Positions 1 to 64,000 of a DNA stretch of 64,000 bases are shown here, in pieces. The DNA lies in the NCBI GenBank assembly GCA_045636685.1, contig JAZTXZ010000109.1, positions 10,381 through 74,380 of the forward strand, written 5' to 3'. The position numbers and the translations under genes were made by a program. Each line of letters begins with the position of its first letter. Position 1 is the first letter of the stretch. The notes below the pieces were generated by a model that saw only the letters and a list, made by a program, of their open reading frames with translations, had not been told where the DNA came from and did no database searches. This stretch comes from Candidatus Avispirillum sp. GTDB taxonomy: Bacteria; Bacillota; Clostridia; Oscillospirales; CAG-272.

Positions 1-639
1 GAGATGATTGCAAAGCTTTCAAACATCGTTGGCAACAGCGCCGCTGCCGCTACAGAAGATGAGCTCTACGAGGCCAGACGCGCATGGGGCGGTATTGTCA
101 AGGCAGAATTTGAAGACGAGCTTCCCGAATACTGCGCAGACGGCGTTGTTGAGATCGCCGTTGCCGCAATGAACTCAGAAATTCGCCGCGGCAATAAATG
201 TACTGTTGTCTGGTATGATTCAAGAAGCGAAAAAGGTATGTACTGCGTTGACCTTTCCGATATGGGAGAGTTTGATGATACGTATCTGCGTTTTGCATCA
301 GCACCGGTTATGCCCTCCGAAAAAATAATCACAGATCTTACCGGTATTATAGGCGAGGCTGTTAACGTTACTATCCGTATCGTTACCGCAAATATCGACC
401 CGGCCTCAGTTTCCCGTTACTGCGCTGTTCCCTCCATGTTCGGAGGAGCAGGAACCGGATGCGTTACTGAGATCATGCTCTTCAATCCTCATGACAAGTA
501 TCTCGATAAATTGGAGCGACTTGAATTTGCCGCTTCTCAGAGAATGAGACTCCGTCACAACGGTATCTCCATGACAGACGTAAGAGAAATGACTCAAAAT
601 GACGGACGCACCGTTCTTATAAACAGCGACAACATCTGA
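1..639 (+). CDS. Hypothetical protein, C-terminal part (frame is open to the window edge; first in-window ATG at 4)
   Basis: ORF track 4..639. Position 1-3 (gag) is in frame, so the gene may start upstream. It lies directly upstream of a transglutaminase-like membrane protein, the position occupied by DUF58 proteins in MoxR/DUF58/transglutaminase operons. That is context only; no motif was recognised. Confidence 0.45.
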   Translation, partial: EMIAKLSNIVGNSAAAATEDELYEARRAWGGIVKAEFEDELPEYCADGVVEIAVAAMNSEIRRGNKCTVVWYDSRSEKGMYCVDLSDMGEFDDTYLRFASAPVMPSEKIITDLTGIIGEAVNVTIRIVTANIDPASVSRYCAVPSMFGGAGTGCVTEIMLFNPHDKYLDKLERLEFAASQRMRLRHNGISMTDVREMTQNDGRTVLINSDNI

Positions 640-674
640 AAGGAGATAAAACCTTAAAAGGTATAATCATAACA

Positions 675-3600
675 ATGAAAAAACCAAAGATTTTGTCTCT
701 TTTCAAAAGAGGCAACAAAAACACAAAGCCCAAGGAAAGAAAGCCTGTTAACGTTTACTACTCACCTGCAGACAATATGTCCCCCCTTTGGCAGTACGTC
801 GGTCTTTTTCTCCGAACCCTTATCCTTTATATCGGCGTTTTCGGTATAACATCATTTATTTGCGGCGCCGCAGGTCTTACAACCTCTGATTACTGGCAGG
901 CAACAGCGGTGACTCCCGGATACATCGCACTTCTTAGCATCCCCGTCGCCATCGCAAGCGCTGCCGCATCTCTGGGTAAGATTCCCGCCCTCATTACCCC
1001 CTTTGCTTACACGGGCATATATGCTGCCATCACAGCTATAGCCTACGGCAATCCTATTGACTTCACAGTAAAAAGCGCTCTTCGAATCTACAACTATGCG
1101 CTTTATACCGTATCCTCCATAGGATATTACTCCATCGGAAACTTTATGATAAACGACGGATATGACTACTCTACTGCGGGTTCTGCCATATCTGATCCAT
1201 ACCGCTTCGGCGGCACGTTTCTCCTTGCTACGCTTTTAGGCTTTATTCTTTATTTCTGTGTTCAGAGAAAAACCAGAGTGCTCCCTATAATTATTCTCAT
1301 AAGCGCAGTATTTGCACCTATCCTTACGTACAATATTGCCGAGGGCAACTCAGGCATCGCGTTTATGCTCGTATTTATATGCGCGGTTCTTGCTCTTAAT
1401 GTTTACGATTATCGCTACGGCGGAAAAGCTGAAAGCATACTGCTCAAAAGGAAGCTGAGATCTGAAAAGAAAAAGGAAAAGATTGAAAAGAAGCTGAAAA
1501 AGAAAGCAGAAAAAAAAGCCCTTCGCGATGAGGCGGAACGAGTTTTTGACAAGGCAATAGATGCGGACATTCCTCTCTCGAAAGCAAGAGCCGCTAAGCG
1601 TGCCGTTTTCAAAAACCAAAAGGAAACGAGAAAAAATCAAAAGCTTACTTTGAAGGCTGAAAAAAAGCTGGAAAAGAAAAACGCAAAAAAAGCAAAAAAG
1701 GAAAAGTCTCTTCTTATAAAAGAGGCAAAAAAGGAGATCAAAAAAGCAAAAAAGGATTCTTTGGCAAGAGCTGCAGCCACAGAAAAACTTTCCCAGCTTC
1801 TTTCGGCTGACACTGAAAAAAAGCTCAAGCAAAAAGCAGACGCAAAAACAAGACGTCTTGAAAAGAAAACCTTTGACAAGCGCCGCCGCAAGATATCCAT
1901 GGCAGGCGGCTACACAGGCTTTGGCGTTGCTCTTATCGCCTTTCTTGCTGTATGGCTCCCTCTCGCCATAGTTGACAGCCCCTTTGCTGTTATCAAGCCT
2001 ATCAACAGCCGTGTTCAGGCTACCCGCGCTTACGTTACCGCATATCTCAGAGGAAGTGACGTCGATCTTGACGATCCTTATGTTTACGGTGTCAACACTC
2101 TTGCACCAAGAACTCTCAGCTTTGATCCGCTGGAGCTCGAGGACAAAAAAATGTTCACCGTAGATGCCAAGGGAACCGGCAACGTTTACCTCAGAAGCTG
2201 GGTTGCTACAGACTTTAACTGGCAGGAAAACACATGGATCAGCGCAACATATGATCAGGTTCACTCCTACAGAGATCAGTTCGGCACCGACTTTACTCCC
2301 GACAGCATCAAGACCGACTATTACAAATATGTATACCCTTCTTCTGCTGTCATCACAGATGCAAACACCTATAAGAATTTCTCAAAATACGGTTTTACCG
2401 TGCAGCAGATAGACGTATGGCGAGTTCGCGGATCAAGCCTTCTTCTGTTTGTCCCCGCCCACATGAACACCGATGCAGGTATTCTCACCTACACCGATAT
2501 CTTGCCTGCACCGTACAAATACCAGAACTATTATGAAGGAACATACTCCTCCTTCTATTATCGCTACGGAAGAGGCTACAGTACCGTCTCCTTCATTACG
2601 GCACTGAATCGCGCAGATACAAAAACAAGTATTGACGCTTCTCTCGAATACTACAAGCTCTCCCTTGATACCATCAGAAATGCCCCCTACGCCACAGGTC
2701 CCGACGCCGACAGCATCCTTTACAACTACGAGATGCAACTGATGGAAAAAGGACTTGAGTATCAGGGAACAAGCATCGTTGACAGATTTTATTTTTCCAT
2801 GTCTGCCGAAGAGAAGGAAGCATTTATCAAGAGCGCTGACACAGAAGACAAGTACTACGAATACGTTCTTGATACATACACAAAAAAATCTGAAAACGAA
2901 AGAATTGCCGGAGTTGCCGAAACACTCAAGGCAGATGCCATAGCCAAAGAAACAGAGAACGGTGGCGACGGGGTACTCTCTGCCCATGAAGCAGTCATGG
3001 CAATAGTAGATTATTTCAGAAGCGATGAGTTTTATTACACAGAGACCCCTAACAAGGATCTTATAAAAGGCCAGGCAAAACCTGTTATCGAATCCTTCCT
3101 CCTTGACGTAAAACAGGGTTACTGCACACACTTCGCATCAAGTGCAGTTGCTCTCCTTCGTGAGATGGATATTCCCTGCCGCTATGCCGAAGGCTATGTG
3201 GCAACTGACTTTGAGCCCCTCGGCTCAAACGGAACGAAATACCGTACCGATGTTTACGGAACTCAGGCTCACGCCTGGATCGAGGTGTACTTCGAGGATA
3301 TGGGCTGGATGCAGTATGAAGTCACTCCCGGCCAGCTCTGCGACGATATGTATGACCCCAACAGTGATACAATCGCTCCCGAAGAGGATTACATTCCCGA
3401 GGAAGAAGAAGAAAACACACCCAAGCCTCCCTTCGGCATCGAAGACGAGGATGAGGATGAGGATATTATCCCCGACGACGACTTTGAGGTGAAAGAGGAA
3501 GTATCAGATCTTGAGTGGTTTGTTCGCATTATCTTCATCGGTCTTGGTATTGCTGCATTTGCGCTTCTTATCTGGCTCATCATCAGATTTATCAGAAAGC

Positions 3601-3992
3601 GCACCATCGAATTTATGGAAGCGCGATACGCTGTTATCGATACAGCAAAAAACATCGATGCATACTATGCTCCCGAGACAGACAAACATGCTCTTGCAAG
3701 AAGCATAAATGACTGGATACTTGAGATATACTCCACCATCGGCTGTCAGCCTCAGGTAGGCGAGCTGCCCGGCGAGTTTGCTCTTCGTATGCACGAGGAC
3801 TACGGCGATCTTTCTACCGTTGACGTTCGCGATGTTGTCTACGCAATGCAAAAGGAAGAATTCGGCCACGGACTCACTTATGAGGAACTCAGCTCATGCG
3901 CTACTTATCTGGAGGATATCATAGCATCCGTTTATTCCGGCATGAATCCTTGGCAAAAGATAGTCACAAGATACATCAAGAGGAAGATTTAA
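675..3992 (+). CDS. Transglutaminase-like membrane protein (polytopic N-terminus, Lys-rich coiled-coil insert, TGase core, acidic linker, C-terminal TM plus DUF4129-like tail)
   Basis: 1105-aa ORF. TGase core motif is GYCTHFASSAVALLREMDIPCRYAEGY ... AHAWIEVY (about nt 3110-3300). There are multiple hydrophobic helices at the N-terminus and one after the D/E-rich linker. Confidence 0.85.
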   Translation: MKKPKILSLFKRGNKNTKPKERKPVNVYYSPADNMSPLWQYVGLFLRTLILYIGVFGITSFICGAAGLTTSDYWQATAVTPGYIALLSIPVAIASAAASLGKIPALITPFAYTGIYAAITAIAYGNPIDFTVKSALRIYNYALYTVSSIGYYSIGNFMINDGYDYSTAGSAISDPYRFGGTFLLATLLGFILYFCVQRKTRVLPIIILISAVFAPILTYNIAEGNSGIAFMLVFICAVLALNVYDYRYGGKAESILLKRKLRSEKKKEKIEKKLKKKAEKKALRDEAERVFDKAIDADIPLSKARAAKRAVFKNQKETRKNQKLTLKAEKKLEKKNAKKAKKEKSLLIKEAKKEIKKAKKDSLARAAATEKLSQLLSADTEKKLKQKADAKTRRLEKKTFDKRRRKISMAGGYTGFGVALIAFLAVWLPLAIVDSPFAVIKPINSRVQATRAYVTAYLRGSDVDLDDPYVYGVNTLAPRTLSFDPLELEDKKMFTVDAKGTGNVYLRSWVATDFNWQENTWISATYDQVHSYRDQFGTDFTPDSIKTDYYKYVYPSSAVITDANTYKNFSKYGFTVQQIDVWRVRGSSLLLFVPAHMNTDAGILTYTDILPAPYKYQNYYEGTYSSFYYRYGRGYSTVSFITALNRADTKTSIDASLEYYKLSLDTIRNAPYATGPDADSILYNYEMQLMEKGLEYQGTSIVDRFYFSMSAEEKEAFIKSADTEDKYYEYVLDTYTKKSENERIAGVAETLKADAIAKETENGGDGVLSAHEAVMAIVDYFRSDEFYYTETPNKDLIKGQAKPVIESFLLDVKQGYCTHFASSAVALLREMDIPCRYAEGYVATDFEPLGSNGTKYRTDVYGTQAHAWIEVYFEDMGWMQYEVTPGQLCDDMYDPNSDTIAPEEDYIPEEEEENTPKPPFGIEDEDEDEDIIPDDDFEVKEEVSDLEWFVRIIFIGLGIAAFALLIWLIIRFIRKRTIEFMEARYAVIDTAKNIDAYYAPETDKHALARSINDWILEIYSTIGCQPQVGELPGEFALRMHEDYGDLSTVDVRDVVYAMQKEEFGHGLTYEELSSCATYLEDIIASVYSGMNPWQKIVTRYIKRKI

Positions 3993-3993
3993 T

Positions 3994-4362
3994 ATGACCT
4001 GTCACGAAGCAAATCAGCTACCCATAGCATCTCTCGCATATCTCGGAGATTCAGTTCTTGAGATAATGGTAAGAAAAAAGCTCATACTCGATAAAAAAGG
4101 TAACATACAAACACGTGCCCGCGAATACGTTACCGCTGTCAGCCAGGCTCGCGCCTCAGAAAAGTTGATGGATATTTTTACAGAGCAGGAGCTGGATATC
4201 TTCAAAAGAGGAAGAAATCATACTCACTCCTCCCCCAAAAGCGCAACCCACGCACAATACAGCCGCGCGACCGGCCTTGAATGTGTTTTTGCGTACTTAT
4301 ATCTCATCGGCGAGACCGAGAGACTTGAGCTTATCTTTGAAAAAGGATTTGAAGAGAACTGA
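3994..4362 (+). CDS. mrnC: Mini-ribonuclease 3
   Basis: 122 aa. N-terminal LAYLGDSVLEIMVRKKL signature and size are typical of Mini-III. The ATG is 1 nt after the upstream TAA stop. Confidence 0.85.
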   Translation: MTCHEANQLPIASLAYLGDSVLEIMVRKKLILDKKGNIQTRAREYVTAVSQARASEKLMDIFTEQELDIFKRGRNHTHSSPKSATHAQYSRATGLECVFAYLYLIGETERLELIFEKGFEEN

Positions 4363-4451
4363 TACTGTGAGGCGAAAGCATATACTTTCGCCTCATTTAT
4401 CATAATTTCACCAATATTTATGATCAATAATTACAGAAAGGAACACACATA

Positions 4452-5765
4452 ATGGGACTTATTAAAGCAGGAATCGGAGCTATAGGCGGAACCCTTGCAG
4501 ACCAGTGGAAAGAGTTTTTTTATTGTGACGCTCTTCCCGCAGACGTGCTTGTAAGAAAAGGACAAAAAAGAACAAGCTCCCGTTCATCAAATACAAAGGC
4601 AGAAAATAACATCATCACAAGCGGCTCCGGAATTGCCGTTGCCGACGGACAGTGCATGATGATAGTTGAGCAAGGCAAAATAGTTGAGGTTTGTGCCGAG
4701 CCCGGCGAATATACCTTCGATGCTTCAACTGAGCCCTCCGTTTTTTCGGGAAACCTTGGCGAAAATATTCTCGCAACATTTAAGACCATAGGAAAGCGTT
4801 TCACATACGGCGGAGATACCGCAAAAGATCAGAGGGTCTATTATTTCAACACCAAAGAGATAATCGGAAACAAGTTCGGAACTCCCAGCCCTATTATCTT
4901 TGAAGTTATGAATAAACGTATCGGAATGAGCCGCACCGTAAGTGTTCGCTGCAACGGTATGTATTCTTACACCATCACAGATCCCCTTATTTTCTATACA
5001 AAGGTCTGCGGAAATGTAGAATATGAATACACCCGCGACATGATTGACGATCAGCTGAAAACTGAGTTTATATCAGCTCTTCAGCCCGCTTTCGGAGCCC
5101 TTGCAGAGCTTGAGCTTCGTCCGGCTCAGATCCCTGCAAAGGTAAACGAGCTTAAAGCAGCTATGAACGAAGCCCTTAAGGCAGAATGGGTAGAAAGCCG
5201 CGGAATCACTGTTGAAAAGATCGCCATCAATCCCATCACCCTCACCGATGAGGATATGAAGAAGATAAATGAGATGGAAGACTCCGCTTCATACGGTTCA
5301 AATCCATTTATGATGGCCGGAAGAATGACTACCGCAACCGCAAATGCCATGGAAACTGCCGCAGGAAATACCGCAGGCGCCATGAACGGATTTATCGGCA
5401 TGGGCATGGCAGGAGGCGCAATGGGCGGTGGCTTCAATGCAGCCCAGCAATTCTACGGAATGGGCGCTCAGCAGGTTGCCAAGGCTGAAACTGAACAAAA
5501 CGGCTGGAAATGCTCATGCGGTGCTACCGCAACAGGCAAGTTCTGCACCGAATGTGGCGCAAAAAAGCCCTCCGCTGAGGGGTGGACCTGCTCTTGCGGA
5601 ACTGTTAACCGCGGAAAGTTCTGCTCAGAGTGTGGTGCAAAGAAGCCTGCAGGAGCTCCCCTCTATCGCTGCGATAAGTGCGGCTGGGAGCCTGATGATC
5701 CACACAATCCTCCAAAGTTCTGTATGGAATGCGGAGACAGATTTGACGACGGCGATCTCATATAA
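4452..5765 (+). CDS. SPFH-domain protein of the YdjI / virion-core-protein-like family with three C-terminal zinc-ribbon repeats
   Basis: 437 aa. N-terminus MGLIKAGIGAIGGTLADQWKEFF is typical of YdjI/COG4260. The C-terminus carries CSCG..FCTECGAKKP, CSCG..FCSECGAKKP and CDKCG..FCMECG. Confidence 0.75.
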   Translation: MGLIKAGIGAIGGTLADQWKEFFYCDALPADVLVRKGQKRTSSRSSNTKAENNIITSGSGIAVADGQCMMIVEQGKIVEVCAEPGEYTFDASTEPSVFSGNLGENILATFKTIGKRFTYGGDTAKDQRVYYFNTKEIIGNKFGTPSPIIFEVMNKRIGMSRTVSVRCNGMYSYTITDPLIFYTKVCGNVEYEYTRDMIDDQLKTEFISALQPAFGALAELELRPAQIPAKVNELKAAMNEALKAEWVESRGITVEKIAINPITLTDEDMKKINEMEDSASYGSNPFMMAGRMTTATANAMETAAGNTAGAMNGFIGMGMAGGAMGGGFNAAQQFYGMGAQQVAKAETEQNGWKCSCGATATGKFCTECGAKKPSAEGWTCSCGTVNRGKFCSECGAKKPAGAPLYRCDKCGWEPDDPHNPPKFCMECGDRFDDGDLI

Positions 5766-5782
5766 CCTACAAGGAGAATCCA

Positions 5783-6868
5783 ATGACACAGATACTTCAA
5801 TATAAGTGTCCTTGCTGTGACGGTGCTATTGAGTTTGACAGCACCGCACAAAAGATGAAATGCCCCTACTGCGATACGGAATTTGAGCCCGAGACACTTC
5901 GCTCCTATGATGAGGAATTGAAAAGCCGCAAACCTGACGACATGAGCTGGAACACTCATGCAGGTAAGGAATGGACAGAAGGAGAAGAAGAGGGCCTTCG
6001 CTTCTACCGTTGTAACTCCTGCGGCGGTGAAATCATCGGAGATGAAACACTGGGAGCTACGAGTTGCCCTTTTTGCTCAAATCCCGTCATAATTATGGGG
6101 CAGTTTGCAGGGAATCTGAAGCCCGATCTGGTTATTCCCTTCAAGCTTGACAAAAAGGCCGCTATTGACTCTTTAAAAAAGCATTATATGAATAAGAAGC
6201 TTCTCCCCAAGGCCTTTAAGGATAAGAACCACCTTGACGAGATCAAGGGAGTTTATATTCCCTTCTGGCTTTTTGATGCTGATGCAGATGCACATCTCAA
6301 CTACCGTGCAACTAAAGTGAGGGTATGGAGTGACAGCAAATACAGTTACACCAAAACCAGCTTCTATAGTATCACACGCGGCGGAGGACTGAATTTCAGG
6401 GCTGTTCCAGTTGACGGTTCTTCAAAAATCGATGACACGCTTATGGAATCCATTGAGCCTTTTGATCTCTCCGAGGCAGTTGATTTTCAGACGGCTTATC
6501 TTTCAGGCTTTTTGGCCGACAAATATGATGTTTCGAGCGATGAAAGCATAGGACGTGCAAATGAAAGAATCAAAAGAACCACTGAGGATGCTTTTTCAGA
6601 AACTATTTCGGGATATACCTCTGTGACTCCTACCCACAGCAGTATAAATCTGAAAAACTCAACGGCACGCTATGCTCTTTATCCCGTTTGGCTTCTCAAT
6701 ACCTCTTACGATGGCAAGAATTACACCTTTGCAATGAACGGACAAACAGGAAAGTTCGCCGGAGATCTTCCTCTTGATAAAAAAGCCTTTAAAAAATGGC
6801 TTTTCGGTATTTGGGGTATTGCTGCGGCAGCTATCTTCTTAGCCTTGATGCTCTTTAACTTACTGTAA
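5783..6868 (+). CDS. Zinc-ribbon membrane-anchored protein (YdjG-like)
   Basis: 361 aa. Two N-terminal CxxC...CxxC ribbons (CPCC..CPYC, CNSC..CPFC) and a single C-terminal TM helix. It sits between the SPFH and TPM genes, as in the B. subtilis ydjGHI operon. Confidence 0.55.
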   Translation: MTQILQYKCPCCDGAIEFDSTAQKMKCPYCDTEFEPETLRSYDEELKSRKPDDMSWNTHAGKEWTEGEEEGLRFYRCNSCGGEIIGDETLGATSCPFCSNPVIIMGQFAGNLKPDLVIPFKLDKKAAIDSLKKHYMNKKLLPKAFKDKNHLDEIKGVYIPFWLFDADADAHLNYRATKVRVWSDSKYSYTKTSFYSITRGGGLNFRAVPVDGSSKIDDTLMESIEPFDLSEAVDFQTAYLSGFLADKYDVSSDESIGRANERIKRTTEDAFSETISGYTSVTPTHSSINLKNSTARYALYPVWLLNTSYDGKNYTFAMNGQTGKFAGDLPLDKKAFKKWLFGIWGIAAAAIFLALMLFNLL

Positions 6869-6878
6869 GGAGGATATT

Positions 6879-7637
6879 ATGAAAAAGAAAATTATTTCAC
6901 TTTTATTCGCTATCCTTCTTACGCTTGCCCTTCCCTTGTGCGTAACAGCAGCAGAAGATCCGCTAAGACTTTGGGATGGTGCACAAATACTGACAAAAGA
7001 AGAAAGCAGCGAGATAACTTCGGAACTAAACAGAATCAGCACCTCCCTCGGAGTTGATGTGGTTATCGTTACTGTTCCCACAACCGAGGATAAAAGCACG
7101 ATGGAATATGCCGACGACTATTACGATACTCACGGCTTTTCCGATGACGGCGTTATCCTACTCGTTTGTATGGATCCGGAAAACAGATCTATGTGGATAT
7201 CAACAGCGGGACTTTGCATCAATGCTATAAACGATTTGAATATTGAAACAATATTCGATCTGATTGAATTTGATATGCAGGAGGGTTACTACAGAGATGC
7301 GTTCAAGACCTTCTGCGAGCAGTGCGAATTTTACATAAACGGCGAGGTTAACGGATATCCGCCCAATTATTTCTTTACTGCATTGATATCCATCGGAATC
7401 GGTATTATTATTGCACTTATAGTTACAGGCATTATGAAAGGTCAGCTCAAATCTGTCAGAGCAAACAACGCTGCAGCCCGATACGTCGAAAAATCCAGCA
7501 TGAAGATTACTACATCTAAGGATCTCTACCTTTACTCCACAGTTACAAAAATAAAAAATCCTGAAAAAAGTTCGGGCTCATCTACGCATCGCTCATCGTC
7601 AGGCAGGTCCCACGGTGGCGGCGGAAGAAGTTTTTAA
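6879..7637 (+). CDS. TPM-domain protein (YdjH/YgcG-like) with signal peptide, TM helix and Gly/Ser-rich tail
   Basis: 252 aa. Signal peptide MKKKIISLLFAILLTLALPLCVTA, TPM-like core (ILTKEE...VDVVIVTV...GVILLV...ISTAG), and an SSGRSHGGGGRSF tail. Confidence 0.75.
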   Translation: MKKKIISLLFAILLTLALPLCVTAAEDPLRLWDGAQILTKEESSEITSELNRISTSLGVDVVIVTVPTTEDKSTMEYADDYYDTHGFSDDGVILLVCMDPENRSMWISTAGLCINAINDLNIETIFDLIEFDMQEGYYRDAFKTFCEQCEFYINGEVNGYPPNYFFTALISIGIGIIIALIVTGIMKGQLKSVRANNAAARYVEKSSMKITTSKDLYLYSTVTKIKNPEKSSGSSTHRSSSGRSHGGGGRSF

Positions 7638-7651
7638 ATGATTTTCAACAG

Positions 7652-7682
7652 AAAAAACCTCCGAAGAATCGGAGGTTTTTTC
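7652..7682 (+). terminator. Rho-independent terminator after the TPM gene
   Basis: Stem acctccga / tcggaggt followed by a T-run. Confidence 0.7.
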
Positions 7683-7844
7683 TATGATATTAAATTTTCT
7701 CATGGTATTTATATTGTACTTATTATGTATTGATTTAACAGTTTCAATCGAACTTACAATGCACGCCTATCTTATTTTAACATCCTTTTATAAGGTTTTT
7801 TTGAAGGCATGGGGACTTTTTCAAAAAAAGCTTCTGCTATTCTC

Positions 7845-8951
7845 CTAATGTCCTCGCACCTTTGCAAAATACCCGTCTGCGGCCTTCTGGAGGCATTCGA
7901 CGGCATTTTCCATGGCATACTCAACACCCATCTCCTCACTGACACAAATGGCCGTAACGCCATCAGGCAAGGATTCCGTGCCGTTAATGCCACAGAATAC
8001 CGTTACTGTTTTTCCGACAGATCTTTCAATAACTCCTCCTACCGCTTTTCCCATAAAGCTTTGACTGTCAAGCTTTCCTTCTCCTGTTATAATAACATCC
8101 GCATCTTCAATATGCTTCTCAAAATTATACAGAGAAAGAACCACATCGATCCCTCTCTCAAATTCGGCACGAAGAAAGGACATAGCGCCATATCCTATTC
8201 CGCCGGCGGCACCGGCCCCTTCAGCTTTACTTTCATCCTTTCCCGTTACTCTCCGGATCACCGCTACAATCTTCTCTGCACCTCTTTCAAGATGCTCCAC
8301 CCCCTCGGGAGTCGCTCCTTTTTGAGGACTGAAGACTCTCGCGCAACCTTCATCTCCGAGAAGGGGATTTTTTACATCACACATAAGTACAAAATCTATC
8401 CCTCTGTACTTTGAAAATGCCTGATTGAACTCAATAGACTCAACTCGCTCAAGATTTCCGCCAACGGGAACAAAATGATTACCGCATATATCTACAAACT
8501 GCACACCCATGGCACTAAGCATTCCTGCACCGAGATCGTTTGTACAGCTTCCGCCGAGGGCAAGGATTATCTTTTTCGCCCCTCGCGATGTGGCATAAGA
8601 TATCATCTGGCCAACTCCGAAGCTTGATGTCCGCTCCGGGTTTGCTCTTTTACCTGCCAGAGGCAACCCTATTGCCTGCGCACTCTCAATAATGGCAGTA
8701 TTTCCTTTATCAATAAAGCCGATGGATACTTTTACAGGCTTTGCAAACGGACCCTCGACTACTGTTGTTTCTATTTTTCCCTTAAGAACCTTTGTCAGGA
8801 GAGCCACAGTTCCCTCTCCGCCATCGGCGATGGGAAGCTCTGTGACTGTGCAATCGGGATATGCGCGCCTTGCGGCATATCTGATTATTCTGCAGATCCT
8901 TTCAGCATCAAGGGTTCCTTTAAAGGAATCGGGTGCAATTACTATCTTCAT
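7845..8951 (-). CDS. glxK: Glycerate kinase
   Basis: 368 aa. MKIVIAPDSFKGTL N-terminus and overall GK-family architecture. Confidence 0.9.
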   Translation of the reverse strand: MKIVIAPDSFKGTLDAERICRIIRYAARRAYPDCTVTELPIADGGEGTVALLTKVLKGKIETTVVEGPFAKPVKVSIGFIDKGNTAIIESAQAIGLPLAGKRANPERTSSFGVGQMISYATSRGAKKIILALGGSCTNDLGAGMLSAMGVQFVDICGNHFVPVGGNLERVESIEFNQAFSKYRGIDFVLMCDVKNPLLGDEGCARVFSPQKGATPEGVEHLERGAEKIVAVIRRVTGKDESKAEGAGAAGGIGYGAMSFLRAEFERGIDVVLSLYNFEKHIEDADVIITGEGKLDSQSFMGKAVGGVIERSVGKTVTVFCGINGTESLPDGVTAICVSEEMGVEYAMENAVECLQKAADGYFAKVRGH

Positions 8952-9157
8952 ATCCCCACCGACCTTTCTTTGGTATACATCAATTATACCATATTTCTTC
9001 TGATTTTCAAGTTATTTTTGTGCTTTTTGCCAAAGTTGATTTTGCCCAATTTCTTATAACAAGATTATTGATTTGGAATTGTTGACAAATCCGAGTAAAT
9101 ATTGCAAAATAATATAGAAATTTGGATTTTTCTTATCCACCGTGGAGGTGAGCCTGT

Positions 9158-9742
9158 ATGGCGCGCAAGCATGAACAGGAACGCAACGAGGCAATCAAGA
9201 AGATGATCATTGATGCCGCCCTTGCAATCTGCATAGAAGACGGTTACAGCGAGGTAACAGTCCGCAGAATTGGTGAAAGAATCGGATACTCAACCGGTGT
9301 AATTTACTATCATTTTCGAGACAAGCAGGATATCATCAACTGCCTTGACCAGCAGCTTGACGAAGAGGTTTATAAAACTGTTTCCGACCTTATGGACCCC
9401 ACAAAGAGTCTCAAGGAAAATATTTCTGCCCTTTATATTTTCGTATGCGACTTGGCATACAATAATACTGAAGCTTACAAGCGTATATTCGCTTCCAGCA
9501 GAATAGAAGCTAACTCCTATACACGCAGTATGTGGCTCAAGATGTTCACAGAGTGGCTCGCAGCTGCAGCAAACAACGGAGAGATCAAGAACGAAAACCT
9601 TGAATTCAAGGCAAAGTGTCTTCTCTCTTATATTCTCGGCTATAATCTTCTCTTCTTCGAGGTTGATAAAACAAACATCGATACTGCCCTTGCAGAAACT
9701 GATATGGCTGTAAATGCGATCCTCAACGGAATACTTAACTAA
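9158..9742 (+). CDS. TetR/AcrR-family transcriptional regulator
   Basis: 194 aa. N-terminal HTH (VTVRRIGERIGYSTGVIYYHFRDKQDI). Confidence 0.85.
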   Translation: MARKHEQERNEAIKKMIIDAALAICIEDGYSEVTVRRIGERIGYSTGVIYYHFRDKQDIINCLDQQLDEEVYKTVSDLMDPTKSLKENISALYIFVCDLAYNNTEAYKRIFASSRIEANSYTRSMWLKMFTEWLAAAANNGEIKNENLEFKAKCLLSYILGYNLLFFEVDKTNIDTALAETDMAVNAILNGILN

Positions 9743-9747
9743 AAATA

Positions 9748-9780
9748 AACGAGGCTGTCAATGACAGCCTCGTTCTCTTT
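9748..9780 (+). terminator. Rho-independent terminator after the TetR gene
   Basis: Stem aacgaggctgtca / tgacagcctcgtt. Confidence 0.7.
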
Positions 9781-9890
9781 GTATGACATATAAAGAATAT
9801 GAAGTAAAGCAAATCCCCATACGCCAAGCATATTTCATAGAGCCCTTATGGGATTTGATTCATTGAAAATGCCCCTTTCGGGGCATTTTC

Positions 9891-10799
9891 TTATATTTCT
9901 CCGCAAAGGCGAGAAGTAAGGAATCTCTTGAACTTTTCTTTGTCGCCCCATTTAAGAGCAACGTTCATTTCTTTACCTCGTTCGGGGTCTATAAGGGTCT
10001 GAGAAGCATCATTTGCATAAATGGGAAGAACCTGATACTTAAGGTTCTCCTTTGTAAAGCATGCATATACGCCGACTGTATCGAAGAGAGCACTTGAACC
10101 GCCACCGTTATTCCACTCGATCTCCTTTGCCCAAAGATCAACATTTTCACAAAGAGCTTTGATTATGGGATCCTTATCACTGCATGCGCGGATTCTTCCG
10201 AATGCTTCTGCATCAAGAAAGAGATTGCCCGTTACATCAAGGGGAAGAAGCTCTACGGGGATATCTGAATTCACAAGCGCCGCATTCCATGAATCCTTAT
10301 CACACTTAACGTTCCAGTCAGATCCGAGGGGAGGATACCAGCCAACGCAGTGTCCGTTATAAATAACGCCGCCGATAGCAATGATCTTGCACTTCTTTGC
10401 AATTCTGGGATCGATCGCATAAGCATCTGCCATATTTGTAGATGCGCCGATAACAAGAACTGTGATCTCTTCATCAGAATCCATAATATAGTCTACTATG
10501 GCCTGCGCCGCGTTTTCCTTATAGTTGGGATAGCTTGCAAGATCAAAGTCTCCGATCCATGCCTCCTGATAGCGGGGATCCATATCTGTCGGTCTGCCCT
10601 TTGCAACTATGATATCATCTCTTCCGCAGACTGTGAGGAATTTTGCCGCAAGGCGAGCCTGATACTCTGTACCAAATCCGTTTACGGAAACCATCCTGAT
10701 ATCAAGCTCAGGGCTCTTCAGTGCCATGGCAAGCGCCCATGTATCGTCAATATCGCTTCCGATATCAGTATCAAAAATGATTGGGATTGGTTTGAACAT
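9891..10799 (-). CDS. Nucleoside hydrolase (inosine/uridine-preferring family)
   Basis: IIFDTDIGSDIDDTWALAMAL aspartate-cluster motif. Start moved to the ATG at 10799 (MFKPIPIIFDTD), which is preceded by GGAAGGA. The ORF-track start at 10844 adds 15 unlikely residues. Confidence 0.85.
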   Translation of the reverse strand: MFKPIPIIFDTDIGSDIDDTWALAMALKSPELDIRMVSVNGFGTEYQARLAAKFLTVCGRDDIIVAKGRPTDMDPRYQEAWIGDFDLASYPNYKENAAQAIVDYIMDSDEEITVLVIGASTNMADAYAIDPRIAKKCKIIAIGGVIYNGHCVGWYPPLGSDWNVKCDKDSWNAALVNSDIPVELLPLDVTGNLFLDAEAFGRIRACSDKDPIIKALCENVDLWAKEIEWNNGGGSSALFDTVGVYACFTKENLKYQVLPIYANDASQTLIDPERGKEMNVALKWGDKEKFKRFLTSRLCGEI

Positions 10800-10904
10800 A
10801 ATAATCCGTTCCTTCCATATAATGTGATACGTATATTGTATCACAAACTATCCCGATTGTACAGTAAATAAGCCATTTTTATTTGGCATTTTTTATAAAA
10901 AGTA

Positions 10905-10933
10905 TTGACTTTAAAATGTCCTTGTGCTAAAAT
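10905..10933 (+). promoter_or_regulatory. Sigma-70-type promoter for the T-box leader
   Basis: TTGACT (10905-10910), 17-nt spacer, extended -10 TGcTAAAAT (10925-10933). Confidence 0.6.
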
Positions 10934-10939
10934 ACCACC

Positions 10940-11192
10940 AAAGCTGTGACGGGGATCACGCTTCAATGTTGCTTTTTCAGAGATGTGCCGTTTGGTGCAA
11001 GGCACAACTGCAACTGATGCTACTCACCCCTGAGCTGTCGGCTGAACTGCAGTAGGCTTGACCGGTCGCCTCCGTTATCTTAGGCTCGGATATGTATGTA
11101 TCCCAAAGTGGGCATTTTATATGCCAACAAGAGTGGTACCGCGGAAGTGTTGCTTTCGTCTCTTGCATTTGCAGGAGAGCGAAGGCTTTTTT
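10940..11192 (+). promoter_or_regulatory. T-box riboswitch leader, probable Leu (CUC) specifier
   Basis: K-turn-like base (GUGAC-GGGG 10947-10954 with CCCC-UGAGC 11027-11035). AGAGA bulge at 10979-10983 and distal hairpin UGUGCC/GGCACA. CUC-A at 11023-11026 lies directly 5' of the CCCC strand. F-box CCGTTA at 11072-11077 and Stem III ggcat/atgcc at 11111-11125. T-box core GAGTGGTACCGCGG at 11131-11144. CAAGAG (11128-11133) can pair with CTCTTG (11159-11164) as an antiterminator. Terminator hairpin at 11152-11186 plus a T-run. Confidence 0.8.
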
Positions 11193-11236
11193 ATTTCTCC
11201 TGCCAAACCACACCACCAAAGAAAGGCAAAAACACT

Positions 11237-13768
11237 ATGAAACTGGCATTTTCAACCCTTGGCTGTCCCGATTTTTCCTGGTCCGATATTTATGCTATGG
11301 CAAAGGACTTTGGCTTTAACGGCATTGAACTGAGAGGTCTTGGCGACAACATTTTCTCCGTTCATGCAGAACCCTTCAGCCCTCAGAAGATCGATTCCAC
11401 CGTAGCTCATCTCAAAAAGCTTGGACTCGAGATCCCCTGTCTCTCCTCAGGCTGTGCTCTCCGATTCGAAGAAAAAAGAGAAGACACCGTTCGTGAGCTT
11501 CTTGAATATATCGCCCTTGCAGAAAAGCTTTCTGCATCATATATCCGAATTCTCGGTGATCTTACCGCCGAGCCTACAACCGATTTTGACGACAACGCGG
11601 TAATTGAGACTCTCAAGATCCTCGCTCCCCACGCAGAAGCAGCAGGCGTTACTCTTCTCGTTGAGACAAACGGCGTTTACACCGATACAAAGAGACTTGC
11701 GGAGGTTCTCAACTCTGTTGCAAGTGACTATGTAGCGGCTCTCTGGGACGTTCACCACCCCTACAGATTTGCAGGTGAAAGTGCAGCCCAGACTATTCAG
11801 AACCTTGGCGCTTATATCAAGTACACCCATATCAAGGACTCCGTTATGAACGGAGAAAGTGTTGAATACAGAATGATGGGCGAAGGAGATCTTCCTATCG
11901 AGGACTTTATGATGGCTCTCCGCTCCATCAACTACGAGGGCTACGTTTCTCTCGAGTGGCTTAAAAAGTACATGCCTGATCTCCAGTCCTCCGGCATCGT
12001 ATTCCCTCATTTTATAAACTATATGAGTCAGTTCACCGGATTTGCAAGACAAGGCGGAAGACTTCAGACCTCCCTTGATGGCAAAGGACAATATATCTGG
12101 CCCAAAGAAACGCTCATAGATTACACATTCCCGCAGATACTTGACCGCATCTGCGAAGAATTCCCCGACCAGTATGCATTCCGATTCACAACCCTTGACT
12201 ACACCCGCACATACAGAGAATTCCGCGACGACGTCGACAGCTTTGCACGTTCTCTTATCGCAATGGGCGTCCGCCCCGGAGATCACGTTGCTATCTGGGC
12301 TACCAACATCCCTGCATGGTACATCACCTTCTGGGCAACAGTTAAGATCGGCGCAGTTCTCGTTACCGTTAACACAGCATACAAGATCCATGAGCTTGAG
12401 TATCTGCTCCGTCAGTCCGACACCCACACACTCGTTATGTGCGACGCTTACAAGGACTCCGACTACATTAAGATCATCAACGATCTGCTCCCTGAGCTTA
12501 AGGATGCAAAGAAGGGCGCTCCCCTTCATTTCAGAAAGCTTCCCTTCCTTCGTAATATCATTACCTGCGAATCTACTCAGCCCGGCTGCTGGAACTGGGA
12601 AGAGGCTTGGAACGCAGGAAAGGATGTTCCCATCGAAGAGGTCTACCGTCGCAGCGCAATGATCGACAAGCACGACGTTTGCAATATGCAGTACACCTCC
12701 GGCACCACAGGATTCCCCAAGGGCGTTATGCTCACACACTACAACGTTGTCAACAACGGTAAGGCTATCGGCGACTGTATGGATCTTTCCACTGCTGACA
12801 GAATGATGATTCAGGTTCCCATGTTCCACTGCTTCGGAATGGTTCTTGCAATGACCGCTTCCGTTACTCACGGCGTTACAATGAGCCCCATTCCCGCTTT
12901 CTCCCCCTCAAAGGGACTTGCCTGCATCACAAAAGAAAAGATCACAGCATTCCACGGCGTTCCCACGATGTTTATCGCTATGCTCGGCCATCCCGAGTTC
13001 AAGAATACTGATTTCTCCCACATGAGAACAGGTATCATGGCAGGAAGCCCCTGCCCCGTTAAGGTTATGGAGCAGGTTATCAACGAGATGCATATGAAGG
13101 ATATCTGTATCACCTACGGACAGACAGAGGCCTCTCCCGCAACCACAATGTCAAAGACAACAGACACAATTGAGACCCGAGTTAACACCGTTGGCGGTCC
13201 TATCTTCGGAGTCGAGTGTAAGATAGTTGATCCTGAGACCGGCGAAGATCTGCCTGATAACTGCGACGGCGAGTTCGTTGCCCGCGGTTATAACATTATG
13301 AAGGGCTACTACAAGATGCCCGAGGCTACTGCCGCTGCCATCGATAAGGACGGCTGGCTCCACACGGGAGACCTTTGCCGCAGACTTCCCGATGGAAATT
13401 ACAAGGTTACAGGTCGTATCAAGGACATGATTATCCGCGGCGGCGAGAACATCTACCCCAAGGAGATCGAGGACTTTATTTACACTCATCCCAAGGTAAA
13501 GGATGTTCAGGTCATCGGCGTTCCCGACAAGGCATACGGCGAGGAGATCATGGCCTGCGTTATCCTCAAGGAAGGCGAATCTTCAAGCGAGGAAGAGATC
13601 AAGAAATATGTTCTTGATCACATGGCAAAGCACAAGGTTCCCCGCTACGTTGCATTTGTTGACTCCTTCCCCATGAATGCAGCGGGAAAGATTCTCAAAT
13701 ACAAGATGCGCGAGGATGCCGTCAAGCTTCTCGACCTTGGCGACGCCAGCAAGATAGTTACTGCGTAA
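11237..13768 (+). CDS. Fusion protein: xylose-isomerase-like TIM-barrel (sugar-phosphate isomerase/epimerase family) N-domain plus AMP-dependent acyl-CoA synthetase/ligase C-domain
   Basis: Start set at ATG 11237 (MKLAFSTLGCPDFSW), downstream of the leader terminator; the ORF-track start at 11096 would run through the T-box. The N-terminal ~290 aa are TIM-barrel-like. The C-domain has YTSGTTGFPKGVMLTH, GWLHTGD and GRIKDMIIRGGENIYP adenylate-forming motifs. Confidence 0.85.
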   Translation: MKLAFSTLGCPDFSWSDIYAMAKDFGFNGIELRGLGDNIFSVHAEPFSPQKIDSTVAHLKKLGLEIPCLSSGCALRFEEKREDTVRELLEYIALAEKLSASYIRILGDLTAEPTTDFDDNAVIETLKILAPHAEAAGVTLLVETNGVYTDTKRLAEVLNSVASDYVAALWDVHHPYRFAGESAAQTIQNLGAYIKYTHIKDSVMNGESVEYRMMGEGDLPIEDFMMALRSINYEGYVSLEWLKKYMPDLQSSGIVFPHFINYMSQFTGFARQGGRLQTSLDGKGQYIWPKETLIDYTFPQILDRICEEFPDQYAFRFTTLDYTRTYREFRDDVDSFARSLIAMGVRPGDHVAIWATNIPAWYITFWATVKIGAVLVTVNTAYKIHELEYLLRQSDTHTLVMCDAYKDSDYIKIINDLLPELKDAKKGAPLHFRKLPFLRNIITCESTQPGCWNWEEAWNAGKDVPIEEVYRRSAMIDKHDVCNMQYTSGTTGFPKGVMLTHYNVVNNGKAIGDCMDLSTADRMMIQVPMFHCFGMVLAMTASVTHGVTMSPIPAFSPSKGLACITKEKITAFHGVPTMFIAMLGHPEFKNTDFSHMRTGIMAGSPCPVKVMEQVINEMHMKDICITYGQTEASPATTMSKTTDTIETRVNTVGGPIFGVECKIVDPETGEDLPDNCDGEFVARGYNIMKGYYKMPEATAAAIDKDGWLHTGDLCRRLPDGNYKVTGRIKDMIIRGGENIYPKEIEDFIYTHPKVKDVQVIGVPDKAYGEEIMACVILKEGESSSEEEIKKYVLDHMAKHKVPRYVAFVDSFPMNAAGKILKYKMREDAVKLLDLGDASKIVTA

Positions 13769-13928
13769 GTTTATCTGCTTTCTTTAAAAACAAAAAGAGT
13801 CTTTTTGCAATTGAGATTATTACTTAATAAACTCACCCCAGAAAGTTAACAAAATAATCAAAAAAGGCTTTGAGTACTATCTCATAGCCTTTTTTGTTGT
13901 CTTCACTTTTCATCCTAATTTATAACAC

Positions 13929-13960
13929 AAAAAAGACCTCCGAAATCGGAGGTCTTTTTA
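13929..13960. terminator. Bidirectional terminator between convergent genes
   Basis: Stem agacctccg / cggaggtct flanked by an A-run and a T-run. Confidence 0.75.
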
Positions 13961-13965
13961 TTATC

Positions 13966-15741
13966 TTACCAGTTAAGGAATTCCTCACCGTAGATGCTGA
14001 TGCAGTAATCCTGCCACTGATTTGCAAGAGAACCTTCTGCATACCAGCCATTCTCCTCTGTTCTGCCCTTATTAGTATCAGAATCAGCGGGGATATATGT
14101 AAGCTTCTGGAATGCAGGCTCATTATCTACTCTGAGCTTCCAGGATGCGATATTCGCCTTGAACTCTTCTGCTGTGCAGGACTGCATTTCCTTAAAGATA
14201 GCAGCGCTGAGTGCATCAAGCTTCTTGAAGTTGTCCTGGTTAAACTCATTTACATAGTCAAAGCTATATGTTGTGGGAAGATAAGAATCAATGTTCTGAT
14301 TCTTTGCAGAATCCCAATAAGTGAGATCTACTTTATAGTCGGGATATGTCATGTATACATTACCGGTATCAAAGAGATCCATCTTGTATGTATAGATAGG
14401 ATCGTCATGAACGATGGGAACGATAATGTCTGCATTTTCCTCATCATACTTCCAATGAGTTCCCTCTGCACCGTACTGAAGAATAGTACGAAGCTCTGTA
14501 TCTGTGTTGAGAAGTGTGATAATTTCCATTGCACGGGATGTGCTCTTTGTGAACTCACAAACAGCGAACATGCTCTGGAGATAGTCTTCCTTTTCGCCTT
14601 CGGGTCTCTTGAATACGTTGATATGATAATCATCAGCGTACTTTGCGATCTCGTCAGCTGTACATGTGATATAACCTACACCGAAGTTCTCAGGAACAGT
14701 AGCGGAGGTATTAACGTATCCCTTCTCCTTGAAGAGCTTATAGAGATAGTAGTTGGATGTGAAGTTGTTGTAAGAGAAGATATTATCGAATGTTACGTTC
14801 TCAGGCTTGGAGCTGTAGAGAACACGGGAAGCGAGAACAGAAAACTCTGCATCTCCGCCGCCGTTACCGGACCAATACTGGTAGTAGCTGGGGCTATACT
14901 CACCGTATACGATATTGTTCTTTTCGATCTCGGGATGATACTCTGCGATATCCTCGATAAGGCTCTCACAGTCAGCAAGGCTTGTAAGTCTTGCGGGATC
15001 GAGATATTCCTTCTCAACGATATCCTTATTTACAAGGAAGTATGTATACTCGCCAACAGCGTGGTTATTGGGAACGCCGTAAATGCTTCCGTCAAGGGTT
15101 GCTGCTGTGAAGAAATCGGGGTAAATATAGTTTCTGAGAACCTTGGAAGATCCGGAAAGCTCTTCGTTAAGATCCTTGATATAGAAATTCTCAGCATAGT
15201 ACTTATAATCCTCTTCTCCGCGAATGAGGAAAATATCAAGCTGGTTTCTTTCAATGTTTGTATATCCTGTAGCACCTCTTACAACAAGGCTGTAATCACC
15301 GTCCATATTGGGGTTGATATACTCTGTTGTCTGAGCTGCGAGAGTCTCGCCCTTCTGAGCCGCCTCGATCTGTTCCTGTCTGAGCTTAATTGCGTCCTGC
15401 TCTTCCTTCTCGATACGGGTCTCAATAGTTTCGATACGCTCTCTCATAACCTTTTCGTATTCACTGTCGGGAATACCGTAAAGCTTAATAGCTGTATCAA
15501 ACTCGGTCTGAGTTACTCTGTTGATAGCTTCTTCTACCATGTAGAGAGCTTCTTCAGTTGTGTTTTCGTTTGTGGGAACCCAGAGGCTGAGAGTAATACT
15601 TGTACGGCTAACCTCTGCTTCCTCTGATCCTGTTGTATCCGAAGATATGGTATTGCCGCCGGCAATTGAGCAACCGGTGCTCATTATACAGCCAACGAGC
15701 ATTACAGCGCAAAGCAGGATACATACGAGCTTCTTTTTCAT
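13966..15741 (-). CDS. Large lipoprotein, probable extracellular solute-binding protein (no cognate permease genes adjacent)
   Basis: 591 aa. Lipobox signal MKKKLVCILLCAVMLVGCIMSTGCS. Size and composition resemble large family-1-type SBPs; the function call is tentative. Confidence 0.55.
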   Translation of the reverse strand: MKKKLVCILLCAVMLVGCIMSTGCSIAGGNTISSDTTGSEEAEVSRTSITLSLWVPTNENTTEEALYMVEEAINRVTQTEFDTAIKLYGIPDSEYEKVMRERIETIETRIEKEEQDAIKLRQEQIEAAQKGETLAAQTTEYINPNMDGDYSLVVRGATGYTNIERNQLDIFLIRGEEDYKYYAENFYIKDLNEELSGSSKVLRNYIYPDFFTAATLDGSIYGVPNNHAVGEYTYFLVNKDIVEKEYLDPARLTSLADCESLIEDIAEYHPEIEKNNIVYGEYSPSYYQYWSGNGGGDAEFSVLASRVLYSSKPENVTFDNIFSYNNFTSNYYLYKLFKEKGYVNTSATVPENFGVGYITCTADEIAKYADDYHINVFKRPEGEKEDYLQSMFAVCEFTKSTSRAMEIITLLNTDTELRTILQYGAEGTHWKYDEENADIIVPIVHDDPIYTYKMDLFDTGNVYMTYPDYKVDLTYWDSAKNQNIDSYLPTTYSFDYVNEFNQDNFKKLDALSAAIFKEMQSCTAEEFKANIASWKLRVDNEPAFQKLTYIPADSDTNKGRTEENGWYAEGSLANQWQDYCISIYGEEFLNW

Positions 15742-16036
15742 TTGGAGAACCTCCTATAAGCGTAATCACGCATCATTAACATTAATATTTTACATCAAAG
15801 TTACGTTTATGTCAAGTTCAATTTGTCCTTAGTTGGGCGTTTTGACCATGTCAAAGGCATAACTTTTACACATTTTTATTTTTGTTTTGTGACAATACAC
15901 TTGATTGAAATATGCTTTTTTGTGACAAATAGAAAAAAATCTGTCAAACACACCAAAAAGCAATACTGTTATTTATCAAGTCAGCCACAATTTTTTAACA
16001 ATTAGTCGTTTCCGTACGCTACAAATTCAGACGATA

Positions 16037-17140
16037 TCAGACATCAAGAAAGTCCTTAAGCCTCTTTGAGCGGCTTGGATGCCGAAGCTTTCTAAGAGCC
16101 TTTGCCTCGATCTGACGGATACGCTCACGGGTGATATTAAACTTCTTACCTACTTCCTCAAGAGTATGGGTACGTCCATCCTCAAGACCGTAGCGAAGCT
16201 TAAGCACCTGCTCTTCTCTGGGGGTCAGAGTATGAAGAACCTCTCTGATCTGCTCGCGAAGCATTGCATAGGAAGCAGCATCCTGAGGAGCGGGGCTATC
16301 GTCATCGGGAATAAAGTCGCCAAGGTGAGAGTCTTCCTCCTCACCGATAGGTGTTTCAAGGGATACGGGATCCTGAGCAATCTTCATGATCTCGCGAACC
16401 TTCTCGGGAGACATGCCGATCTTCTCTGCTACCTCATCTGCCGTTGCTTCGTGACCAAGCTCCTGAAGAAGCTGTCTCTGATAGCGTGATACCTTATGTA
16501 TCGTTTCTACCATATGAACGGGGATACGGATAGTTCTTGCCTGGTCTGCGATCGCACGGGTAATAGCCTGGCGGATCCACCATGTTGCATATGTTGAGAA
16601 CTTATATCCCTTTGTATAGTCAAATTTCTCAACAGCCTTCATAAGACCAAGGTTACCCTCCTGAATAAGATCAAGGAAGAACATGCCCTTACCTACGTAT
16701 CTCTTTGCAATACTTACAACAAGACGGAGGTTTGCTTCAATAAGCATCTGCTTTGCGGCCTCATCACCGTTTGCCATTCTTTCAGAAATCTCAAACTCCT
16801 TGTCTGCATCAAGAAGAGCAACCTTACCGATCTCCTTAAGATACATTCTTACAGGGTCATCGATAACAAGACCTTCCTGCTGGAGGACCTTTTCCATATC
16901 CTCTGCGCTTTCAAGCTGACCTACCTCAGTTTCGATCTCCTCGATCTCTGCCGCATTTTCCTCATATGCAGCTACCTCGATACCATTTGCCTCAAGCTGA
17001 TCGTAAACCTTTTCGATCTGATCGATATCGAAATCTGCAAACTCAAGAGCCTCCATGATCTCAGAATTGGAAAGAGAGCCCTTAGCCTTGCCCTTTTCAA
17101 TAAGGGTCTTGATATCAAACTGTTTCTTTTCCTGTTCCAT
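16037..17140 (-). CDS. rpoD: RNA polymerase primary sigma factor
   Basis: [54 protein letters not shown] (regions 2.x) and region 4 [20 protein letters not shown]. Confidence 0.95.
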
Positions 17141-17172
17141 ATTTATCCTTTCATGCCAACTTGGCTTTTTAT

Positions 17173-18939
17173 TTATTTCTTTTCTTTTCTTCTTCTTGCA
17201 AGAACATCAGCAATATCCTCTCCGCTGCTGCGTCCGCGAATCTTATCGGATTCTTTTTTCAGCTCCGATACGGCATCAAGAAATGCGCTTTCGGAATTGT
17301 TTGAAAGCACCCTTCTTTTGGATATCATTTCTACAGCCTTTGATATCTCATCCTGAGAAAAGCTGTCTGAAAGCATACCGAACTCAAATCCGCCGCTTTC
17401 GTAAAGCTCACGTATTTTTACATAAAATCTACGATTCAGCTCAGAGAAGAACATTTCGGGATTCAGCAGAGATCTTTCACAGTCAAGCTTGATATACTCA
17501 TGTCTGTACAAAAGCAGACCAAGCACTGCCGCTTCAAGAACTCCTGATCGCTTTTCCTTTGCAAAATCTGGGTCCACACGGTCTCCGAGCCTTGCGGTAT
17601 TACGGATAAGCTCTTCCCTGTTCTTTTTTTTCTGTGTTGCCGTTTTCCTTCTGATGATATTCTGAACATCCGCTTTTATCCCCGCGGCATCTATCTCCAG
17701 GGCGGTTGCTGTTTTTCTGATATAAATATCCTGTTCAACCTTTGAAGAGATTTCGGAAATAGCATAGCAAAGCTCCTTTGCCGCCCTTACCTTTGAATCC
17801 GCATCGGAAATATTATATTTCGACAGTGTTTGAAATATCTTATAGTCAAAAGGAGTTTTAGCATTTTCTATAACCTCACGGAAGCGCACAGCACCGTAAG
17901 GAGCATTTGACTTTATAAATTCATCGGGGTCCTTTGCTCCCGGAATACGGATGACTCTCACCGAGATATCTACCTCGGAAAGCAGGCGCATGGCTTTATC
18001 TGCTGCTTTTTGCCCAGCCTCGTCACTATCGTAGCATATGACGACCTTATCCGTATATTTTTTCATTATCCTTGCCTGCTCAGGTGTTATTGCAGTACCG
18101 AGAGTTGCAACAGCGCTTGTAAAACCTGCTGCATGTAATGCGATAACATCCATATATCCCTCGCAAAGGATAAGATAATCATCCTTTGAATTTTTTGCAT
18201 AATTCAGCGCAAAGAGATTTCTTGATTTTTTAAACGCCGGAGTATCCGATGAGTTGAGATATTTGGGTTGGGAGTCATCAAGAACTCTTCCTCCGAAGGC
18301 GACGACATTTCCCGAAACATCGATGATGGGAAACATCACTCTGCCCCTGAAGCAGTCATAGGTGTTATTTTCATTCTTTCGGCTTCTCTGGCACAGGTAG
18401 CCTGCAACCATTTCTTCATCTGTAAAGCCTTTTTCGCGTAGGTGCTTTTTTAAAGCATCGTAGCTGTTTGGAGCATATCCAAGGCCAAAGTGCTTTATAG
18501 TTGCACCCGAGAGTTTACGACGAGCGAAATACTCTCTTCCCGCGGCGCCCTCCTCGCTCTGCATAAGCATTTTATGAAAGAAACGCGCCGCTGCCTTATT
18601 CATTTCAAGAACGCGATTTCGGCTGACACCGCCGCGTTCCCGTTGATCCTCGTCCGGCAGGCTTATGCCGCATCTCTGAGCAAGAAACTCAAGAGCTGAT
18701 CTGTAATCAAGATTTTCCATCCTCATTACAAAGCTGACAACATCTCCACCCGCGCCGCAACCGAAGCAGTAAAAATGTCCGTCTCCCGAATAGACTGTAA
18801 AGGACGGTGTTTTCTCGCTATGAAACGGACACAGCCCCTTCAGATTGGACCCTGATCGGGACAGGGTCACATAAGATGATATTACATCCTCTATATTATT
18901 TCGAAATTTCAGGTCTTCTATAACATTTGCCGGTATCAT
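17173..18939 (-). CDS. dnaG: DNA primase
   Basis: N-terminal zinc finger [23 protein letters not shown], a TOPRIM region (EGYMDVIAL), and a position upstream of rpoD. Confidence 0.95.
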
Positions 18940-18973
18940 AACAACATATCCCTCACAAAAACACTATAAATTA

Positions 18974-19978
18974 TCAATCCTTCTGCCAGACCGTAGGCAT
19001 AAACAGCTTTCTGAAAATATCAATTGCGTATCTGTCTGTCATGCTGGAGATATAATCACATACGCAACGACCGACAGGCTCAAACTCAGTATTATAATAA
19101 TAAAGCTCAGGCATTTCCTCAGGGCGGAAAACAAAATACTCATAAAGATCACGGAGCATGCTCTTAGCTTTTTTCTCCTCGCCCTTGGCAATTGGGTTTT
19201 TATATACCGCATCAAAAAGGAAGCTTCTAAGTTCAAGCATTGCCTCTCCCACCTCTGCGGTCATCTGTATATCAGGCTTATCGCGGCTTCCGTCAATAAC
19301 TGAAGTTACCATCGTATTGATGCGCTGGCTATGGCCTTTTCCGACAACAGATATTATATCTTTCGGAATATCATCAATAGTAAGTATTCCTGCACGACAT
19401 GCATCATCAATATCATGATTGATGTAGGCGATACGGTCTGCAAATTTGATAATACGTCCTTCAAGGGTGGATGCTTTATTGTCGCCTGCGTGATTAAGTA
19501 TTCCGTCTCTGACTTCAACGGTAAGGTTAAGACCAGCTCCGTCATTTTCGAGACGCTCCACAACACGAACAGACTGTTTGTAATGGGTAAAGGAAGAATC
19601 AAAGCACTCCTGCATCACAGTCTCTCCCGCATGACCGAAGGGAGTATGCCCAAGATCGTGCCCAAGAGCCGCCGCCTCGCAAAGATCCTCATTGAGCATC
19701 AGCGCGCGGCAAATGATACGGGCGATCTGTGCAACCTCCAGTGTATGAGTGAGACGGGTGCGGTAATGCTCGTCCACAGGAAAAAGGAAAACCTGTGTTT
19801 TGTGCATCAATCTTCGGAACGCCTTGGAATGAATGATCTTATCTCGGTCCCTCTGGAACTCTGTTCTGTTCTGACAAGGGGTATAGGCATAATCTCTTCC
19901 CTTTGTATCCGATGTCAGAAAAGCATAAGGCGAGAGTGTCTGCTTTTCACGTTCGCAGAAAAGCTCGGCAACTGTCAT
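18974..19978 (-). CDS. dGTP triphosphohydrolase-like HD-domain protein
   Basis: HD motifs (RLTHTLEVAQI, GHDLGHTPFGH, DRIAYINHDIDD). Position upstream of dnaG is conserved in Firmicutes. Confidence 0.85.
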   Translation of the reverse strand: MTVAELFCEREKQTLSPYAFLTSDTKGRDYAYTPCQNRTEFQRDRDKIIHSKAFRRLMHKTQVFLFPVDEHYRTRLTHTLEVAQIARIICRALMLNEDLCEAAALGHDLGHTPFGHAGETVMQECFDSSFTHYKQSVRVVERLENDGAGLNLTVEVRDGILNHAGDNKASTLEGRIIKFADRIAYINHDIDDACRAGILTIDDIPKDIISVVGKGHSQRINTMVTSVIDGSRDKPDIQMTAEVGEAMLELRSFLFDAVYKNPIAKGEEKKAKSMLRDLYEYFVFRPEEMPELYYYNTEFEPVGRCVCDYISSMTDRYAIDIFRKLFMPTVWQKD

Positions 19979-20079
19979 ATCAGCTATCCCTCCTTCAACA
20001 CACTTGTTGTACTATAATATACGCAAAAAATTACTTTTTTACTTTTTTCTTTGAAATTTACGAGATTTTTTTATTTTTA

Positions 20080-20640
20080 TCAATTAATCTCTCCGTATTT
20101 TCTTTTTACTTCTCCTATACTCATACGGTATTTGGCGCAAAGAAGCTTTTTTCGCGCCTTATGGTCAGGGAGAAAGCTTGAAAGCAGTCCGTAAAACTCC
20201 TTTGAATGATTCATATGGCGAAGATGGCAAAGTTCATGAATTATTACAAGATCCTGGGCCGCCTCCGGATACATCATAACATACAAGGAAAGTGATATGC
20301 TCCCCTTATTGGAACAGGAGCCGAAACGGCTTTTGGCAGTGCTTATTCTTACCTTCCCGGGCCTAAGTCCCAAAAGAGCTGCATAACGCCAAGTCTTTTG
20401 AATCAAAACTATTTCACTGAGAGACCGAAGATATCTGATATCACTCTCGGAAAGCTCCTCTTTTTTTCTTTCCAAACTATCTTCAAGCTTTTTCTCGATC
20501 CATGCTGAATGTTTTTCTACTATCTTTTTGATCTCTTTATCCGAAATGCCATAAGGGGCCCGAACTGTGACCGCGCCTTCCTTTACAGCTATACCCACAG
20601 TTTTTCTTTTTGATCTGATGATATTATATTTAATTTCCAT
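20080..20640 (-). CDS. YgjP-like (DUF45) metal-dependent hydrolase
   Basis: HELCHLRHMNHSKEFY zinc-binding motif; 186 aa. Confidence 0.75.
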   Translation of the reverse strand: MEIKYNIIRSKRKTVGIAVKEGAVTVRAPYGISDKEIKKIVEKHSAWIEKKLEDSLERKKEELSESDIRYLRSLSEIVLIQKTWRYAALLGLRPGKVRISTAKSRFGSCSNKGSISLSLYVMMYPEAAQDLVIIHELCHLRHMNHSKEFYGLLSSFLPDHKARKKLLCAKYRMSIGEVKRKYGEIN

Positions 20641-20768
20641 ATTCTACATTATACTTTTCATTTGTTAATATTTCTACATGATAGTATATGTTTTCGGAGA
20701 ACATACAGTATGACGGTCGGTTGTAAATTTAGTTTTATCGGGGAGTTTGAAACCACATTGTCTCTAAC

Positions 20769-20798
20769 TTGACTTTAACGGCAATAATGGTATATAAT
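20769..20798 (+). promoter_or_regulatory. Candidate sigma-70 promoter of the ABC exporter operon
   Basis: TTGACT (20769-20774), 18-nt spacer, TATAAT (20793-20798). Confidence 0.5.
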
Positions 20799-20827
20799 TA
20801 CACCATCAACCATATAAAGGATATTCC

Positions 20828-22546
20828 ATGAAAAAATCTTTAAAATACTTAAAAAAATACAAGAAAGAGGTAGTTCTCGGCCCTCTTTTTAAGCTCATTG
20901 AGGCTACCTTTGAGCTTTTTATCCCTCTCGTTGTTGCTGCTATCATTGACATTGGTATCGGCGGAGGTGACAAGGGGATTGTTATCAATAACGGACTTCT
21001 TATGATAGGCCTTGGAATACTTGGTCTCATTTTCTCCGTTATTGCCCAGTTTTTCTGCGCAAAAGCTGCCGTCGGATTTGCAACGGATATAAGACAGGCG
21101 CTTTTTCAAAAGCTTCAAAAGCTTTCCTACTCTCAGATCGACTCCCAGGGCGAAAGCGCACTGCTGACCCGTCTCACAAGCGATACCAACGCCATGCAAA
21201 ACGGCGTAAATCTGGTATTACGCCTTGTTCTTCGCTCTCCCTTTATCGTTTTCGGCGCTGCTATCATGGCCTTTACCGTTGACCCCGAAAGTGCCGTTTG
21301 GTTCGTTATTGTTATTCCCGTCCTTGCGGCAGTAGTACTTGCGGTTACAGTCATAACCGTTCCTCTTTATAAGAAGGTTCAGAAAAAGCTTGAGGGAGTT
21401 CTCTCGCTCTCTGAGGAAAATATCCGCGGAGCAAGAGTTATACGAGCATTTTGTGCCGAGGAAACCGAAAAGGAAAAGTTCATCTCCGAAAACCGCGCAC
21501 TCTATTCTCTCCAGAAACTGGCGGGCAGATTTTCCGCTCTTATGAACCCCGTTACATACGTCATAATCAATGCGGCAACAGTTGCCCTTCTTTGGACGGG
21601 AGCTGTGAGAGTTGACAGTGGAGTCATAAAGGTGGGCGCAGTTGTTGCACTTTTCAACTATATGTCTCAGATTCTTATTGAGCTTATAAAGTTTGCAAAT
21701 GTTATCGTAAACATGCTGAAGGCCGTCGCCTGTGCAGACCGAGTCGAGGCTGTTCTCTATGCAGAGGATGAAGCACTTCCTGAAGGCTCGGACAAAACTT
21801 TCGACGGACTTGTCACCTTTGAGAACGTTACTCTAAGATACACCAAAGATGCTGATCCCGCCCTTGAGAATATATCCTTCTCCTGCAATGCCGGAGAGAC
21901 TGTCGGTATCATCGGCGGCACCGGAAGCGGAAAGACATCACTCGTGAATCTTATCTGCGGTTTCTATACGCCAGAAAAAGGCACAGTTGCCCTTTTCGGA
22001 CATGACGTTCTGAGACAAAGCCGCGAAGAGCTTCTCTCAAAGATTGCCATAGTGCCTCAAAAAGCTGTTCTTTTTAAGGGAACGGTTCGTGAAAACCTTC
22101 TCTGGGGAAAGCGCGATGCCACAGATGAAGAAATGTACAGCGCTCTCAGAGCCGCTCAAGCCGAGGATTTCATCCTTGAAAAAGGAGGACTTGACTGTCC
22201 CGTTGAAGAAGGAGGAAAAAACTTCTCCGGCGGCCAGCGCCAACGTCTTTGTGTTGCCCGCGCACTGGTCAGACAGGCCCATGTTCTTATCCTTGACGAC
22301 TCTTCCTCTGCGCTTGATTTTGCAACAGACAGTGCCATGAGAAAAGCTATCAAGTCCCTCTCTTATTCCCCCTGCACCTTTATCGTCTCCCAACGCACAT
22401 CCTCCATTATGCATGCCGATAAAATAATCGTTCTTGATGACGGACAGGCCGTAGGCATAGGTCAGCATGAGGACCTTCTCGAAAGCTGTCCCGTTTACCG
22501 CGAGATCTACGATTCTCAGTTTACAAAAGGAGGGGATGCTCGATGA
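20828..22546 (+). CDS. ABC exporter, fused permease/ATPase subunit 1
   Basis: 6-TM N-domain. Walker A GGTGSGKTS, signature FSGGQRQRL, Walker B ILILDD. Confidence 0.9.
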   Translation: MKKSLKYLKKYKKEVVLGPLFKLIEATFELFIPLVVAAIIDIGIGGGDKGIVINNGLLMIGLGILGLIFSVIAQFFCAKAAVGFATDIRQALFQKLQKLSYSQIDSQGESALLTRLTSDTNAMQNGVNLVLRLVLRSPFIVFGAAIMAFTVDPESAVWFVIVIPVLAAVVLAVTVITVPLYKKVQKKLEGVLSLSEENIRGARVIRAFCAEETEKEKFISENRALYSLQKLAGRFSALMNPVTYVIINAATVALLWTGAVRVDSGVIKVGAVVALFNYMSQILIELIKFANVIVNMLKAVACADRVEAVLYAEDEALPEGSDKTFDGLVTFENVTLRYTKDADPALENISFSCNAGETVGIIGGTGSGKTSLVNLICGFYTPEKGTVALFGHDVLRQSREELLSKIAIVPQKAVLFKGTVRENLLWGKRDATDEEMYSALRAAQAEDFILEKGGLDCPVEEGGKNFSGGQRQRLCVARALVRQAHVLILDDSSSALDFATDSAMRKAIKSLSYSPCTFIVSQRTSSIMHADKIIVLDDGQAVGIGQHEDLLESCPVYREIYDSQFTKGGDAR

Positions 22547-24282
22547 AAAAAATCAAAAAAGGCACCCTTTCCAGAATAATGAAATATCTTGGAAAGAGAA
22601 AATTTCTCATTTTCCTCTCCGTTTTATTTGCGGGCATCTCAGTTGCCCTGACCCTTTATCTGCCTACCCTTTTCGGTAACGCGGTGGATACGATGATCGG
22701 AAAAGGCAAGGTTGATTTCAATACCCTCATTTCCGTATTCACGCTGGCGGGCGCAGTTATCGCCCTTACCGCTCTTACCAACTGGATAATGACGGTTATA
22801 AACAACCGCATCACCTACGGCGTTTCCCGTGATATCAGAAACGCCGCCGCTGAAAAGCTGCATCGACTGCCTCTTTCTTATCTTGACAGCCACCCTGCGG
22901 GTGATACTCTAAGCAGAATGATAAGCGATGTTGACCAGTTTGCAGACGGACTTCTTATGAGCTTTACTCAGCTCTTCACGGGAGTTATCACCGTTGTTGG
23001 CACTGTTGGTTTTATGATAGCCATTAATTGGAAGATCGCGGCCATCGTGATCCTGCTCACTCCTCTTTCCCTTCTCCTTGCAAAGTTTATTGCAAAAAGC
23101 ACCCACTCAATGTTCAAGGCACAGGCCGGAGCACGGGGCGAACAGACAGCTTTTCTTGATGAGATGACCTCAAATCAGAAAACAGTTCGTGCCTTCGGCG
23201 TTGAAGAAGAGACCGCAAAGCGCTTCTGCACTCTTAACGAGCGACTCTGCGATGCTTCTCTTAAAGCCACGTTTTTTTCTTCCCTCGTCAATCCCACAAC
23301 GAGAATTATCTATAATATTATTTATGCAGTAGTTGCCCTTGTGGGCGCTCTGGCTGTTATGGGCCCTTCTGCGGCGCTGACAGTAGGCGGACTTTCCTGC
23401 CTTCTTTCCTATGCAACTCAGTATGCCAAGCCCTTTAACGAAATCACGGGCGTTATTGCAGAGCTCCAGAGCTCCTTTGCCTGCGCAGAGCGAGTTTTTG
23501 AGCTTATCGATGAAGAAGAAGAATGCGCCGACGGAGATATAGAAATAGGCGAAGCTATAGGAGACGTTTGCTTTGAGGGAGTAAGCTTTTCCTACAGCCC
23601 CGATAAAAAGCTTATCGAAAACCTTGATCTTCACGTCTCAAAGGGAATGAGAGTTGCAATCGTTGGCCCCACGGGATGCGGAAAGACTACCCTTATAAAC
23701 CTTCTTATGCGTTTTTACGACGTAGACCGCGGATGTGTGAAGGTTGACGGACAGCCGCTGCCACTTCTCAAAAGAAAGAGTCTTCGCAAAAATTACGGCA
23801 TGGTCCTTCAGGATACTGTCATTCGCCGCGGCACCGTTTATGAAAACATTGCAATGGGTCGCCCCGAAGCTACAAAGGAAGAGATCATTGAAGCAGCCAA
23901 GGCCGCCCACGCCCATGGCTTTATAAAGAGACTGCCAAAGGGATATGATACCGTTATCGGCCCCAACACAGGTCTTTCAGGAGGACAGCGCCAGCTTCTC
24001 TGCATTGCAAGAATAATGCTTACCATGCCTCCCATGCTTATTCTTGATGAGGCCACAAGCTCCATTGATACAAGAACTGAAATGAAGATTCAGGATGCCT
24101 TTGCAAAAATGATGAAGGGACGCACATCCTTTATCGTTGCCCATAGACTTTCCACGATCCGCGATGCAGACCTTATCCTCGTTATGGACAAGGGTCGCAT
24201 TATTGAAACGGGAAGCCACAAGGAGCTCCTTTCAAGGGGCGGATTTTACGCAAAGCTTTACAACAGTCAGTTTGAAAATTAA
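22543..24282 (+). CDS. ABC exporter, fused permease/ATPase subunit 2
   Basis: GPTGCGKTT, LSGGQRQLL, ILILDE. A 4-nt ATGA overlap with the upstream subunit suggests a heterodimer. Confidence 0.9.
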   Translation: MKKIKKGTLSRIMKYLGKRKFLIFLSVLFAGISVALTLYLPTLFGNAVDTMIGKGKVDFNTLISVFTLAGAVIALTALTNWIMTVINNRITYGVSRDIRNAAAEKLHRLPLSYLDSHPAGDTLSRMISDVDQFADGLLMSFTQLFTGVITVVGTVGFMIAINWKIAAIVILLTPLSLLLAKFIAKSTHSMFKAQAGARGEQTAFLDEMTSNQKTVRAFGVEEETAKRFCTLNERLCDASLKATFFSSLVNPTTRIIYNIIYAVVALVGALAVMGPSAALTVGGLSCLLSYATQYAKPFNEITGVIAELQSSFACAERVFELIDEEEECADGDIEIGEAIGDVCFEGVSFSYSPDKKLIENLDLHVSKGMRVAIVGPTGCGKTTLINLLMRFYDVDRGCVKVDGQPLPLLKRKSLRKNYGMVLQDTVIRRGTVYENIAMGRPEATKEEIIEAAKAAHAHGFIKRLPKGYDTVIGPNTGLSGGQRQLLCIARIMLTMPPMLILDEATSSIDTRTEMKIQDAFAKMMKGRTSFIVAHRLSTIRDADLILVMDKGRIIETGSHKELLSRGGFYAKLYNSQFEN

Positions 24283-24283
24283 G

Positions 24284-24318
24284 AAAAAACTTGCAGATTT
24301 TATCTGCAAGTTTTTTTC
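24284..24318. terminator. Bidirectional terminator between the ABC exporter and the P-type ATPase
   Basis: Stem acttgcagat / atctgcaagt flanked by A- and T-runs. Confidence 0.75.
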
Positions 24319-24327
24319 TTTTAAGTA

Positions 24328-26991
24328 TTATTTTTTCGAAATGCCCTTTTGCAATATTTTCCTTATCATATCCGCGGGGATGACCGTTAGAGCGATGAGG
24401 GCACAGTAGAACAGATGCAATGGCTCGAGGGGGGTACAACGGAATACCTCGCCGCCGAAATAGATTATGAGAAGCTGTACTGCTGCAACAAGGGTCATTA
24501 TAAAAACGAAGGGCTTATTGCCCGCAATGCAGGAGAAAATATTTATACACTCCGTTCTCGCATTGAAGGAATTGAATATTCCGCAGAAAATAAACATTGC
24601 GAAAAATGCCGTCAGAAAATAAAGCTCGCTGCCACCGAAAAGCCCCCTTACAAATCTGCTTTTTAAAAACCAGATACCGAGAAACAAAGTATATCCACCG
24701 GTTATAAGTATCTGAGAAAGCATACTGCCTGATATTATTTTTTCATCTCTGGAAAGGCTTTCCGTTTTCATATACGCTCTCATAGCAGGCTCTCCCGCAA
24801 AGGCAAGGCCGCCGAGGGTATCCATAATTATATTGACCCAGAGCATCTGGATCACCGTCACCGGGCTGTTTATACCTATAAACGGGCCGATGAGTGATAT
24901 TCCCATGGCTGAAAGATTCATCAAAAGCTGAAAGACCACGAATTTCCGAATGCTTCTGAATATGGTTCTGCCGTAAAGAACTGCACGAGTAATTGAAACA
25001 AAGGAATTATCTGTTATTACAACATCACCCGCTTCCTTGGCTACGTCCGTACCGCCGCCCATTGCAAAGCCCACATCTGCCGCCTTAAGAGCAGGAGCAT
25101 CGTTTATTCCATCCCCCGTCATGCCCACAGTTTTGCCCATTTCTTCCGAAAGGCGAACAAGCCTTATCTTATCTGAGGGCAGAGCTCTGGAAACCACAGC
25201 AACCTTCGAAAGAGATGCTTTTACCTCTTCATCCGTCATTGTGTGGAGCTTCTCCGCAGTCAATATCTCATTCGTTTCCCCATTGATTATCCCCGTCTCC
25301 ATAGCAACCGCTCTTGCGGTATGAGGGTTATCTCCGGTTACCATAACGACCTGTATTCCCGCAGTATGGCAATCGTTTACGGCTCTTCGCACATCTTTTC
25401 TGACGGGGTCTCTTATAGCCGCAAGAGCTATAAAGCAAAGGCCGCATATAGCTCCTTGCTTTGCAGAAAAAAATGATTTTTCATCTCCCATTGCAAGGCA
25501 TAGAACGCGACAGGCCTTATCGGAAAAATCCTTCTGAGTATCTTCGATATCTCTTATTGCCATGCTGTCGAGACCGCATATCTCGCCGCCGTCTCCCATA
25601 TAGCATGAGCAAGCACTCATGAGGACCTCAGGCGCACCAACAAAATAAGACACTCCTCTGTCTGTAAGTCCTGCGGAGAATTTGTTTTTTGAATCAAAGG
25701 GAATACGCTCAGTTGTTTTTACTTTACTTTGGAGGAATGTGCAGAGGGCCTTTTCCGTAGCACCGGAATTGACAGAGCAACAGGCTCCTATGCAATGGGA
25801 AATGCTCTCTTTATTCGGCACAGTTTTCTTGTTTTCCGAGTTTCCTCTCCACCCGATGCCCCACACGTCTGTAACGCTCATTTTTCCCGTTGTGAGAGTG
25901 CCGGTTTTATCTGTAAAAAGCACGTTCAGATTTCCCGCCGTTTCAATGCCTACAAGCTTTCGGACAAGGACGCCTCCACGCATCATCTTTTTCATATTGG
26001 AGGAAAGGACCACAGTTATCATCATTGGAAGACCCTCGGGGACTGCCACGACCACAACGGAAACGGCGACGGTGACAGCTCTGAGAATTTCGGAAATGAG
26101 AAAGGGTCTGTCAGCAAATCGCTCCCGTACCAGAACCATATCCATACCTGATGCTATGAAAAAGGAATTGAAAAGATAGGCAAAAGCTATCATAAATGCG
26201 CCAATGTATCCCATAAAGCCGATAGACTTTGCAAGAGCGGAAAGCCTATGCTTCAATGGGCCGGGTCTACCTGAATCCGCAAGGCTTCCTGCAATCTGGC
26301 CCATGAATGTATCGTCTCCCACACGAAGGACCACCATCTCGCCGCCGCCTTTGACAACAGCAGTTCCGCCAAACACCTGAGAAGGACTTGAAAGCTCAAA
26401 CTCTGTCTTTCCGATATCTGAAAAGCAAGTGTTGCAAGGCACCTTTTTCACATCCAAGCTTTCCCCCGTCAGGACAGACTGATCACAAAATACTTCTCCC
26501 AAAACAAGAACTCCGTCTGCAGGAATACTCATGCCCTGTACAAGTATAACTCTGTCGCCAACTACTATCTCAGACGGGGATATCTCCATTTCTCTGCCTC
26601 CTCGTCTGACAATACATTTTCCTTTGGCCGCCCCATCGCAAAGGCGGCTATATGCCAAAGAAGAGCTATACTCGGAAACGGTTGACACAAGGGTGGCTAT
26701 GAGTATTGCTGCTACTATTCCGAGGCTTTCGGCCCAGTTTATCTTTCCGAGGCTTGCCAGGGCATTGATTATCAACGCACCTATAAGTATTTTGATTATA
26801 GGATCGTTGAAACTTTTGAGAAGCTGGCGAAAGAACCCGGCCTGTTTTTTTCTTGTAAGTATATTTTTACCGTATTTCTCTGCATTTTCGGTTGCCTCTC
26901 TTGCACTGAGCCCGTCATAGCTGTATTCGATACGCCCGTATCTCTTATCCTTTGCAAATCCCCTCTCATGACTTTTTATCTGCACATTCAT
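24328..26991 (-). CDS. P-type cation-transporting ATPase (Ca2+-ATPase-like, P2 type)
   Basis: DKTGTLT phosphorylation motif, TGES, MVTGDN, GDGINDAPALK; 887 aa. Confidence 0.9.
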   Translation of the reverse strand: MNVQIKSHERGFAKDKRYGRIEYSYDGLSAREATENAEKYGKNILTRKKQAGFFRQLLKSFNDPIIKILIGALIINALASLGKINWAESLGIVAAILIATLVSTVSEYSSSLAYSRLCDGAAKGKCIVRRGGREMEISPSEIVVGDRVILVQGMSIPADGVLVLGEVFCDQSVLTGESLDVKKVPCNTCFSDIGKTEFELSSPSQVFGGTAVVKGGGEMVVLRVGDDTFMGQIAGSLADSGRPGPLKHRLSALAKSIGFMGYIGAFMIAFAYLFNSFFIASGMDMVLVRERFADRPFLISEILRAVTVAVSVVVVAVPEGLPMMITVVLSSNMKKMMRGGVLVRKLVGIETAGNLNVLFTDKTGTLTTGKMSVTDVWGIGWRGNSENKKTVPNKESISHCIGACCSVNSGATEKALCTFLQSKVKTTERIPFDSKNKFSAGLTDRGVSYFVGAPEVLMSACSCYMGDGGEICGLDSMAIRDIEDTQKDFSDKACRVLCLAMGDEKSFFSAKQGAICGLCFIALAAIRDPVRKDVRRAVNDCHTAGIQVVMVTGDNPHTARAVAMETGIINGETNEILTAEKLHTMTDEEVKASLSKVAVVSRALPSDKIRLVRLSEEMGKTVGMTGDGINDAPALKAADVGFAMGGGTDVAKEAGDVVITDNSFVSITRAVLYGRTIFRSIRKFVVFQLLMNLSAMGISLIGPFIGINSPVTVIQMLWVNIIMDTLGGLAFAGEPAMRAYMKTESLSRDEKIISGSMLSQILITGGYTLFLGIWFLKSRFVRGLFGGSELYFLTAFFAMFIFCGIFNSFNARTECINIFSCIAGNKPFVFIMTLVAAVQLLIIYFGGEVFRCTPLEPLHLFYCALIALTVIPADMIRKILQKGISKK

Positions 26992-27197
26992 TGTCCCACC
27001 TCCGTTTACTTTTCATTATATGAGGGAGATGAGAGATACTATGCAGAAAACCTTGAAAAGGATTGAAAATCACTCCGCTTACAAACATACACTACATTAA
27101 ACAGTCGCCCCTGCAATGAATTGCACGTCCACACATATGCACGTAATGTGAAACGGAATTTAATGCAAAAGCCAACGGTTTTGTTACACGTTTGAAT

Positions 27198-27224
27198 GAA
27201 AAAACCGCCCGAAGGCGGTTTTTA
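27198..27224 (-). terminator. Terminator downstream of the DUF218 gene
   Basis: Stem aaccgcc / ggcggtt with flanking A/T runs. Confidence 0.55.
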
Positions 27225-27324
27225 TCATTTATTGATTTTTTAATTTTATGGAAGAACCTCTTCCTTCTTTATGCAGAGCACCAATGGCAATTTCCAGGTT
27301 ATGACCTTCACTTCATTGGCAAAA

Positions 27325-27936
27325 TCATCCCTTGGAATGGCCGAGAAACTCGTCCATTTCGTCGCAAAGCTGGCCACCTGCTTTTCTGAGCTCTGACATT
27401 ACTCTCTTCGTTGCCGCACCGTCAAGATGCCACGTGTTCTTCTCAATACCGTCCACATCTGTGGGGACTATAATAAACTCCGTTTCCGGAAAAGCATAGG
27501 TATAGTACATAAGACATCGACGGGCATGGAATGACTTACAGCATATTATGGCCTTTTTTACTTCAAGGCCCATCTTATCCGTAAGTTTTCTTGAATAAAC
27601 CGCATTCAGCTTAGTATACGTAGCTCTGTTCTCACACACGACAGCATCCTCGGGCACTCCGCACTTTACAAGAACATCCTTATAGAAGTCGCTCTCCGTT
27701 TCATAATTCCCGTTATAGATATCTGACTTTGTGTGTATCACAAGGGGGCCTTCTTTATCGATAGCCTTCTTTCCGGAGGGCATAATTATTGGCGCATAGC
27801 CCTTGAGATATACCTCTGCTCCCTTTTCGGGGACTTCTGCGTGTCCGCCACCGGGAAGAAAGATAATGTCTGCTTTTTGCAACTCATCTTCTAAAAATAT
27901 AAAATCGGAAATATCCTTGATTATTCTGTTTTGCAT
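27325..27936 (-). CDS. DUF218 (YdcF/ElyC-like) domain protein
   Basis: 203 aa. DIIFLPGGGH ... IIMPSGK pattern typical of the DUF218 family. Confidence 0.65.
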   Translation of the reverse strand: MQNRIIKDISDFIFLEDELQKADIIFLPGGGHAEVPEKGAEVYLKGYAPIIMPSGKKAIDKEGPLVIHTKSDIYNGNYETESDFYKDVLVKCGVPEDAVVCENRATYTKLNAVYSRKLTDKMGLEVKKAIICCKSFHARRCLMYYTYAFPETEFIIVPTDVDGIEKNTWHLDGAATKRVMSELRKAGGQLCDEMDEFLGHSKG

Positions 27937-28034
27937 TTTATCACCTCAAATATATTTTAGCAGAAACCTTCTTAAGTTTCAATATAAATGCAAAAACGGA
28001 AGGTTTTGTTCTTTTTCTATTTTATCCCTTATCT

Positions 28035-28072
28035 CAAAAAACTCCCTGCAAATTTTGCAGGGAGTTTTTTGT
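28035..28072 (-). terminator. Terminator of the xpt/BMP ABC importer operon
   Basis: Stem actccctgca / tgcagggagt with A/T runs, directly after the stop at 28073. Confidence 0.7.
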
Positions 28073-29068
28073 TTATCTCTCCTCGCGGAAATAAGTGAGG
28101 CCCAGACTTTCAGGAGGCTGATGCTCTCTCTTTTTTCTCATACTTGTGAATACGAGGACTATTATTGTTACCACGTAGGGGAGCATCTTGAAAAGCTCCT
28201 GAGTTTCAGCGCCAAGACCGTGGATATAGTTATTGGCGTTACAAAGGGCACCGAATACAAATGAGCCAACGATTGCCATTGAAGGCTTCCAGAGGGCGAA
28301 AATTACAAGAGCAATCGCCATCCAGCCGCGGTCTCCGAAGGCATTATTTGACCAAACGCCGTTTGCATATGCCATTACATACTGAAGTCCGCCGAGACCT
28401 GCAACCGCGCTTCCTATCATAGTTGCAATATACTTATAAGCAGTTACGTTTATACCTGCCGCATCTGCCGTTGCGGGATTCTCACCCACGGAGCGGAGAT
28501 TAAGTCCCACGCGAGTACGGTTAAGTACCAAGGACGCGCCAACTGCTATGATAATTGCAAGATAGGTAAGAAAATCATGTGAAAGGAAAATATCTCCAAA
28601 CCAACCGAGATCGTCTGCAAAGGGGAGCTTTGCGCAGAAGAACTGGCTTGTTTTTGAAAGAGCGATGGAAGGCATATCGCTGTCTGTAAGCTTGATAAGC
28701 GATCCACCGAAGAAGTTACCGAGACCGATACCGAAGGTTGTGATAGCAAGACCCGTAACGTTCTGATTTGCTCTGAGAGTTACTGTGAGGAAGCTATAGA
28801 TAAGACCCATAAGAACGCTTCCGAGAATAGCGCAAAGAAAAGGGATCATAATGCTGAGAAATGCGTTCATATTAGCAACATCATTTGAGCAGGCCTGCTC
28901 ATAAAGAAATGCGCCGATAACGCCGCCGATAGCACCGGTATACATAATACCGGGAATACCCAGATTAAGATGTCCGGACTTCTCAGTAATTATCTCACCG
29001 GTTGAGCCGTAAAGAAGGGGAACACCCAGCATTATTGCTCTGCATATAAACTGTACTACAATGCTCAT
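28073..29068 (-). CDS. ABC importer permease (BMP/nucleoside-type, second permease)
   Basis: 331 aa polytopic membrane protein, 4-nt overlap with the upstream permease, operon context. Confidence 0.85.
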   Translation of the reverse strand: MSIVVQFICRAIMLGVPLLYGSTGEIITEKSGHLNLGIPGIMYTGAIGGVIGAFLYEQACSNDVANMNAFLSIMIPFLCAILGSVLMGLIYSFLTVTLRANQNVTGLAITTFGIGLGNFFGGSLIKLTDSDMPSIALSKTSQFFCAKLPFADDLGWFGDIFLSHDFLTYLAIIIAVGASLVLNRTRVGLNLRSVGENPATADAAGINVTAYKYIATMIGSAVAGLGGLQYVMAYANGVWSNNAFGDRGWMAIALVIFALWKPSMAIVGSFVFGALCNANNYIHGLGAETQELFKMLPYVVTIIVLVFTSMRKKREHQPPESLGLTYFREER

Positions 29069-30180
29069 GCTCTTTCCTCCTTTTTCTTATGACGAAGCTT
29101 AAAGCTATAGCGGATGAAGAACTCGCATCCTACAACGCAAAGGATAACCACACCTACCGCAATATCCGCAAAGGACGCATTGAGATAGCAGGTATCCGCA
29201 ACCTTTGCAGTACCCAGTCTCAGGAAAATGACGATAGCCGTCATAATTACCATAATAAAGGGATTGAACTGACCGAGCCATGAGATCATAATCGCAGTGA
29301 AGCCCTGGCCGCCAACGGTCTTTGTATTAATAGTATGGTCTGTACCGGCAACAAGAAGCATACCTGCAATACCGCAGACAGCACCTGATATAAGCATGGT
29401 TCTGATTATTATCTTCTTAACGTTTACGCCGATATAACGGGCTGTATTCTGGCTCTCACCTACAACGCTGATCTCATATCCGTGCTTTGAGTACTTAAGA
29501 TAAACGTACATAAGAACTGTGAGAACAGCTACTATCACGATATTTACAAGATAGCGGTTTCCGTCTACAACGGGGAAATTACCGTGCTCTACAGGCTGGA
29601 TAATATTTGATCCGCCGCCCTTGATATATACATAATATGCGATGATCTGAGTGGCGATATAGTTCATCATCAGGGTGAACAAGGTCTCGTTTGTATTAAA
29701 GAATGCCTTGAAAACAGCGGGAACAAAGCCCCAGAATGCACCTGCAAGAATACTTGCAACGGCGATGATGACAAGAAGAAGTCCGTCAGGAACCTTGCCG
29801 CCAAGCTCGATCATACAGATCATTGCCGCAAAGCCGCCCATAAGGGCCTGACCCTCTGCGCCGCAGTTCCAGAACTTCATCTTAAATGCGGGGGTAAGAG
29901 CAAGTGCAAGGCAAAGAAGGATAGCTATCTCCTGGAGATATTTCCAGAGCATTACAGTGGATCCTGTTTCGATTCTGCCGAACACTCCTCGATACATTAT
30001 TTCAAAAGTTTCGAAGAGGCTCTTCTCTGTCAGGAGCATTGAGAGAAAGCCAACGAAAAGCACTGACAAAAGAATAGTTACGACTCTGATTATCCAAGCC
30101 TTCCACCATACCATATCATCGCGCTTTGCGATATGGACGAGAGGCTCGCGATGAGCTTTTTGGTGCACACTTTTAGTCAT
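29065..30180 (-). CDS. ABC importer permease (BMP/nucleoside-type, first permease)
   Basis: 371 aa polytopic membrane protein; operon context. Confidence 0.85.
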   Translation of the reverse strand: MTKSVHQKAHREPLVHIAKRDDMVWWKAWIIRVVTILLSVLFVGFLSMLLTEKSLFETFEIMYRGVFGRIETGSTVMLWKYLQEIAILLCLALALTPAFKMKFWNCGAEGQALMGGFAAMICMIELGGKVPDGLLLVIIAVASILAGAFWGFVPAVFKAFFNTNETLFTLMMNYIATQIIAYYVYIKGGGSNIIQPVEHGNFPVVDGNRYLVNIVIVAVLTVLMYVYLKYSKHGYEISVVGESQNTARYIGVNVKKIIIRTMLISGAVCGIAGMLLVAGTDHTINTKTVGGQGFTAIMISWLGQFNPFIMVIMTAIVIFLRLGTAKVADTCYLNASFADIAVGVVILCVVGCEFFIRYSFKLRHKKKEERA

Positions 30181-30184
30181 CTCT

Positions 30185-32239
30185 TTACTCCTTTCCTTCT
30201 TTTTTAGACTTTGTCATAAGAAGACCGATCTCTTCCTTAGTTGCAGTTCTACCGTCAACCATGCCTGTGATACGTCCCGAGCCGATTACCATGATTCGGT
30301 CACAAAGCTCAAGAAGAACATCAAGGTCCTCTCCGACGAAAATTATGCAAACGCCCTTCTCTTTCTGCTCATTGAGAAGGTTATAGATAAGATAAGAGGA
30401 GTTGATATCAAGTCCTCTTACGGGATAAGCTACCATAAGGACCTTAGGGGAGGATGCGATCTCTCGGCCTACAAGGACCTTCTGAACATTACCGCCGGAA
30501 AGACGGCGGACGGGAGTTGTTGCGCCGGGGGTTACAACCTCAAGATCACTGATTATCTTCTGAGCAAGATCCTTGGGATCCTTTCTCTTGAGGAACACGC
30601 CACGGCCCTTGGAATAGCTGCGGAGCATCATATTATCTACGATATCCATATTACCTACAAGACCCATACCCAGTCTGTCCTCGGGAACAAAGGAAAGACG
30701 GACACCAAGCTCTCTGATCTGCATGGGAGTAAGATCGCGGAGATTCTCCACAGGCTTCTGCTCCTTGATTATGCTTCTATCGGGCTTAAGCTTCAGTTCT
30801 CTTACGATCTCGAAATCCTCGCGGTTATTCTTTACGTAAATGAAGTTCGAAAGATAGATAAAGAAGGAAACGGGATTAAAGAAAAGATAAAGGATAAGCA
30901 TTCCCACGCTGCTTTCGTGCTGAACTGCGCGGTTACAGCTGCTATAGTTAAGTCTGTCTATACATTCCTTGATCTTTATCTCATTGGACTTATTCACAGA
31001 AGACCAGACAAAGGAAAGAACACTTCCGAGAAGAAGGAAAAGAGGAACTACAACATCTGCATTTCCAAACTCTCCGCTGACAGCCTTGAGAGCTATGAGA
31101 ATAGCTGCACCGAGGATGCCAAAGACACCGACAATATTGAAGAACCACTTTCCGATCTTATTGACCAGATACTCAAGCTTGAATTTCTTGCAGAACTTAT
31201 TATAAAGGCTCTGGAGCTCTTTTGTTTTTTCCTCACCGTAGTTATTTTCAACCTTAGGCTGTACCGGATTATGATAATAGATCTCGCCCTCATTTATATG
31301 CTGGAGGCCCGCAATAGCCTCGAGAAGCTCTCTCTGTCCGCTTCCCGCAATACCTGCGATACCGAGGATCTCTCCTCCCTTTGCAGTAAATGAAACGTTA
31401 TCAAGGACAACAGAGCCCTGACGGTCGGTGCAAGTCAGATTTTTGACCTCAAGTCTGTCTGTTGCATCCTTTACGTCTGTTCTGTTGATATTGAGCTCGA
31501 TCTTTTTGCCAACCATCATTTCTGTAAGCTCAGATTCACTTGTCTCTGAGGTGTTTACAGTACCCACGTATTCACCCTTACGGAGAACAGCAACTCTATC
31601 GGAAAGAGAAAGCACCTCATGGAGCTTATGGGTGATGATGATGATACACTTACCGTCGTCACGCATACGGCGAAGAATATCAAAAAGCTTAGTGGTTTCC
31701 TGAGGAGTAAGCACGGCGGTGGGCTCGTCCAGAATAAGGATATCCGCGCCGCGGTAAAGCACCTTGATTATCTCAACGGTCTGCTTTTCGGAAACGGACA
31801 TTGTATATACCTTTTTCTCGGTATCAAGTTCAAAACCGTACTGAGCGCTGATCTGTGTTATCTCCTCTGTGGATTTTTTCAGATTATACTTGCCGTCCTC
31901 AATACCGAGAACTATATTCTCTGCCGCAGAGAACACATCAACAAGCTTGAAATGCTGATGGATCATACCGATTCTGTAATTAAAGGCATCCTTTGGGGAT
32001 GCAATAACTACCTGTTCTCCGTTTACGCTGATGGAACCCTCATCGGGGAAATAGATACCTGAGATCATATTCATGAGGGTGGTCTTTCCGCTTCCGTTTT
32101 CACCCAGAATAGAAAGTATCTCCCCATGGTATGCAGTAAGGCTGACGTTCTTGTTTGCTACCACCTTACCAAATCTTTTGGTTATATTTTTTAGTTCAAT
32201 AGCAGGCTGTTTTGTCACAGTTGGCCTCCTTTTTATCAT
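30185..32239 (-). CDS. ABC importer ATPase with duplicated NBDs and a ~170-aa hydrophobic insertion in NBD2
   Basis: NBD1 has GENGSGKTT, SVSEKQTVEI and ILILDEPT. NBD2 has GIAGSGQRE, LSGGNVQKV and VLMVAYPVRGLD. The protein is 684 aa, longer than I would expect for this family of double-NBD importer ATPases (from memory, not checked). Confidence 0.9.
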   Translation of the reverse strand: MIKRRPTVTKQPAIELKNITKRFGKVVANKNVSLTAYHGEILSILGENGSGKTTLMNMISGIYFPDEGSISVNGEQVVIASPKDAFNYRIGMIHQHFKLVDVFSAAENIVLGIEDGKYNLKKSTEEITQISAQYGFELDTEKKVYTMSVSEKQTVEIIKVLYRGADILILDEPTAVLTPQETTKLFDILRRMRDDGKCIIIITHKLHEVLSLSDRVAVLRKGEYVGTVNTSETSESELTEMMVGKKIELNINRTDVKDATDRLEVKNLTCTDRQGSVVLDNVSFTAKGGEILGIAGIAGSGQRELLEAIAGLQHINEGEIYYHNPVQPKVENNYGEEKTKELQSLYNKFCKKFKLEYLVNKIGKWFFNIVGVFGILGAAILIALKAVSGEFGNADVVVPLFLLLGSVLSFVWSSVNKSNEIKIKECIDRLNYSSCNRAVQHESSVGMLILYLFFNPVSFFIYLSNFIYVKNNREDFEIVRELKLKPDRSIIKEQKPVENLRDLTPMQIRELGVRLSFVPEDRLGMGLVGNMDIVDNMMLRSYSKGRGVFLKRKDPKDLAQKIISDLEVVTPGATTPVRRLSGGNVQKVLVGREIASSPKVLMVAYPVRGLDINSSYLIYNLLNEQKEKGVCIIFVGEDLDVLLELCDRIMVIGSGRITGMVDGRTATKEEIGLLMTKSKKEGKE

Positions 32240-32334
32240 AGCTTTTAAGAATATGTCCGAACTTCGGGCACATTCTTAAAAACCATGATAAGGCGAGGAA
32301 AGATTTCCCCGCCTTATACAGTTTTTCGTTAGTA

Positions 32335-33570
32335 TTAGCCGTAGTTTCTGTCAAGAAGAGTGATACCGTCGATCTCGATATCGAAGTAAGGAGCAGAACG
32401 GTGCTTGGACTCATAGAAAATGCCGTCCTCAATAACCTCTGTATCCTTCTCGAAGTTTGCGTCGGTATCAACGTCTGCCATGTAAGAAGTGATAGTCTCA
32501 CCGCCTACTGTGAAGTTCTTTGTATCAAATACGTGGATAGTACCGTCAAGAAGACCCTTCTTAACTTCAGCGATCTTATCTGCAGTGCCTTCAGCAGCAG
32601 CCTTATCGTTGATGTCTGTGAGAAGAACGGACTCAGTGTTGATAGTACCTGTCCAGTCAGCCTCAATAGCCTTACCCTCTTCAACGCACTTGATCATATG
32701 CTCGAAGTAGGGAGCCCAGTTGATTCTGGAGGAAACGATAAATGTGTTGGGGCAAGCAGCTACTGTGGAGCCGTTGTAGGAAACGTTGGGAACGCCTGCG
32801 TTCTCACAAGCTGTGGGAGCGCCCATAGAGTCTGCATGCTGGCTGATAAGAACACAACCGCCGTTGATAAGAGCCTGAGCTGCTTCCTTCTCGAGCTGCT
32901 CGTCGTACCATGAACCTGTGAACTTAACGTCCATAGTTACAGAGGGACAAACGGACTTAGCACCGAGATAGAAGGATGTGTAGCCGGAAATAACCTCAGC
33001 GAATGTGAATGCGCCAACGTAGCCCATCTTAGCTTCTTCAGCCTTGATTGTGCCTGCGTCGATCATCTCGTTGAGCTTGAGGCCTGCAGCAACACCTGCA
33101 AGGAATCTACCCTCGTAGATAGATGCGAATGCATTGTGGAAGTTGTCAAGACCTGCTGTGTGTGCCTGTGTACCTGTTGCGTGGCAGAACTGAACGTCCT
33201 TGTACTCCTCTGCAGCCTGCATAAGGAAGGACTCGTGGCCAAAGCTGTCTGCGAAAATAACGTTACAGCCATCAACCTCGATAAGCTCTACTGCTGCGTC
33301 ATAGCACTTTGTGGACTCGGGGATCTGAGTCTTCTGTGCATACTCAACGCCCATAGCCTCGCATGCAGCCTTTGCAGCGTCCATGAAGTTCTTGTCGTAT
33401 GTGGAGTTTTCGTCGTGAAGGAAGATGAAGCCTACCTTAACTTCAACCTTGTCATCACCCTTGTTGTCGTCGCCCTTGTTGTCGCCGCCCTTGTTACCGC
33501 ATGCCGCAAATGCGAACATGGAAACAACCATGAGAGCTGCGAGAAGAAGCGCCATAATTCTTCTGCTCAT
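32335..33570 (-). CDS. BMP-family (PnrA/TmpC-like) lipoprotein, nucleoside/purine-binding component of the ABC importer
   Basis: Lipobox MALLLAALMVVSMFAFAACG, a GDNKGDDNKGDDK linker, and BMP-family core motifs (GFIFLHD.., GYVGAF). Confidence 0.9.
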   Translation of the reverse strand: MSRRIMALLLAALMVVSMFAFAACGNKGGDNKGDDNKGDDKVEVKVGFIFLHDENSTYDKNFMDAAKAACEAMGVEYAQKTQIPESTKCYDAAVELIEVDGCNVIFADSFGHESFLMQAAEEYKDVQFCHATGTQAHTAGLDNFHNAFASIYEGRFLAGVAAGLKLNEMIDAGTIKAEEAKMGYVGAFTFAEVISGYTSFYLGAKSVCPSVTMDVKFTGSWYDEQLEKEAAQALINGGCVLISQHADSMGAPTACENAGVPNVSYNGSTVAACPNTFIVSSRINWAPYFEHMIKCVEEGKAIEADWTGTINTESVLLTDINDKAAAEGTADKIAEVKKGLLDGTIHVFDTKNFTVGGETITSYMADVDTDANFEKDTEVIEDGIFYESKHRSAPYFDIEIDGITLLDRNYG

Positions 33571-33631
33571 TGGTTAATACCTCCGAAAAATTTAATTGTA
33601 TATTTTAGGGGATTTCTCCCTTAAAACCATA

Positions 33632-34207
33632 TCAGTCAGCAAATACAACGCCGCCGTCAACGCTCATAGAAGCAACTCTTGCAAGAGATTCAACCCTGTA
33701 GCCCTTGCCTCTGATAAGCTCGCCGCCGCACTGATAAGCCTTTTCAACTGCAATGCCGATGCCCTTTACCTCTGCGCCCGCATCCTCACAAAGAGAGATA
33801 AGACCCTCAAGAGCCTTACCGTTTGCCAAAAAGTCATCAATGATGAGAACCTTGTCCCCTGCATTCAGAAACTCCTTGGAAACAATGATATCGTAAACAG
33901 TCTTATGAGTAAAGGATTCCACTTTTGAGGTGTAAACATCCGCTGAGATATTGACGGTCTTCGTTTTTTTTGCGAATACCACGGGAACGCCGAACTCAGG
34001 CGCCGCAATACAGGCAATACCGATACCGGATGCCTCTATTGTGAGGATCTTTGTTATCTCTTCACCCTCAAAAAGGCGCTTCCATTCAAGAGCCAGTTCG
34101 CGGATAAAGGGAACGTCTATCTGATGGTTGAGAAAGCTGTCTACTTTAAGAACATTTCCCTCAAAAACCTTACCGTCTTTTCTTATTCTATCTTCCAGAA
34201 GCTTCAT
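33632..34207 (-). CDS. xpt: Xanthine phosphoribosyltransferase
   Basis: [27 protein letters not shown]-terminus and PRPP motif [11 protein letters not shown]. Confidence 0.9.
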
Positions 34208-34254
34208 TTTGTACCCTCACTAATAAAAAATAAACAATATCTTCAATCTACCAC

Positions 34255-34283
34255 ATTATACTATGTTTCGTCTCTTATTGCAA
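34255..34283 (-). promoter_or_regulatory. Candidate sigma-70 promoter of xpt
   Basis: On the minus strand: TTGCAA (34283-34278), 17-nt spacer, TATAAT (34260-34255). This leaves a ~45-nt leader to the ATG. Confidence 0.55.
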
Positions 34284-34340
34284 CAACAGTTTTAATAAAA
34301 TATCATTTTTCGGCAAAAAATTATTAATATTTTTTGGCAA

Positions 34341-34378
34341 AAAGAAGAAAACCGCCGAAAGGCGGTTTTCTTCTTTTC
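34341..34378 (-). terminator. Terminator after the cysteine desulfurase gene
   Basis: Stem aaaccgcc / ggcggttt with flanking A/T runs. Confidence 0.7.
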
Positions 34379-34380
34379 TC

Positions 34381-35520
34381 TCAGTTCTTCAGATGCTTTT
34401 CAAGGGCGCTGACAAATATTTCAGCTTCTCTTTCAGAGGTGAGCGGGCCTGCACTTACTCTTACGGCACCGTCCTCTGGCGTATTTAAAGTTTTATGAGC
34501 AAGAGGAGCACAATGAAGCCCCGGACGGGTGCAAACTCCCATTTCAGAAAGCTTTTGAGATGTTTTCTGCGAGCTTTCTCCCCTCACACAAAAGAGCCAT
34601 ATATTTCCCTTTCCCTTACTGTATGTCAGAATTTTATCACTTTTCATAAAATGCGCTCTGATCCTCTCCATAAGAAAGGCCTCTCTTTGGAATATATCAA
34701 AGGTTCCGCGCTTTTCAATATATTTCAATCCTTCGCACAGACCTGCCACGGCAGGGGTAGGCATCGTTCCTCCCTCAAGCCTGTCGGGCAGAATTCCCGG
34801 CATATGGGCTTCCCTTGAAAGAGATCCGCTTCCACCATGAACAAAGGGACGAGGCACTTCATCCGAAGAAAACATTGCTATTCCAACGCCCTGTGGGCCA
34901 AGGAGCCCCTTATGCCCCGCCATACACAGCGCAGATATCCCGCTTCTTTCCATATCTATTCTGTGAGCACCTGCGCTTTGAGAGCCATCAACGATCAGCT
35001 TTATCCCTCTCGATTTTGCAAATCTGCCTATTCGTTCAATAGGCAGAACTCTGTTTGTAATATTTGAAGCATGGGTACAAACTATAACTTTTGTTTCTCT
35101 TTTTAACATGCTTTTTATATTATCCAAAACGTTCCCATCTGTTTCAAAAATGCTGTAAGTGATCTTTCCTATACTTCTCAAATACTCTATCGGGCGAAGC
35201 ACGCTGTTATGCTCAAGATCCGATATCAGAACATGGCTACCGTCCTCGATCATTCCGTTTATTGCCATATTCAGAGCATAGGTTGCGTTTAAAGTAAAAA
35301 CAACCCCGTCAGACCACGGACAGCCAAACAGTCTTGCTGCTCTCTCCCTTGCCTCATATAGCTTTTCCGATGCCTTCAGCGCAAGGGTATGACTGCCGCG
35401 GCCCGGATTTCCGCAATATTCAAGGATGCACCTACGCATCTCCTCTGCAACCTCAGGAGGTTTTCTGAAAGTTGTTGCGGCATTATCAAAATAGCATATA
35501 TCAGTCACGGCTGTCTCCAA
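34381..35520 (-). CDS. Class-V aminotransferase-fold PLP enzyme (cysteine desulfurase / selenocysteine lyase family)
   Basis: 379 aa. YFDNAATT N-terminus and PLP-lysine context CMAGHKGLLGPQG. Confidence 0.85.
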   Translation of the reverse strand: METAVTDICYFDNAATTFRKPPEVAEEMRRCILEYCGNPGRGSHTLALKASEKLYEARERAARLFGCPWSDGVVFTLNATYALNMAINGMIEDGSHVLISDLEHNSVLRPIEYLRSIGKITYSIFETDGNVLDNIKSMLKRETKVIVCTHASNITNRVLPIERIGRFAKSRGIKLIVDGSQSAGAHRIDMERSGISALCMAGHKGLLGPQGVGIAMFSSDEVPRPFVHGGSGSLSREAHMPGILPDRLEGGTMPTPAVAGLCEGLKYIEKRGTFDIFQREAFLMERIRAHFMKSDKILTYSKGKGNIWLFCVRGESSQKTSQKLSEMGVCTRPGLHCAPLAHKTLNTPEDGAVRVSAGPLTSEREAEIFVSALEKHLKN

Positions 35521-35725
35521 TCATTACGCCGTATCCTATATTTGCAAGTCCAAGTATGCCCTTGACCTCCGCAACATCCGAGCAAGGAAAGCTTATACCG
35601 TATGCACATCCGTTCTTTGTAAGCGTTTTGTCAAGGCTCACGATCTCGCACTGTATACCCGCACGTTCTACTGCATTCCTTCCTCTGATTGCTTTTGTCA
35701 TGGTTTTCATTGTTACTATGCACAT
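35501..35725 (-). CDS. DUF3343-like small protein (putative S/Se carrier-associated)
   Basis: 74 aa. The KAIRGRNAVERAGIQCEIVSLDKTLTKNGCAYGISF pattern is typical of DUF3343. It overlaps the desulfurase gene by 20 nt. Confidence 0.6.
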   Translation of the reverse strand: MCIVTMKTMTKAIRGRNAVERAGIQCEIVSLDKTLTKNGCAYGISFPCSDVAEVKGILGLANIGYGVMIGDSRD

Positions 35726-35841
35726 TCTTTTTCTCCTTCAATTTTATATCTGAATCACATCCCTTAACATTCTATTCAAACAGAGGGAGAAATGTACTGC
35801 TTTTACATGTATGATCTTACCAGTCAGAAAGGAGGAAAAGC

Positions 35842-36111
35842 TTGACAAAGAAAAAAAGAATGAGGCGCAATGAAAAAAAGCTGACTCGGGCAGTTGACAC
35901 CATCGCCTCAATAATCGAATCCATAGCATCGTCTATGAAGGGGGAGATAGACAGCGGAGGTAATTGGGATATCAAACAACTAAAAGAGCTGACAGGTGCC
36001 GCAAAAGAGCTTTCCGTGCTGATATGCGCGCTGAACACCGACGGTGATGAAAAGACGGGGGATCATATCACCGTTTACTTTGAAGGAGACAGCAAGGAAT
36101 GGGCACAGTGA
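35842..36111 (+). CDS. Small phage-associated protein upstream of the terminase (function unknown; small-terminase role not demonstrable)
   Basis: 89 aa. TTG start 6 nt after AAAGGAGG; 13-nt overlap with terL. Confidence 0.4.
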   Translation: MTKKKRMRRNEKKLTRAVDTIASIIESIASSMKGEIDSGGNWDIKQLKELTGAAKELSVLICALNTDGDEKTGDHITVYFEGDSKEWAQ

Positions 36112-37496
36112 CCCTTGCTCTTCCCTCGCCTTCTGAAAGGCAAAGGGAATTTCTGAGAGATCGTCACCGCTATATCGCCTTTGGCGGCGCACGGGGCGGC
36201 GGAAAAAGCTTCGCCGTTCGTATCAAGGCGGCTCTCCTTGCACTGAACTATCCTAAAATACACATTATGATCGTGCGCCGGACTTATCCCGAGCTTCGGC
36301 AAAACCATATTATCCCAATGAAAGAGCTTCTTGCGGGAGTTGCCGTATATAAAGAAACATCAAAGGATATGACATTTAATTGCGGGTCTGTCATATCATT
36401 CCGATACTGCCGCAACATTTGCGACCTTGACAAATTTCAAGGAACGGAATGCGATATTCTCTTTATCGATGAAGCTACTCAGTTTACAGAAGAGATGTAC
36501 GACAGGATCAAGGCATGCGTCAGAGGCGTTAACAGTTTCCCCAAGCGTATCTATCTGACATGTAACCCGGGCGGCCGCGGACACGGCTGGGTGAAAAGAC
36601 TGTTTATCGACGGTGCCATGAAAGCGGGAGAGAATCCCGAAGATTACTTTTTTATAAGATCTCTTGTGACTGACAATAAAGCCCTTATGCGAGATGACCC
36701 GAATTACATAAAGGCCCTTGAATCTTTGCCTCCAAAGCTGAAAAGCGCATGGCTTGACGGAAACTGGGATATTTTTGAGGGCCAGTTTTTTGAAGAGTTT
36801 TCAAATGACCCAAAACATTACCATGACAGAAAAAGCACTCACGTTATCGATCCCTTTGAGATCCCCCGCGACTGGATCATATACAGAAGCTTTGACTTCG
36901 GCTACTCCAAGCCCTTCTCCTGCGACTGGTGGGCTATTGACTATGAAGGCAGAGCCTATCTTATTTTACAGCTGTATGGCTGTAACGGCACCCCAAACGA
37001 AGGAGTCAAATGGGATCCGGACAGGATATTCCGAGAAATCCACCGCATAGAAACAGAGCACCGCTGGCTCAGGGGAAAGAACATTACCGGAGTTGCCGAC
37101 CCTTCCATCTGGGATGCTTCCCGCGGAGATGCCATCATTGAATCCGCTGACCGCAATTTCGTTCACTTCTATCCGGGAGACAACAAGCGTATCCCGGGCT
37201 GGATGCAATGCCACTACAGGTTATCCTTTGACGAAAACGGATATCCCATGGTATATTTTTTCAATACATGCCGCGATGCGGTTCGCACTCTCCCCCTTCT
37301 CACATATTCGGAAAACTCCCCAGAAGATCTGGATACTGACGGAGAAGATCATTTTGCCGATTCCTTCCGTTACTTCTGTATGAGCAGACCCGTGAAGCCG
37401 AAATATGCAGGCAATACAGACACCTTGACAGACGACCCTCTTAATCTTCTAAACGATAAGACCCTATACCCACACTACACATATTTATCGCCTTAA
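36099..37496 (+). CDS. Phage terminase large subunit
   Basis: Walker A GGARGGGKS, Walker B-like ILFIDEATQ, C-terminal nuclease-type region; 465 aa. Confidence 0.9.
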   Translation: MGTVTLALPSPSERQREFLRDRHRYIAFGGARGGGKSFAVRIKAALLALNYPKIHIMIVRRTYPELRQNHIIPMKELLAGVAVYKETSKDMTFNCGSVISFRYCRNICDLDKFQGTECDILFIDEATQFTEEMYDRIKACVRGVNSFPKRIYLTCNPGGRGHGWVKRLFIDGAMKAGENPEDYFFIRSLVTDNKALMRDDPNYIKALESLPPKLKSAWLDGNWDIFEGQFFEEFSNDPKHYHDRKSTHVIDPFEIPRDWIIYRSFDFGYSKPFSCDWWAIDYEGRAYLILQLYGCNGTPNEGVKWDPDRIFREIHRIETEHRWLRGKNITGVADPSIWDASRGDAIIESADRNFVHFYPGDNKRIPGWMQCHYRLSFDENGYPMVYFFNTCRDAVRTLPLLTYSENSPEDLDTDGEDHFADSFRYFCMSRPVKPKYAGNTDTLTDDPLNLLNDKTLYPHYTYLSP

Positions 37497-37514
37497 GGCT
37501 AAAGAAAGGACATT

Positions 37515-39131
37515 ATGAGTATTTTTAAAATCAAAGACGAAGCAAAACAAAAGCCTATCAAAAACGAGCACGCAAGAGAAGCATACGCCACTTTGCAGCG
37601 CTATAAGGCAGGAAAAGCATCTCTCGAGGCAAGGATCATTGAAAATGAGCAATGGTGGAGAATGCGCCACTACAATTTTGACGCAGGCACAACCCCTTCG
37701 GCATGGCTTTTCAATTCTATTATCAACAAGCACGCAGACGCCATGGACAACCTTCCCACCGTTGCTTGTCTGCCAAGGGAAGAAAGGGATATAAGCGCAT
37801 CAAAGCTCCTTTCAGACATTCTTCCCGTCATTCTCGAGGAAAACAAATTTGAAAACACATACTCCGAATGCTGGTATGACAAGCTTAAAAGCGGAAGCGC
37901 CTGCTACGGCGTTTTCTGGAACCGTTCTTTTGACGGAGGGCTTGGAAACATTGATATCAGACGCATTGATCTGCTTGATCTTTTTTGGGAACCGGGAATC
38001 ACAAACATTCAGGATTCAAGAAACATATTCCACGTTGAGCTTTGGGATAACGATATTCTGAAAAGCAAATATCCGCAGCTTGAAGATTGCCTTGCATCTC
38101 CCATATTCGATACCTCAAATTATATTTACGATGACGCTGTCGACACATCAAACAAAACTCATCTGATCGACTGGTACTACAAAAAGACAGTAAACGGCAG
38201 GGAAATCGTTCATTTTGCAAAGATTGCAAACGGCATTCTTCTATATGCATCGGAAAATGATGCCGTATACCGCGAAAGCGGATTTTATAATCACGGTAAA
38301 TATCCCTTTATTATCGACAAGCTGTACCCCGTTCAGGGTTCTCCCTGCGGATTCGGCATCATTGATGCCATGCGCTCTACTCAGGAGCAGATCGATACTC
38401 TCGGTTCAGCCATTATCAAAAACGCAAAAATGGCGGCAGAAAGAAGATACTTTGTCAGAGCGGACGGTTCTCTTAACGAAAAGGAATTTGCGGATTTTTC
38501 CCGTCCCTTCGTTCATTATCAGGGCTCCGGCGATCCCAATTCTTCGATCATGCCCATAAACACCCCCACACTCTCAGGTATTTATGTTTCCATACTGAAC
38601 AATAAAATCGATGAGTTGAAGGAAACAAGCGGCAATCGCGACTTTTCCCAGGGCTCCGTTACAGGAGGTGTCACAGCGGCGGCAGCGATCGCTGCTCTCC
38701 AGGAAGCGGGAAGCAAGACATCGAGAGATACTATTTCCGGCTCCTATCGCGCCTTTGAGGAGATATGCTCTATCGCTATCTGCCTTATAAGTCAGTTTTA
38801 TGAGATCCCCAGATGCTTTCGAATCACGGGGGAAGACTCTGCAATTGAGTTTATGTATGCACAAAAAAGCTGTTTCCCTCCTCTCAGTGATAAGATCCCT
38901 GTATTTGATATCAAAGTCAGAGCTCACAAAAAGTCTGCTTTTTCCAAGGCATCTGTTAATGAGCTTGCACTTGAGCTTTACAGGCTTGGGGCATTTAATC
39001 CCGAATATTCAAAGCAAGCGGAGATCCTTCTTTCTCTTATGGATTTTGAAGGAAAGGATGAGGCTCTTTCCGCTATACGCGAAAACAAAAGCCTTGCAAA
39101 TACTATAAGGACTCCTTCAGCTGTATTATGA
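37515..39131 (+). CDS. Phage portal protein
   Basis: 538 aa, directly after TerL. N-terminal YKAGKASLEARIIENEQWWRMRH is typical of SPP1-type portals as I recall them. Confidence 0.8.
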   Translation: MSIFKIKDEAKQKPIKNEHAREAYATLQRYKAGKASLEARIIENEQWWRMRHYNFDAGTTPSAWLFNSIINKHADAMDNLPTVACLPREERDISASKLLSDILPVILEENKFENTYSECWYDKLKSGSACYGVFWNRSFDGGLGNIDIRRIDLLDLFWEPGITNIQDSRNIFHVELWDNDILKSKYPQLEDCLASPIFDTSNYIYDDAVDTSNKTHLIDWYYKKTVNGREIVHFAKIANGILLYASENDAVYRESGFYNHGKYPFIIDKLYPVQGSPCGFGIIDAMRSTQEQIDTLGSAIIKNAKMAAERRYFVRADGSLNEKEFADFSRPFVHYQGSGDPNSSIMPINTPTLSGIYVSILNNKIDELKETSGNRDFSQGSVTGGVTAAAAIAALQEAGSKTSRDTISGSYRAFEEICSIAICLISQFYEIPRCFRITGEDSAIEFMYAQKSCFPPLSDKIPVFDIKVRAHKKSAFSKASVNELALELYRLGAFNPEYSKQAEILLSLMDFEGKDEALSAIRENKSLANTIRTPSAVL

Positions 39132-39454
39132 CACAGATAACATTTACACAATATTATGATACCTATCTTTTTGAATGCAAAGGTCATACGGGATATTCTT
39201 CGTGCGGCAGAGATATTCTCTGCTCTGCGGTTTCCTGCCTTTGCTATACCCTCGACAGATATCTGACGGGAGCGCGCGAAAAGGGACTAATTGAAAACTA
39301 CCGAAGTGATTTTTCCGAGGGAAACGTAAGCATATCATTTGAATATGCTGATATCAGCTTCCCATTTGCCGCTGAAGAGGCTGTGCGCGCAATTCTTGAA
39401 GGTTTTGTCCTTCTCTCGGAAAACTTTCCCGATCATATTTCAGCTGATATTTAA
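39128..39454 (+). CDS. Prp-like cysteine protease (DUF464, ribosomal-processing protease family; phage-encoded version)
   Basis: 108 aa. CKGHTGYSSCGRDILCSAVSCL matches the GH...G.D.vC..VS catalytic His/Cys pattern. 4-nt overlap with the portal gene. Confidence 0.7.
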   Translation: MTQITFTQYYDTYLFECKGHTGYSSCGRDILCSAVSCLCYTLDRYLTGAREKGLIENYRSDFSEGNVSISFEYADISFPFAAEEAVRAILEGFVLLSENFPDHISADI

Positions 39455-39480
39455 ACGATTTGTAGTTAATAGGTATTAAG

Positions 39481-39506
39481 AAAGGCGGACTCTCGTCCGC
39501 CTTTGG
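39481..39506 (+). terminator. Hairpin after the phage module
   Basis: Stem aaaggcggac / gtccgccttt; weak T-tract. Confidence 0.5.
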
Positions 39507-39509
39507 TTA

Positions 39510-39684
39510 TTCAAATTCGGGTTTTGCGTGGGAGGTTATGTAGGGAAGCCGCTTGCTGCTCCTGCCCATCTGCACGCGAACCAAACTAACATTTACCCAT
39601 ATCGTTGCGTTTGCAGCGGATCGCCGAGGACGTCGACCCCTACAAATTCAATATCGTCTCCTCGATAAACCAGGATTTAAAATA
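39510..39684. repeat. REPIN/MITE-like element, copy 1 (~175 bp, imperfect 15-bp TIRs, inverted GTAG-headed hairpin motifs)
   Basis: Left end TTCAAATTCGGGTTT, right end AAACCAGGATTTAAA. Long blocks are identical to 54696-54891 (for example GCGAACCAAAC.AACATTTACC and ACGTCGACCCCTACAAA..TCAATATCGTCTCCTCGATAAACC). It contains GTAGGGAAGCCGCTTGCTGCTCCT at 39540-39563. Confidence 0.7.
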
Positions 39685-39813
39685 ACATAGAGATCAACTT
39701 TATACTCTGTGCATTCCTTTCTCCATTGTCAAAAAGCTATCCTTTGCATACTATGAAACTGAAGGTATAACAGTCCTTCAAAGATCTTTCAAAAGAAAGG
39801 ATAGGTATTATTT

Positions 39814-40653
39814 ATGTCTGAAAACAGACAGTGTCAGTCTTCGGCAAAAGAAATGGTATGCATTGATACATACCGCATCCTCGATTCCTGCCGCGACAAG
39901 GACTGCTTTGAAGATGTTCGCGTGTTTCTCACGGAATACGGTCAGGAGCTTATCGAACGTGCAGGCGCGGTGAGAGCAAAGTGCGCACGGATAGTATGGT
40001 CTTATATCGACATTGACCCTGTTCCCTTTAACCGCGGCTTCTATCAGCTTAACATCAAAATATATATCCGCATTATTGCAGAGGTTTGCGTTTCCCCCGG
40101 AAATATTCAGGAGATCGAGGGCATCGCAGTTGTTGAAAAAAAGGTAATCCTTTTTGGTAGTGAAGGAAACGTTTCGGTATTCAAGAGTGAAGCAGGCACA
40201 CCGTGCTCGGGATTTTGCCCTCCCTCAGACCGTTGCAGCTGCAAGAAGGGCTCAAATCTCCCCGTTGCCGTTCTCGAGACAGTTGACCCCATTATTCTCG
40301 ATTCCAAGGTAGTTTGCGCGCCTCAGAAGATCCGCTGCTGTTGCTACTGTGAAGATATTCCCGAATCGGTATGCTGTACGATAAACGGCGGCTCTATCTG
40401 TGACTCTGATGGAGATAAACTTGTGGTTACTCTTGGACTATTCTCCATCATTCGCATCGAGCGGCCCGCCCAGTATCTCATACAGGCAACAGAATACTGC
40501 GTTCCCGAAAAGGAATGCGTTGAAGCCAAAGATAATGACCCCTGCAAACTTTTCAATTCAATGGCCTTCCCTATCGGAGAATTCTGCCCTCCATCTGCAG
40601 GATCGCTGATTCATCACACCGGTGATTGTGGTGGCAAATGCAGTTGTAAATGA
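39814..40653 (+). CDS. Cysteine-rich hypothetical protein (about 25 Cys in 279 aa)
   Basis: ORF with RBS AAAGGATAGG. Cys clusters CSGFCPPSDRCSC, CCCYC, VCC and CGGKCSCK. No signal peptide or TM helix is evident. Confidence 0.6.
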   Translation: MSENRQCQSSAKEMVCIDTYRILDSCRDKDCFEDVRVFLTEYGQELIERAGAVRAKCARIVWSYIDIDPVPFNRGFYQLNIKIYIRIIAEVCVSPGNIQEIEGIAVVEKKVILFGSEGNVSVFKSEAGTPCSGFCPPSDRCSCKKGSNLPVAVLETVDPIILDSKVVCAPQKIRCCCYCEDIPESVCCTINGGSICDSDGDKLVVTLGLFSIIRIERPAQYLIQATEYCVPEKECVEAKDNDPCKLFNSMAFPIGEFCPPSAGSLIHHTGDCGGKCSCK

Positions 40654-40682
40654 TAAAAACCCGCCTTTGGCGGGTTTTTATC
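40654..40682 (+). terminator. Terminator after the Cys-rich gene
   Basis: Stem aaaacccgcc / ggcgggtttt plus T-run. Confidence 0.75.
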
Positions 40683-40828
40683 ATTTATGAGCACATCGTG
40701 CGTTAGAATACCCTCAGAACAACAATGATGTGATCGCTTCTAACTTAGTAAAACCGATCATAGCTCGCGGACCATTCCCCACGACAAGGACCTTGCCGTC
40801 GGGGGCCCCTATGGTAGGCGAATTTAGC

Positions 40829-40858
40829 TAAAAAAAAAGCACCCCGAAGGGTGCTTTT
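40829..40858 (-). terminator. Terminator after the TIM-barrel gene
   Basis: Stem agcaccc / gggtgct flanked by long A/T runs. Confidence 0.75.
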
Positions 40859-40860
40859 TT

Positions 40861-41835
40861 TCACGCCCAAGCCATGGTTGTGGGCTTAGGCTCGTGGATG
40901 ATGCAGGGTGCGAGGCACTCGATTGCCTTGCAAAGACCCTCGTCGATGGACATAAGGCTGTCCTCGTGCTCGATGGACATAACCTTATCGTAACCAACAA
41001 GACGAAGAGCGGAGCAGATGTCCTTCCACCACTTCTGGTCGTGGCCGTAACCTACTGCACGGAATACCCATGCGCGGTTGAGCTCGTCACCGTAGTGCTT
41101 TGTATCAAGAACACCGTTTACGCTTGTGTTAATATCGTCGATCTTATTATCCTTAGCATGGAAGTGATAGATAGCATCGCCAAGGTAACGGATAGCCGCT
41201 ACGGGATCGATGCCCTGCCATACAAGGTGAGAGGGGTCGAAGTTTGCACCGAGAACGGGGCTAACTGCATTTCTGAGTCTCATAAGAGTCTCGGGGTTGT
41301 ATACACAGAAGCCGGGGTGCATCTCGAATGCGATCTTTGTTACGCCGTGAGCCTCTGCAAATGCAGCAGTCTCCTTCCAGTAAGGAATGAGAACCTCGTT
41401 CCACTGGTAATCAAGAACGCCAAGGAAGTCATCGGGCCAGGGGCAAGTTACCCAGTTGGGTGTCTTATCCTCTGCGCATCCGCCGGGACAGCCGGAGAAT
41501 GTGATGATAGTATCAACGCCTACCTTCTCTGCGAGAAGAACTGCGTTTACAAAGTCCTTATGGAAGGACTCAGCGATAGCCTTATCGGGGTGAACTGCGT
41601 TGCCGTGGCAAGCAAAAGCAGCAAGCTCGATATCATACTTCTTGAATGTATCAACGAACTCCTGAAGAGCCTTCTCATCTGCGAGAAGCTTCTCGGGGTC
41701 GCAATGAGCCTTGCCGGGGAAACCGCCGGCACCGATCTCAACTGCCTCAACGCCGAGAGCCTTGAGCTTTGCAAGGGTCTCATCAAGTGTGAGGTTTGCA
41801 TAAAGGTTTGCAAGTACGCAAAGTTTCATAATCAA
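40861..41835 (-). CDS. Sugar-phosphate isomerase/epimerase (xylose-isomerase-like TIM barrel)
   Basis: 324 aa. Typical AP-endonuclease-2/TIM-barrel pattern (GVEAVEIG, FEMHPG, SIEHED). Confidence 0.85.
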   Translation of the reverse strand: MIMKLCVLANLYANLTLDETLAKLKALGVEAVEIGAGGFPGKAHCDPEKLLADEKALQEFVDTFKKYDIELAAFACHGNAVHPDKAIAESFHKDFVNAVLLAEKVGVDTIITFSGCPGGCAEDKTPNWVTCPWPDDFLGVLDYQWNEVLIPYWKETAAFAEAHGVTKIAFEMHPGFCVYNPETLMRLRNAVSPVLGANFDPSHLVWQGIDPVAAIRYLGDAIYHFHAKDNKIDDINTSVNGVLDTKHYGDELNRAWVFRAVGYGHDQKWWKDICSALRLVGYDKVMSIEHEDSLMSIDEGLCKAIECLAPCIIHEPKPTTMAWA

Positions 41836-41901
41836 AAGAACCTTTCAATAAAAGTTAGACCCGTGTACCCGAGGGCACACGGGTGCTGAATTAGTTTTTT
41901 A

Positions 41902-42990
41902 TCAGTTGAAGTAAACCGCTTTACCTGTCTTGGCACTTTCATAAATGCCCTCGAGGATCTGAGTTACAACGTATGCCTGCTCGGGAAGTACAAGGGGCTC
42001 TGTATCGTCGATGATGCAGTGGATCCACTGATAAGCCTCTCTCTCGTGAGGAGCGCCACCTGCGTTACCGGAGTAGAAGTCTACGCCGCCTGCACCAAGC
42101 TCGATAGTCTTTGTGAACATTCTGTTGTTGTCAACGCCGTTGATGCGGAGACCGTCAACCATGTCAGCACCGCCCTGAGTACCGCAAAGAGTTGTCTTTG
42201 CCTCTCTTACGTCAAGAGAGTTGAGCGCCCATGCAGACTCGAGAACGATAGTAGCACCGTTTTCCATTACAACGAAGCCGAATGCAGAATCCTCAACTGT
42301 GAACTCATCAGGGTTCCAGTCGCCAACTGCGTTAGCTGTGTTTGTCTGGTAACGGAACTTATGGTAAGTTGTACCAACACAGTACTTGGGCTTATAGTTG
42401 TTCATTGTCCAGAGAGTGAGGTCGAGAGCGTGTGTTCCGATATCGATGAGGGGACCGCCGCCCTGCTCGTCTTCCTTAAGGAATACGCCCCATGTGGGAA
42501 CGAAACGACGACGGATAGCGTGAGCCTTTGCATAATAGATCTCACCGAGATCGCCGCGATCGCAGATATCCTTAAGATAGAGAGAATCGGGTCTCTGACG
42601 GTTCTGATAGCCGATAGAGAGCTTCTTGCCTGTTCTCTTAGCAGCCTCAAGCATCTTGAGAGCCTCTTCGGAGTTGATAGCCATGGGCTTCTCGCACATT
42701 ACGTGCTTGCCTGCCTCAAGAGCATCAACTGTGATAAAGCTGTGAGAAATGTTGGGAGTACAAACGTGTACAACGTCGATAGATTCGTCAGCGAGAAGGT
42801 CCTTGTAGTTCTCATAGAACTTAGCGTCTGCAGTACCGTACTGCTTGCAAGCAGCCTCAGCTCTTTCAACGATGATATCGCAGAAAGCAACCATCTCTAC
42901 CTCAGGTACAGACTTAAGACCGGGAAGGTGCTTACCGTTAGCAATACCGCCGCAACCGATAATACCAACTCTTACTTTTCCGTTTTCCAT
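41902..42990 (-). CDS. Gfo/Idh/MocA-family NAD(P)-dependent oxidoreductase
   Basis: N-terminal Rossmann VRVGIIGCGGIANGKH and the family motif EKPMA. Confidence 0.9.
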   Translation of the reverse strand: MENGKVRVGIIGCGGIANGKHLPGLKSVPEVEMVAFCDIIVERAEAACKQYGTADAKFYENYKDLLADESIDVVHVCTPNISHSFITVDALEAGKHVMCEKPMAINSEEALKMLEAAKRTGKKLSIGYQNRQRPDSLYLKDICDRGDLGEIYYAKAHAIRRRFVPTWGVFLKEDEQGGGPLIDIGTHALDLTLWTMNNYKPKYCVGTTYHKFRYQTNTANAVGDWNPDEFTVEDSAFGFVVMENGATIVLESAWALNSLDVREAKTTLCGTQGGADMVDGLRINGVDNNRMFTKTIELGAGGVDFYSGNAGGAPHEREAYQWIHCIIDDTEPLVLPEQAYVVTQILEGIYESAKTGKAVYFN

Positions 42991-43231
42991 TGGGGTAATC
43001 CTCCGTATTATATAAATTTATTATTTCATTGTAGAAATTGCATAATTCCAACTCTATTTTATAGTAACAAATCAATGATTTCAAGGCTTTTCGGTATTTT
43101 TTTCAATATATTTCCAATATCGTTATTTCCAACAAAACATATATACCTTATTTTGTGCTTTTGACTATTGGTTTATGCGATAAAACTCGGCAAAAAGGCA
43201 TCCAACGACCCATAATTTACCGCCAAACATT

Positions 43232-43258
43232 GTAGGGGCGACCATTGGTCGTCCCTAC
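43232..43258. repeat. REP-like palindrome GTAGGGGCGACC-ATT-GGTCGTCCCTAC
   Basis: 27-nt near-perfect palindrome with GTAG/CTAC ends. It lies 19 nt downstream of the GNAT stop and about 470 nt from the RAYT-like gene. Confidence 0.6.
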
Positions 43259-43276
43259 GTTATCCGATACAATAAC

Positions 43277-43738
43277 TTATTCTGTATAAGCGGATATATT
43301 TATTTCTTTTCTATATATTTTCTCAACACTCCCCCAAGGTGCTACTTTTCTGTCTATCACAACAAATCCGTATTTTTCATAAAGATTTTCATGATCGCTA
43401 ATAAGGTAAATGTCTGAAAATCCTACGTTCTTCAAATACCGTTCCGCGTATTGGATCATCAACTGACTCAAACGGTTACCTCTGTATTTTTGATCAACGA
43501 AAATGTAACTGACATACGGAGTATAGGGAACATCGGGAATACAATCATTTTTTTGAACCGTACAAAATCCGCATATATCTTCATTTTCAGTTACTACAAT
43601 CACTTTCTCCCAATCTGAAAACTGATTTTCTTCCATCAAAAAAGCGAGATTTTTACCTGCTCTCCACGAACAATTCTCAGCATAATTCTTTGCAATTTGC
43701 CAGAAAGGGTCGGTTGAATCTATTAATCTAAATTTCAA
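43277..43738 (-). CDS. GNAT-family N-acetyltransferase
   Basis: 153 aa. Acetyl-CoA binding pattern VDQKYRGNRLSQLMIQYAERYLKNVG. Confidence 0.8.
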   Translation of the reverse strand: MKFRLIDSTDPFWQIAKNYAENCSWRAGKNLAFLMEENQFSDWEKVIVVTENEDICGFCTVQKNDCIPDVPYTPYVSYIFVDQKYRGNRLSQLMIQYAERYLKNVGFSDIYLISDHENLYEKYGFVVIDRKVAPWGSVEKIYRKEINISAYTE

Positions 43739-44330
43739 TATCAGTCTTTTCTCCCAAATTCATATTTTTGTAATACCACCGCATCGGATTTTCGTGGATG
43801 TATTTAACATGCTCCTCGTAATCCTCGCGATTGCGGATAACGTGCTCAGAAAAGGAACGTTGAAACATTTTATCGATTCCAAATTTCTTTTTACATTCAC
43901 GGGACATCAAAGATTTAAATGCACGAACTACATCATGCAGCGTAGGGGAGCCGCTTGCTGCTCCCGACTCCATGCGTAAAAATATAAGTAAATGAATATG
44001 GTCGGGCATAATAACGTAATTCTTTATTTTTACGTTATTATATCGATTTTCTAAATTCAGGATCTGTTCTTCTGCGATTTTGCCAATGGGGGTTAACCTT
44101 GATTTATAGTTGTTTGAAAATGAAGATTGTGCCTCTGAAATTTCGTTTAAATCAAGACGTTCGTTCTCGGGAGCAGCAAGCGGCTCCCCTACGATGTTTG
44201 ACAAAATCCGTTTTCTATCCTGCGTACATATCGTTACAAAATATACGCCGGTTTTGCTGTAATCATAATTTTTGAGATGCGTTGCTTTTCTCTCAGGTAA
44301 TTTGTTTTCCATATCTATCACCTTATTCAA
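43728..44330 (-). CDS. IS200-like Y1 (HUH) transposase family protein, REP-associated tyrosine transposase (RAYT)-like
   Basis: 200 aa. YFVTICTQDR N-terminal strand, HUH motif IMPDHIHLLI, C-terminal catalytic Tyr context EHVKYIHENPMRW. No IS ends or second IS gene are present. Confidence 0.8.
   Translation of the reverse strand: MNKVIDMENKLPERKATHLKNYDYSKTGVYFVTICTQDRKRILSNIVGEPLAAPENERLDLNEISEAQSSFSNNYKSRLTPIGKIAEEQILNLENRYNNVKIKNYVIMPDHIHLLIFLRMESGAASGSPTLHDVVRAFKSLMSRECKKKFGIDKMFQRSFSEHVIRNREDYEEHVKYIHENPMRWYYKNMNLGEKTDIEI
43942..43965 (+). repeat. GTAG-headed hairpin 24-mer inside the RAYT-like CDS (copy A)
   Basis: GTAGGGGAGCCGCTTGCTGCTCCC (GTAG + GGGAGC/GCTCCC stem). Read on the coding strand it gives SGAASGSPT. 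Confidence 0.7.
44169..44192 (-). repeat. GTAG-headed hairpin 24-mer inside the RAYT-like CDS (copy B, inverted)
   Basis: Exact reverse complement of 43942-43965 (24/24). In the coding frame it reads GTA GGG GAG CCG CTT GCT GCT CCC = VGEPLAAP. Confidence 0.7.
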
Positions 44331-44361
44331 AAAAAACCGCAGGGTTTCCCCTGCGGTTTTT
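44329..44361 (-). terminator. Terminator after the BNR-protein pair
   Basis: Stem accgcaggg / ccctgcggt flanked by A/T runs. Confidence 0.75.
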
Positions 44362-44365
44362 AAGA

Positions 44366-45487
44366 TTACTTATTCAATTTCCACTTTGTGGAAAGGATGC
44401 TGGTGTGCCAGTCCTCGGGGAGGGCCTGATAATAAATTGTATAGAGAGATCCGTCGGGAAGCTCTACTGTTGCGGGGTAGCCCATATCGCGCTGACCCTC
44501 GTAATTGATATTATCGTTAAGGATATAATCCTCTTCCCATGTTTCGCCGTTATCGTAGCTTACCACTGCTCTTTCGGAGATCTGTCCCCAGGTACGGCAG
44601 GAATAGCTGCAGATAACAGCACCGGAAGAATGCACCATAAAGTGAGGAGGCATTCCGTCAACACCGATGCACTTGGGAACGCTCCATGTCTTACCCTTAT
44701 CATCGGAATATGTTACGTATACGGAATCGGAGGGTGCATCCTTTCTGCCGTTTACGCGGATACCGCCGAGGATTCTGCCGTTAGGAAGCTCGATCTGGTG
44801 AGCCTCGTACATCTGACCGTAGTCGCAGTCCTCGCCCATGGGAACCTGACCTGCATATTCCCATGTTGCGCCGTCATCTGTACTTGTATAGCAAACGAAA
44901 TCGTTATCGAAAGCATAATCAGGCTCGAATCTCTTGCCCATATAAACGAGAGTACCATCCTTGCAGCGGCAGGGGCCGTGAGGAGAATGAACGTTGAGTC
45001 TTACTCTTTCACCCCATGTTACGCCGTTATCTGTGGAAAGGCTTACGTATGAGCCCTTCTCCTCGTTATACTCCTCGTCTGTGAGAGTATGCCAATACTT
45101 GCTCCAGCCATCCATCATTGCCTTATCGCCGGGGTTGAGCCATGTCTGCTCCTGCATATGATCGAGGTAATTATCGTAATTATCGGTATACCAGGACATG
45201 AGCATCTTTCCGCCGCCGAGGTTAAGGATTCCGGGGTCGCGGTCGTCAATTCTTGAATCGTATACCACGATAGGGGGAGTCCATGTCTTACCCTCGTTGA
45301 AGCTGACCCACATGATGTTCTTTCCTGCGTGGTCAACGTGGGACATACGAAGGCCTGATGCTACTGCATAAAGCCAGCCGTTATCGCCCATAGCAAGAGA
45401 GGGCCATGCGTTATACTTGAAGGGATTATGATCGTTTGTATATCTGTGTACTATGCCGTGCTCGGCTTCGGGTCTGATTATTTTCAT
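44366..45487 (-). CDS. BNR/Asp-box repeat protein, sialidase-like beta-propeller (no signal peptide), paralog 2
   Basis: Five SxDxGxTW-type Asp boxes (SFNEGKTW, STDNGVTW, STDDGATW, SDDKGKTW, SYDNGETW). Start set at ATG 45487 (MKIIRPE), homologous to the paralog's start and forming an ATGA overlap with the upstream stop. Confidence 0.8.
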   Translation of the reverse strand: MKIIRPEAEHGIVHRYTNDHNPFKYNAWPSLAMGDNGWLYAVASGLRMSHVDHAGKNIMWVSFNEGKTWTPPIVVYDSRIDDRDPGILNLGGGKMLMSWYTDNYDNYLDHMQEQTWLNPGDKAMMDGWSKYWHTLTDEEYNEEKGSYVSLSTDNGVTWGERVRLNVHSPHGPCRCKDGTLVYMGKRFEPDYAFDNDFVCYTSTDDGATWEYAGQVPMGEDCDYGQMYEAHQIELPNGRILGGIRVNGRKDAPSDSVYVTYSDDKGKTWSVPKCIGVDGMPPHFMVHSSGAVICSYSCRTWGQISERAVVSYDNGETWEEDYILNDNINYEGQRDMGYPATVELPDGSLYTIYYQALPEDWHTSILSTKWKLNK

Positions 45488-46605
45488 TTGTTTAAACTCC
45501 ATTTCGTATAAAGAATACTTGTATGCCAGTCATCGGGAAGTGCCTGATAATAAAGGGTGAGAAGTGAGCCGTCGGAAAGCTCAACAGTTGCGGGGTAGCC
45601 CATATCGTGCTGCTTATTTCTGTTGATTCTCTCATCAAGAACGTAATCCTCGGACCATGTCTCGCCGTTATCGTAGCTGACAACTGCACGCTCGGACATA
45701 GTTTCCCAGTTTCTGCAGCTATAGCTGAGAATGAGAGCGCCTGAGGAATGGATCATGAAATGAGGGGGCATTCCGTCGATTCCCATGCATTTAGGAGTAG
45801 ACCATGTTACGCCCTTATCATCGGAATATGTAAGATATGTGGAATCTGTGGGTGCCTCCTGTCTTCCGTTTACGCGGATAGCGCCGAGAAGGCGTCCGTT
45901 TGGAAGCTCGATGATATGAGGCTCGTGCACCTGATTGGGAGCAAGGTTTTCAAAATCGGGAACCTTTCCGCAGAACTCCCAATTCTTTCCGCCATCAGTG
46001 CTCTTCCAACACTCAACGTCGGGGCCGTAGGGATGCTCATAGGTCATTGTTTTGCCGAGATAGTAAATAGTTCCGTCCTTTGCAACACAGGGACCGTGGG
46101 GGCTTGTTACGGGAACTCTGATGTTCTCGCCCCATGTTACACCGTAATCATCGGAAAGCTTAACAAAGCTTCCCCACTCCTCCTTTGCCTTTTCGGGAGG
46201 AAGAGTTTTCCAATATCCGCTCCAGCCGCTGATCATTGCCTTATCGGAGGGATGCATCCAATCCTGATCCTGCATATGGTCAAGATGGTTTTCATACACA
46301 CTTGTGAACCATGACATAAGCATTTTGCCCTCACCGAGGTAGAGGATACCTGTATCGCGGTCATCAAAATTGGAATCGTTTACGATAATGGGGGCAGTCC
46401 AGCTTTCGCCGTCGTTAAAGCTGACCCACATTACGTTCTTACCGCAGGGGTCAACGTGGGAAAGTCTGAGGCCTGATGCAGTTGCATAAAGGATACCGCG
46501 ATCGTCCTTACAAACTGTAGGCCATGCATTATATCTGAAGCAGTTATGCTCTGTAGGGTATCTGTGAACTATGCCGTGCTTCTTTACAGGATCGATTATC
46601 TTCAT
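45484..46605 (-). CDS. BNR/Asp-box repeat protein, sialidase-like beta-propeller (no signal peptide), paralog 1
   Basis: Same architecture. Start set at ATG 46605 (MKIIDPV), preceded by GAGGAAAGGAA. The ORF-track extension to 46725 was rejected. Confidence 0.8.
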   Translation of the reverse strand: MKIIDPVKKHGIVHRYPTEHNCFRYNAWPTVCKDDRGILYATASGLRLSHVDPCGKNVMWVSFNDGESWTAPIIVNDSNFDDRDTGILYLGEGKMLMSWFTSVYENHLDHMQDQDWMHPSDKAMISGWSGYWKTLPPEKAKEEWGSFVKLSDDYGVTWGENIRVPVTSPHGPCVAKDGTIYYLGKTMTYEHPYGPDVECWKSTDGGKNWEFCGKVPDFENLAPNQVHEPHIIELPNGRLLGAIRVNGRQEAPTDSTYLTYSDDKGVTWSTPKCMGIDGMPPHFMIHSSGALILSYSCRNWETMSERAVVSYDNGETWSEDYVLDERINRNKQHDMGYPATVELSDGSLLTLYYQALPDDWHTSILYTKWSLNK

Positions 46606-46825
46606 AAATCCTATTCCTTTCCTCTGTTTGCGCATAGCGCGAAGGTCGTCTGTTTTTTTCGTACAACGTTTTTGCAAAGCAAAATAATACAAGGTAAGTT
46701 TACCATTTTTGCCTTGTCTTGTCAATGTTTATGGGGAAAGTAAAATTTAGCAAACGCGAAACCAAACAGATCAAAATATTTGTTTTTGCATCATAGTCTT
46801 CCGATCAACTATAAATTTTAACAAA

Positions 46826-46862
46826 GCAAAAAGCTGCTGCACAATGTGCAGCAGCTTTCTTC
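46826..46862 (-). terminator. Terminator after cpsB
   Basis: Stem aagctgctgcac / gtgcagcagctt with an A-run (T-run on the minus strand). Confidence 0.7.
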
Positions 46863-46873
46863 TAATATTGAAT

Positions 46874-47575
46874 TTATTGTATCGAAATTGCATTTTCAAG
46901 AAGATACTGTGTTTCGCTTGTAACGTCAAGTCCTGCTTTTTCAAGGCGCTTCACAAGGCTGAGAAGATTTTTAACAGCCTTTTTATCCGCTCCGTGGATA
47001 TCGCTGCCAACGGCAATCACAGGAAGATTTTCAATGATCCATTTCACCTTCTTGCGTCCCTTAAAGGTTGCCTGAGTTTCACCATTTATCTGATAAAGGA
47101 CATCACATTCATTACAAAGCCTTATAATATCGGCAGTTGGATATCTGTCTATATGCGCCATCACAACTGTCATTCCCATACGTGATATCCTCGAAACTGC
47201 CTCTATATGGCTATCATTCCAGGAGGAAAATGGCATTTCCAACAGGATCACATCCGTTCCCTCAATGCAAAGCCGTCCGAAATCTTGCATATGATCTATT
47301 CCCGGGCAGACAAGAACTTCTGCGCCGAGATAAACCTTAGGATTAACGTCAGAAACAATACGGGAAAGCTCCCCTACAGCGGCACTTCTTCTTTCAAGGA
47401 AGCTATCAACACTATCCTTCTGCGGATAGAAATGGGGCGTAGCAACAACTGATTTTACACCCGCGCTTTTAAGAAGAAAAAGCTGCTCCTCAGAGTTTTT
47501 TACACTTTTTGATCCATGATCGGCACCGGGAAGGATATGTGCATGAAAATCTATGATAAAGTCACTTTTTTTCAT
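46874..47575 (-). CDS. cpsB: PHP-family protein-tyrosine phosphatase (CpsB/YwqE type)
   Basis: DFHAHILPGADHGS N-terminal motif; 233 aa; lies downstream of the BY-kinase. Confidence 0.85.
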   Translation of the reverse strand: MKKSDFIIDFHAHILPGADHGSKSVKNSEEQLFLLKSAGVKSVVATPHFYPQKDSVDSFLERRSAAVGELSRIVSDVNPKVYLGAEVLVCPGIDHMQDFGRLCIEGTDVILLEMPFSSWNDSHIEAVSRISRMGMTVVMAHIDRYPTADIIRLCNECDVLYQINGETQATFKGRKKVKWIIENLPVIAVGSDIHGADKKAVKNLLSLVKRLEKAGLDVTSETQYLLENAISIQ

Positions 47576-47609
47576 ACGTCGGCTCCTTTATATTTGCCGG
47601 ATTTGGGGC

Positions 47610-48419
47610 TCACTCACCCTTATCTTCTTTATGGCCATAATGACTGTAGCCATAACCATAGTTGCCATATCCGTAACCGTAACCGTATTTCTTTCCGTAT
47701 CTGCCATACTTACCGTATTTTCCGTACTTGCCATATCTGCCGTAGCGTCCGTATCCGCCGGATTTCGGATCAACGTCATTAAGTACAAGTCCTACGATTT
47801 TGGCATCCATCTGCTCCATGGTGGAGAGGCCGTGGCTGAGAGATTTTGTATCATCAGCGCGGCTTCTTACAACATAAAGGTAACCTGTTACAAGCTCGTT
47901 TATTACAACTGCATCGGTTACGATACCTATGGGGGGAAGGTCTATGAAAATAACATCAAAGTGCTGTTTCATAAACTCAATAAACTTGCCCATTCTTGCT
48001 CCCGCGAGAAGCTCTGCAGGATTAGGAGGAGTACCTCCCGCTGTTATAATAGACAAATTCTGATACTTTGTTTTCTTTACGTACTTATCTACGCCGCTGT
48101 CTGCACTTGCGAGAAGCTCACTGATACCCTCGCCCTTTTCTATTTCAAATATCTTATGAATAACGGAGCTGCGAAGGTCGCAATCAATAAGAAGCACTTT
48201 CTTTTCAAGCTGTGCGAAAGATACTGCAAGGTTTGAAATAAGAAGACTTTTTCCGCTATGTGCAAAGGTACTGGTTATACCATATACGGGACATTTTTCG
48301 CCCTTTGAGGTATAGAAAAGGTTGGTTCTGAGCATTTTAAATGCTTCATTGATAGCAAAGGAGGATGCCTCTGACAAAAGCTTTCCTTTATAGCTGCTTA
48401 CTACAGGTTCATTTGTCAT
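47610..48419 (-). CDS. cpsD: Bacterial tyrosine kinase (CpsD/YwqD type) with an expanded C-terminal Tyr cluster
   Basis: Walker A context TSTFAHSGKS, Walker A'-like LLIDCDLR, Walker B-like VIFIDLPP. The C-terminal 52 aa contain 15 Tyr. Confidence 0.9.
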   Translation of the reverse strand: MTNEPVVSSYKGKLLSEASSFAINEAFKMLRTNLFYTSKGEKCPVYGITSTFAHSGKSLLISNLAVSFAQLEKKVLLIDCDLRSSVIHKIFEIEKGEGISELLASADSGVDKYVKKTKYQNLSIITAGGTPPNPAELLAGARMGKFIEFMKQHFDVIFIDLPPIGIVTDAVVINELVTGYLYVVRSRADDTKSLSHGLSTMEQMDAKIVGLVLNDVDPKSGGYGRYGRYGKYGKYGKYGRYGKKYGYGYGYGNYGYGYSHYGHKEDKGE

Positions 48420-49159
48420 TTATTTTTGCTCCTTTCCCTTTTAAATCCGATACCGGCTGAGCTTTTTGCAGGCTGATCAACTATGATGGAAGGAATAAGG
48501 CCTACAACGGGATATCCGAACTTATCCTTAACATCTTCTTCCGTATAAATTGTATTATCAAGAACCTCTCTGAGGAAGAACACAAGAAAGGCTATAGCAA
48601 AGCCTATTATTCCGCCGATAAATGTATTGATGAGCAAGCTGGGAGAATCGGGCTCAACGGGCTTTCTCGGATGGTCCATCTGGGATACGTCACCCTTATT
48701 GATGATCTCGGGAATATCTGTGGGAATTATCTCATAAAACGCATTGGCAAGAGCATGTGCATCCTCGGGATTTTTATGACTTACAGATATATAAAACGCC
48801 TCTGTTCCCGAATATGTTCCTGCTGTTATGCTGCTCTTGAGCTTTGAAGCAGTTATATTAACGCCTGATGCCTCTGCTACCTTTTCCAAAAGTGACGTAC
48901 TGTTTTTTACAATTACGATAGATGATTCTGCAAGGCTTTTTGATGCGCTCATATCCTGCGAAGATACACTCGACATCTGATCTGACGTATTATTTACATA
49001 AAACTTTGCTGTTGAGGAATAGATAGGTGTTATCAAAAACATTGTTACCAGAGCAAACACAAGTGCAACGGCAACTCCGATTGCAAATATGAGTACTATC
49101 TTTCTTCTCAGAACAAAGAGAAGAGCCTGAAGGCTTGACTGGCTTTCATTTCTTTCCAC
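48416..49159 (-). CDS. cpsC: Wzz/CpsC-type chain-length determinant (BY-kinase transmembrane activator)
   Basis: 247 aa. Two TM helices flank a periplasmic-type domain. PIYSSTAKFYV motif. 4-nt overlap with the kinase gene. Confidence 0.85.
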   Translation of the reverse strand: MERNESQSSLQALLFVLRRKIVLIFAIGVAVALVFALVTMFLITPIYSSTAKFYVNNTSDQMSSVSSQDMSASKSLAESSIVIVKNSTSLLEKVAEASGVNITASKLKSSITAGTYSGTEAFYISVSHKNPEDAHALANAFYEIIPTDIPEIINKGDVSQMDHPRKPVEPDSPSLLINTFIGGIIGFAIAFLVFFLREVLDNTIYTEEDVKDKFGYPVVGLIPSIIVDQPAKSSAGIGFKRERSKNK

Positions 49160-49189
49160 TTAACCGTACTCCTTTTCATTTTTTGCTTT

Positions 49190-50284
49190 TCAGAGATATT
49201 TGGCAACTATTACCTTCATCTCTTCCATTTTTTTGTCCATATCACGAAGCAGAGCAAGCTGATTTCTTGCGCGGTCGCGGTTATGGAACGGATAATCTAT
49301 ATGGTAGTATACATCTCCGTTGAGATAATCTCCAAGAAAACGTATAGCTGTTTCGAGGGTCATAAGATATGCGCCCATAGGAAGACCCATGACCTCATCC
49401 TCCGTCATGGAAGCTCTGAGTTCGCCGAGAAATCCCTTCACAAAAACATCGAACTTCTCAAGATCAAGGCTGACCTTTGACAGATCTGTCTCATCTTCCA
49501 TTGCAGTTGATGCTCCGAAGCGGATAGCATCTCCGAAATCATAAAGAATGCTTCCGGGCATTACGATATCAAGATCGATAACACATATTCCCTCGTCGGT
49601 ATGCTTGTCCATAAGCACATTATTTATCTTCGTGTCATTATGGGTAACGCAAAGTCTGAACTTCCCGTCACGAATACCGTCTGTAATGTATGTACAAAGA
49701 GGCTCCTTGGAAAGCGCAAAGGCGATTTCCTCAGCAAGCTCCCCTGCTCTTCCCATTTTATCCTCGCTGACTGCCGCTTTGAACTGATCCATTCGGCTCT
49801 TTGAGTTGTGAAAATTGGGAATGGTTTCATAAAGGGTCTCTGCGGGATAGTCTGCAAGCTGGCTGGCAAATTTACCGAAAGCCACAGCACTCTTATAGAA
49901 AAGGTCACAGCTCTCGGGATAGTCATAAGATATAACATCGGGAATCTCAAGGAAAGCTCTCCAGTAGCATCCGTCAGGATCTACAAAATAATCTTTCCCA
50001 TCCTTTGTTCCTACAACTGTTCTGACCTCCCTGAGAGGGTCTCCACCTGCTTCTTCGACTTTTTTCGCAATATGAGAACAAACTCCCTTGATATTCGCCA
50101 TGAGCTTATCGGGCTCAGGGAATATCTCCGTATTGATCTTCTGGAGGATATAGCCGGGGTTTCCCACTCCGCAATCAATAAAAAAGGTATCGCTTATAAG
50201 TCCTGCATTACATCTTTTATATTCAACGGGAGGTGCGGCAAAATCAAATGCCGCACCCGCCATATCGAGATAACTTACTCCCAT
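49190..50284 (-). CDS. N-acetylhexosamine 1-kinase-like phosphotransferase (APH fold), paralog 2
   Basis: VTHNDTKINNVLMD, IDLDIVMPGSILYDFGDAIRFGAST and EDETDLSKV closely resemble my recollection of Bifidobacterium NahK/LnpB. Confidence 0.75.
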   Translation of the reverse strand: MGVSYLDMAGAAFDFAAPPVEYKRCNAGLISDTFFIDCGVGNPGYILQKINTEIFPEPDKLMANIKGVCSHIAKKVEEAGGDPLREVRTVVGTKDGKDYFVDPDGCYWRAFLEIPDVISYDYPESCDLFYKSAVAFGKFASQLADYPAETLYETIPNFHNSKSRMDQFKAAVSEDKMGRAGELAEEIAFALSKEPLCTYITDGIRDGKFRLCVTHNDTKINNVLMDKHTDEGICVIDLDIVMPGSILYDFGDAIRFGASTAMEDETDLSKVSLDLEKFDVFVKGFLGELRASMTEDEVMGLPMGAYLMTLETAIRFLGDYLNGDVYYHIDYPFHNRDRARNQLALLRDMDKKMEEMKVIVAKYL

Positions 50285-50320
50285 CTGATCTCCCCGGGCG
50301 TGTTGCCCTCACAATATGAA

Positions 50321-51427
50321 TTAGAGATACTTCTTTACGATTTCCTGCATCTGGGGCATCTTCTCATCCATGTCTGCGATGAGCTTGAGCTGGTTTCTTG
50401 CGCGGTCCTTATTCTGACCTTCATAGCGTGTATGGAAATATACGTCGCCGTTGAGGTAGTCGCCAAGGAAGCGGATACCTGTTTCAAGAGTCATAAGGTA
50501 TGCACCCATGGGGAGAGAAAGGATCTCATCCTCTGTCATTGAGTCGTGAAGCTCGCCGACAAATCCCTTTACGTATGTCTCGAACATTTCAAGATCCATA
50601 TATACCTTATCAAGGTCTGTTTCGTCCTCAGCAGCGCTGGATGCACCAAATCTGATAGCATCGCCGAAATCATAAAGAACAGAACCGGGCATTACTGTAT
50701 CAAGGTCGATAATGCAAACACCCTCACCTGTCTCAGCGTCCATGAGAACGTTATTGAGCTTTGTATCGTTATGTGTTACGCAGAGCTTGCAGCGTCCATC
50801 AGCAAGTCTGTCAAGAATATAAGAGCAAAGAGGCTCCTTGGAAAGTGCAAACTCGATCTCGGGACCCATCTCGCATGCGCGGCCCATCTTATCCTCAGCC
50901 ACAGCTGCCTTGAAGTCGTTCATACGGCTTACGGAGTTATGGAAGTTGGGAATAGTCTCATAAAGAGTCTCTGCGGGGTAGTCTGCAAGCTGGTTGAAGA
51001 ACTTACCGAATGCAACTGCGCTCTTATAGAAAAGCTCGGGGGAGTCGGGAGAGTTGTAGGATACAACATTATTGATCTCAAGGAATGATCTCCAGTAGCA
51101 TCCGTCAGGGTCTACAAAATAGTCTCCGCCATCCTTTGTGAAGATGATCTTTCTTACCTCACGATCAGGATTACCGCCTGCTGCCTCTACCTTTTTTGCA
51201 ACATGAGAGCAAACTCCCTTCATATTTGCCATAAGCTTTATGGGATCTTTGAAGATAGTTGTATTTACTCTCTGGAGAAGATAACGGGGATTTCCCTCTC
51301 CGCAGTCAACAAAGTAAGTGTCATTGATGTGTCCGATATCGCATCTTTCGTAGTTTACGGGTTCTGCGGCAAAAGCAAATGCTCTTCCTGCTTCCTCAAG
51401 ATATTTTACTGCCATTATAGCCTCCAA
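50321..51427 (-). CDS. N-acetylhexosamine 1-kinase-like phosphotransferase (APH fold), paralog 1
   Basis: VTHNDTKLNNVLMD, IDLDTVMPGSVLYDFGDAIRFGASS. Roughly 70% identical to the neighbouring paralog by eye. Confidence 0.75.
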   Translation of the reverse strand: MEAIMAVKYLEEAGRAFAFAAEPVNYERCDIGHINDTYFVDCGEGNPRYLLQRVNTTIFKDPIKLMANMKGVCSHVAKKVEAAGGNPDREVRKIIFTKDGGDYFVDPDGCYWRSFLEINNVVSYNSPDSPELFYKSAVAFGKFFNQLADYPAETLYETIPNFHNSVSRMNDFKAAVAEDKMGRACEMGPEIEFALSKEPLCSYILDRLADGRCKLCVTHNDTKLNNVLMDAETGEGVCIIDLDTVMPGSVLYDFGDAIRFGASSAAEDETDLDKVYMDLEMFETYVKGFVGELHDSMTEDEILSLPMGAYLMTLETGIRFLGDYLNGDVYFHTRYEGQNKDRARNQLKLIADMDEKMPQMQEIVKKYL

Positions 51428-51596
51428 ATAATAATAATTTTCAAATTTAAAACATCAAAACTGCAAAATAGACGCAGTTCGTCATGATATTACAGTTCAT
51501 ATTATTATACCCTTTATCCCCTTTTATGTCAAGGGCTTTGTACAAATTATATGAATATGCCCTCTCTTTATTTACAATCGGCACAAAATGAAATTC

Positions 51597-51625
51597 TTGA
51601 CATTAAAACTTGCAAGGTGTATAAT
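51597..51625 (+). promoter_or_regulatory. Consensus sigma-70 promoter of serC-serA
   Basis: TTGACA (51597-51602), 17-nt spacer, TATAAT (51620-51625). Confidence 0.65.
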
Positions 51626-51681
51626 CAATAATATCATTTTATGCATTTTCAACAACATGCATACAGAAAGGAACGACAACT

Positions 51682-52767
51682 ATGAACAGAGTATTCAATT
51701 TCTCAGCAGGTCCCTCCATGCTCCCCATGCCCGTGCTCGAAAAAGCGGCAGCGGAGCTCGTATGTTACGGCGACTCAGGAATGTCCGTAATGGAGATGAG
51801 CCATCGCTCACCTGTTTATGAAGAAATTATCACTGCGGCTGAAGCTGGCCTCAGAGCTCTGATGAATATACCCGATAATTACAAGGTACTCTTCATGCAG
51901 GGCGGAGCTTCCACACAGTTCGCATGTGTCCCCCTCAATCTTATGAAGAACGGCAAAGCAGATTACATTCTCTCAGGTCAGTTCTCCACCAAGGCTTATA
52001 AGGAGGCTCAGAAGTACGGCGACGTTGTAGCCGTAGCATCCTCCAAGGAGCAGAATTTCTCCGAGATCCCCGTAGTGACTCGCGAGTCCTTCCGCCCCGA
52101 CGCAGATTATGTTCACATCTGCTTCAACAACACAATTTACGGAACAAAGTACAACTACATCCCCGATACAGGCGATATCCCTCTCGTTGCGGATATGTCA
52201 TCCTGCATCATCTCCGAGCCTGTTGACGTTCCCAAGTTCGGCGTGATCTACGCAGGCGCCCAGAAGAACATGGCTCCCGCAGGCGTTACAGTTGTAATTG
52301 TACGCGAGGATCTTATCGGCAATGCACGTCCCGACACACCTGCAATGCTCGATTGGAAAAATATGGCCGACAACGGCTCTATGTACAACACACCTCCCTG
52401 CTACTCCATCTACATCGCAAAGCTTGTTTACGAGTGGATCGAGTCTCTCGGCGGTCTCGAAGCTATGAAGGCTCTCAACGAAAAGAAGGCTAAGCTTCTT
52501 TACGATTATCTTGATTCTCAGGATTATTACATCGCACCCGTAAAGAAGGAATTCCGCTCTATGATGAACGTTACATTCGTTACAGGTGATGCAGACCTCG
52601 ATAAGAAGTTTGCAAAAGAATCAGGCGAGGCAGGCCTCAAGAATCTTAAAGGCCACCGCTCCGTTGGCGGTATGCGCGCTTCCATCTACAATGCTATGCC
52701 CTACGAGGGTATTGAAGCACTTATTGCATTCATGAAAAAATTCGCAGAGGAAAATCCCAAGGCATAA
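51682..52767 (+). CDS. serC: Phosphoserine aminotransferase
   Basis: MNRVFNFSAGPSMLP N-terminus, 361 aa, typical SerC pattern. Confidence 0.95.
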   Translation: MNRVFNFSAGPSMLPMPVLEKAAAELVCYGDSGMSVMEMSHRSPVYEEIITAAEAGLRALMNIPDNYKVLFMQGGASTQFACVPLNLMKNGKADYILSGQFSTKAYKEAQKYGDVVAVASSKEQNFSEIPVVTRESFRPDADYVHICFNNTIYGTKYNYIPDTGDIPLVADMSSCIISEPVDVPKFGVIYAGAQKNMAPAGVTVVIVREDLIGNARPDTPAMLDWKNMADNGSMYNTPPCYSIYIAKLVYEWIESLGGLEAMKALNEKKAKLLYDYLDSQDYYIAPVKKEFRSMMNVTFVTGDADLDKKFAKESGEAGLKNLKGHRSVGGMRASIYNAMPYEGIEALIAFMKKFAEENPKA

Positions 52768-52791
52768 AACTAAAAAATCAGGTATACCACT

Positions 52792-53949
52792 ATGACAAAC
52801 ATTAAACTTCTCAATAAGATCGCTTCCTGCGGAACTGACATTTTCGCAAAGGACAAATATAACGTAGCAACCGATGCTGAGGGCGCTGAGGCCATTATGG
52901 TAAGAAGCGCTTCCATGCACGAAATGACATTCGAGCCCTCCCTCCAGGCAATCGCCAGAGCAGGTGCAGGCGTTAACAACATCCCCCTCGACAAGTGTGC
53001 TGAAGCAGGTATCGTAGTATTCAACACTCCCGGTGCTAATGCAAACGGCGTTAAGGAGCTTGCAATCGCAGCACTCCTTCTCGCTTCCCGTGATATCGTT
53101 GGCGGTATCAAGTGGGCAAACTCTCTTGAAACTGACGTTGCAAAGTCTGTAGAAAAGGGCAAGAGCTCCTTTGCAGGCTGTGAGATCAAGGGCAAGAAGC
53201 TGGGCGTTATCGGTCTCGGTGCTATCGGCGGTCTCGTTGCAAACGCGGCTGACGACCTCGGCATGAACGTTATCGGCTGCGACCCCTTCATGACAGTTAA
53301 CGCTGCATGGAATCTTGACCGCAACGTTCACTCTGCGGCAAGCTATGAGGAGATCTTCAAGACCTGTGATTACATCACACTTCACGTTCCCTCCACTCCC
53401 GAAACAAAGAACATGATCAATGCTGAGACCCTCAATCTTATGAAGGACGGCGTTCGCATCATCAACCTCTCCCGTGCAGACCTCGTTAATGCTGAGGACA
53501 TCAAGGCTGCTATCGAGGACGGCAAGGTTAAGAGCTACGTTACAGACTTCCCCACAGAGGCAACAATAAACTGCCCCGGAATCATCACAATCCCCCACCT
53601 CGGCGCATCTACTGCCGAGTCTGAGGATAACTGCGCTATCATGGCTGCAAATCAGCTCGTTGATTACCTTGAAAACGGTAATATCACAAACAGCGTAAAC
53701 TTCCCTGCAGTTTCAATGCCCCGCGATGCTGGAACAACAAGACTTGTTGTTCTCCATAAGAATCAGCCCGAGATGCTTTCCAAGGTTACAAGCGTTCTCT
53801 CCGCTGACGGAGTAAACATCGAGCACATGGCATCCCGCTCCAAGGGTAACTATGCTTGCGCACTCTTCGATTGCGCACAGGAGGTTACCGCCGCTCAGGT
53901 TGCCGACATCGAAGCTGTTGACGGAATAATCAGAGTTCTTGTTAAATAA
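52792..53949 (+). CDS. serA: D-3-phosphoglycerate dehydrogenase (with C-terminal ACT-like domain)
   Basis: NAD-binding GVIGLGAIGGLVA, 2-hydroxyacid dehydrogenase core, position after serC. Confidence 0.9.
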   Translation: MTNIKLLNKIASCGTDIFAKDKYNVATDAEGAEAIMVRSASMHEMTFEPSLQAIARAGAGVNNIPLDKCAEAGIVVFNTPGANANGVKELAIAALLLASRDIVGGIKWANSLETDVAKSVEKGKSSFAGCEIKGKKLGVIGLGAIGGLVANAADDLGMNVIGCDPFMTVNAAWNLDRNVHSAASYEEIFKTCDYITLHVPSTPETKNMINAETLNLMKDGVRIINLSRADLVNAEDIKAAIEDGKVKSYVTDFPTEATINCPGIITIPHLGASTAESEDNCAIMAANQLVDYLENGNITNSVNFPAVSMPRDAGTTRLVVLHKNQPEMLSKVTSVLSADGVNIEHMASRSKGNYACALFDCAQEVTAAQVADIEAVDGIIRVLVK

Positions 53950-53955
53950 ATGATA

Positions 53956-53989
53956 AAAAGGCAGGAGGGACTTCCATCCTGCCTTTTTT
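53956..53989 (+). terminator. Terminator after serA
   Basis: Stem aaggcagga / tcctgcctt plus T-run. Confidence 0.75.
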
Positions 53990-54002
53990 GAAAGGTATCT
54001 TT

Positions 54003-54638
54003 ATGAATATCTTATTTGAAGATAAATATCTTGTGATTGCACAAAAGCCTGCAGGAGTCCCCTCTCAGCCCGACCCTTCGGGAAGAGAGGACATGATAAC
54101 TCTCCTGAAAAAAGAATGCGGAGGAGAGATATTCTGTGTTCACAGGCTTGATACGGCCACAAGCGGAGTTATGGTCTATGCAAAGGATTCCAAAACCGCA
54201 GGAAGGCTCACGGCATCACTATCCGATGAGAAATCGATCAAGCAGTATTTATGCGTAGTTTATTCCGACGATGCCAAGAGCGGTACCATGCGCGATCTGC
54301 TTTTCCACGACAAGCATAAAAACAAAGCATATGTTGTTGAAAGAATGAGAGCAGGAGTCAAAGAAGCGCTTCTTGACTATGAAACCATAGCAAAAAAAGA
54401 AGGACTATCCCTTGTTATGGTCACATTACATACAGGAAGAACCCATCAGATACGAGTACAGTTTGCAAGCCGTAAGATGCCCCTTGTCGGAGACGGTAAA
54501 TACGGAGCAAAGGACAACTGTTCCCTCGCTCTCCACTGTTTTCACCTCGCCTTTCCTCATCCTATAACGAAAAAGCTTGTTGATACAGTGTGGCTCCCTC
54601 AGACGGGCTGGCATTCCTTTGAAATTAATAATTATTGA
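54003..54638 (+). CDS. RluA-family pseudouridine synthase
   Basis: HRLDTATSGVMVYAK catalytic Asp motif. Start set at ATG 54003, because the TTG at 53988 lies inside the serA terminator. Confidence 0.85.
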   Translation: MNILFEDKYLVIAQKPAGVPSQPDPSGREDMITLLKKECGGEIFCVHRLDTATSGVMVYAKDSKTAGRLTASLSDEKSIKQYLCVVYSDDAKSGTMRDLLFHDKHKNKAYVVERMRAGVKEALLDYETIAKKEGLSLVMVTLHTGRTHQIRVQFASRKMPLVGDGKYGAKDNCSLALHCFHLAFPHPITKKLVDTVWLPQTGWHSFEINNY

Positions 54639-54639
54639 A

Positions 54640-54668
54640 GAAATCCGCCGTGTGGCGGATTTCTTTAT
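54640..54668 (+). terminator. Terminator after the pseudouridine synthase gene
   Basis: Stem gaaatccgcc / ggcggatttc plus a T-rich tail. Confidence 0.7.
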
Positions 54669-54695
54669 CTATTATTTAAGCTTTATTCCTTATCT

Positions 54696-54891
54696 TTCAA
54701 ATTCGGTTTTTTCGGCAAGGTTAACCCGTAGAGGCGAATTCCATATCCGCCCGTTATCTGCAAGCGAACCAAACCAACATTTACCTATATTGTTGCGTTT
54801 GCAGCGGGTCGATCGTAGGAATGGAACATTCCTACAGACGTCGACCCCTACAAAATATCAATATCGTCTCCTCGATAAACCCGAATTTGAA
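54696..54891. repeat. REPIN/MITE-like element, copy 2 (196 bp, 15-bp TIRs, nested GTAG hairpin)
   Basis: TIRs TTCAAATTCGGTTTT / AAACCCGAATTTGAA. Core shared with 39510-39684. GTAGAGGCGAATTCCATATCCGCC at 54729, perfect hairpin GTAGGAATG-GAA-CATTCCTAC at 54815-54835, and ...GTCGACCCCTAC ending at 54851. Confidence 0.7.
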
Positions 54892-54916
54892 GGTTAAATA
54901 AAATCCAATTTTCATT

Positions 54917-54950
54917 TTAAAAGGCTGTCGCATCTGCGACAGCCTTTCTT
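54917..54950 (-). terminator. Terminator after the dockerin protein gene
   Basis: Stem aaggctgtcgca / tgcgacagcctt. Confidence 0.7.
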
Positions 54951-54954
54951 TATT

Positions 54955-57192
54955 TTACGGATAAACGTTTCCGCGTCTTGATCCTTCCTCATAGATCTGG
55001 ATCATGGGATTTTCTTCATAGTCGATTTTTGAAGGAAGCTTATAAAGATCGGATGAGAACACTCTCATGCCCTTATTTTTGATGGAATTATACATCCAGT
55101 CATAACGCTCCATATAAAGCGACTTGTTGTTTCCGTTTACATACCAATCAGTATGTACTGAGGAAAGTCCCATAAAGTCACAGCATACAAGAAGATTCTG
55201 TATTCTGCTTCTCTGATCGTCTGTTTTCGCCTTTTCATATGCAGTTACCAAAAGGCCTCTCATATACTCATAGTTTTCTGCAAGATACTCATATGAATAC
55301 ATATCTCCGGGACGGTCAAAGTTATTGATAAAGCAGGTTCCGCATTGATCTCCGGCCTCAGTCTGCATAAGCATATACTCGTAAAGCTCATCTACACCGT
55401 TGCCGTAGTTGATATACAGATATTCCTTCAGTATATCTGTCCACTCCTCATAGGTCATATCGGGATCCCACATGAACTTAACGGAAACATATTCTTTAAG
55501 TGTTTCAAAGTTATATGTAGTTCCGCCACCCTCATAGAAGAAGCCTGTTACATTTGCTTCCTCATGGAGCCACTTCATATTATAATAAAGATTTATTACG
55601 TTAGGACAGCTTGAAAGATAGTAGTGATATGTTACCGGATAAATCCAGAACCAAAGCTCAGCGCCTGTTTCACGACAGAGATTGCCCCAGAAAGGAAGCG
55701 CCTCAAGGTCGCCTTTATTACTCATATTATTAAGCTGACCACCGTATTCATAACATTCCTCCTTGCCGAGGATATGGTTGTTACAACCGATACCGCAGTA
55801 AAGAATGATGAAATTCTTATGAGGCTTGATAGTTGAAGGATAATCCTTTGCATATACGATACCGTAGAGACGCACACCGGGATAATACGCTTGAGCATCC
55901 TCTGTTGCCCTATTATAAAGCTGGAGGTAAAGTCCGGAATATCCCTCGGGAGGAACATACTCGTTCTTCTCTGTATTAACGTTATCCTTTTTACCGTTTG
56001 TGATAAGAGAACAGTTACGGCATGTGCAGTAATACTGGTTATCTGCAATGGAGAAGGAGAACAGTGTCTGTCCCTCTTCGATAAATGTAGGTCTGCCCCA
56101 GCTCATTACCATTCTGTTACAGTCGAGCATACCTTCAAAAAGGGTATTGTATGTATTATTATTTGTTGCGCAGGGCTGCCACTTGTATTCGTCCTTCTTT
56201 TCGCCGGAATCAAACTTTGCCTGATAGCGCTGAGATATATTGCCGTAGCTTTCATCGGGCATAGTACCTGTACCCATCTGCCAATACTCAAGGAAAGAGT
56301 GAGCATTACTGTAAAGAGGACCGATCTTTGTTCCATAGAACATTTCATCATGGCCGGAAAGCTGGCTTCCGTTAAGCTTATTGGGGAAGAAATGCCATTT
56401 GGGATTTCTTCCGAAAGTATGACGGGCATAACGGAAGTTGATCTCGGGAATCTTCTCAACGCTGACTCCCTCGGGAATATCAACTACTCTCTGCTTATAT
56501 ACGAATGTTTCTGAATTGGAATAAAATCTGATACCGAGATAATCCTCAAGAATATCAAATACAGCATACATGTTTCCACGGTATGTACCGTAAATATTGA
56601 GATTACCGTCTGTTACATCATATCTGTATCCCTCGATACCAAGGGTTTGACCGAGCTCGGAATCAAGTGCTACATCATGGAAATATATTGCTTTTGCAGT
56701 AGTAGACTCGCCATAGGACATGGGAAGTTCATATCCTGTGAGATATCTAACATACTTCATGAGGTTGAGGCTTGCAAAGTACACATTATCGTCCTCTGTT
56801 GAACCCTCGGGAAGAACAATAGACATCTGTGTTATCTCAGTTCCGGCAATAGTCATTTTGTATACCTGCATGCTATCTCCGAAATCGTCTGTTGTCTTCG
56901 CACCGGAAAGCACCATCTTCATGCAGAAAGAGTCACCTGCACCACACTTGGAATCGGCATCAAGGTCTGCCGCATCAAGGATCATATCAATTCCTGTTTC
57001 TACGCCGACTATGGAAGCCTTGATATAAAATGCATCCTGGGCGTTGACAAGACCGTTTCCGTCAACATCGCCAAGTTTAAAGGTATCATCCTTCAAAAAG
57101 CCTAGCTCAAGGGAAAAATCGCCTGCAGATACTGCAGCTGCAGAACCGATAAGCATAATCGCGCATAGTAATAACGCAAGTATTTTTTTCAT
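54955..57192 (-). CDS. Secreted protein with N-terminal dockerin-like module and a large DUF4838-like (glycoside-hydrolase-associated) domain
   Basis: Signal peptide MKKILALLLCAIMLIGSAAAVSA. Two Ca-binding dockerin-type repeats (GDVDGNGLVNAQDAFYIK; ADLDADSKCGAGDSFCMK). The CTCRNC-containing C-terminal region resembles DUF4838, from memory and tentative. Confidence 0.6.
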   Translation of the reverse strand: MKKILALLLCAIMLIGSAAAVSAGDFSLELGFLKDDTFKLGDVDGNGLVNAQDAFYIKASIVGVETGIDMILDAADLDADSKCGAGDSFCMKMVLSGAKTTDDFGDSMQVYKMTIAGTEITQMSIVLPEGSTEDDNVYFASLNLMKYVRYLTGYELPMSYGESTTAKAIYFHDVALDSELGQTLGIEGYRYDVTDGNLNIYGTYRGNMYAVFDILEDYLGIRFYSNSETFVYKQRVVDIPEGVSVEKIPEINFRYARHTFGRNPKWHFFPNKLNGSQLSGHDEMFYGTKIGPLYSNAHSFLEYWQMGTGTMPDESYGNISQRYQAKFDSGEKKDEYKWQPCATNNNTYNTLFEGMLDCNRMVMSWGRPTFIEEGQTLFSFSIADNQYYCTCRNCSLITNGKKDNVNTEKNEYVPPEGYSGLYLQLYNRATEDAQAYYPGVRLYGIVYAKDYPSTIKPHKNFIILYCGIGCNNHILGKEECYEYGGQLNNMSNKGDLEALPFWGNLCRETGAELWFWIYPVTYHYYLSSCPNVINLYYNMKWLHEEANVTGFFYEGGGTTYNFETLKEYVSVKFMWDPDMTYEEWTDILKEYLYINYGNGVDELYEYMLMQTEAGDQCGTCFINNFDRPGDMYSYEYLAENYEYMRGLLVTAYEKAKTDDQRSRIQNLLVCCDFMGLSSVHTDWYVNGNNKSLYMERYDWMYNSIKNKGMRVFSSDLYKLPSKIDYEENPMIQIYEEGSRRGNVYP

Positions 57193-57396
57193 ACGTCCTC
57201 CTATAATTTTAGTGTTATAATTATATCACAAATATACATTTATTTCAACTGTATTTTTGTAAGTTATTTACATTTTTCAGTTGATAATTTGTTTGTTTTT
57301 TTAGGATTTCTTTTTTAGATATTTTTTGGTACCTCTTGTAAAATAATATACATTTATGTTAAAATAAACTGACATATATTTTTTTAGAGAGTGCTT

Positions 57397-58617
57397 ATGA
57401 AAAATAATAAAAACAAAAAGAAATGGGTCCGACGCAGGCACCGTGTAGTACGAAATATCCTGATATGCGTTCTGAAGCCCTACTCCGTGCTGAAATACGG
57501 CATCAAAGTGGACAAGTTCAAAGAACAAAAAGATCGCCCATATCTTATTCTATACAATCATCAGACCCCCTTCGATCAGTTCTTTGTAGGAATGGCATTT
57601 AAGGGACCGGTCTATTATCTTGCAACTGAGGATATATTCTCTAAGGGATGGATCTCCTCACTTATCCGTTGGCTTGTTGCACCTATTCCGATAAAGAAGC
57701 AAACTACAGATGTAAGGGCAATACTTAACTGTATCAAAGTTGCAAGAGAGGGCGGCACCCTTGCTATCGCCCCCGAGGGCAACCGAACATACAGCGGAAA
57801 GACCGAGCATATGAGTTCTGCCATTGCTTCTCTGGCGCGAAAGCTTGGTCTGCCTATCGTCATTTACCGTATTGAGGGCGGATACGGCACTCAGCCCCGT
57901 TGGAGTGATAAGGTTCGCAGGGGCAAAATGCACTCTTATGTTTACCGTGTTATAGAGCCCGAAGAATATGCGGATATGACAGATAATGAGCTTTTCGACC
58001 TGATCGAAAAAGAGCTTTATGTCGATGAGGGAGTCGCTGACGGCGAGTTTCTCTCCTCAAAACGTGCTGAGTATCTTGAGCGAGCAGTGTATGTTTGTCC
58101 ATACTGCGGCTTTTCCAAATTTGAAAGTCACGGTTGCGAGATCACATGCTGTACCTGCCAAAGAAAGATCATATACGGTTCAGACAAGTCCTTATCGGGA
58201 GTTGGATTTGATTTCCCGTTCCCCTTCGTTTCCCAGTGGTATGACTATCAAAAGGACTATGTCAATTCTCTCGACACCGATAATTACACTTCGATCCCCA
58301 TATTCACAGATACCGCCGATATTTCCGAAGTGATCATCAGCAAAAAGAAGATCCCCCTAAAAAAAGGTTGCACTGTTTGCCTTTACGGGGACAGAGTCAC
58401 CCTGGATGAAGGTGGGGCTGACTGCATTACTCTTCACTTCAATGATATTTCTGCCGCTTCTGTTCTCGGACGTAACAAGCTTAATATATATCACGACAAT
58501 AAGGTATATCAGTTCAAGGGTTCAAAGCGTTTTAATGCACTCAAATATGTCAACCTATATTACAGATATAAAAACATAAACGGAGGTATTCCCGATGTCA
58601 AATTTCTGGGACTCTAA
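57397..58617 (+). CDS. Lysophospholipid/1-acyl-glycerol-3-phosphate acyltransferase family protein with C-terminal zinc-ribbon-containing extension
   Basis: HX4D motif NHQTPFD, PEGNRT motif, CPYCG...CCTC ribbon. ATG 57397 is preferred over GTG 57391. Confidence 0.75.
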   Translation: MKNNKNKKKWVRRRHRVVRNILICVLKPYSVLKYGIKVDKFKEQKDRPYLILYNHQTPFDQFFVGMAFKGPVYYLATEDIFSKGWISSLIRWLVAPIPIKKQTTDVRAILNCIKVAREGGTLAIAPEGNRTYSGKTEHMSSAIASLARKLGLPIVIYRIEGGYGTQPRWSDKVRRGKMHSYVYRVIEPEEYADMTDNELFDLIEKELYVDEGVADGEFLSSKRAEYLERAVYVCPYCGFSKFESHGCEITCCTCQRKIIYGSDKSLSGVGFDFPFPFVSQWYDYQKDYVNSLDTDNYTSIPIFTDTADISEVIISKKKIPLKKGCTVCLYGDRVTLDEGGADCITLHFNDISAASVLGRNKLNIYHDNKVYQFKGSKRFNALKYVNLYYRYKNINGGIPDVKFLGL

Positions 58618-59980
58618 CGTATGGGGCTTCTTTAACCTCCTTGCGGTACTTCTTATAAGTCTGCTCGCCGCAAACATGATAAAAAGATCATTTAAGATCC
58701 TCCAGATGTCTCTTATTCCCACTGCAGTACTGGCAGGCGGAATTCTTATTATCATTGCAGGCATCTACAAGCTCATAACCGGCAATATTATGTTTGACAG
58801 CGCGTTCTTTGGCCAGAACGGTACTGAAGGTCTTGAGATTATTACTTATCATACTCTTGCCCTTGGTTTTATCGCCGCTACATTCAAGTCCTCAAAGGGC
58901 AAGCTTACAAAGAAGCGCTCCGGCGAAATTTTCAACACCGGTGTTACTACAGTTTCTACATATCTTTTACAAGGTATATCCGGACTTGCAATATCAATAA
59001 TAGCCGCATTTTTTGTTTCAGGCTTTTTCTCTGCAGCGGGAATGCTTCTTCCCTTCGGCTACGGTCAAGGCACGGGACAGGCTCTTAACTACGGCGGCAT
59101 TTATGAATCTGACTTCGGATTTGTAGGCGGTAAAAGCTTCGGCCTCACGATTGCGGCAATCGGATTCATCAGCGCAAGCTTCGGCGGAGTTATCCACCTG
59201 AATATCCTCAAAAAAATGGGTAAGTTCAAAAAGCAAACCTTCAAAGAACAGGCACTCAAGTCTGAGGATATTATGACTGCAGATGAAGTACCTATGCAGG
59301 AAAACCTTGATAAGCTGACCATTCAGGTTGCACTCATCGTTCTTGCATATATGCTCACATTCGCTATTATGTTCTTCCTCGGAAAGCTTCTTCCCGGAAT
59401 GAAATCGGTTATATACGGCTTCAACTTCCTTCTCGGCGTTCTTACAGCTACCATTATCAAGTCTGTTATGGGCTTCCTCAGAAAGAAAAATCTTATCCAC
59501 AGAGAATATATAAGCGATTTCCTTATGACCCGTGCCAGCAACTTTTTCTATGATATAATGGTTGTTGCGGGAATCGCGGCTATCCGCCTCGGTGCTCTCA
59601 AGAATTACTGGGGTATTATAATCATCATAGGATTTGCAGGACTTGCAGTTACATACATATATAACCGAATCGTTGCAAAAATTCTCTTCAAGGAGTATCC
59701 GGAGGAGCAATTCCTTGCAATGTATGGAATGCTTACAGGTACTGCCAGCACAGGCGTTATCCTTCTTCGCGAAATAGACGGCGAGTTCAAGACTCCCGCC
59801 GCAGATAACCTTGTTTATCAGAACTTCCCTGCCATCGTTTTCGGCTTTCCTCTTATGTTCCTCGCAACTCTTGCACCAAAGAATCCTATTCTCATTCTGT
59901 TGGTCCTTGCAGGATTCTTTATTGTTATGAACATTCTCCTTTTCAGAAGTTTGATCTTCAAAAAGAGAAAAAAGAAGTAA
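58595..59980 (+). CDS. Polytopic membrane transporter, GltS (sodium/glutamate symporter)-like
   Basis: 461 aa, about 11-12 TM. IPTAVLAGGIL and GYGQGTGQA resemble GltS IPEPVAGGLL and GGHGTGAA. The family call is tentative. Confidence 0.55.
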   Translation: MSNFWDSNVWGFFNLLAVLLISLLAANMIKRSFKILQMSLIPTAVLAGGILIIIAGIYKLITGNIMFDSAFFGQNGTEGLEIITYHTLALGFIAATFKSSKGKLTKKRSGEIFNTGVTTVSTYLLQGISGLAISIIAAFFVSGFFSAAGMLLPFGYGQGTGQALNYGGIYESDFGFVGGKSFGLTIAAIGFISASFGGVIHLNILKKMGKFKKQTFKEQALKSEDIMTADEVPMQENLDKLTIQVALIVLAYMLTFAIMFFLGKLLPGMKSVIYGFNFLLGVLTATIIKSVMGFLRKKNLIHREYISDFLMTRASNFFYDIMVVAGIAAIRLGALKNYWGIIIIIGFAGLAVTYIYNRIVAKILFKEYPEEQFLAMYGMLTGTASTGVILLREIDGEFKTPAADNLVYQNFPAIVFGFPLMFLATLAPKNPILILLVLAGFFIVMNILLFRSLIFKKRKKK

Positions 59981-60019
59981 TAAAAACAAATTTACAACTC
60001 TGTATCCTGTGAAAAAGCC

Positions 60020-60068
60020 AAAAGGCTTTCGGTGCACCTTTTACGAAGGTGTCCCGAAAGCCTTTTTC
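60020..60068 (+). terminator. Compound hairpin terminator after the transporter gene
   Basis: aaaggctttcgg ... ccgaaagcctttt enclosing gtgcacctt / aaggtgtc. Confidence 0.6.
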
Positions 60069-60189
60069 TTATTTCGTTATACAAAAAGCGTAGTGAGATC
60101 ACTCCGCTTTCCTTCATGCCCTTTGAATACAGTTGATTATATAATAAAATTATGATACAATAAAGCCAACCAAATTGGAGGTTTAAAAA

Positions 60190-60420
60190 ATGGCCAACAA
60201 TGATTTTATAATCAAAATGGTGTTTTAGAGAAATATAACGGCGTAGGCGCAGATGTTATTATTCCAAATATTGTTATCGATATTGGTTATGAGGCGTTTA
60301 GTGATTATGAAAGTCTCATAAGCATCACTATCCCCGATAGCGTCAAAAATATTGGCCGGGGTGCATTCAAAAATTGTATCAACCTCACTGACTTAACTAT
60401 TCTCGACAGTTGTAATTCAC
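60190..60420 (+). pseudogene. Frameshifted, truncated N-terminal remnant of a BspA-type leucine-rich-repeat protein
   Basis: MANNDFIIK then, after a 1-nt frame slip, NGVLEKYNGVGADVIIPN..IGYEAFSDYESLISITIPDSVKNIGRGAFKNCINLTDLTI. No continuation follows. Confidence 0.5.
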
Positions 60421-60437
60421 AAAGACGATTTTTATAT

Positions 60438-60486
60438 ATGAAAGCAACAGGTATAGTTCGTAGAATAGAGGAATGAGGTATAATAA
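60438..60486 (+). repeat. Duplicated 5' end of an abrB/spoVT-type gene (12-codon stub MKATGIVRRIEE*)
   Basis: TTTATATATGAAAGCAACAGG is identical to 61781-61801. The next ~20 nt differ only at third-codon positions. Confidence 0.55.
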
Positions 60487-60588
60487 CACAAAGAGCTATA
60501 AACCCGCATAAACACTAGGGTTTTCGCTGGTTTGCCCTATTGAACGCATTGGTGTCAAAAACGGGTTTTGGGCGGTTTTTATGCATAG

Positions 60589-60617
60589 CAAAAGCGAGGT
60601 GAATTTCACCTCGCTTT
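60589..60617 (-). terminator. Terminator hairpin after the membrane-protein gene (member of a repeated hairpin pair)
   Basis: aaagcgaggtgaa-t-ttcacctcgcttt; nearly identical to 63782-63808. Confidence 0.7.
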
Positions 60618-60622
60618 GATGG

Positions 60623-61666
60623 TTAATGTAACACTTTTTCGGTTATATCAATTAATGCTTCGAAATCAGCAGGCAATTCTTCTTGGCTACCATAGACATC
60701 CGATGTGTATGCTCTAAAAAGAGTATAATCAGAAGCAAATTCCTGCACGGTATAATAAACCGAATCTTCGTTTGGATATCCAAACAAGGTAATACGCCCT
60801 GTGTAATTTTCATCGGCAAAAACCTTGATTACATTTCCAGGTAGCAAAGGATGTGTTTCAATGATAGTTCTTTGAATATAGTATTTAAGTTTTTCTATCG
60901 GGACATTATTCTTTCCTGTTCTTCCGGCGAAATAGAAAGTAGTAACAACTGTTGCAATTTCTATTGCACACATAATGGCGAATATTGTCCAATCAATGTT
61001 ACTGAATTCGTGCATTTCTCTTTCGCCGGTAAAAAATACTGCGATAAAGATATTAACGAACATTAATGCCAATCCGGAGCAAACATATATAAGCCCCTTT
61101 TTCTTGGCAGATTTTAAGTTTTGTAATTTTTCAATTAATGCTTCGGACTGCTCGTTCATTTCAAAAGGCATATTATGTCGAATTATTGAAGCAAGTTGCC
61201 AAGCATTTTCAACTCCCATAATGGTATGAGTTTTCCCGTCTTTTAATTGAATAATTAAAGTCCTGTTTCTACCCAATGCAAAAATCACATCATGAATACT
61301 GCAATCAATTTTACCGAAATAATGGTATTTACCTTTTATATGTTCATTGTCTATGTAAAAAAATGACTTAAAATTAAACAAAAGAAAACAAATTCCAATT
61401 AACGAGAGAAATGTTCCTAACCCCAAACCCACAAACAAACCACTTGGGGTGGCTTCACTGTCTTTGAAACTTATAAAAACAAATAAGCCCATTAAAAGTA
61501 TTCCACTAAGGATACATGTGATTCCGCTTGCTTTGTCGTGCTTAAAAATTCCATTCGTTTCTAATAACAATGAAGCGGGATGATTTTTTTGCTGTTTCTT
61601 GTAAATAAAAAGGATACTCAACAAATAAATGGCAAGACCAATGCATATGTAAATTGCTGAATTCAT
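60623..61666 (-). CDS. Hypothetical membrane protein (two TM clusters separated by a bPH-like soluble segment), low-GC
   Basis: 347-aa ORF. By eye it is clearly more AT-rich than its neighbours. No family was recognised. Confidence 0.55.
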   Translation of the reverse strand: MNSAIYICIGLAIYLLSILFIYKKQQKNHPASLLLETNGIFKHDKASGITCILSGILLMGLFVFISFKDSEATPSGLFVGLGLGTFLSLIGICFLLFNFKSFFYIDNEHIKGKYHYFGKIDCSIHDVIFALGRNRTLIIQLKDGKTHTIMGVENAWQLASIIRHNMPFEMNEQSEALIEKLQNLKSAKKKGLIYVCSGLALMFVNIFIAVFFTGEREMHEFSNIDWTIFAIMCAIEIATVVTTFYFAGRTGKNNVPIEKLKYYIQRTIIETHPLLPGNVIKVFADENYTGRITLFGYPNEDSVYYTVQEFASDYTLFRAYTSDVYGSQEELPADFEALIDITEKVLH

Positions 61667-61787
61667 TCAATTCACCGCCTTTGATTTATTATAACATAAC
61701 CACTCTAAAAAGTAAATTATTGCAGTATAAATTCCCACGAGTTACAAATAATAGTATCACGATTTGAATTAAAAGGAGAATTTATAT

Positions 61788-61892
61788 ATGAAAGCAACAG
61801 GGATCGTTCGCAGAATCGATGACCTCGGTCGTGTTGTTATCCCAAAATAAATCCGACGCACTTTAAAAATCCGCGGAGGAGACCCGTTATAA
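61788..61892 (+). pseudogene. spoVT/abrB-type SpoVT-AbrB-domain gene remnant with two in-frame TAA stops
   Basis: RBS AAAAGGAG. MKATGIVRRIDDLGRVVIPK*IRRTLKIRGGDPL* matches the SpoVT/AbrB N-terminal domain. Both stops fall where Glu (GAA) is expected, and the gene ends after about 35 codons at a terminator. Confidence 0.6.
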
Positions 61893-61902
61893 ATACATAC
61901 AA

Positions 61903-61933
61903 AACAAAAAGGACCGAAATCGGTCCTTTTTTA
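61903..61933. terminator. Bidirectional terminator (glgA / spoVT-like remnant)
   Basis: Stem aggaccg / cggtcct with an A-run and a T-run. Confidence 0.75.
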
Positions 61934-61938
61934 TTTAA

Positions 61939-63639
61939 TTACTTTTCTGCAGTTTTTTTAGCAGTCTTCTTTGCGGGAGCCTTCTTTGCAGCAGCTTCCT
62001 TAGCAGCTTTCTTTTCTGCTGCCTTGGCCTCTTTTTCAAGGGCCTTCAATGCTGCCTTTTCAGCCGCTCTCTGAGCCTTCTCTGCTTCCTTTGCAGCCTT
62101 CTTCTCTGCTGCGATTCTTGCCTTTTCAGCTTCCTTAGCTGCTTTCTTTTCAGCAGCTATTCTTGCCTTTTCTGCAGCGAGAAAGTCTGCATAAAGCTCA
62201 TCGTAGAGAGCCTCATACTTTCTTGCGGAGGCATTCCAGGAGAAGTCTGTTCTCATGCCGCGCTCAACGATGTTGTTCCAATCCTCCTTGAAGTCGTAGA
62301 AGATCTTCTCGGCATAGCGGATAGTGTCGAGCATATAGTGAGCGTTGTAGTCCTCAAAGCTAAAGCCTGTACCTGTCTTTTCGTCAACGTTGTAGTTATC
62401 AACAGTATCTCTGAGACCGCCTGTTGCACGTACGATCGGAACAGTACCGTATCTGAGGCTCATCAGCTGGCTGAGGCCGCAGGGCTCAAAGCGTGAGGGC
62501 ATAAGGAATGCATCACAAGCTGCATAGATCTTGTGAGAAAGGGGCTCGGAATAGTAGATATTCGCAGAAACCTTGCCGGGATACTTATCCTGATAGTAGC
62601 GGAACATATTCTCATAGCGCTCCTCACCTGTACCAAGGATAACAAGCTGAACTGCATCACGGCAGATATCGTCCATAACTCGGTCGATAAGGTCAAATCC
62701 CTTCTGGTCTGTAAGGCGGGAAACTATACCGATAAGCATAACATCGGGATTCTCATCAAGACCAAGCTCTCTCTGAAGAGCAAGCTTATTCTTAACCTTT
62801 TCACATCTGAAGTTATCAGCATTGAAGTGATGCTCGATATTCTTGTTTGTTTCGGGATCGAACTCTACGTAGTCGATACCGTTAACGATACCGGAGAGAA
62901 CGCCTGCCTTTGCGCAAAGGAGAGGATCGAGATTTTCGCCGTATTCGGGAGTCTTGATCTCCTCGGCATAGGAATCACTTACAGTTGTAACTCTGTCAGC
63001 ATAAACGATACCGCCCTTGAGGAGGTTAAGCGCGCCGTATGCCTCAAGCTTGTCGGGAGTGAAGTAATAATCGGAGAGACCTGCAACGTCAGTAAGCATA
63101 TCCTTGCCGTATACGCCCTGGAACTTGAGGTTATGAATTGTCATGATAGTGCGGATACCGCGGAAGAAAAGATCTCCCTGGAAGCTATCGTTAAGGTATA
63201 CGGGAACAAGACCGGACTGCCAGTCATGGCAATGGATAATGTCGGGTCGGAAACCGATAATGGGAAGTGCTGAGAGAGCCGCCTTTGAGAAATAGATAAA
63301 CTTTTCCATATCTCCGCGGATCTCGCCGTAGGGCTTATCCCCTGCGAAATAGAACTCGTTATCAACGAAATAGAAGGTGATGCCGTCGATCTCAGCTGTG
63401 AAGATTCCAACGTGCTGCTTTCTCCATGCAAGGTCCATCTCAAAGTGAGTGAGATATGTAAGCTTTTCCTTCCACTGAGGCTTTATGCAGAGATACTTGG
63501 GAAGAATAACGCGAACGTCATACTTTTCATTGTCGAAATACTTGGGAAGAGTACCTGCAACGTCAGCAAGACCGCCTGTCTTGATAAAGGGAACAGCCTC
63601 ACTTGTTACAAAAAGAATCTTTTTTCTTTCCATTGGCAA
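61939..63639 (-). CDS. glgA: Glycogen/starch synthase (ADP-glucose type) with 83-aa Lys/Ala/Glu-rich C-terminal tail
   Basis: KTGGLADV N-terminal motif, GT5 architecture, core ending ...SWNASARKYEALYDELY, followed by a repetitive AEKARIAAEKKAAKE tail. Confidence 0.9.
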   Translation of the reverse strand: MPMERKKILFVTSEAVPFIKTGGLADVAGTLPKYFDNEKYDVRVILPKYLCIKPQWKEKLTYLTHFEMDLAWRKQHVGIFTAEIDGITFYFVDNEFYFAGDKPYGEIRGDMEKFIYFSKAALSALPIIGFRPDIIHCHDWQSGLVPVYLNDSFQGDLFFRGIRTIMTIHNLKFQGVYGKDMLTDVAGLSDYYFTPDKLEAYGALNLLKGGIVYADRVTTVSDSYAEEIKTPEYGENLDPLLCAKAGVLSGIVNGIDYVEFDPETNKNIEHHFNADNFRCEKVKNKLALQRELGLDENPDVMLIGIVSRLTDQKGFDLIDRVMDDICRDAVQLVILGTGEERYENMFRYYQDKYPGKVSANIYYSEPLSHKIYAACDAFLMPSRFEPCGLSQLMSLRYGTVPIVRATGGLRDTVDNYNVDEKTGTGFSFEDYNAHYMLDTIRYAEKIFYDFKEDWNNIVERGMRTDFSWNASARKYEALYDELYADFLAAEKARIAAEKKAAKEAEKARIAAEKKAAKEAEKAQRAAEKAALKALEKEAKAAEKKAAKEAAAKKAPAKKTAKKTAEK

Positions 63640-63693
63640 AACCTACTTTCTGTATTTTAATTTTTATTTTTATAGTCATACTATACTATTTTA

Positions 63694-63722
63694 ATTTTAT
63701 AGTTTTTTTCGCTGATTGTCAA
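63694..63722 (-). promoter_or_regulatory. Candidate sigma-70 promoter of glgA
   Basis: Minus strand: TTGACA (63722-63717), 17-nt spacer, TAAAAT (63699-63694). Confidence 0.5.
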
Positions 63723-63781
63723 TAAAGTTATTGTAAAAAAGACATTCTTTTGGTGTAAGATTAAAACAGAACAAAATTTTT

Positions 63782-63810
63782 AAAGCGAGGTGAAGTTCAC
63801 CTCGCTTTTT
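63782..63810 (-). terminator. Terminator hairpin after the partial gene at the window end (second copy of the repeated hairpin)
   Basis: aaagcgaggtgaa-g-ttcacctcgcttt. Confidence 0.65.
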
Positions 63811-63811
63811 C

Positions 63812-64000
63812 TTATTCCTCACAAAGGCCTATGGCCTCCATATATTTTTTCATCTGGTTTTCGCTGGGGTGGTAATCGGGGTGGGAGCAGCAAGGGAGGG
63901 TGGGCTCGCTTCCGTCCTCTCCGTAGAAGGGGGAAAGACGATCGTTTTCGTAAAGCAGGCAATCCTCTTCCCTGTCAAAGTCGGGTATCATATAAGGCTT
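63812..64000 (-). CDS. Hypothetical protein, C-terminal 62 codons (gene continues beyond the window)
   Basis: Hand translation of the minus strand is open from 64000 to the TAA at 63814-63812: ...KPYMIPDFDREEDCLLYENDRLSPFYGEDGSEPTLPCCSHPDYHPSENQMKKYMEAIGLCEE*. It is not in the ORF track because no start lies in the window. Confidence 0.4.
   Translation of the reverse strand, partial: KPYMIPDFDREEDCLLYENDRLSPFYGEDGSEPTLPCCSHPDYHPSENQMKKYMEAIGLCEE

Follow-up and report, generated by a model that had tools for sequence, protein, structure and literature searches.

The element under study, a repeat of 196 bp, lies at positions 54696-54891 of a 64-kb stretch of DNA, hereafter called the window. 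Another member of the same repeat family, designated copy 1, and a gene of the RAYT type, located about 10 kb from the element (copy 2), are also present in the window. REP-A designates below the canonical arm of the family, GTAGGGGTCGACGTCCTCGGCGACCC. The relevant features are the following, with strands indicated where assigned.

39510-39681, plus strand: copy 1, same family
39540-39563: left arm of copy 1, GTAGGGAAGCCGCTTGCTGCTCCT, matching the hairpin within the RAYT gene of the window at 22/24 positions
39617-39643: right arm of copy 1, 1 nt off REP-A
43232-43258, no strand: further GTAG...CTAC palindrome, GTAGGGGCGACC-ATT-GGTCGTCCCTAC, directly downstream of the paired RAYT and GNAT genes
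43728-44330, minus strand: RAYT-type Y1/HUH transposase gene with two in-frame inverted REP hairpins, GTAGGGGAGCCGCTTGCTGCTCCC, at 43942-43965 and 44169-44192, flanking the HUH motif
54636-54667, plus strand: terminator-like hairpin of the upstream pseudouridine synthase gene; copy 2 begins 29 nt beyond it
54696-54891: copy 2, the repeat element under study, 196 bp
54696-54710, plus strand: terminal inverted repeat at the left end of copy 2, TTCAAATTCGGTTTT; the canonical copies have the homologous GATAAATCGGAGTTT
54728-54751, plus strand: left module of copy 2, GTAG and a weak hairpin, GTAGAGGCGAATTCCATATCCGCC, taking the place of the canonical left REP arm
54756-54804, plus strand: conserved asymmetric core of copy 2, ATCTGCA.GCGAACC...GTTGCGTTTGCAG, the best conserved part of the family across genomes
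54805-54851, minus strand: right arm of copy 2, with the REP sequence on this strand, GTAGGGGTCGACGTC T(21-nt hairpin)GAT CGACCCG
54815-54835, no strand: nested perfect palindrome of copy 2, GTAGGAATG-GAA-CATTCCTAC, in the loop of the right-arm hairpin
54852-54876, plus strand: right sub-terminal block of copy 2, AAAATATCAATATCGTCTCCTCGAT, conserved in copy 1 and in the Avispirillum copies
54877-54891, plus strand: right terminal inverted repeat of copy 2, AAACCCGAATTTGAA
54920-54947, no strand: palindromic terminator-like hairpin behind the convergent DUF4838/dockerin gene

The placement of the element between two convergent terminators, described in an earlier note on this DNA, is borne out by the hairpins at 54636-54667 and 54920-54947. 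The 15-bp terminal inverted repeats with a single mismatch, also reported there, were retrieved at 54696-54710 and 54877-54891: the reverse complement of AAACCCGAATTTGAA is TTCAAATTCGGGTTT, which matches the left repeat at 14 of 15 positions, and the inverted repeat extends to 25 nt at a lower identity (84%). The ends of copy 2 are indeed better preserved than those of copy 1, where the match is 12/15.

Both copies are detected in the window by the family HMM (E = 1.7e-52 and 8.1e-47), which reveals no third copy within these 64 kb. Upon alignment, their common parts consist of the ends, the core (56 nt, 91% identity) and the right end (34 nt, 91%), and by this comparison the two copies are homologous and not alike by chance. 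The left modules differ, the one of copy 1 being replaced in copy 2 by another GTAG motif (GTAGAGGCGAATTCCATATCCGCC) as previously proposed, and copy 2 displays a net surplus of 20 nt containing GTAGGAATG-GAA-CATTCCTAC. The left hairpin of copy 2 is weak, with a stem of 4 bp; its sequence occurs a single time in all the DNA compared and has no matching RAYT motif among 389 proteins. The right arm is the canonical REP-A whose apical CTCGG is replaced by the 21-nt hairpin, the first 15 and the last 8 nt of GTAGGGGTCGACGTCCTCGGCGACCC being retained. When folded as single-stranded DNA, copy 2 performs far above its shuffles (z = -5.4), the nested hairpin, with its perfect 9-bp stem and GAA loop, topping a 7-bp stem (GGGTCGA/TCGACCC). 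Under the same treatment, copy 1 does not surpass its own shuffles (z = -0.35).

Three parts of copy 2 conform to the definition of a GTAG-tagged REP, i.e. a palindrome of 20-40 bp with GTAG at one end: the right arm (GTAG followed by GGGTCGA...TCGACCC), the nested GTAGGAATG-TTC-CATTCCTAC and, weakly, the left GTAGAGGCG...CGCC. A REPIN is composed of one REP in two inverted copies around a short spacer; in copy 2 the right arm alone is the REP of the family and the left arm is a different GTAG hairpin. Judged from its sequence, copy 2 is a mosaic, in which a canonical REP right arm with a nested hairpin is combined with an unrelated weak left GTAG hairpin. Different left REP types are carried on one scaffold by copies 1 and 2 and clusters are found in L039 and L134, as in BIME-like mosaics.

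The family was searched with exact core words of 18-20 nt, metagenome contigs and species-representative genomes being scanned once each. Related copies were retrieved from 11 contigs of one metagenome (JAEIGA01), from 4 contigs of a Candidatus Avispirillum MAG, whose copies resemble those of the window most, and from 5 contigs of the Clostridia MAG RGIG6372, originating from sheep rectum. Most matches to the core word are due to chance (80-odd in genomes and 13 in metagenomes, in unrelated taxa); the family HMM recovers all the related copies at E = 1e-30 to 1e-75. Family members range from about 185 to 205 bp, and their numbers amount to 2 in the 64 kb of source DNA, at least 4-5 exact-core matches per related MAG and 11 in the single metagenome. 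Many of these contigs break off inside the element, as expected of repeats, which interrupt assembly. Neither the phage nor the plasmid collections yielded a BLAST match to the element, and viral contigs scanned with the core word gave one chance match.

The canonical copy (L098, L085, L102 and L003) is about 185 nt long and comprises, in this order, the terminal repeat GATAAATCGGAGTTT, a sub-terminal stretch of about 23 nt, a left arm made of GTAG and a G+C-rich stem-loop, an asymmetric core of about 50 nt (TATCTGCACACGAACCGAACTAACATTTATCACGTTTCGTTGCGTTTGCAG), a right arm which is the inverted left arm and ends in CCTAC, and about 25 nt followed by the inverted terminal repeat. The sub-terminal parts likewise form an inverted repeat. 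The 15-nt terminal inverted repeat is conserved across genomes (GATAAATCGGAGTTT / TTCAAATTCGG.TTT) and constitutes the outer tip of an arm-to-arm inverted repeat of about 70 nt. Two inverted copies of one REP around a spacer are encountered in L003, L017, L085, L098 and L102. All the family copies are intergenic, often directly behind terminators, and their orientation with respect to adjacent genes is mixed, without bias on a crude ORF map. Visual inspection of all the junctions, about 15 left and 14 right, disclosed no target-site duplication.

The stems of the arms change in a compensatory manner: the GGGTCG/CGACCC of the copies from the window, Avispirillum and JAEIGA has GGACCG/CGGTCC as its counterpart in RGIG6372, the left and right arms changing together. 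In alignment A5, 94.6% of the arm cells are paired, versus 33-52% with slid partners, and changes on both sides affect 7 pairs and 22 cells, values reached by shuffles in 1/500 and 0/500 cases, respectively. The core is nearly invariant across genomes, more conserved than the arms and not palindromic. REPIN spacers do not usually look like this, and an additional function is hinted at.

The earlier note located the perfect hairpin of 54815-54835 (GTAGGAATGTTCCATTCCTAC) just before ACGTCGACCCCTAC. The palindrome is indeed perfect, and its position can be refined: it sits within the apical loop of the right arm (GGGTCGA...TCGACCC, the arm ending in CTAC). It is not a local duplication, as it recurs in the form GTAGGAATG-TTC-CATTCCTAC in the left arm of L033 (Avispirillum) and in the left arms of L020 and L024 (JAEIGA), the latter being cut by the contig end with 19/21 nt present. 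Where complete, the hairpin is identical at 21/21 positions, while the remaining shared sequence of its carriers is 74-86% identical, and it is therefore either constrained or recently shared. The 21-mer was not encountered outside these arms in all the DNA compared, nor in the viral contigs, and no RAYT motif matching it (VGMFHSY / VGMEHSY) was found among the 389 proteins.

Two accounts of the nested hairpin fit these data equally well, namely a mobile GTAG...CTAC unit that would have entered the loop of REP-A and an old long-arm variant. According to the latter, the 21-nt hairpin would be an ancient alternative form of the REP-A arm, with a long instead of a short apical stem, and would not have been inserted in copy 2; the variant would have passed between arms or copies through recombination or gene conversion, or the short form would derive from the long one by deletion of the palindrome. 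All four carriers share the same point and orientation of the hairpin relative to the host hairpin (loop TTC in the REP orientation), in the right arm of copy 2 and in the left arms of the three others, and the junctions of copy 2 (GTAGGGGTCGACGTCT/hairpin/GATCGACCCGC) and L033 (GTAGGGGTCGACGTCG/hairpin/GATCGACCCGCC) differ by 1 nt; this constancy and the confinement of the 21-mer to a REP-A context are as an old variant would have it. The edges of the hairpin are nevertheless exactly GTAG and CTAC, like those of an independent REP unit, the junctions of L020 and L024 differ from those of L033 and copy 2, and the hairpin is present in opposite arms. Moreover, identity at 21/21 positions against 74-86% elsewhere would have a chance of about 0.04 to 0.002 if the hairpin were unconstrained. 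We give the old-variant account a chance somewhat below even. Insertion by a transposase is plausible. Of the proposal that a Y1 transposase inserts hairpins into hairpin-containing DNA, a RAYT-type Y1/HUH gene is indeed present 10 kb away and the arms are of the RAYT type; the insertion step itself, given the same site and orientation in four carriers, is at most something we infer.

The transposase gene at 43728-44330 is the sole RAYT of the window. It reaches 26.6 bits with Pfam Y1_Tnp, against 23, and 79 bits with NCBIfam REP_Tyr_transpos, 1 bit short of the cut-off of 80. Its best relative of solved structure is the E. coli TnpAREP (4ER8); the PDHIH motif is present and the C-terminal stretch aligns with that of TnpAREP. 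As is characteristic of RAYTs, the gene has one copy, within the window, and a stable context: its homologues on other contigs have BNR and GNAT neighbours in common with it, and the RAYTs P0003, P0026 and P0286 each display an unchanged gene neighbourhood across several samples. The two copies of GTAGGGGAGCCGCTTGCTGCTCCC, 228 nt apart, encode VGEPLAAP and GAASGSPT. This hairpin matches the left arm of copy 1, at the 22/24 positions mentioned above, and no module of copy 2.

Among 120 homologues, the corresponding peptide motifs co-vary in pairs as predicted by DNA complementarity (VGEGLAPP/GGASPSPT, VGEPLAAP/GAASGSPT, VGECLGAP/GAPRHSPT and VGEGIAPP/GGAIPSPT). Five homologues were compared at the DNA level: over the first 30 nt, 23-27 nt agree between the two sites, and third codon positions are no exception. 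L129 has two differences between its sites, and within each hairpin these compensate each other. A wider search uncovered many RAYT subfamilies, each with its own motif pair, and the two inverted internal hairpins of RAYT genes are 165-231 nt apart. About 95 nt behind the RAYT stop, L121-L124 contain the hairpin of the gene once more as an inverted pair, this hairpin being the same as in the window RAYT. Tandem in-frame hairpins, several at the two sites, are observed in the RAYTs P0255, P0195 and P0156, and the palindrome at 43232-43258 translates to VGATIGRP, the site-1 motif of the RAYT P0200.

The connection to the repeat family is provided by a large RAYT subfamily (58 of 120 matches) characterized by the peptide motifs VGVDVLGDP and GSPRTSTPT. 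In the DNA of L131 and L134, both motifs correspond to GTAGGGGTCGACGTCCTCGGCGACCC arranged as a perfect inverted pair, and the right arms of L033 and L044 have exactly this canonical sequence. The arms of RGIG6372 translate to VGTGVPDGP, near the VGTGVLDGP group. The view that the arms would be recognition-type hairpins of RAYT enzymes is supported. No type-A RAYT was found within the 64-kb window; copy 2 is probably an immobile relic because its arms are mismatched and no such enzyme is seen there.

Mosaicism is not restricted to the window. In L039, three successive units share the same linker (TTTGCAGCGG...CCTAC) and carry three different hairpins; in L134 (7770-8040), three REP types are mixed and a type-A hairpin pair encloses an unrelated 36-nt spacer. 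The modular organization suggested by the earlier note, with a conserved core, conserved ends and variable GTAG cassettes, is recognizable both in the comparison of copies 1 and 2 and in the three hairpins set in one framework in L039; the cassettes do vary across copies. A scaffold with exchangeable GTAG cassettes is a fair description, because mosaics are common, as exemplified by L039, L134, the tandem hairpins of RAYT genes and the palindrome at 43232-43258. The core was also compared with the spacer of the RAYT-adjacent hairpin pair of L121, and its homology to this spacer is suggestive only: p = 0.005 or less was obtained for copy 1 and L044, and no significance was reached with copy 2 and L098. 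Terminal-repeat words were noticed close to RAYT genes, GATAAATCGGA following the stop in L131 and TCCGATTTAT preceding the start in L125; they are not compelling, because in 165 kb the 11-mer, with one mismatch allowed, is found 5 times versus about 3 expected.

Copy 2 is best interpreted as a decayed mosaic copy of a non-autonomous repeat of the REPIN/BIME type, occurring in gut Clostridia and serviced in trans by a RAYT, a reading to which we assign a probability of about 0.7. Against it speak the lack of a type-A RAYT in the 64-kb window, the conserved and non-palindromic core, the weak left hairpin of copy 2 with no matching motif among the 389 proteins, and the NCBIfam score of the window RAYT, 1 bit under the cut-off. 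Three other origins were weighed against it.

The first derives the family from a RAYT gene by deletion, the arms being the two internal hairpins of the gene and the core a remnant of the HUH-coding part. The same two inverted hairpins do occur in RAYT genes at the spacing given above, L131 reads CATATTATGTTGCTTTTGCG just upstream of the second hairpin where the element reads CATATCGTTGCGTTTGCAG, the family HMM matches L131 at 10267-10324 with E = 3e-10, half of this match being the hairpin itself, and the RAYT frame is kept, as judged by eye, from the left GTAG through to ...PT. The similarity of the core alone is however weak (p = 0.006-0.06 for L131 and 0.12-0.24 for L134), the outer flanks of the element are inverted copies of each other instead of the N- and C-terminal coding parts of a RAYT, and other type-A hairpin pairs, as in L134, enclose unrelated spacers. 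We regard this origin as unlikely.

The second would make the element a structured RNA, either a 3'-UTR element or a small RNA, with a functional core and palindromic arms acting as stabilising stems. The near invariance of the core over genomes with differing arms, the position of the copies just downstream of genes and terminators and the good fold of copy 2 speak in its favour, but copy 1 folds no better than its shuffles and both orientations relative to neighbouring genes occur on the crude ORF map. The core helix displays no covariation, 9 of its 11 pairs never varying, and such near invariance says nothing on structure. At the element, Rfam gave no family at gathering score, the matches being sub-threshold (E <= 1) and driven by the terminators, and a structured RNA appears quite improbable. 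The sole Rfam match of the window at gathering score is a T-box at 10937.

The third would be a MITE of the classical sort, in which a DDE transposase acts on the 15-nt terminal inverted repeats and the GTAG hairpins are passengers. The terminal repeats conserved across genomes and the MITE-typical size are in its favour, but we consider it very improbable: no target-site duplication was found at any complete copy, the terminal repeat is the tip of the ~70-nt arm-to-arm repeat, the arms equal RAYT hairpins, and no related IS was encountered in the window, the loci, the phages or the plasmids. Of the REPIN/MITE-like label proposed in the earlier note, the part that stands is a multi-copy palindromic family with RAYT-type hairpin arms; a MITE in the classical sense is not supported, with no target-site duplication at the junctions inspected and a terminal repeat that belongs to a longer one.

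The REPIN/BIME-type repeat serviced by a RAYT can be given a mechanism, outlined by analogy with the E. coli enzyme. Corneloup et al. 2021 (PMC8266576) report that TnpAREP processes cognate single-stranded REPs in vitro, that the hairpin and the conserved motif preceding it are needed and that the enzyme co-evolves with REPs; the mechanism by which REPs and REPINs spread is described there as still unsettled. In the family studied here, a RAYT, as a domesticated single-copy HUH/Y1 transposase, would use the REP arms as substrates: it would bind the folded GTAG-tagged hairpin on single-stranded DNA, cut and rejoin alongside it and, acting in trans, copy, swap or stack REP units. In copy 2, the left arm would have been exchanged for an unrelated GTAG hairpin, and the apical loop of the right REP-A would have received a second hairpin, GTAG...CTAC. 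Movement or remodelling of these elements by a RAYT is what we infer from the E. coli analogy, and strand transfer by such an enzyme may likewise have produced both the nested hairpin and the odd left arm.

A broader proposal is advanced tentatively, as one more probably wrong than right. A large clade of clostridial RAYTs may carry its own recognition hairpins in the coding sequence, as an in-frame inverted pair bracketing the HUH motif, which would make the gene itself REPIN-shaped, and these subfamily-specific hairpins would be the arms of the extragenic repeats. If so, mosaic arms and a REP within a REP would be footprints of cutting and joining by RAYTs, and the intragenic pair would let a RAYT sense, regulate or rearrange its own gene. 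A description of cognate hairpins within a RAYT reading frame was not found in the literature searched, a search which was not exhaustive.

To our knowledge, nearly all the work on REPs and REPINs has been devoted to Proteobacteria. The present locus opens a REP/RAYT system of gut Clostridia, with one conserved scaffold, interchangeable hairpins and one hairpin inside another, where hairpins can be assigned to RAYT subfamilies from two peptide motifs of the enzyme. It offers concrete substrates for the biochemistry of hairpin recognition, cleavage and strand transfer, and the hairpin arms shared with RAYT genes constitute a new handle on the spread of repeats. It also accounts for many odd G+C-rich peptide stretches (VGxxxxxP, GxxxxxPT) in annotated clostridial 'transposases'. 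For annotation purposes, the element should be masked as a repeat and not be declared as a gene or an RNA.

Among known systems, MITEs share with the family a small size, the lack of coding capacity, repetition and terminal inverted repeats, but no target duplication was found here at the junctions inspected, nor a parent IS in the window, the loci, the phages or the plasmids. PATE derivatives of IS200/IS605 likewise have hairpin ends used by a Y1 enzyme; the arms are however symmetric and inverted here, instead of distinct left and right end hairpins. The E. coli TnpAREP/REPtron (4ER8; Corneloup et al. 2021, PMC8266576) resembles the window RAYT, of which it is the best solved relative, by its HUH and Tyr motifs and by the co-variation of enzyme and hairpin. 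According to that account, the REPtron coding sequence is bordered by palindromes, whereas in the present case they form part of the reading frame, one to each side of the HUH motif.

GTAG-tagged REPs, REP dimers and BIMEs (Di Nocera et al. 2013, PMC3733652; E. coli BIMEs) have in common with the present elements a GTAG at one end of a 20-40-bp palindrome, units of opposite orientation able to fold into larger structures, positions behind coding regions, whether the adjoining genes are unidirectional or convergent, and mosaic clusters with conserved linkers, found here in L039 and L134. The GTAG-repeat survey covers Proteobacteria, Cyanobacteria, Chloroflexi and the PVC group, Firmicutes not being among them, and it contains no description of one REP lying within the loop of a second, the term 'nested' being absent from the text (PMC3733652).

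In contrast to the REPINs and RAYTs known so far (Bertels & Rainey 2011, PMC3116915; RAYT groups, PMC5581495), the host is here a member of the Clostridia instead of the Proteobacteria, the family adds conserved terminal repeats and a conserved core, asymmetric and about 50 nt long, the window copies combine arms of different REP types, and the cognate hairpins belong to the RAYT coding sequence itself and do not just flank it. Shared traits are two inverted REP hairpins around a spacer, as seen in the canonical members, an extragenic and multi-copy occurrence, as seen in the related MAGs and the metagenome, an arm sequence tied to a single-copy and chromosomally stable RAYT, and an inverted hairpin pair adjoining the RAYT gene itself in L121-L124.

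In the RAYT genes (REP-associated Y1/HUH-type transposases) of this clade, namely the window gene (43728-44330, minus strand) and those of loci L121, L125, L127, L129, L131 and L134, the REP hairpin is present twice, inverted and in frame, on either side of the HUH motif. Among RAYT homologues, the peptide motifs encoded by these two positions, designated site 1 and site 2, co-vary as predicted from DNA complementarity, third codon positions included. In some relatives (proteins P0255, P0195, P0156 and P0171) the hairpin-encoded peptide is found in 3-7 tandem in-frame copies, at site 1 or at site 2, as if REPs were multiplying within the gene. The structures located outside the RAYT genes, together with other features of the window, are listed below.

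Window 10937-11166: T-box leader (Rfam RF00230, 107 bits)
Window 43232-43258: near-perfect palindrome GTAGGGGCGACC-ATT-GGTCGTCCCTAC, immediately following the paired RAYT and GNAT genes
Window 60587-60617 and 63782-63812: a pair of almost identical terminator-like palindromic hairpins (AAAGCGAGGTGAA.TTCACCTCGCTTT), 3.2 kb apart
L039 3240-3500, minus strand: three half-units in succession, all with linker TTTGCAGCGG and end CCTAC
L121-L124 10720-10930: the RAYT gene's own hairpin as a REPIN-like pair, starting with GATAAATC, about 95 nt past the stop codon of the gene
L129, within 190-310, minus strand: solo hairpin GGGACCGGCGTCCCCGACGGTCC of the type found in the Clostridia MAG RGIG6372, preceded by GTTG, not GTAG
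L129, within 190-310, minus strand: solo terminal repeat GATAAATTGGAGTTTA, about 100 nt from the solo hairpin
L134 7770-8040: intergenic cluster of three REP types

Upon translation, the palindrome at 43232-43258 yields VGATIGRP, the motif that another RAYT, P0200, has at site 1. The hairpin pair adjacent to the RAYT gene in L121-L124 is polymorphic in length, its spacer being 20 nt shorter in L123 than in the other three samples.

Copy 1 of the repeat (39510-39681) lies directly behind genes for a P22-like portal and a Prp-type cysteine protease (37515-39454), and may therefore be located at or in a prophage. Diverged tandem duplications occur in the window as two pairs (44366-46000 and 49300-50730), with a spacing of about 1.1 kb and 72-78% identity; the first pair spans BNR/sialidase-like paralogues situated upstream of the RAYT gene, and the order BNR-BNR-RAYT is common to the window and L127. 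The T-box leader is the only Rfam family of the window at gathering score.

The hairpins of the L039 half-units differ in all three despite the common linker and end, and an additional GGGAGGGG...CCCCTCCC hairpin is located upstream. The L134 cluster includes an inverted pair of type A, the canonical REP arm of the family, whose 36-nt spacer bears no relation to the core of copy 2, the window element at 54696-54891. The solo hairpin and solo terminal repeat of L129 look like fragments of the repeat family.
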